The translations under genes and the position numbers were made by a program. Positions 1 to 30,772 of a stretch of 30,772 bases of DNA are shown here, one piece after another (the first letter of the stretch is position 1; every line of letters starts with the position of its first letter). A model generated the notes under the pieces. It was given only the letters and a program-made list of their open reading frames with translations. It did not search any database and was not told the origin of the DNA. Location of the stretch: the sequence record MN688132.1; one strand, given 5' to 3'. The DNA is from Enterobacter phage LAU1.

Positions 1-3308
<3,308 letters not shown>

Positions 3309-3316
3309 ATGTTATT

Positions 3317-3357
3317 AATCAGCCAGTTAACTTTGTTTTTCTGGCTGATTTTATTGT
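3317..3357 (+). terminator. Rho-independent terminator of yeaH
   Basis: AATCAGCCAG ... CTGGCTGATT is a 10-bp stem with a long loop, followed by TTTATTGTATTTTC. Confidence 0.55.
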
Positions 3358-3512
3358 ATTTTCATCCTCATTTTTCTCCATGTTTTTCATTCACTTAAAT
3401 TTTATTTTGGGGAATGCGATTTTGTAGAAGTGATTATGCAAAACTTCCTTTGGGCTTTAGGATGCCATCATGGGATGGAGGTTAAAATTCTCTCGTTCCG
3501 ACCAAACCACAC

Positions 3513-3541
3513 AAAAAAACCAGCCGCTTATGGCTGGTTAT
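3513..3541 (-). terminator. Rho-independent terminator closing the last prophage operon
   Basis: The minus strand reads CCAGCC-ATAAGC-GGCTGG followed by TTTTTTTG. It lies 28 bp downstream of the stop of the 3569..3889 gene. Confidence 0.65.
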
Positions 3542-3568
3542 TCGTCAGTGAAGCATGGGGAACTTTAT

Positions 3569-3889
3569 CTATATTGCAGGGCAATCATCATCTAATGCAC
3601 GATTGATGAAGAACGTCACTCTGCCCAACACTTCCACCTCATCCAGAGCGGCTCCTTCTATTGCCTCGCCATCATCCGTGATCAATGACTTACCCATCAG
3701 TTTTGCAAACTGCGTGTGGCCGTCGCACAAAATTAACAATACATCTCCTGGCCTTTTTTTCGTGGCTGGCTCAATGACTGCAAACCCAACATCTGTTTCA
3801 AGCACCCTGCTTTCGGCCCCTATGTTGCACAGAACGGATGGAGAAAGTTGGCGTTCGACGTAATCGGTAGCAGGTGATGCAAATCCCAT
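3569..3889 (-). CDS. UmuD'-like (P1 HumD-like) protein. It begins at the Gly that follows the UmuD Cys-Gly autocleavage site and has no GDSM Ser nucleophile
   Basis: The 106-aa product MGFASPATDYVERQLSPSVL aligns to E. coli UmuD residues 25-44 (GFPSPAADYVEQRIDLNQLL), i.e. the N-terminus of processed UmuD'. GDVLLILCDGHTQFAKLMGK aligns to UmuD [20 protein letters not shown] (the Lys region). No S-M or G-D-S motif occurs anywhere in the protein. A strong SD (GGGAGG) sits 8 nt before the ATG. Its start overlaps the upstream gene's stop as TGATG. Confidence 0.6.
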   Translation of the reverse strand: MGFASPATDYVERQLSPSVLCNIGAESRVLETDVGFAVIEPATKKRPGDVLLILCDGHTQFAKLMGKSLITDDGEAIEGAALDEVEVLGRVTFFINRALDDDCPAI

Positions 3890-4128
3890 CAGAGGACCCT
3901 CCCCATGTTACGCAGGATCCAGTACCGGTTATCACTACCGTCTGTCGTCTTGTCAGCGAAGCCTGGCTGATTGCGCTCTATCCATGCATTGGCGTCGGCT
4001 CGGGTGAAGTGCCAGTTAAAACCACGCAACTTTTCTATAAAGCTGTCTGTTCTCAGGTAGCGGTAGCCCTTTGGGTTAAGCTCTATGGCCGCAATAAAGG
4101 CGGCCTGAATATCTGAAATTCGGGGCAT
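3889..4128 (-). CDS. Hypothetical 79-aa protein, first gene of the SOS-box-controlled moron
   Basis: MPRISDIQAAFIAAIELNPKGYRYL...RNMGRVL. The ATG at 4126-4128 is preceded by AAGGGAG at 8-nt spacing. The ORF-track start at 4173 is a TTG lying inside the LexA box/promoter and is rejected. No family recognised. Confidence 0.5.
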   Translation of the reverse strand: MPRISDIQAAFIAAIELNPKGYRYLRTDSFIEKLRGFNWHFTRADANAWIERNQPGFADKTTDGSDNRYWILRNMGRVL

Positions 4129-4146
4129 AATCTGCACTCCCTTTAT

Positions 4147-4166
4147 TACTGTGTTTATATACAGTA
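4147..4166 (-). promoter_or_regulatory. LexA (SOS) box with overlapping sigma70 promoter for the 4128..3569 operon
   Basis: TACTGT-GTTTATAT-ACAGTA is CTGT-N8-ACAG with fully palindromic 6-bp arms, and 6 of 8 central bases match the TACTG(TA)5CAGTA consensus. It sits 3 bp upstream of the SD. Candidate -35 TTGAAA (minus strand) lies 17 bp from an AGTAAT -10, which places the box in the spacer/-10 region. Confidence 0.65.
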
Positions 4167-4210
4167 GTTTCAAATGGAATGCAGATCAATTTGGGTTCGC
4201 CTATTAATTT

Positions 4211-5593
4211 TTAAGGCTGAATGTCCCCAGGCTGCTCTGTCAGTTCAAGAGAAGCTTCGGAAGCTCTTGTTTTCCAGATGCTATCCTCTGGCATATCGAG
4301 GCGAACGTCGATCCAGCTGTTGGCCGGAACATCCATAGGAGCCCCTTTTGTTTTGACGATCTCCCCTTCATCGCTCAGCATGTATTTCCGCTTAAAAAGC
4401 CGAATCGTCAGCCCACCGCTTTCTGTCTGCTCTGCTTCAACAACACCCAGCTCTCCCATTCCACCCGGGTCCATTGGCGGGAGCAATTGCCAACCTTCTG
4501 ATGCCAGGCCTGCCGAGCCGATAAGAACATAAACCCCAACATCCAGCCGCGAGATTTTGATCCCTTCAGCCTCGGCGTTCGCCGTACCGCAGCCGCACCA
4601 GGTGAAGCCTACTTCGTCAACATCGGTACGCTGGTTCTCTTCCTGAGATTTTACGATTCTGGCGATCGGAGATGCAGCCTTGAGCGTTCCGTCACTGGCT
4701 TTCGTGGTGTTCTGCGTCGAATAAATGGTGTGCGTCGTGGAGAACCCTACGTTAGCATTGCCCTGAATTGTACCGTTGCCCTGACGGTACTTCAGTCCCT
4801 GAGAGGTTGAGGCAAGCTGCCACGACACATAGCCACCAGCAGAAAAATCATGCCACCCACGTAGCGTCAACATACCCGTGTAGGTGTCTGCCCCGCTACC
4901 GCCACCCCAGCCACTTCCTCCAAGCTGTATGCCAAAAGACATACCGAGCGGGTACTGGGATATAGCGTCGTAAGGGCCGATATTGCGATAATCGCGATGG
5001 CATTGCGCCATGACAGCAGCTCCGTTTAGATACGCGGAACCTGGGGAAAACTGGCTATCAACGTCTCGTGTAGCGCTGTTTCCTAAACCGAGTTTTGTGC
5101 GAGCGTCAGCGGCATTCTTTGCCCCGGTCCCTCCCTGCTCAATGCTGAGAGCTGTTTTCAGCCCAGAAAGGCTGGTAATGTCGCTGTTATCCCCTTTCTT
5201 CGCCAGAGATTTTTGACCCGGCACGGTAACGACAGTGCCGTTGATAGTGATGGTGACATCAGATGTCCCGTTCATTACATCAGCGAACCCGCTCATGTAG
5301 CGCTGGTACATCGTGAAGGTTTCAGCGATATCCTGCGCCAGACCATCCACGCTCAGACTGTCACTCAGAAGAATGGCAAATCGGGTTCCGGCGGGAACAG
5401 TTGGGTTAGCTGCTGGCGTTACGGTGAGACTTGTTGCGCTGCCGATGGTGGTAATCTGAAATACCTGCACAGGGCTGGTCATTGCAATAACGGTACATCC
5501 GTTACGAATAAGAGATCCAGCAGCAGTGAAGTTTGTGCCGGTACCTGTAAGGGTATTTCCGCTGATGGCGATAGTGCCAGTAGTATAAATCAT
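4211..5593 (-). CDS. Phage side tail fibre protein
   Basis: The ATG at 5591-5593 is preceded by GGAGAAAAC. The N-terminus MIYTTGTIAISGNTLTGTGTNF is the typical conserved tail-fibre N-terminus. The sequence is Gly/Ser/Thr-rich with beta-rich repeats and a variable C-terminal domain. Confidence 0.85.
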   Translation of the reverse strand: MIYTTGTIAISGNTLTGTGTNFTAAGSLIRNGCTVIAMTSPVQVFQITTIGSATSLTVTPAANPTVPAGTRFAILLSDSLSVDGLAQDIAETFTMYQRYMSGFADVMNGTSDVTITINGTVVTVPGQKSLAKKGDNSDITSLSGLKTALSIEQGGTGAKNAADARTKLGLGNSATRDVDSQFSPGSAYLNGAAVMAQCHRDYRNIGPYDAISQYPLGMSFGIQLGGSGWGGGSGADTYTGMLTLRGWHDFSAGGYVSWQLASTSQGLKYRQGNGTIQGNANVGFSTTHTIYSTQNTTKASDGTLKAASPIARIVKSQEENQRTDVDEVGFTWCGCGTANAEAEGIKISRLDVGVYVLIGSAGLASEGWQLLPPMDPGGMGELGVVEAEQTESGGLTIRLFKRKYMLSDEGEIVKTKGAPMDVPANSWIDVRLDMPEDSIWKTRASEASLELTEQPGDIQP

Positions 5594-5608
5594 GTTTTCT
5601 CCAGGCAA

Positions 5609-5637
5609 TAAAAAACCCCGCCGGAGCGGGGTTTGTT
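5609..5637 (-). terminator. Rho-independent terminator after the lipoprotein gene, immediately abutting the tail-fibre SD
   Basis: The minus strand reads CCCCGC-TCCG-GCGGGG followed by TTTTTTATTGCC, then TGGAGAAAAC ATG. Confidence 0.65.
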
Positions 5638-5651
5638 CAAAACTGAATGGG

Positions 5652-5885
5652 TTAGTGGCAGGTGGTGCTGGTGAACGTGTTGGCGCTCACCCATGACCAG
5701 TTAAAGGGATAACCGGCGCGGTACTGCGTCTGATTGTTTTGTTTACGGACTCCGTAGATCTGGACGCTGCTTTCCTGTCCGCCGATCAGGGCTGTTCCGG
5801 TGCATACGGGTTGCTGCTTCTCAATAACGCCAGCGCAACCGGAGAGCAATACCGCTACCGCCAGGCAAAGAATCATATTTTTCAT
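5652..5885 (-). CDS. Small phage lipoprotein, Cor-like (putative superinfection-exclusion lipoprotein)
   Basis: MKNMILCLAVAVLLSGC has a signal peptide and an LLSGC lipobox; the mature protein is about 60 aa. It sits between J-associated genes and the tail fibre, as cor does in phi80/N15-type phages. The start at 5885 is chosen for its SD (GGGA); the longer ORF-track start has none. Confidence 0.55.
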   Translation of the reverse strand: MKNMILCLAVAVLLSGCAGVIEKQQPVCTGTALIGGQESSVQIYGVRKQNNQTQYRAGYPFNWSWVSANTFTSTTCH

Positions 5886-5955
5886 AGTGGTTATATCCCA
5901 GGGCATTCATGAAGCTACACAATAACAATATGAATCAACGGGATATAATTGATTT

Positions 5956-5997
5956 GATAGATCAATTATTCAAAATTGATCGCTAAAAACGATCAAT
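5956..5997 (-). promoter_or_regulatory. Inverted-repeat operator / promoter region with three GATC (Dam) sites upstream of the lipoprotein gene
   Basis: TTGATAGATCAA is a near-palindrome. ATTGATCG-CTAAAAA-CGATCAAT is a perfect 8-bp inverted repeat. GATC occurs at 5960, 5978 and 5991. A candidate -35 TTGAAT (minus strand) overlaps these sites. Confidence 0.35.
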
Positions 5998-6664
5998 CAT
6001 AATTGGCGCAGTTAATGGCCATAATCACGTTCCTCAGATTCGAATACGTAACGTTCTGAAGGTTGCCACCGGGGGTTGTCTGCGGCCTGGCGAATATCCG
6101 CGTATTGCTTCCCTCAAGTTTTGCCAAGCTCTTGTATATAGCCGAGTATGGCTGCGGTTGACCGCCAGCCGATACAACCCCGGTAATTAGCCCCAGCATG
6201 GCAGGCATGCAGGCCCACTTCCCCGCCAGAGTTGTATTGATGTTGTATCCTGAGCTGGCATCCACCCCGGCGGTACCGAGGGTGACAACATCACTCAGCG
6301 TGCGCGTTTCGTTTGTTAAAATCAGCGTCCCTGATGCATCCCACACAGCCAGCCCGTAGTCTGGCTTTGTCTGCGGGAAAATAGAGAAAAAATAAACGTA
6401 CGCTGTGCCGGTTGCATTCGGTCTGAGAAAATCAATCGTGATGGTGTTCCCGCTTATCGTCTGAGTGATTTCGACCTCTACCGTGCAATGAACGAAGGCG
6501 ACAACAGGCTGACCTGCGGGGAATGTGTGCGTCACTCTGGTATTAAACCCCGATGTTCCCTGAAGTGCCGCTGTCTTTCGTTCCTGTAGAGCGATTGGCG
6601 AGCTGTTCGCGGTCACCCATACTTCCCCGCTGGTCGTCGTCAGTAAAACGCCATACTCCGCCAT
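5993..6664 (-). CDS. Hypothetical phage tail-region protein (MAEYG family, 223 aa)
   Basis: Protein-like ORF that is tightly packed after its paralog (TAAATG). The N-terminus MAEYGVLL and an internal YGLAVWDASGTL repeat the N-terminus of the preceding gene. Confidence 0.6.
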   Translation of the reverse strand: MAEYGVLLTTTSGEVWVTANSSPIALQERKTAALQGTSGFNTRVTHTFPAGQPVVAFVHCTVEVEITQTISGNTITIDFLRPNATGTAYVYFFSIFPQTKPDYGLAVWDASGTLILTNETRTLSDVVTLGTAGVDASSGYNINTTLAGKWACMPAMLGLITGVVSAGGQPQPYSAIYKSLAKLEGSNTRIFARPQTTPGGNLQNVTYSNLRNVIMAINCANYD

Positions 6665-6979
6665 TTATGCCCTCTCGATCTGGAAAATGAGATAAGCCGC
6701 TGCCGCAGGCTCAGTCCCTGCTGAGTAGTCGGTATCGCCTGCTGCTGACACTGTTGCGGTTCCCCCTGAAATGGTGATCTTCCTCCGACTCGTACCAAAC
6801 TGATCGCCGTTCATGCTCTGAAAATAGGTCAGCCTGCAACCCGGTGGAAGCGCTACGGTGTAAGAGCCTGTTTTCTGGTTCTGGGCCAGCTGGAGATAGC
6901 CACAAACGCTGACAGGCTTAACGCCATAGTTATTTACATTGCCTGAGGCGTCCCATGTCTGAACCCCATATTCCGCCAT
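6665..6979 (-). CDS. Hypothetical phage tail-region protein (MAEYG family, 104 aa)
   Basis: The start at 6979 (MAEYGVQTWDASG) is preceded by AGGAGG. The ORF-track 5' extension runs through the J terminator hairpin and is rejected. Confidence 0.6.
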   Translation of the reverse strand: MAEYGVQTWDASGNVNNYGVKPVSVCGYLQLAQNQKTGSYTVALPPGCRLTYFQSMNGDQFGTSRRKITISGGTATVSAAGDTDYSAGTEPAAAAYLIFQIERA

Positions 6980-6991
6980 CCAGTCCTCCTG

Positions 6992-7020
6992 AAAAAAAAA
7001 GAGGCCCCGTAAGAGGCCTC
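6992..7020 (-). terminator. Rho-independent terminator immediately after gene J
   Basis: The minus strand reads GAGGCC-TCTTACG-GGCCTC followed by T9, then CAGGAGGACTGG ATG of the next gene. Confidence 0.7.
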
Positions 7021-7023
7021 CCG

Positions 7024-10000
7024 TTACCATGTTCCCGTGATTCTCCCGATCTGCACCCTCAACACATTGTTGGCATCCTTGACACTGATCGTTTGATTAG
7101 TCTGCTTCATGGCTCCCTCACCAGCTGTCGAACCGTAGTTCTCAAACGTACCTCCCTTATCCAGCCTCCATCCGACTGAGCCAGCGACATAGTTATTGGA
7201 CTGGATGTAGTTGCCGATCTTGGCGTTGCTGATGGTGCCCTCACCTATCAGCGCGTCTCTGATGAACACCTGCCCGTTCTGAATAACGAACGGAAGCGTA
7301 ACGGTCGCTCCGGCCTGGTGAGTAACGGCGAAGCGGTCAGCCAGGAAGATAACCTGCGACTGCATGCCGGACGGCGTATTCTCCACGCCGATCCCCATCC
7401 CTGCCGCGTAAAGCTGACCATTGCTGGATAACCCGACCTTGATGCTGTACATCGCCTTCAGGTCGCCGTTGACGTTCGCAATGGCCTGCGCGTTGGTGGT
7501 GATCGCTGAAGTGTGCCCGTTGATGGTCGCCGTGATGCCGTTTATCTGCGTCGCGGTGGCCTGCTGGTAATCGGAGAACGTCTGATTCAGGCTGTTGATG
7601 GATGCCTTGTTGCCGTTCACGTCAGTCTGCAAACTTAGCAGCGAACGTGCTGTTGCCTCCCTGTCGCTTGCCATGACGTTATCAATACGATCGATGCCGG
7701 CCTTGCTGTCACCGTACTGCGCACTGAGTCTCACCCGCTGATCAACCTGCGCCAGCGTACTCGTTATTAGCGCGATAGCGTTATTCTGGATGCCGCCGCT
7801 GGCAGTATCGGTTCTTGCTCCCAGCTCCTCCAGGCGGGATGCCATTGATGAAGTCGTGTCTGTGACAACCTGTCGCAACGTGGTGATATCAGCAGTGTTT
7901 TGTGAGCTGGCTTGTTCAGCCGCATCTGCCTTACCTGATGCAGCATCAGCTTTACTCGAAGCCGAATCAGCTTTATCAGAAATGACCTGAGTGCTCGCAG
8001 TGAGCTGATCAACAGCAGTAGCCCTTGCCTGAGCTTCATCTGACAGAGCCTGCCTTACCTCGGTAACTCCCGCCTCGTTCTGCGCAGTTTTTGCCTCAAG
8101 ACGGGTAACATCCGTTACGCGCGCCTCCGTTTCAGTAGCGATCACCTCCCGGAGCTGTTCGAATGTCGCAGAGTTAGCGCCCTGTTGGGCTGTCTGGCGC
8201 ACGACAACATCGGCAATAGCCAGCGCGTTTCCGATGATTGCTTCAGCGGTCTGCTTGTTCGAGCCAACCGCAGCAGCAAGGCCGTCTGCGTTCTCTTTGA
8301 TTGCATCAGCCAGTTCTGCCAGTTTTCCGCTGCTGTCCACCGCGTTCTCGATCAAGTCTTTGAACGTATCGGAGCCTTTCATGTCCTCCAGGATTGCATC
8401 GGTGATATCGGATACATCAATGCTGGCCTGCCCGCGCACCCATTCTGTGTAACCTGATTCGTTGCCGCTGCGGTCCACCAGCTGCGCGCGATACCAGAAA
8501 ATCTGCCCCGCTTTAAGGCCCATCTGCTGATACTTGCGCTGCGGATAGGGTACGTCTGCCAGCAGCATCGCATCGTCTTCCGTCCCGGTCAGACTGTACT
8601 GAATTTCCGTCTTCAGCGTGTCGTCGGTGTTCGCCGGGAATCCCCAGCTCAGCTCGATACCGAATACCACATTATCGGAAGCGATGAAGCCGACCGGTTT
8701 CGGCGGATTGCCCACTTTACCCGTAAGATTCGCTTCTGATGATGTCGCCCAGACTGATGAAACGTCGCTGGCGTTCACCGCCCTGACGCGGACCAGATAG
8801 CGACCCGAGTAGATACCCTGTACTTCAAAGCCGAGAGAAGACGTTCGGGGAACGCTTACCCAGTTGCCGCTGTCACGCCGCCATTCCGCCTCGTACGCAA
8901 CTGCACCCTGAACAGAATCCCAGGCAACGCGCATGGTGGTAATCGCAATGTTCTGGTTAACCGTAGAGTAACTGTCTACGACAATATTTCCTGGGGGAGC
9001 CTGAACCCCCGGTGGAATGACACTGACTGGCCGCTCGTCCAGTCTTGCGCCGGTATCAACAGCGGAATAGATATCAGGGTTGTAAGTCGTCCCGGTGACC
9101 TCGAAAGTTCCGTCGTTGTTGTCCCGCGTTCCCGTAACACGGAAAAGCGCTATAAACAGATCGTCAGAGTCCACGCCCCAGTTACATTCAGCCTCCGGCG
9201 TTTCGCTGTAGGGTGTGGTGACAGTGACTGTGTTTCCGTTAACGGCCTGGACGGTTCTGGCCTGAGCCGTGCCTGATGGAAGATTCAAAAACAGCCTGTT
9301 ACCGGCTTTCACATCAGCAGCGCGATCGAGGGTTATGTTGCGGCCGTTAACCGCGCTCACCCTGCCGCCGATAGTTCTTCCGGCCAGCTCGTTAGCAGCC
9401 ACACCGATCACCTCCCCGACAGGGGGAACGTCCATGCCCGTGCTGAAGGTCACCACCTCGCCGATACCGTTAGTAAGCAGCGCCCAGCGCCCCCGACGGT
9501 TTGCCTCTGACTGCCTGGTGCAGCCGATCGCAGTCATTTCGAGCTGACGATAATCGAAGCGCATGGCCAGATCGTTATCGTAAACAGGCTCAGGCGTGTC
9601 TTTGTAGTGGTTAGCTGGGTCAGACCAGTTCACCAGCGCGGCAGTGTTTCGGGTGGTTTCACTCGGGTCCGAAAAGGTAAATTTACCCTCAACTACGCTG
9701 GCGTGGTTATAGATATGCCACACATCGCGGGGCATATCAGCCAGGACATACATCTTATTGTCACCCCAGTACGTCATGCCGCGAAATATACCCGCCAGAT
9801 CACGAAGTACAGTCCAGGCGTCATTACGGTCCTGGATATAAACGTTGCAACGAAAACGAGGCTCCGTCCCACTTCCGCCCTTGCCATCTGGTACCAGTTG
9901 ATCGCAATACTGGGCGATGCGATAAAGCTCCCATTTGTCTATCTGAGTCGCATCAATTCTTTGACCCAGCCCGAAGCGCTCGTTCAGAATGATGTCGTAA

Positions 10001-10869
10001 TAAATCCAGGCAGGATTATCCGTCCATGCCCATTTAAATACGCCCTCCCATGTACCAGAATAAGTGCGGGTTTCGGGATCATAAGTATCAGGTACACGGA
10101 TGATTCGCCCTTTCGGATTACACACAACCTGAGGAATGCCATTAGGGAACTGCTTTGCGTCAAACTCTACATACAGCAGCGCTGTGTTAACGTAGCGAAG
10201 TTTGGCGTCAATAATTTCAGTAACGGCCACAACGCGCATGGTGTCGACGATATTCACGCTCGTGGAATCCGGCGTGATTCTGCGAACCCGCAACTGCCAT
10301 CCAGTCGAGGCTTTCGGAAGATTGACGCGGTGACTGCGCTCATAAAGCGACGTGGTTTTGTCATCAACAGCACCGTTAACCACCGTTTCATACGGCCCGC
10401 CATCGACCGACAGATCGATAGCATACTCTACGCGGGTGCCGACTTTATCGCCGTTGTTTTTCTGGAGTAAAAGAGTTGGCCATCCCAGGCGAATTCGCAG
10501 CGCAGAGAGCTGCGTGTTGGATACCGCGCGCACGTACGGCACAGCCTGTTTCAGCTCGTATGAAACCTGAAGTTCGTTTTCAATGCCGGGGAAGCCCTGA
10601 ATGTAGTCCTGGTCCTGAGTACCGGAACGGAACTCATATTTCACATTATTGAAGTTATAACTTCCGTCGGCGTTCTGAAGAGGCGTGTAGGAAGATGAGT
10701 CACCAAGAAAAATGTTTTTACCATCAAGCCCGCCAGCGAACTCACCCTCTCCAAGCGCAATCAGCACCTTTGCCCTTGCAATGGACTGAATGCTGTCCGG
10801 TGCTTCAACGGGTGTTCGGGTCTGATTGCTGCCACCTTTACCGCGGCCTTTGATGATTGTCGTCGTCAT
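7024..10869 (-). CDS. J: Host specificity / tail tip central fibre protein J
   Basis: The 1281-aa product is collinear with lambda J, including the conserved core ...NPKGRIIRVPDTYDPETRTYSGTWEGVFK..., the YCDQLVPDG..GTEPRFRCN motif and FN3-like repeats. The C-terminal coiled-coil and receptor-binding region is divergent. Confidence 0.95.
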   Translation of the reverse strand: MTTTIIKGRGKGGSNQTRTPVEAPDSIQSIARAKVLIALGEGEFAGGLDGKNIFLGDSSSYTPLQNADGSYNFNNVKYEFRSGTQDQDYIQGFPGIENELQVSYELKQAVPYVRAVSNTQLSALRIRLGWPTLLLQKNNGDKVGTRVEYAIDLSVDGGPYETVVNGAVDDKTTSLYERSHRVNLPKASTGWQLRVRRITPDSTSVNIVDTMRVVAVTEIIDAKLRYVNTALLYVEFDAKQFPNGIPQVVCNPKGRIIRVPDTYDPETRTYSGTWEGVFKWAWTDNPAWIYYDIILNERFGLGQRIDATQIDKWELYRIAQYCDQLVPDGKGGSGTEPRFRCNVYIQDRNDAWTVLRDLAGIFRGMTYWGDNKMYVLADMPRDVWHIYNHASVVEGKFTFSDPSETTRNTAALVNWSDPANHYKDTPEPVYDNDLAMRFDYRQLEMTAIGCTRQSEANRRGRWALLTNGIGEVVTFSTGMDVPPVGEVIGVAANELAGRTIGGRVSAVNGRNITLDRAADVKAGNRLFLNLPSGTAQARTVQAVNGNTVTVTTPYSETPEAECNWGVDSDDLFIALFRVTGTRDNNDGTFEVTGTTYNPDIYSAVDTGARLDERPVSVIPPGVQAPPGNIVVDSYSTVNQNIAITTMRVAWDSVQGAVAYEAEWRRDSGNWVSVPRTSSLGFEVQGIYSGRYLVRVRAVNASDVSSVWATSSEANLTGKVGNPPKPVGFIASDNVVFGIELSWGFPANTDDTLKTEIQYSLTGTEDDAMLLADVPYPQRKYQQMGLKAGQIFWYRAQLVDRSGNESGYTEWVRGQASIDVSDITDAILEDMKGSDTFKDLIENAVDSSGKLAELADAIKENADGLAAAVGSNKQTAEAIIGNALAIADVVVRQTAQQGANSATFEQLREVIATETEARVTDVTRLEAKTAQNEAGVTEVRQALSDEAQARATAVDQLTASTQVISDKADSASSKADAASGKADAAEQASSQNTADITTLRQVVTDTTSSMASRLEELGARTDTASGGIQNNAIALITSTLAQVDQRVRLSAQYGDSKAGIDRIDNVMASDREATARSLLSLQTDVNGNKASINSLNQTFSDYQQATATQINGITATINGHTSAITTNAQAIANVNGDLKAMYSIKVGLSSNGQLYAAGMGIGVENTPSGMQSQVIFLADRFAVTHQAGATVTLPFVIQNGQVFIRDALIGEGTISNAKIGNYIQSNNYVAGSVGWRLDKGGTFENYGSTAGEGAMKQTNQTISVKDANNVLRVQIGRITGTW

Positions 10870-10880
10870 ATCGCGTCCAT

Positions 10881-10903
10881 AAAAAAGCCACCGTCAGGTG
10901 GCT
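10881..10903 (-). terminator. Hairpin + T6 between I and J (partial terminator / attenuator)
   Basis: The minus strand reads GCCACC-TGAC-GGTGGC followed by TTTTTTAT GGACGCGAT ATG (J start). Confidence 0.5.
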
Positions 10904-10921
10904 TGCAGTACGTGGTTTGGT

Positions 10922-11506
10922 TTATTGCTGATCTTCTGCATAAACCCCGGCGGATATAATGGCGCCGCCAATTTCCCGTTGCCCATAAAGCAGGGGGACG
11001 GGATTGCCAGATGCCGTCGTGTTAACGGGACCACCAAACGCATAGGAGGGTTTGTTATCAGGTTCCTGACGCATTCGCAGACCTGAAACCTGAGGAGAGA
11101 GCATTTGCACTACACCGCCAACGGCCATTGCGGCACCAACGGAAAACATGAGGTTACTTGCTGCGATACTAACTCCAGGCATCCATATGGCAGCAGCGAC
11201 CAGAGCCGTTCCGAGCAACGCCTGGAATACTCCAGCTCTTTTACTACCCCTTATCACAGGGATTATTCTTAACTCATCACCCGGCCCCAGGAGTTCAAAC
11301 TCTTCGTGCCCGATATTGCGACGATCCCGGAAAATAACAAAATCCAGTCCCTTTGCCCGAGCTTCACGCAGATAAGCATCAAAGCCGGCAATGGTGTTAG
11401 AAAGCGCCCTGAAAACTTCGCTGGCGGACGTTAGTGCACGGCGATGTGTCCTGCCAAATCGCTGAGCCATTGAGCCGCTGAGTTTGATAACGGTTTTTCT
11501 TTCCAT
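10922..11506 (-). CDS. I: Tail assembly protein I
   Basis: 194 aa. The C-terminal hydrophobic Gly/Ala-rich segment and PVPLLYGQ motif are as in lambda gpI. Its start overlaps the K stop (TAATG). Confidence 0.88.
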   Translation of the reverse strand: MERKTVIKLSGSMAQRFGRTHRRALTSASEVFRALSNTIAGFDAYLREARAKGLDFVIFRDRRNIGHEEFELLGPGDELRIIPVIRGSKRAGVFQALLGTALVAAAIWMPGVSIAASNLMFSVGAAMAVGGVVQMLSPQVSGLRMRQEPDNKPSYAFGGPVNTTASGNPVPLLYGQREIGGAIISAGVYAEDQQ

Positions 11507-12216
11507 TACATCAAATCCTTATAACGCAGAATTTTGATGGTACGGTCACGGTAATAGCCACCGTAGGGAATACGCTGGCTTAGCTGGCCATACATGTGAT
11601 GCAGTAGCATGTTGCCATCAAGCAAAATCCCGGCATGGTTCGGGACGGTGGACTGAACCTGCATGATAACCATGTCACCTGGCTGAGCGGGACCGTCGTA
11701 CTCACGGAAACCGCATTCCTGCCAGTTATCCATATAGAGGTTTTCACCCTGCTCCCACCAGTGGCGATCTACGCTGTAGTTGGGCAGTTCAATGCCGTGC
11801 TCGATGCGGAAATAGTCCATGATGAGAGACCAGCAGTCTGCATACCCGAGTACAAACTGGCGCCCTGTGAGGGGACGGTCTCCGCGAGGCATGACGGTGC
11901 GAATGTCGCCCTCCGGCCACGATGCAATAATCCAGGGCAGTTCCGTGGCATCACACATCAGCATGTCGAGCTCGCTCGGCTGAGTTGTTGCCCCGTCGCC
12001 GGGATGGCTGTGGACGATCGCCACCACAGTGCCCTGCTCTTCGGCGGCCGCATAATCCTCAGGATTAAGTTCAAATTGCTCAGTCGGCGACTCAGCATTA
12101 TTTTTGCAGGGGATGTATTTCTCCACCCGCCCCTTCTGAATAACCACGCCACAGCACTCTTCGGGGAAGGATGCGGCGGCATGCGCCAGAATGGCGCTAA
12201 CTGTTTTGTCGCGCAT
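11506..12216 (-). CDS. K: Tail assembly protein K (JAB/MPN + NlpC/P60 domains)
   Basis: 236 aa. It has the HSHP metalloprotease motif (AIVHSHPGDG) and a Cys/His NlpC-P60 region (YADCWSL...NHAGILL), as in lambda gpK. Confidence 0.9.
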   Translation of the reverse strand: MRDKTVSAILAHAAASFPEECCGVVIQKGRVEKYIPCKNNAESPTEQFELNPEDYAAAEEQGTVVAIVHSHPGDGATTQPSELDMLMCDATELPWIIASWPEGDIRTVMPRGDRPLTGRQFVLGYADCWSLIMDYFRIEHGIELPNYSVDRHWWEQGENLYMDNWQECGFREYDGPAQPGDMVIMQVQSTVPNHAGILLDGNMLLHHMYGQLSQRIPYGGYYRDRTIKILRYKDLM

Positions 12217-12218
12217 GA

Positions 12219-12977
12219 TTATCCTCTCAGAAGTGAAGCGCCGGGGAACCCGCCATAATCCAGCTGTTCATTCTCTCCGAAGCGAGGTTTACAGCCCGTT
12301 GACAGCAATCCGGAGCAAACATCCTGTGAAGGATCGTCTACCCGATTGCCGTCTTTATCGAACCAGCCGTTTTGCCCGGCGTAGGTGCAGCCGTTCCCGG
12401 TTTTGTACCAGCCCCGCATGCACCACGTGCACATTGGCTGAATTTGCCGGGTCGGAATGAGTTGCCCTCGCAAATCGGCTGGACTTGAAAGCTCAAACTC
12501 TACGGTTTCATCGTCTGACCCTGATTTACGGTCGATGTAATAAACCTGTTTGCGCTCCTCGTTGGGATTCGCAGTCGGGTTCCCGCCAGGAAAATTTCTT
12601 GCGTCCAGGTAGTGAGCGAAGGTGTCATGGATGATCACCTTTGCTTTAGCCATCCCCTGAAACCTTCGGCACAGCGCGCCAATCGTACCGCTGATGTTTG
12701 CAACAGTGAGTGACGGCCGTGAACTCTGGCCGTCACTGCTTACAGATATGCCGGTCAGTTCATACGGCCACGCGCCATACTCCTGCCCCTGCCACCACAC
12801 CGACTTCGGCTCAAGTTTTGACTCGTCGCCGCCTGCGGCGATGATTTCCGCCTCGGTATGCGGGATTGTCTCGTTGTGAAAGCGAAGAATACCCGCACCG
12901 AACGCTGAGCCGTCCACCTCGATCAGGCGGACGCGCTTACCCGGTTCCAGTTTCTGGACATCAGATGAAATACTCAT
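12219..12977 (-). CDS. L: Tail tip protein L (minor tail protein L)
   Basis: The start at 12977 (MSISSDVQKLEPGKRVRLIEVDG) overlaps the M stop as ATGA. A C-terminal Cys cluster (CTWCMRGW...CTYAG...CSGLLSTGCKPRFG) matches the lambda gpL Fe-S region. Confidence 0.85.
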   Translation of the reverse strand: MSISSDVQKLEPGKRVRLIEVDGSAFGAGILRFHNETIPHTEAEIIAAGGDESKLEPKSVWWQGQEYGAWPYELTGISVSSDGQSSRPSLTVANISGTIGALCRRFQGMAKAKVIIHDTFAHYLDARNFPGGNPTANPNEERKQVYYIDRKSGSDDETVEFELSSPADLRGQLIPTRQIQPMCTWCMRGWYKTGNGCTYAGQNGWFDKDGNRVDDPSQDVCSGLLSTGCKPRFGENEQLDYGGFPGASLLRG

Positions 12978-13312
12978 GGATGGTATGCCTGTATGAATGT
13001 GCTGCTGAGGGTGTATTTTTTGTTGCCGTGGGTAGATATCTGGAAGGATTCCGCGCGCCATAAACCTGAAGGCTCAAGCGGTGGCTTCCAGATAAATGAC
13101 TTCCACCCTGCATGTCTGTTCAGAAAGTTTTTAATGGCCTGAATGTAAGCCTCGTCGCCGGTAAAGCTCACGCTCCACTGAGGTGTTGCCGGGTTGATGC
13201 CGTCCCCGGCCACCTGTGTATAGCCATCGCCAAACTGCGCCTTTCGGGTACGAAAATTTGTATCAACCTGAGAGGCAACCTTTGGGCACCAGCTGAAGGT
13301 TTCGACTGCCAT
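12974..13312 (-). CDS. M: Tail tip protein M (minor tail protein M)
   Basis: The start at 13312 (MAVETFSWCP...FGDGYTQ..) has an AAGGGAG SD, and the GDGY/GWKSF motifs match lambda gpM. The longer ORF-track start lies inside the tape-measure gene. Confidence 0.85.
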   Translation of the reverse strand: MAVETFSWCPKVASQVDTNFRTRKAQFGDGYTQVAGDGINPATPQWSVSFTGDEAYIQAIKNFLNRHAGWKSFIWKPPLEPSGLWRAESFQISTHGNKKYTLSSTFIQAYHP

Positions 13313-13314
13313 GG

Positions 13315-16300
13315 TTAAACTCCCTTGATTAATCGCCACAGAGGCGAGCCCGGCATGCTGGCCTGTTCGTTAATGACGCCAGTGATGGCATCTTTCAGTT
13401 GTCTGCCAGCGGCGCCGGCGGTTCCCTGACTGGCTGCCTGTGGTGATCCACCCTGAATATTGATATCGCCGAAGTTAACTGAAGGCACACCGCCGGAGAC
13501 CTGCGGAGTACCAACTGCCCGAACGCCCAGCGAACCATCAGCGGCGCGCGTAAGCGGCATAATGGCTTCCGGACCAGCCTCGGCAAAAACCCCTGCGCCT
13601 TTGGCAAAAGCAAACAGCTGAGGCGTCTGAAAAACGCCATTGCTGTAAGCGCTCAGGGACGGAGAGTCGTAAACATTACCCTTCGCATTAAAGGTAAAGT
13701 TCGCGCCGGCATTCTGAATAGCGGTACCGCTGCTGGCGGTTGCGGCTGACGAGGCGCCAAAACTGAACAGTGATCCAATTGAGCTGACGCCATTAGCAAC
13801 AGCCATGTTCACCAGAACGTTCTGGATGATCTTCAGTACGCTCACGCCCCAGTCCTTCCAGCTGTCAACGTTGCCATTGAGCATGTCGGTGATCGTGGTG
13901 ACCGCGCCACCCATGGCCTGCTTCATGCCGTCAGCGGCCATGGAAGAATAATCAGTGGCTTCGTCCACCCAGTTCGCATAACCCTCAGACAGTCCCGTCA
14001 TCCAGTCGTCACGCTGCGCATCAGAAGCTGCGTAATATCCCTCCTGGTCGCGCAGGCGCTCTTCGAGGTAGCGCTTATTAAGTGCCAGCCCCTGCTGATA
14101 GAACGTCTCGTCGATTTCACCAGCCTGACGCTGGCGGAGAAGATCGGTATTCTTCTGCTCAAACTCCTTACGCAGATTGAACTGCTCCTGAAGTCTTTCA
14201 CGGAACCTGGTTCCCTGCCCGTATCCCAGCAGTTGCGCTTCATTGGCTGCTCGGGCGCTGGCGTTACTGTCGGCAAGGTTGGCTTCGTAATTTCGCAGTT
14301 GCTCACGCAATTTAACCTGGTCAATCAGTGCAGCATTCTGCAATACCGTCTTTTTCTGGGCTTCCGTCAGAGAAGCAAGTTCCCCCTGGCTGACCTGGTA
14401 TTTAACCTTCGCCAGCTCAGTATTCTGACCTTGCAGGGCAATCTGCTCTTTTTGCTGCTTGATAAGGCGCTTATACACATCCTCGGTTTTCTCGCCTTCG
14501 GTTTTACCGCCCTTCGCCTTAGGTTTGTTGGCCTCATTATTCCGCCATTCAGCAAGGCCGTTATTAATCAACTCCTGACGGCCTGTCTGGAATTGCGGAT
14601 CACTGGTTAACCCCAGGTCATCGGCTGCATAACTCAGACGCAGGCGCTCTTTTGCTTCACCCTTCAGGCGTGACAACTCCAGATCCCGGCGGCTCTTTTC
14701 GAGGGCATCGGTTTGCTTTTTGTCGAGATCGGCCTGCGGAAGTCTGAGCGGGACGTTAGCCAGCCCTTGCCGAGCCATTAATAGCTGATTTCCCAGCCCC
14801 AGCAGACGGTTAAATTCAGTATGCTGACCATTCATCATGATCATCGACTGATATACCGCATTCTGTCGCCAGGCTTGTTCGCGTATTAAATCATTGCGAC
14901 GTCGCTCAATTTCTTCGAGAGCCTGCTGTATGCCGCGAGATTTATCTCGCATGTCATTTAATTTTCCCTCTTCAACAGCAAGTTGATCCGTAACGATAGC
15001 TATCGCTCTCAGTATATTTGCATCGTTCTCGCTGGTAATGCCCGGTTTTCCACGCGATGCATTCAAATCGTCGATCTGGTTCTTCAGCTCACCAACCTTT
15101 TTGGCTTGCTCATCAACCAAACGATTTTGCTCTACCAGAGCACCAACAGTTCTCCCCCTATTGTCGTCTGTTTCAGACAAAGACATGCGGGAAGTTTTTT
15201 CTCGTATTTCGTCGATTTGACTGGCGTATTCCTGGGCAGAGCGACGTGCCTGCTCCTGGTTTTGATACATCGCATACCAGGCTCCAGCACCCAACATAAC
15301 TAAACCAGGAACTCCACCGATGAGACCAAGTGCACCACTCATGAGCCGAGTGCCGACGGATGTCACGCTATTGAGATTGCTTTGAGCCGAAACACGGTTT
15401 GCAAGGTTCCGGTTTAAGGAAGCCTGGGTCGCGGACAGACGCCTTTCTGCAGCAGCTTGAGCGTCAGAATTTTTTGCAGCCACCAGCCCTGCCTGTGCAC
15501 GCTCAAGTGCAGTTCTGGCCCTGACTTTTTCCGTAGCAGTGCCACTTGCAAGAGCGGTAGTCAGTCTGGCTTGAGCTGCTGTAACTTTTGCCTCTGCTGC
15601 CGCAATTTTCTCTTGCTGGGCGGCCTGAACATCTGCGCTTCGTGATCGCTGAACAGCTTGCTGAGCTCGATAAACTTCAGCCCTTGAAGCTGCAACAGCA
15701 GACTGAGCCGCTTTGTCCTGTGCGACAGCAAGAGCAACCTCTGATTTCGCGGCTGAAATTAGCGCACCTGTTGCACTGGTGGCGCTGGTTACAACTCCGC
15801 TTAGGTAGCGTGCCAGCCCCACGCCAACAAGCGCCCCTGCCACAGTTGTTATTGTGGACATATTGTCAGCAACGTCATTCAAGGCACCGCTAACAGCTGA
15901 AGAAGTGAACGCATCCAGAGTTTGGGCTAAACTATCCAACCCGCCAGACAAACCTGCCGTTGCGCCGGTAGCCTGATCAATACCGCCAACCCATTGCATG
16001 AATGAGTTAGTAACCTTCTGCAAGGAACCAGAAACCGTTTGTGGTAAGCTTTTGAACTCATCTTGCAAATTATCTAACTGGCCTACCAGTGCTGGAACAA
16101 CCTTATCAATCGTAAGTTGCCCCTGATCGGCCATGCTCTTGAGGTCTTTGCGGGCCACGCCCATTCCTGCGGCAAGTGCGCGGATAACGCGATCACCAGA
16201 TTCGTTAACAGCGTTAAACTCCTCGCCACGAAGAACGCCCTGTGCCAGCGCCTGGCTGAATTGAGTGATAACAGAACTCGCTTCCTGGGTGTTAGCCCCA

Positions 16301-16779
16301 GAAAGTTTGAGGCCGGTAGAGACAGCTTCTGTAATTTTCAGAACTTCGTCAGAGCTATAACCGTACTCGCGCATTGAGGCTGCTGCGCGGGAAAAAAGGT
16401 TTGCGTTATCTGAAAATGCCGTGCCGGTTCTTTGGCTGATTTCCATTAACTGACGCTGTGAAGCGGCAAAATCATCAGCAGAAGATGATGCCTGTTTAAG
16501 GCGAGCGTTTACGGAGTTCCACTCATCAGCAATCTGCACAATTTTACCCGTTGCAAAAGCTGCCGTAGCTGCGGCGGCAGCCCTTCCAGCAGATGCAAAT
16601 CCGGCAGTCAAATCAGAGAGCGCCCTTTCGCTCTCTCTGGCAGCAGCAGCGGCCTGCCGACCACCATTCTGCATAGTGCGGTAATAATCCTGCCCCATTC
16701 GTGAGGCGCGGGAAATTTCCGTCTGGAATGATTGCGAGTTAGCGGAAATTTTAATAATCAATTCACGTAATGTTGCCAT
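13315..16779 (-). CDS. H: Tail tape measure protein (lambda H-like)
   Basis: About 1154 aa from ATG 16779 (MATLRELIIKISANSQ), with a GGAGA SD. It is a long Ala/Gln/Glu-rich coiled coil with the central hydrophobic GLIGGVPGLVMLGAGAWYA segment and a C-terminal Gly-rich region. The ORF-track start at 16824 would read through the upstream terminator hairpin. Confidence 0.9.
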   Translation of the reverse strand: MATLRELIIKISANSQSFQTEISRASRMGQDYYRTMQNGGRQAAAAARESERALSDLTAGFASAGRAAAAATAAFATGKIVQIADEWNSVNARLKQASSSADDFAASQRQLMEISQRTGTAFSDNANLFSRAAASMREYGYSSDEVLKITEAVSTGLKLSGANTQEASSVITQFSQALAQGVLRGEEFNAVNESGDRVIRALAAGMGVARKDLKSMADQGQLTIDKVVPALVGQLDNLQDEFKSLPQTVSGSLQKVTNSFMQWVGGIDQATGATAGLSGGLDSLAQTLDAFTSSAVSGALNDVADNMSTITTVAGALVGVGLARYLSGVVTSATSATGALISAAKSEVALAVAQDKAAQSAVAASRAEVYRAQQAVQRSRSADVQAAQQEKIAAAEAKVTAAQARLTTALASGTATEKVRARTALERAQAGLVAAKNSDAQAAAERRLSATQASLNRNLANRVSAQSNLNSVTSVGTRLMSGALGLIGGVPGLVMLGAGAWYAMYQNQEQARRSAQEYASQIDEIREKTSRMSLSETDDNRGRTVGALVEQNRLVDEQAKKVGELKNQIDDLNASRGKPGITSENDANILRAIAIVTDQLAVEEGKLNDMRDKSRGIQQALEEIERRRNDLIREQAWRQNAVYQSMIMMNGQHTEFNRLLGLGNQLLMARQGLANVPLRLPQADLDKKQTDALEKSRRDLELSRLKGEAKERLRLSYAADDLGLTSDPQFQTGRQELINNGLAEWRNNEANKPKAKGGKTEGEKTEDVYKRLIKQQKEQIALQGQNTELAKVKYQVSQGELASLTEAQKKTVLQNAALIDQVKLREQLRNYEANLADSNASARAANEAQLLGYGQGTRFRERLQEQFNLRKEFEQKNTDLLRQRQAGEIDETFYQQGLALNKRYLEERLRDQEGYYAASDAQRDDWMTGLSEGYANWVDEATDYSSMAADGMKQAMGGAVTTITDMLNGNVDSWKDWGVSVLKIIQNVLVNMAVANGVSSIGSLFSFGASSAATASSGTAIQNAGANFTFNAKGNVYDSPSLSAYSNGVFQTPQLFAFAKGAGVFAEAGPEAIMPLTRAADGSLGVRAVGTPQVSGGVPSVNFGDINIQGGSPQAASQGTAGAAGRQLKDAITGVINEQASMPGSPLWRLIKGV

Positions 16780-16795
16780 CACATTTCTCCAGGCG

Positions 16796-16820
16796 AAAAA
16801 AAACCCGCCGAGGCGGGTTA
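16796..16820 (-). terminator. Rho-independent terminator after the lipoprotein moron, abutting the tape-measure SD
   Basis: The minus strand reads AACCCGCC-TC-GGCGGGTT followed by T8, then CGCCTGGAGAAATGTG ATG. Confidence 0.65.
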
Positions 16821-16840
16821 TCATAATGGGATAATTAATT

Positions 16841-17206
16841 TCATTTGCATTCTTTGATTATTTCCAAAACTTCCTTTTCAGAAATTGGTACGAAGTCAGT
16901 TTCAGAACGTTGATAAGAGATTAAAGATTGACTATTGTTTTTTTTAATCTCTACCCTATGAAAATACTTCATGCGGGAGAACTGAATCGCACCAATATAA
17001 ATCTCCAAACCTTCCCCATCAACTAAGTTATTGGTAACAAGTTTTTCTGGTATTAAAAAATCTAGTTTATCTAGTATACAACCACTTACGTCATCTGCAC
17101 TTCTGCTTGATGAGAAAGAAAGTTTTTTATTATTCTTTATATCGTTCCTTGTATCACCAGTACAACCCGCAATCAGAAATATTATGAGTATTAAAATTTT
17201 CACCAT
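16841..17206 (-). CDS. Low-GC lipoprotein moron (121 aa), function unknown; candidate superinfection-exclusion / receptor-masking lipoprotein
   Basis: MVKILILIIFLIAGCTGD has a signal peptide and an LIAGC lipobox. GC is about 30%, against about 55% in the flanking phage genes. It has its own GGAGGG SD and its own terminator, and it is inserted between the GT chaperone genes and the tape-measure gene. Confidence 0.6.
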   Translation of the reverse strand: MVKILILIIFLIAGCTGDTRNDIKNNKKLSFSSSRSADDVSGCILDKLDFLIPEKLVTNNLVDGEGLEIYIGAIQFSRMKYFHRVEIKKNNSQSLISYQRSETDFVPISEKEVLEIIKECK

Positions 17207-17252
17207 AATCCCTCCAGTTAAAGAGGGATAATATTATGTATGTAGCAAAATG

Positions 17253-17923
17253 TCACTGAGTTGCAGCAGTTAGCGCCGCCTCAAGCCCTGCAAACGGGTC
17301 CTTCGGTTCTGATTGCTCATCGCCACCCCATCGCAGGATCGCATCGTCCAGCGGTACTTTTGCCCCCTGAGAGCCGTAGATGGCAGAGACGAGCTGAGCT
17401 GCCTGAATGTCACCACGGATATCGCCAACCGGACTTTGCCTGTCGTACTCAATCCACATCAGAAGCTCGCTTGCCGTCATATTATGCCGAAGCTCTGAGA
17501 GCGTGCGCCCCATCCGGAGCGCAAGCGACATCAGAAACTTTACGCCGGGGGTTGAGACTTTTCCCGCGCTTCGTCCGCGTTGTTGATCAGGTCAAGCGCC
17601 TGTTTGAGCAGGCGTGAATGGACGGGGCCGTAGATTTCACGTACCTGCTCTTCTTCGTCTACGCTGAATACCGGTTGCTTATCGGTGTCACACAGAACGT
17701 CAATGAAGAGCACCACGTCAGCGCAAAGATTACGGTGTGCTTTTTCCGATACCGACACATTTTCATCATCAGCACCCGTTTTCACCACTTCCTGCCAACG
17801 CAGCCAGGCTTCACCTGACGGCTCACGAAGAACCACTTTGACGCCTTCCCACTCAGGAACGGCGACCGTCTTATGACGAAATCCCGACATCTTAGCCAGG
17901 GCGAGATTTTTAATATTCTTCAT
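17253..17923 (-). CDS. G/GT: Tail assembly chaperone G and G-T fusion via a programmed -1 frameshift. G is 17540..17923; the T extension is in the -1 frame down to 17253
   Basis: G (127 aa) sits directly upstream of the T-like ORF, which is in the -1 frame and open from about 17591. A slippery-like CGG GAA AAG sequence lies 6 codons before the G stop. Gene order V-G-T-H is as in lambda. Confidence 0.7.
17558..17566 (-). promoter_or_regulatory. Candidate -1 ribosomal frameshift site for G -> GT
   Basis: The minus strand reads C GGG AAA AG, with 0-frame codons CGG GAA AAG. The -1 frame reads GCG GGA AAA GTC and stays open into T. It is analogous to lambda G GGA AAG but with GAA in the P-site. 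Confidence 0.45.
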
Positions 17924-17931
17924 GAGACCTC

Positions 17932-18375
17932 TCAGGAGCCAGACTCAATGTTTTCAGGCTTACCTTTCAGGCGCAGGGAGAACGTTGCCGCCACTACGCC
18001 GTTGGTACCTGAAGACCAGGTGTGCTGGCGAATTTCAGCCAGGAACTTAAAGCCCTTGCCGGAAGGGAAGATCACCTGGAAAGCGTAGGTCGTATCGTTG
18101 CCATACGCTTCACGCAAGGCGTCCTGCGCCGGATTCTTGTAGAAGTTTCCGGACAGGGAGATTTCTGACGGAGAAGGCAGGCCGTTAATGTTCTCCTGCT
18201 CTTCTGAGCAAAGCGTTGTTACGTCGATATCCTGCTTCTGGCCACCGGTGAACTGAATTTCTTTGATGGTGCAACTCAGATCGAGGAAGGTTGCGGAATC
18301 CATCGTTTCTTTGGTGGCTGGCAGGGAGGAAATAAGGATCTTCGTCAGCTGCGATTTTTCATAAAGTGCAGACAT
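17932..18375 (-). CDS. Major tail (tube) protein
   Basis: 147 aa. It follows a strong terminator/SD module (AGGAGACAGCT ATG) and sits between the U-like and G genes. Confidence 0.75.
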   Translation of the reverse strand: MSALYEKSQLTKILISSLPATKETMDSATFLDLSCTIKEIQFTGGQKQDIDVTTLCSEEQENINGLPSPSEISLSGNFYKNPAQDALREAYGNDTTYAFQVIFPSGKGFKFLAEIRQHTWSSGTNGVVAATFSLRLKGKPENIESGS

Positions 18376-18388
18376 AGCTGTCTCCTGG

Positions 18389-18416
18389 AAAAAGAAAACC
18401 CGCCATCAGGCGGGTT
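18389..18416 (-). terminator. Hairpin + T-run upstream of the major tail gene (attenuator / stoichiometry-control terminator)
   Basis: The minus strand reads AACCCGCC-TGAT-GGCGGGTT followed by TTCTTTTTCC, then AGGAGACAGCT ATG. Confidence 0.6.
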
Positions 18417-18434
18417 CGTTGGGTGAATTAATTG

Positions 18435-18782
18435 TCAGGGGGTAACTTTAAAATCCAGGGTGGCACGGTAGAGCCGATAATCCGGCTCGTACCCGGGGAT
18501 TTTTACCACCTCTGTAGGGTTTAACGGCTCAAGCGAAGCGAGCGCCAAATCTCTCAGGGATCGTGATTCAGCGATCGAAGTGGAATACACATCGACCTGA
18601 ACGGAAACCCTGCTCTCTGCCTGGCCACACAGCACGTCAGCGGAAACATCATCGACGATGGAAAAGATAACCCAGGGTGGAGAGACAGACGGTTTCCCGT
18701 CACTACCTAATGGCGCAACATAGGGATATACCCGTCCTTCTGCCAGGGGAGAAAGCAAGGCGTAGATATTATCTTCATTCAC
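18435..18782 (-). CDS. Tail terminator / tail completion protein (lambda U-like, DUF3168-type)
   Basis: 115 aa, positioned between the gp10-like gene and the major tail gene. The start is a GTG overlapping the upstream stop as GTGA; there is no in-frame ATG nearby. Confidence 0.6.
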   Translation of the reverse strand: MNEDNIYALLSPLAEGRVYPYVAPLGSDGKPSVSPPWVIFSIVDDVSADVLCGQAESRVSVQVDVYSTSIAESRSLRDLALASLEPLNPTEVVKIPGYEPDYRLYRATLDFKVTP

Positions 18783-19228
18783 TTGCTCAATACCTCATCA
18801 ATAGCCTCATTCATCCTGGCAATGGCGACGCTGGCGGCCTCTTCCTCGCGCGTATCGTAAGCGGGTCGTACAAACGGATGCGCAGGCATGTTGGCAGTTC
18901 CCATTTCAACGAATCGCCAGTAAAAGGCGTTTCTCGGGTTATTCGCCTTCATCGTGTTATCGCTGTTGCCGGTGCGCGGGTTAACGCCACGAATATGGAC
19001 GCCGGAAGAAATTTCCCCGCGGCGGCGGCTTTTTTGGGTCACCACCACCACGTTTTTTTTCAGTTTCCCGGTACGCACTGGTGCGCGTACGATTACTTCT
19101 TCCTTAAGCACTTCGGCACCGGCGCGCGTAGCATCACGCAGGACCTTGTTGTTTTCAGCGCGGCTAAGCGCCTCCAGGTCCTTTGCGATATCATTTAACC
19201 CAGAAAAATCGAGGCTCGTCTCAATCAT
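18779..19228 (-). CDS. HK97 gp10-family head-tail joining protein
   Basis: 149 aa. The basic KKNVVVVTQKSRRRG segment is typical of the gp10 family. Its ATG overlaps the upstream stop as ATGA. Confidence 0.7.
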   Translation of the reverse strand: MIETSLDFSGLNDIAKDLEALSRAENNKVLRDATRAGAEVLKEEVIVRAPVRTGKLKKNVVVVTQKSRRRGEISSGVHIRGVNPRTGNSDNTMKANNPRNAFYWRFVEMGTANMPAHPFVRPAYDTREEEAASVAIARMNEAIDEVLSK

Positions 19229-19563
19229 TTTTCAGCTCCCGTTTTGCAAAGAATTTCCAGGCGAGTGCCGGTCGCATTTGCTACAGGAGGACCGATGATA
19301 TTTAGCACCTGACCTTTATACGGGCCGCTAAGCACTTCCAGACGAGAAGAGGCGTTCAGCTCTGACCTGAAGCGCATCCAGACGCGAATGGTTGCCTGCG
19401 CCGTTTCCGCGCCGCCTGAAAGCTGCTCTCTGCCGCTGATCCCCTTTACCTCAGCCGGGACCGGGTTGCCACCAGTCCACGATTCAACCGGCTGACCAGA
19501 TGGATCGCGCGAAGTCGTGAAGGTGAGAATTTTTACCCGGTGCCTGAATCGTCCAGGTTCCAT
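19225..19563 (-). CDS. Head closure protein / head-tail adaptor
   Basis: 112 aa. Its position and size match the HK97 gp9-type head closure protein. ATGA overlap with the connector gene. Confidence 0.65.
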   Translation of the reverse strand: MEPGRFRHRVKILTFTTSRDPSGQPVESWTGGNPVPAEVKGISGREQLSGGAETAQATIRVWMRFRSELNASSRLEVLSGPYKGQVLNIIGPPVANATGTRLEILCKTGAEK

Positions 19564-19889
19564 CAGGAGCCCTCCTCAGGTTCAGATTTACCGCGCCAGT
19601 TGCGATGGATGAACATCATGCGTTCTGCTGCAGCGTTCTCATATAGCTGTACTTCGCTTTGCGCGGTGCGGTGTTCAAACATGTCAGCAAAGACAAGGAG
19701 AACGGCGCCCTTAACGGCTGCAGGAATATCAGATGCAACCTTCCATGCTGGTTCATCGCACCAGCGTATGCAGTAATCAAAAGCAGCCTGGGCGTACAGC
19801 GTGATCAGCTCGTCCCTGTCGTCTTCCTCAAACTCAATCTGCTGCTTAAACAGACTGAGATTTATTACATCGAGAACATCTATCGCCAT
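19563..19889 (-). CDS. gp6-like head-tail connector protein
   Basis: 108 aa. It directly follows the major capsid gene terminator, matching the HK97 gp6 position. Confidence 0.65.
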   Translation of the reverse strand: MAIDVLDVINLSLFKQQIEFEEDDRDELITLYAQAAFDYCIRWCDEPAWKVASDIPAAVKGAVLLVFADMFEHRTAQSEVQLYENAAAERMMFIHRNWRGKSEPEEGS

Positions 19890-19892
19890 ACG

Positions 19893-19915
19893 TTAAAGGG
19901 CGGGTTTCCCCGCCC
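19893..19915 (-). terminator. Hairpin after the major capsid gene
   Basis: The minus strand reads GGGCGGG-GAAA-CCCGCCC followed by TTTAACGT ATG. Confidence 0.5.
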
Positions 19916-19921
19916 CCTCCA

Positions 19922-21079
19922 TCATGAGCCAGAAGAGAAGGTGCCCTTGATGATTGCCGTCGGGCGATAGTGCGCCAGCGCCAGGCGCTCTTCGCACAGG
20001 ATGGTCAGCATGTTTTTCACGAAGTTATCGCGGTCTTCACGGCTGACTTCCACGGTGGCATCCATGCGATCCCAAACCTGAGAGGCCATATCGAAACCGC
20101 CCACCGTAAAGGTACCGGCGGCCTGTGCCTTAGTCGGAACTACTGGCAGACCCCACATGATGTTGCTGGTAAACGCCTGAGGACCGCCGAAGATATAGCG
20201 GCCTTCATTGTCTTTCAGCAGTGCAATGTTGTGCCAGTCGCGCGGGTTCAGGACGATACCGGAAGCGCTAAACTCAGACTCGGTCACCTGATAAATAGCG
20301 TGAGCGATAATGTCAGCACGGGTGTCGCCGGTGGCATTCAGCGAGGTGTCGTAGGCGGTTGCCACTTTGTTCAGACCTTCCAGGTTATCCCCGGTGCCGT
20401 CGCCGTTCAGCAGCTGGCCTTCTTCTTTCAGCGCCAGACCATACATCAGGCGATCGTTGACATAGGACTGCAGCATTGGCGCATCGTCCATCACCTGACG
20501 CGATGCCTGCACCCAGTGGGCGATGGTCTTCACGTTCGCGGTCTGCTTGCTGAAAGTGATATCAGATTCAGGTTTAAGTGCCTTCTCTGCCACCACGTCG
20601 GCGTTATTGGTAAACACTTCTTCACGCACGTATTCCAGAGCATTACTGGTCATACGGCCCTGAGCCAGAAGATCACGAATGGTCAGACGGCGCAGGCCCG
20701 GCATGATAATGCCTGGGATCTGCATCGGCTGAATCAGCGAGCCAGCAGAACCTGCGTCGCTGCCAAGCGACTTGTTAAACGTTTTGGCGTCGAAAGAGCC
20801 CTGTTTGCCGTCCCATGTCTTAATAAGCTCTTCGGCCGCTCGTTCGGAGAAGGATTTCTTCTCACCAGGATTTTCAGCACCGGAAGCCAGTTTCTGTTCC
20901 AGATCGAAGAGGCGCGTACCGGATTTGGACAGTTCTTCCTGTACTTTTGCCAGGTCGGACTGCAGCTGTTTGGAAACCTGGCCCGTGCTTTCGATTTCAG
21001 CTTTCTGCGCATCGAACAGCTGGGTCATTTTCTGCTGGGATTCTTCGATTGCTTTTTGAATGAGAGCGAGTTCAGACAT
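19922..21079 (-). CDS. HK97-family major capsid protein
   Basis: 385 aa with an N-terminal delta-domain-like coiled coil (MSELALIQKAIEESQQKM...). The body is HK97 gp5-like and includes the conserved GTGDNLEGL and NPRDW segments. Confidence 0.9.
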   Translation of the reverse strand: MSELALIQKAIEESQQKMTQLFDAQKAEIESTGQVSKQLQSDLAKVQEELSKSGTRLFDLEQKLASGAENPGEKKSFSERAAEELIKTWDGKQGSFDAKTFNKSLGSDAGSAGSLIQPMQIPGIIMPGLRRLTIRDLLAQGRMTSNALEYVREEVFTNNADVVAEKALKPESDITFSKQTANVKTIAHWVQASRQVMDDAPMLQSYVNDRLMYGLALKEEGQLLNGDGTGDNLEGLNKVATAYDTSLNATGDTRADIIAHAIYQVTESEFSASGIVLNPRDWHNIALLKDNEGRYIFGGPQAFTSNIMWGLPVVPTKAQAAGTFTVGGFDMASQVWDRMDATVEVSREDRDNFVKNMLTILCEERLALAHYRPTAIIKGTFSSGS

Positions 21080-21081
21080 AA

Positions 21082-21759
21082 TTAATTACCTAAATTGGAA
21101 GGGAAAGATTTAATGCTCTGAAGCAGAGCGTTGATTTGTGCTTCGTTTCCGTCGCCCTCGGACTCGCTCCGAATCGCTGACTTAAACCGGGCTATTAACC
21201 CAACTGCCTGTGATTTGGTGAGCCCGACTGAATCCCTCAGCCAGTTCTCCACATCACGAATCGTTTCAATGCCATCGACACTTTTCATGGCTGCGATGCC
21301 AGCCTGTTCGTTGGCGGGGAAAGTGCAGACGCTGATTTCGCGCAGAGCCTGGATATTCTTAAAGATGCGGCCTGTTGGAATGATGGTGTAATCGTCTTTC
21401 GCAACGGAAAAGCCAACCGACATACCCTCAACCGTACCGTGCTGCATTGCCGCTTTCAGGTCGGAGGCGCCGCTGTGCCCTGGGGTAAGTTGACCGCGCA
21501 CATACAGGCCTTTTTCGTCTTCGGCCAGGCTGTCCCATTTACCAACCGGCAGCTCCCACGTCTTGTGGTTGAAAAACATCGCCACTTTGCGGGTCTGGTT
21601 AGCCAGTGCGTTTTTAAACGCCCCGGGCAGAATGATGTCGCCATCGGAATCGGTGTTATTAAAAACAGAGGCATAGCCTTCAAAAATCCCCTGTTTACCG
21701 TCACCGGTGAATTTGATTTCTGTCTCGTCGAAGGACAGCGTTTTTACGATCTCAGGCAT
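21082..21759 (-). CDS. HK97-family prohead protease
   Basis: The start MPEIVKTLSFD at 21759 has a TGGGGG SD; the ORF-track start at 21771 has none. Product is 225 aa. It has the conserved HK97 gp4-type motifs. Confidence 0.85.
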   Translation of the reverse strand: MPEIVKTLSFDETEIKFTGDGKQGIFEGYASVFNNTDSDGDIILPGAFKNALANQTRKVAMFFNHKTWELPVGKWDSLAEDEKGLYVRGQLTPGHSGASDLKAAMQHGTVEGMSVGFSVAKDDYTIIPTGRIFKNIQALREISVCTFPANEQAGIAAMKSVDGIETIRDVENWLRDSVGLTKSQAVGLIARFKSAIRSESEGDGNEAQINALLQSIKSFPSNLGN

Positions 21760-21776
21760 TACGGCCCCCATAAAAA

Positions 21777-23051
21777 TTAAGCCCCGTTATTACGGGGCTC
21801 TTTGTTGGTTCCTAAATCGGTGATCGGCACGTATTGCGACTGGCGCATTGCCACATCGCCACCCGGCAATGGCGGGAGGTTGTCCGTTCGTCGCATCTCG
21901 TTGATGGTGCGTAGCCCTGCCTCTCCCATTGCCTTCATAAAGGCAGCGCGGGATGCCGAATCGCCCCTCAGCAGGCCGTCGAGATTGTGCTCAGCATGAA
22001 TGCGGCCAACATCCTTAGCAGGAATAAGCCACCGCTGAATGCTGTTTTCCCACCGGGAGATATAGGGCTGCAGGGTGTACTGCAGGAAGCCTAGATTCTG
22101 CTGCTCGATGCCCGATCCCCAGCTCGTTGATTTCTCGACGTCGCCGACAAGGTGAGGCGGTACGCCAAAGAACCGCGCCAGTTCACTTACCTGAAATTTT
22201 CTAGACGCCATCATTTCGGCATCCTGCGGCGTTACGCCAATTGCTGATGTGGAAAAGCCCGCTTCCAGAATCCAGAGGCGTTTTTTAACCGGACCGCCGG
22301 CGATCTCTTTGAAGTTCTCTTCGACCTGCGAGCGCTGCTGTTCAGTCAGCACTTTTTCGCCGGTTGAGAGGATTTGCGGAGACTTGGCGCCGTTGGCAAA
22401 GAAATCTCGCTGCTGGTCCTCCATCGCAACTGCCACACCTGCCGATTTACAGGCAAAAGCAATGGGTGACAGGCCGACCAGCCCGGTGAATCCGAAGCCT
22501 TTAAGGTGAAAAATCTCTCTCTGCGAAAAGTCGGCGTATTCGCTGTCGCGTTGATAGCGATAAACCACTTTTTTCCCGACGAGTTTCACATCCATATTGG
22601 CAGACTGAAGCGGGAGAAGGCTGATCACGTCACCCGCGCTGTTGCGGTCCACCAGTGCATACGCGTTACCGTAGAAACAGAGCTGCATCGTCATGGCCTC
22701 CCTGAATTCCTGGGCGGTCATGTACTGATTCGGTGAGTAGCGCAGCAGTCGCGCCAGCGGATTGCTCAAACCCACTTTTTTGCGGTTGTCATTCTGGTCA
22801 GTTTCGAAGACATCAAGCGGTAAGCATGCCGTGAGCGTTGAAATCAGGCTCACGCAGCGCCAAACCGTCGAAATTTGCAGTATCCGTTCATCGTTAATGG
22901 ATGAATCGCCCAGGTGTCCGTGGGCCGAAACAGGCCCCGTCTGTGAGCCCTGATTTGGGGTGACTAAACGCCCGCCGACAAACCAGGACTGTAGCCTTGC
23001 CCACCAGCCGTTATTGGTTCGCAGGTCAATCGTGTATTTAGGTTCTTCCAT
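21777..23051 (-). CDS. HK97-family portal protein
   Basis: The ATG at 23051 (MEEPKYTIDL) overlaps the TerL stop; the ORF-track start is a GTG 3 nt upstream. Size is about 424 aa, typical of portals. Confidence 0.88.
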   Translation of the reverse strand: MEEPKYTIDLRTNNGWWARLQSWFVGGRLVTPNQGSQTGPVSAHGHLGDSSINDERILQISTVWRCVSLISTLTACLPLDVFETDQNDNRKKVGLSNPLARLLRYSPNQYMTAQEFREAMTMQLCFYGNAYALVDRNSAGDVISLLPLQSANMDVKLVGKKVVYRYQRDSEYADFSQREIFHLKGFGFTGLVGLSPIAFACKSAGVAVAMEDQQRDFFANGAKSPQILSTGEKVLTEQQRSQVEENFKEIAGGPVKKRLWILEAGFSTSAIGVTPQDAEMMASRKFQVSELARFFGVPPHLVGDVEKSTSWGSGIEQQNLGFLQYTLQPYISRWENSIQRWLIPAKDVGRIHAEHNLDGLLRGDSASRAAFMKAMGEAGLRTINEMRRTDNLPPLPGGDVAMRQSQYVPITDLGTNKEPRNNGA

Positions 23052-24565
23052 CACATGCTCAGCGGTCGGAAAATGAAGTCGTCGAAGTCACCACCCGGTT
23101 CGGTAACTTCCCCATTAGCAGCACCAACGGACATTGTCATTGCGACCATGCCATCAATACGGCCCGTTGCTTTGGATTTATCGAGCTTGCGGTTGCCAGC
23201 AGCATCTTTCACCACCACCGCATTCACAGCACACATCGTTAATACGGGGTGCATGCCATGCCTCACACGCCCGTTAAGCATCAGAGACTCCAGCGTGTCT
23301 ACAGCTGGCCCCATATCCTTAAATCCCTGGCCGAACTCGACCAGCGGGAGGCTCAGCCCAATGGCATCGGCATCCTTCCTGAACTGGTCAATGCGCCAGC
23401 GGTCAAAAGCCATCGACGTAAGGTCGAAATCACCGATAATTTCAGCGATATCCGCAACGACGAATGAGTAATCCACCGAAGCGCCTGGCGTGGTGCGCAG
23501 CAGCCCCTCTCTCACCCAAACGTCATAGGGTGCGCGGTCCGTTTTGGTTCGCTCTTCAAGAGTTTTTTTCGGTGTCCAGAAGAAGGGGAAAACATCCCAG
23601 ACACCATCATCTGCTTCACCAGCGATAACCAGCGCCGTTAAGTCGTTCCTGGCTGACAGATCCAGCCCCGCGTACCACTTCCTCGGCGTGTTAATCGGCA
23701 TCTCTCCGCAAAGCTCCCACACGCTGCGGGAGATAAACGGCGATACGGTAGATACGCGCTGATTGAGGTTGAGGTTTCGGAAGGTGTTTTCGAAGCTTGG
23801 CATTCGGCCAGCTTTCTCAGCCTGGCGCGCCATATCTTTTTCTGACCTGAATGTTCCCAGTGCCGGGTTCGCAGCCAGCCAGGACTCGCGTTTACTGATA
23901 TCAGCGTCTTTTGGCGCTTCATAAACGTGGCACACGATGTGCGGATCTTTCGATTTGACCGCATCATCAATCCAGATGCTCAGCAGGTCAGCATCGTTTG
24001 CTGCCTGCGTACTGATAACAATCAGCAGCGGGTTTTCATGGGCCCCCTGCGCCGTAGTTATTGCATCGATAAAATCATCCTGCGGCCCCCTGACCTGCCC
24101 GGTTTCATCGAGAATGGCCAGTATGGGGGAAAGGCCGTGCGTCGTCTTACCTTCTGCGGATAAAGCCTTGTATTCGACGTTACACGGCAGGCCGATCAGC
24201 TTTTTGCCACTGGGCGTAATGTGCACAATCTCCTGTAGCTTGGGGTTCAGGTTAACCATCTTCACCGCGAGGTTAAAAACAATGGCCGCCTGTTCCCGGC
24301 TGAGTGCACCGCTGACAATCTGAGTGTTCTGCACCGCTTCAGGCCCCACCAGGTGAGCCAGCAGAATTCCGGCAATTAGGCCAGTCTTACCATTTTTTCG
24401 GGCGATGCTGAGGATCGCCATATCCGTTCCGGCTGGATTGTCGTAAACCGCCAGGATGAATTCTTTCTGAAAGGTGTCCAGCCTCATTGGCTGGCCGATA
24501 AGCTTGCCTTCCGGCACGATGCAAAAGCGCTCAATGAACGCTATTACACGCTCACCTCGCGTCAT
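23051..24565 (-). CDS. terL: Terminase large subunit
   Basis: 504 aa. The N-terminus MTRGERVIAFIERFCIVPEGKLIGQPMRLDTFQKEFI is typical of HK97-type TerL. It has Walker A-like GKTGLIAG and nuclease-domain Asp residues. Confidence 0.92.
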   Translation of the reverse strand: MTRGERVIAFIERFCIVPEGKLIGQPMRLDTFQKEFILAVYDNPAGTDMAILSIARKNGKTGLIAGILLAHLVGPEAVQNTQIVSGALSREQAAIVFNLAVKMVNLNPKLQEIVHITPSGKKLIGLPCNVEYKALSAEGKTTHGLSPILAILDETGQVRGPQDDFIDAITTAQGAHENPLLIVISTQAANDADLLSIWIDDAVKSKDPHIVCHVYEAPKDADISKRESWLAANPALGTFRSEKDMARQAEKAGRMPSFENTFRNLNLNQRVSTVSPFISRSVWELCGEMPINTPRKWYAGLDLSARNDLTALVIAGEADDGVWDVFPFFWTPKKTLEERTKTDRAPYDVWVREGLLRTTPGASVDYSFVVADIAEIIGDFDLTSMAFDRWRIDQFRKDADAIGLSLPLVEFGQGFKDMGPAVDTLESLMLNGRVRHGMHPVLTMCAVNAVVVKDAAGNRKLDKSKATGRIDGMVAMTMSVGAANGEVTEPGGDFDDFIFRPLSM

Positions 24566-24571
24566 AGTCTT

Positions 24572-25057
24572 TTATCCGTGCTTGGGAAAGGCGATCAGGT
24601 TGTCGTCCTGGTCCTGATGCTCGTTTTTGGTATTTCGTGCATCACGATCATTCTGATTGCGTTTCTTCTGGTCGCGGCTTTCGCCGTTGGTTGCGTGGGA
24701 ATGGATCTGGAGGTCACGGCGCTGAGCCAGGATAGTTCGTTGTAGCTCAACAATTTGCTTGCGGAGGTCTTTGATAAGGCCTTCGTCTCGCTCCTCCCCG
24801 CGTATACGCTCTTCTTTACGTAAATCTTTGCGTAAAACGGTGATATAGAGCTGATTATTAGCCAGTTCTACGGCGGCCAGCAGGTCGGCAGGCGTCCAGC
24901 TGTCCAGAGCTTTCGATCTGATATTGTCATGCCAGAATGGTTCGGCTTTTTTCTCCAAACCTGCATGGGACGGCGGATCGATGGTGTCCACAGCTGCATT
25001 TTTCATGGCCTGAACCGCTGCCGCCGAACTGTCGGAACGGGTTCGTTTATCTGCCAT
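24572..25057 (-). CDS. terS: Terminase small subunit, P27 family
   Basis: 161 aa with a basic/acidic C-terminus. It sits immediately upstream of terL, with an AAGGTG SD. Confidence 0.8.
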   Translation of the reverse strand: MADKRTRSDSSAAAVQAMKNAAVDTIDPPSHAGLEKKAEPFWHDNIRSKALDSWTPADLLAAVELANNQLYITVLRKDLRKEERIRGEERDEGLIKDLRKQIVELQRTILAQRRDLQIHSHATNGESRDQKKRNQNDRDARNTKNEHQDQDDNLIAFPKHG

Positions 25058-25111
25058 ATGTCAACACCTTAAAACTAAAAAAATCGGGTTAGCGTTAAAT
25101 TCAAACTTTGG

Positions 25112-25158
25112 CGGCGGTCATTTGGGGCAAAGGTTTTGAAGATTTGATCCCCCCCCCC
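25112..25158. other. Putative cos region: cosN-like GGCGGCGGTCA plus a C10 homopolymer
   Basis: TTTGGCGGCGGTCATTTGGGGC resembles lambda cosN (GGGCGGCGACCT). It is located 55-100 bp upstream of terS, where cos lies in HK97/lambda. A 10-C tract is at 25149-25158. Confidence 0.3.
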
Positions 25159-25209
25159 TGCCCTTGATGGTATTCATTCTCACTTGGAATGATTGCATTT
25201 GAAACGATT

Positions 25210-25446
25210 TCACTCGTTCATAATCTGCTTTGCTTCATCATGCCAGGAGGTCTGTTTATCAACCTGTTCGAGTTTCTGAGCGCCTTTCCCATGCTCGGGC
25301 CACACATGACCTGAGAAGGTCAGCGTCGGCACGTTTTCTCCTACCGTGTGAGAGAACTGAATAGAGGTAACAGTCTTCATCGCTACGCCATCAATTGCCA
25401 GCTGAACAAACTTACCATCGCGGTATTCAATGATGAGGTCTTTCAT
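25210..25446 (-). CDS. Hypothetical phage protein (78 aa)
   Basis: Good SD (GGAGG, 5 nt). It sits upstream of terS, where HNH or hypothetical genes occur in HK97-like phages. No recognisable motif. Confidence 0.5.
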   Translation of the reverse strand: MKDLIIEYRDGKFVQLAIDGVAMKTVTSIQFSHTVGENVPTLTFSGHVWPEHGKGAQKLEQVDKQTSWHDEAKQIMNE

Positions 25447-25724
25447 TATGTCCTCCAGTGAGACGCAGGATCGAGCGGGTAGCCGTTGGCATCACAGCCT
25501 ATTACCGCGCCGCTCTTCTCCATTCTCTGTTTCGTTGACCTAGATTCTACGTCAGTACTTCAAAAAGCATAATCAAAGCCTTGATAAATATGCATTCCTT
25601 CGAAATTCAGCTTTCACCCATTGGGTGAAAGAAAAGTGCTCAAAAATATGTTAAATTATCAGCTTTTATGACTCGATATATGGTAAAATAATAGTAAGAA
25701 AAGTAGTAAAAAGGGGTTCTAATT

Positions 25725-26987
25725 ATGATTAATAAAATTGATTTCAAAGCTAAGAATCTAACATCAAATGCAGGTCTTTTTCTGCTCCTTGAGAATGCAA
25801 AAAGCAATGGGATTTTTGATTTTATTGAAAATGACCTCGTATTTGATAATGACTCAACAAATAAAATCAAGATGAATCATATAAAGACCATGCTCTGCGG
25901 TCACTTCATTGGCATTGATAAGTTAGAACGTCTAAAGCTACTTCAAAATGATCCCCTCGTCAACGAGTTTGATATTTCCGTAAAAGAACCTGAAACAGTG
26001 TCACGGTTTCTAGGAAACTTCAACTTCAAGACAACCCAAATGTTTAGAGACATTAATTTTAAAGTCTTTAAAAAACTGCTCACTAAAAGTAAATTGACAT
26101 CCATTACGATTGATATTGATAGTAGTGTAATTAACGTAGAAGGTCATCAAGAAGGTGCGTCAAAAGGATATAATCCTAAGAAACTGGGAAACCGATGCTA
26201 CAATATCCAATTTGCATTTTGCGACGAATTAAAAGCATATGTTACCGGATTTGTAAGAAGTGGCAATACTTACACTGCAAACGGTGCTGCGGAAATGATC
26301 AAAGAAATTGTTGCTAACATCAAATCAGACGATTTAGAAATTTTATTTCGAATGGATAGTGGCTACTTTGATGAAAAAATTATCGAAACGATAGAATCTC
26401 TTGGATGCAAATATTTAATTAAAGCCAAAAGTTATTCTACACTCACCTCACAAGCAACGAATTCATCAATTGTATTCGTTAAAGGAGAAGAAGGTAGAGA
26501 AACTACAGAACTGTATACAAAATTAGTTAAATGGGAAAAAGACAGAAGATTTGTCGTATCTCGCGTACTGAAACCAGAAAAAGAAAGAGCACAATTATCA
26601 CTTTTAGAAGGTTCCGAATACGACTACTTTTTCTTTGTAACAAATACTACCTTGCTTTCTGAAAAAGTAGTTATATACTATGAAAAGCGTGGTAATGCTG
26701 AAAACTATATCAAAGAAGCCAAATACGACATGGCGGTGGGTCATCTCTTGCTAAAGTCATTTTGGGCGAATGAAGCCGTGTTTCAAATGATGATGCTTTC
26801 ATATAACCTATTTTTGTTGTTCAAGTTTGATTCCTTGGACTCTTCAGAATACAGACAGCAAATAAAGACCTTTCGTTTGAAGTATGTATTTCTTGCAGCA
26901 AAAATAATCAAAACCGCAAGATATGTAATCATGAAGTTGTCGGAAAACTATCCGTACAAGGGAGTGTATGAAAAATGTCTGGTATAA
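25725..26987 (+). CDS. tnpA: ISEcp1 transposase
   Basis: MINKIDFKAKNLTSNAGLFLLLENAKSNGIFDF ... is an IS1380-family DDE transposase of 420 aa. Confidence 0.95.
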   Translation: MINKIDFKAKNLTSNAGLFLLLENAKSNGIFDFIENDLVFDNDSTNKIKMNHIKTMLCGHFIGIDKLERLKLLQNDPLVNEFDISVKEPETVSRFLGNFNFKTTQMFRDINFKVFKKLLTKSKLTSITIDIDSSVINVEGHQEGASKGYNPKKLGNRCYNIQFAFCDELKAYVTGFVRSGNTYTANGAAEMIKEIVANIKSDDLEILFRMDSGYFDEKIIETIESLGCKYLIKAKSYSTLTSQATNSSIVFVKGEEGRETTELYTKLVKWEKDRRFVVSRVLKPEKERAQLSLLEGSEYDYFFFVTNTTLLSEKVVIYYEKRGNAENYIKEAKYDMAVGHLLLKSFWANEAVFQMMMLSYNLFLLFKFDSLDSSEYRQQIKTFRLKYVFLAAKIIKTARYVIMKLSENYPYKGVYEKCLV

Positions 26988-27090
26988 TAAGAATATCATC
27001 AATAAAATTGAGTGTTGCTCTGTGGATAACTTGCAGAGTTTATTAAGTATCATTGCAGCAAAGATGAAATCAATGATTTATCAAAAATGA

Positions 27091-27120
27091 TTGAAAGGTG
27101 GTTGTAAATAATGTTACAAT
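27091..27120 (+). promoter_or_regulatory. ISEcp1 outward promoter driving blaCTX-M
   Basis: -35 TTGAAA (27091-27096), an 18-bp spacer, and -10 TACAAT (27115-27120) lie just inside the IRR. Confidence 0.7.
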
Positions 27121-27173
27121 GTGTGAGAAGCAGTCTAAATTCTTCGTGAAATAGTGATTTTTGAAGCTAATAA

Positions 27174-28118
<945 letters not shown>

Positions 28119-28164
28119 TAGCGGAAACGGAATGGGGAAACTCATTCCGTTTTTGTTTATCGCC

Positions 28165-28497
28165 TTAGACGGCAAAAGTGCTGTCGCCCACCTGCGCTTG
28201 CGCATACCAGGCCATAAGCTCCGTGGTTCCTGGTTCTCCTTCCGCTGGAGCCCAGTGCGCATAGTCATCGGCAGCCACGGGTTGATAGCCACCGTGTTTT
28301 ACTTCAAAAATTATGCCACCGGTATCCAGCGACAGCACGGCATGCCAGGTTCCTGCGGCCATCTCCAGCACCGTACAGGTTTCCCCCAATATCGCCCGAT
28401 GGGTGACGGTACCCCGATCGTCAAAATTCAGCACCACGAAACGACCCCTTAATGGCAACAGTAGCTCGAAGGTGTGAGGGTGTCGGTGCGGGCGCAC
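28165..28497 (-). pseudogene. wbuC: orf477 / wbuC-family cupin, 5'-truncated (delta-orf477) at the junction with Tn2 DNA
   Basis: MRPHRHPHTFELLLPLRGRFVVLNFDDRG... The cupin-fold ORF is in the usual position convergent with blaCTX-M-15. Upstream of its internal Met the sequence switches to Tn2 tnpA at about 28510. Confidence 0.7.
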
Positions 28498-28510
28498 GTA
28501 GGTCCCAGGT

Positions 28511-30772: not shown

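What the first reader, a model, noticed from the sequence alone, without database searches (positions are those of the whole stretch)
3569..4210. SOS-box-controlled terminal moron encoding a pre-processed, Ser-less UmuD'/HumD-like protein plus an unknown 79-aa partner
Seen in sequence: after the tail-fibre stop, and before the terminator that marks the prophage end, lies a self-contained module. It has a promoter, a near-consensus LexA box (TACTGT-N8-ACAGTA, 4147-4166) and two translationally coupled genes (TGATG overlap), both with strong SDs. The second product starts M-GFASPATDYVERQL. This aligns with UmuD starting exactly at Gly25, the residue after the RecA*-stimulated Cys24-Gly25 autocleavage site, so the gene encodes an already-activated UmuD' form. 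The later GDVLLILCDGHTQFAKL block aligns with the UmuD Lys97 region. There is no GDSM-type Ser nucleophile anywhere, so it cannot and need not self-cleave. Established knowledge: phage P1 HumD is a precedent for a phage-borne UmuD' homologue that promotes SOS mutagenesis with host UmuC. Inference: here it sits in a lambdoid prophage moron under its own LexA operator with a co-translated partner of no recognisable family. The location, the regulation and the loss of the catalytic Ser suggest a phage accessory that manipulates host translesion synthesis or UmuD/UmuC/RecA interactions during SOS, which is exactly when the prophage is induced. It could form Pol V with host UmuC, or sequester UmuD or UmuC. 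The 79-aa partner could be a novel Pol V or RecA modulator.
Basis: partly seen in the sequence, partly recalled or inferred. Interest (0 to 1): 0.8.

Follow-up and report, generated by a model that had tools for sequence, protein, structure and literature searches.

The report
SOS-regulated mini-HumD prophage operon
At the end of a prophage sits a DNA-damage-switched two-gene operon encoding a shrunken, non-cleaving relative of the mutagenesis protein UmuD'/HumD and a small winged-helix partner; the gene pair is very common in Enterobacter and Klebsiella prophages, and no experimental study of it turned up in the literature searched.

Summary
On the minus strand, between the tail-fibre gene and a terminator, lie a promoter (TTGATC-N17-TACTGT) and a perfect LexA box (4147-4166). 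Two genes follow, joined by a TGATG overlap: 79 aa and 106 aa.

The 106-aa protein is homologous over its full length to HumD/UmuD' (hhalign 99.4%) and has a predicted S24 fold. It starts at the Gly25 equivalent. A 12-residue deletion removes the Ser60 loop, and the Lys97 equivalent is not conserved in its family. It belongs to phrog_3469 and fails the HumD model.

The 79-aa protein (phrog_3893) is confidently predicted as a winged helix with no sequence relatives of known function.

The module is not rare. The same box-79aa-miniHumD operon recurs in 33 of 51 genome loci, at least 573 viral contigs and many isolated phages. True humD genes sit at this position under annotated LexA sites in P1, N15 and phiKO2. 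An armless family member is coupled to a full umuC in some prophages.

Most likely role: an SOS-induced, pre-activated accessory subunit for UmuC-type polymerases. This is inferred, not shown, and the partner's role is open. It is a new variant of a known kind, of moderate interest.

The parts
4184..4189 (-). -35 hexamer TTGATC of the module's promoter
   Evidence: Read from the sequence. Together with the LexA box it is one of only two conserved blocks in an alignment of 27 upstream regions from divergent loci, at a fixed distance of about 17 nt from TACTGT.
4147..4166 (.). LexA box TACTGT-N8-ACAGTA. Its promoter-proximal half (4166-4161 on the minus strand) doubles as the -10 hexamer.
   Evidence: Unique in the window, with 0.04 expected by chance. 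It is found 31-43 nt before the first gene in nearly all related loci despite 31-90% protein identity. LexA binding itself was not tested.
3889..4128 (-). Gene A79: 79-aa protein of phrog_3893, a predicted stand-alone winged-helix domain. A GGGAG Shine-Dalgarno sequence lies at 4137-4141.
3569..3889 (-). Gene U106: 106-aa 'mini-HumD' of phrog_3469. It is a HumD/UmuD'-lineage S24-fold protein that starts at the Gly25 equivalent and lacks the Ser60 loop. It is translationally coupled to A79 by a TGATG overlap.
3508..3539 (-). Intrinsic terminator (8-bp stem, 6-nt loop, T run) that ends the operon at the prophage/host boundary
   Evidence: Terminator scan. The host yeaH-like DUF444 gene ends at 3308.
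4211..5608 (-). Upstream tail-fibre gene (context). No terminator was predicted between its stop and the module.
   Evidence: Pfam Phage_tail_C_2 and phrog_1591 tail fibre. The terminator scan of 3300-4400 found only the site at 3518-3539. Read-through from late transcription is an inference.

Best explanation
This is a LexA-repressed two-gene operon at the tail-fibre end of a lambdoid/HK97-like prophage. When DNA damage inactivates LexA, the promoter TTGATC-N17-TACTGT fires. The LexA box overlaps its -10 hexamer. Two proteins are then made in coupled fashion.

The second protein, U106, is a reduced descendant of the phage HumD branch of UmuD'. It is born already 'activated': after Met removal its N-terminus is the Gly25 equivalent. 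It keeps the invariant GFPSPAxDYVE arm, the S24-type beta body and the HumD-type C-terminal tail. It has lost the catalytic Ser loop, so it neither needs nor can perform RecA*-stimulated self-cleavage.

U106 most likely acts as a UmuD'-like accessory subunit of a UmuC-type Y-family polymerase. In this prophage that would be the host's UmuC, acting in trans, as P1 HumD does. The effect would be to give or tune translesion synthesis as soon as SOS is on.

The first protein, A79, is a small winged-helix domain that probably works with U106, either as an interaction adaptor or as a nucleic-acid-binding helper.

Shown here: the anatomy of the module, homology, predicted folds, conservation of the operator, purifying selection, and linkage of family members to umuC. 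Inferred: LexA control in vivo, UmuC binding, the effect on mutagenesis, and any A79-U106 contact.
For: Regulation:
- A perfect LexA box, unique in the window.
- In 27 divergent upstream regions only the -35 hexamer and the LexA box are conserved.
- The box is present 31-43 nt before the first gene in almost all loci.
- P1 and phiKO2 records annotate LexA sites at the equivalent humD position.

Identity of U106:
- hhalign to HumD/UmuD' 99.4%, E 5e-21, full length.
- The family profile hits UmuD/UmuD' at E 7e-8 / 3e-7 over residues 25-138.
- It shares the C-terminal DDCPxI tail with HumD proteins but not with UmuD.

Function-relevant features:
- The N-arm residues G2 F3 S5 P6 A7 D9 Y10 E12 are invariant in the short family although there is no cleavage to constrain them.
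- Published AlphaFold models place the UmuD' arm in the UmuC palm/little-finger cleft. The same paper notes that armless UmuD' is defective in mutagenesis (PMC11791011).
- A phrog_3469 member is translationally coupled to a full UmuC (869 bits against a cut-off of 431) in phage CobraSix and in 5 genome loci, under the same promoter/LexA-box layout.
- The P1 record states that HumD functionally complements UmuD'.

Both genes are real: median dN/dS is 0.19 and 0.32.

Pairing:
- A79 precedes the short form in 33 of 51 genome loci.
- Among 74 parsed viral contigs, 71 have the short form next and 3 have a true 129-aa HumD. All have the same stop/start overlap.
Against: - There is no experimental evidence for this family in the literature searched.
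- U106 is 23 residues shorter than HumD, fails the HumD NCBIfam model (25 against 120 bits) and the Pfam S24 model, and its structural model is only moderate (pLDDT 76.7). Dimerisation and UmuC binding could have been lost.
- The umuC-linked family members are the armless ones. No arm-bearing member was seen next to umuC, so the linkage argument is indirect. It also conflicts with the reported need for the arm.
- Whether this host has umuC cannot be seen in the window.
- A79's fold is generic. A79 occurs without any UmuD-like gene in HK225, and U106-type genes occur without A79 in about 8 loci, so an obligate complex is not implied.
Confidence: 0.55

Rival explanations
1. SOS modulator or decoy. 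The pair does not build an active polymerase but dampens or re-times host responses. For example, U106 could occupy UmuC or heterodimerise with host UmuD/UmuD' unproductively, or the pair could bind the RecA* filament groove. That last option would resemble the role of the DinI homologue that many relatives encode divergently from the same operator.
For: - The catalytic loop and 23 residues of the HumD body are gone, and the Lys is not conserved.
- dinI shares the LexA box divergently in about 12 loci, which suggests an 'SOS-tuning island'.
- UmuD, LexA, CI and DinI all bind the same RecA groove elements (PMC9926225).
- The arm-bearing form is never adjacent to umuC in the sample.
Against: - The arm that is modelled to reach the UmuC active site is invariant.
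- Close family members are co-transcribed with an intact umuC, which would be odd for an inhibitor.
- P1 HumD, the nearest characterised relative, promotes mutagenesis rather than blocking it (record note).
Confidence: 0.2
2. Regulatory module. A79 is a winged-helix DNA-binding regulator or a LexA-controlled antirepressor, in the manner of 186 Tum, N15 AntC or Gifsy GfoA. It would trigger or coordinate prophage induction, and U106 would be an accessory.
For: - Small LexA-controlled genes outside the immunity region are how the Gifsy, 186 and N15 antirepressors are organised, often together with dinI (PMC3121763).
- A79 has a winged-helix fold, like many transcription factors.
- A79 can stand alone, with a divergent dinI, in HK225.
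Against: - Relatives that carry the module have CI repressors with a Peptidase_S24 domain. These are of the self-cleaving type and need no antirepressor: mEp390 gp37 and HK225 gp46.
- The A79 wing is acidic, and few basic residues are conserved in the third helix (read from alignment A4).
- A79 is almost always coupled to a HumD-lineage gene.
- There is no profile similarity to DinI.
- This prophage's own repressor is outside the window and was not examined.
Confidence: 0.1
3. Decaying remnant. The 106-aa gene is a degraded humD on its way to loss, the 79-aa ORF is fortuitous, and neither has a function.
For: - Loss of the catalytic loop and shortening relative to HumD.
- This prophage is itself disrupted by a resistance transposon at its other side.
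Against: - Median dN/dS is 0.19 and 0.32.
- Length is constant at 105-108 aa across hundreds of 90%-identity clusters in many genera.
- The operator, promoter, Shine-Dalgarno sequences and stop/start overlap are all conserved.
- The module is present in isolated, plaque-forming temperate phages.
Confidence: 0.03

Closest known systems
Phage HumD family (P1 HumD, N15 gp26, phiKO2 gp23, HK140 gp28, HK639 gp28; NCBIfam NF051876, phrog_811)
   Same: - Starts at the UmuD Gly25 equivalent with the same GFPSPAxDYVE arm.
- Has the same C-terminal DDCPxI tail.
- Sits at the same genomic position, directly after the tail-fibre genes, under a LexA box.
- In HK140 and 3 viral contigs a true HumD follows the same 79-aa gene with the same overlap.
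   Different: - 23 residues shorter. A 12-residue deletion removes the Ser/Thr loop and hairpin, and there are further small deletions.
- Scores 25 bits against a cut-off of 120 on the HumD model.
- Forms a separate PHROG family, 3469.
- P1, N15, phiKO2 and HK639 have no 79-aa partner gene.
E. coli UmuD' (Pol V accessory subunit; PDB 1umu)
   Different: - Not made by RecA*-stimulated cleavage of a precursor.
- No Ser60, and Lys97 is not conserved in the family.
- Has an extra C-terminal tail.
- Not encoded next to umuC in this prophage.
Plasmid impCAB-type operons (small SOS protein, then UmuD-like, then UmuC-like, under LexA); from my own knowledge of Lodwick et al. 1990, which is listed among the references of PMC11541004
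   Same: A small gene precedes and overlaps the umuD-like gene in a LexA-controlled operon.
   Different: ImpC is DinI-like (own knowledge). A79 shows no profile similarity to DinI and is predicted as a winged helix. There is no umuC-like gene here.
Armless mini-UmuD + UmuC prophage operon (Enterobacter phage CobraSix gp29-gp30 and loci L052-L054, L060, L061)
   Same: Same PHROG family (E 2e-33), 46% identity over residues 20-106, same TTGATC-N17-LexA box promoter, same position after the tail genes.
   Different: It lacks the GFPSPA arm and the A79 gene, and it carries its own full-length UmuC.
LexA-controlled antirepressor operons (Gifsy dinI-gfoA, 186 tum, N15 antC)
   Same: Small SOS-box genes outside the immunity region of temperate phages, often with dinI nearby.
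   Different: The Gifsy locus lies after the replication genes, not after the tail genes. Relatives of this module have S24-type CI repressors. No sequence relation was found or tested directly.

Membership tests
HumD family (NCBIfam NF051876, equivalog) | Whole-protein score at or above the curated cut-off (120 bits) | tested here: not met
   25 bits, with only residues 1-21 matched. HK140 gp28 and HK639 gp28 score 222 and 215 bits.
HumD family (NCBIfam NF051876, equivalog) | Protein begins at the position of UmuD Gly25 (pre-processed form) with the GFPSPAxDY arm | tested here: met
   Alignments.
HumD family (NCBIfam NF051876, equivalog) | Functionally replaces UmuD' in SOS mutagenesis with UmuC | not testable with these tools
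   Needs genetics. The only indirect evidence is the umuC linkage of armless family members.
Peptidase S24 (LexA/UmuD/CI self-cleaving proteins; Pfam PF00717) | Match to the Pfam model | tested here: not met
   No Pfam hit at E up to 1. The long phage forms do pass.
Peptidase S24 (LexA/UmuD/CI self-cleaving proteins; Pfam PF00717) | Ser-Lys catalytic dyad | tested here: not met
   The Ser loop is deleted. A Lys is present at the aligned position here but is not conserved in the family.
Peptidase S24 (LexA/UmuD/CI self-cleaving proteins; Pfam PF00717) | S24 beta-barrel-like fold | tested here: met
phrog_3469 ('UmuD-like protein', about 106 aa) | Full-length match to the family profile | tested here: met
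   E 1.3e-47, residues 1-105 of a 106-position profile.
SOS (LexA) regulon | Consensus LexA box overlapping the promoter | tested here: met
   TACTGT-N8-ACAGTA with 0 mismatches, overlapping the -10 hexamer. It is conserved across loci.
SOS (LexA) regulon | LexA binding and DNA-damage-inducible transcription | not testable with these tools
   Needs EMSA or footprinting and expression data.
Winged-helix domains (for the 79-aa protein) | H1-S1-H2-H3-S2-S3 topology | tested here: met
Winged-helix domains (for the 79-aa protein) | DNA binding through helix 3 and the wing | not testable with these tools
   The wing is acidic and conserved basic residues are few, so protein binding is equally possible.
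LexA-controlled phage antirepressors (Tum, AntC, GfoA type) | The cognate phage repressor is non-cleavable and is inactivated by the small protein | tested here: inconclusive
   Relatives mEp390 and HK225 have S24-domain CI repressors. This prophage's own repressor is outside the window.
LexA-controlled phage antirepressors (Tum, AntC, GfoA type) | Sequence similarity to a known antirepressor | not tested
   No direct comparison with Tum, AntC or GfoA sequences was made. The Pfam, PHROG and NCBIfam scans gave no such label.

The most novel reading that the evidence does not exclude
The winged-helix protein and the mini-HumD form a dedicated complex that re-programmes host Pol V rather than simply substituting for UmuD'. 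A79 might load or target the catalytically dead, pre-activated subunit onto UmuC, RecA* or DNA. Prophage-bearing Enterobacter and Klebsiella would then gain a RecA-cleavage-independent, SOS-immediate mutagenic or damage-tolerant polymerase, or conversely the phage would shut the host's polymerase down. Either outcome would define a new small regulatory subunit class for Y-family mutasomes carried by very common clinical prophages.
Probability: 0.2. Interest if true: 0.65.

Novelty: new variant of a known kind. Interest (0 to 1): 0.42.

Why it matters
Pol V-type mutagenesis drives stress-induced mutation and the evolution of antibiotic resistance. It is normally delayed by the need for RecA*-stimulated UmuD cleavage. 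A prophage gene that supplies an already-activated UmuD' analogue as soon as LexA is inactivated could remove that delay.

This gene pair is present in very many Klebsiella, Enterobacter, Raoultella and Citrobacter prophages. One 90%-identity cluster alone holds 3,207 member sequences. If it is active with host UmuC, it would be a common and overlooked modifier of SOS mutagenesis in clinical Enterobacterales. Here it sits in a prophage that also carries an inserted blaCTX-M transposon.

The family also offers a natural minimal UmuD'. It has the arm, the core and the tail but no protease loop, which is useful for dissecting what UmuC really needs. It comes with a conserved winged-helix partner of unknown role.

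If it turns out to be a plain HumD equivalent, the finding is routine annotation.

Tried and rejected
- Antirepressor idea (Gifsy, 186 or N15 type). I read PMC3121763. The Gifsy locus is elsewhere in the genome, and relatives of this module have S24-type CI repressors. Kept only as a low-probability rival.
- A79 as a piece or relative of UmuC. Some records call it 'DNA polymerase V'. hhalign probability is 0.1%, so this is a misannotation.
- A79 as a DinI/ImpC analogue by homology. hhalign probability is 0.1%, and the predicted topology differs.
- Defence-system membership. There are no PADLOC hits.
- Searches for a characterised relative of A79 all found only the family itself or generic winged-helix folds. 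These were an exhaustive HMMER run over 1.84 billion representatives (93 hits, all small proteins, fragments or noisy fusions), PDB sequence and profile searches, and BFVD Foldseek.
- The first attempts to seed locus searches with very diverse alignments failed for lack of conserved stretches. They were repeated with narrower alignments.
- The McLenigan 1999 HumD paper is not held. Statements about HumD function therefore rest on the P1 GenBank note and my own knowledge.
- Literature searches found no experimental study of the short family or of the 79-aa protein.
Full report
**Anatomy**

The module lies on the minus strand.
- The tail-fibre gene (4211-5608; Pfam Phage_tail_C_2, phrog_1591) is followed by a -35 hexamer TTGATC (4189-4184).
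- Seventeen bases later comes the palindrome TACTGTATATAAACACAGTA (4166-4147). Its first half can serve as the -10 hexamer.
- This is a perfect TACTGT-N8-ACAGTA LexA box and the only one in the window. With one mismatch allowed, 0.04 are expected by chance.
- A GGGAG Shine-Dalgarno sequence precedes a 79-aa gene (4128-3889, here called A79).
- The A79 stop overlaps the start of a 106-aa gene (3889-3569, here called U106) as TGATG, and U106 has its own GGGGAGGG.
- A stem-loop with a T run at 3539-3508 ends the unit.
- Host genes of PrkA/YeaG and DUF444/YeaH type occupy 1-3308, so the module is at the prophage edge.
- No terminator was predicted between the tail-fibre stop and the module. Late transcripts may therefore also read into it. 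This is an inference.

**What U106 is**

- Single-sequence searches see only the first 20 residues as UmuD/HumD-like: NCBIfam HumD 25 bits against a cut-off of 120, no Pfam hit, and PDB UmuD at E 0.25.
- The protein is a full-length member of phrog_3469, 'UmuD-like protein' (E 1e-47).
- A profile of its family aligns end to end with HumD/UmuD' (hhalign 99.4%, E 5e-21).
- The same profile hits E. coli UmuD and UmuD' at E 7e-8 and 3e-7 over residues 25-138, with one 12-residue gap exactly at DSMIDGGISDGD.
- The alignment with P1 HumD, N15 gp26, phiKO2 gp23, HK140 gp28 and HK639 gp28 shows three features shared with the HumD branch. These are the Met-Gly start at the Gly25 equivalent, the GFPSPAxDYVE arm, and a C-terminal DDCPxI tail that UmuD lacks.
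- HumD proteins themselves have a degenerate nucleophile. P1 has Ser; the other four have Thr.
- The short family has deleted the whole loop. Its Lys97 equivalent, present here as FAKL, is not conserved among relatives.
- U106 is therefore a reduced, non-catalytic, 'born-activated' offshoot of the HumD lineage. It is not a HumD member by the curated model.
- It is under purifying selection (median dN/dS 0.32).

**What A79 is**

- It belongs to phrog_3893, of unknown function.
- It has no Pfam, NCBIfam, PADLOC or PDB sequence relatives.
- An exhaustive HMMER pass over 1.84 billion representatives found only 93 clusters. These are essentially stand-alone proteins of about 79 aa, fragments, or frameshift-like fusions.
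- With a 37-sequence alignment, AlphaFold2 gives a very confident model (pLDDT 95.7, pTM 0.84) with helix-strand-helix-helix-strand-strand order.
- The fold is generic. The wing is acidic and few basic residues are conserved, so DNA binding is not established.
- A79 shows no profile relation to UmuC or DinI. The label 'DNA polymerase V' given to its homologues in two Erwinia phage records is therefore unfounded.
- Median dN/dS is 0.19.

**Distribution and context**

- The same pair sits between the tail-fibre gene and attP/int in isolated temperate phages of Escherichia, Klebsiella, Enterobacter, Erwinia, Cronobacter and Pantoea. Examples are mEp390, Flotzy, RothD, vB_EhrS_59, phiES15, AH07 and Midgardsormr38.
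- In 51 loci from one-genome-per-species Enterobacterales, four arrangements appear:
  - 33 have A79 directly before the short UmuD-like gene.
  - About 8 have the short gene alone behind the LexA box.
  - 5 have an armless short gene coupled to umuC.
  - The rest are fragments.
- IMG/VR holds at least 573 contigs with A79. Of 74 parsed, 71 continue with the short form and 3 with a genuine 129-aa HumD, always with the same stop/start overlap.
- HK140 also pairs A79 with a true HumD (222 bits on the HumD model).
- HK225 has A79 alone.
- P1, N15, phiKO2 and HK639 have HumD alone.
- dinI is transcribed divergently from the same operator in about a dozen loci.
- The top protein hits for both genes are named mostly from the Enterobacter cloacae complex, which is probably the host here.

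**Regulation**

An alignment of 27 distinct upstream regions, from loci whose proteins are 31-90% identical, conserves only two blocks. These are TTGATC and, about 17 nt later, TACTGTAT..ATACAGT. The box lies 31-43 nt before the first start codon almost everywhere. The armless umuC-linked operon of CobraSix has the same layout. The P1 and phiKO2 records annotate LexA sites at the equivalent humD promoters. LexA control is therefore a conserved, selected feature, although binding was not tested here.

**Mechanism**

The best-supported reading is that U106 is a UmuD'-like accessory factor for UmuC-type polymerases that becomes available as soon as LexA is inactivated. Three arguments support this.
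1. The N-terminal arm is the most invariant part of the family (G2 F3 S5 P6 A7 D9 Y10 E12), although no cleavage site has to be maintained. Published AlphaFold models of the Pol V mutasome insert exactly this arm into the UmuC palm/little-finger cleft, next to the active site. The same paper notes that an armless UmuD' dimerises but is defective in mutagenesis, and it has the UmuC C-terminus pair with the UmuD' body (PMC11791011; also PMC12926913).
2. Members of the same PHROG family are translationally coupled to an intact UmuC (869 bits against 431; IMS, IMS_C and DUF4113 domains) in CobraSix and five genomes.
3. The closest characterised relative, P1 HumD, is recorded as complementing UmuD' (also my own knowledge of McLenigan et al. 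1999, which could not be read).

There are also weak points.
- The umuC-linked members are precisely the ones without the arm. This is unexplained and sits uneasily with argument 1.
- The body has lost a hairpin, and the structural model is only moderate.
- The host's umuC is not visible in the window.
- A79's contribution is unknown.

I put 0.55 on this explanation as a whole. The regulatory and homology parts are much firmer than the functional part.

**Rivals**

- A decoy or SOS-tuning role (0.2) fits the loss of catalytic parts and the dinI neighbourhood. It fits poorly with the umuC coupling and the invariant arm.
- A regulatory or antirepressor role for A79 (0.1) is weakened because relatives carrying the module have S24-domain, self-cleaving-type CI repressors. 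The Gifsy-type locus also sits elsewhere.
- Decay without function (0.03) is contradicted by the selection and conservation data.

**Comparison and novelty**

The general idea is established. A phage-borne, pre-processed UmuD' under a LexA box just after the tail genes is known from P1 HumD and is annotated in N15, phiKO2 and the HK/mEp phages. The short family is already labelled 'UmuD-like' in PHROGs and in many records.

Two things appear undescribed in the literature I could search. One is the short, loop-deleted, dyad-less form as a distinct, very abundant family. The other is its near-constant coupling to a winged-helix protein.

I rate it a new variant of a known kind, with interest of about 0.4. 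It is not surprising in principle. It is potentially relevant to SOS mutagenesis in clinical Enterobacterales, and it is a useful natural minimal UmuD'.

Noticed in passing
window 25725-30772 (next to the terminase small subunit gene at 24572-25057): An IS1380-family transposase (ISEcp1-like, 25725-26987), a CTX-M family beta-lactamase gene (27183-28118; 627 bits against a cut-off of 570), a 106-aa ORF and a Tn3-family transposase fragment (28757 to the window end) abut the prophage's packaging genes. A resistance transposition unit therefore seems to have inserted into, and possibly truncated, this chromosomal prophage.
   Followed up: partly
L011 1700-3338 (Enterobacter phage CobraSix); also L052, L053, L054, L060, L061: A phrog_3469 member without the GFPSPA arm (it starts MEAKAQRYRLEQLC, with in-frame stops upstream) is translationally coupled to a full-length UmuC, behind the same TTGATC-N17-LexA box promoter. 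An armless UmuD' is reported to be defective in E. coli, so how this pair works is unexplained.
   Followed up: partly
L002 2434-3072 (phage HK225): The 79-aa family member stands alone, divergent from dinI. It is followed by a DNA invertase gene instead of a UmuD-like gene, so the winged-helix protein is not strictly tied to a UmuD' partner.
   Followed up: no
L001, L004, L005, L012, L028, L038, L041, L042 (upstream of the module): A dinI homologue is transcribed divergently and shares the single LexA box with the A79-U106 operon, forming a small 'SOS island' after the tail-fibre gene. The window's prophage lacks dinI.
   Followed up: partly
window 3569-3590 (C-terminal residues of the 106-aa protein); alignment A6: A C-terminal DDCPxI-type tail is shared by the HumD proteins and the short family but is absent from UmuD. 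It is disordered in the model (pLDDT below 50) and looks like a short linear motif for an unknown partner or protease. A Cys at residue 21 is invariant in the sampled arm-bearing short-family members (A5).
   Followed up: no
L007 1801-2043, L010 1559-2124, L009 1786-2124: Public records mislabel these genes. The 79-aa homologue is called 'DNA polymerase V' in two Erwinia phages. The mini-HumD is called 'repressor protein CI' or 'repressor protein' in Midgardsormr38 and AH07.
   Followed up: yes
L065 2513-3196 (Erwinia phage vB_EhrS_59): This phage, which carries the module, also encodes an SRAP (YedK-like) SOS-response-associated peptidase in its early region. A 2026 survey (PMC12926913) links SRAP-like proteins to UmuC-like polymerases.
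   Followed up: no
L006 2369-3415 (Klebsiella phage RothD): A 348-aa protein with a glycine-rich domain (Pfam Gly_rich_2) follows the mini-HumD gene directly in this Klebsiella phage. It is absent from the window.
   Followed up: no
window 5993-7030: Two minus-strand ORFs (223 aa and 121 aa) lie between the large J-like tail gene and the tail-fibre gene and have no Pfam match.
   Followed up: no
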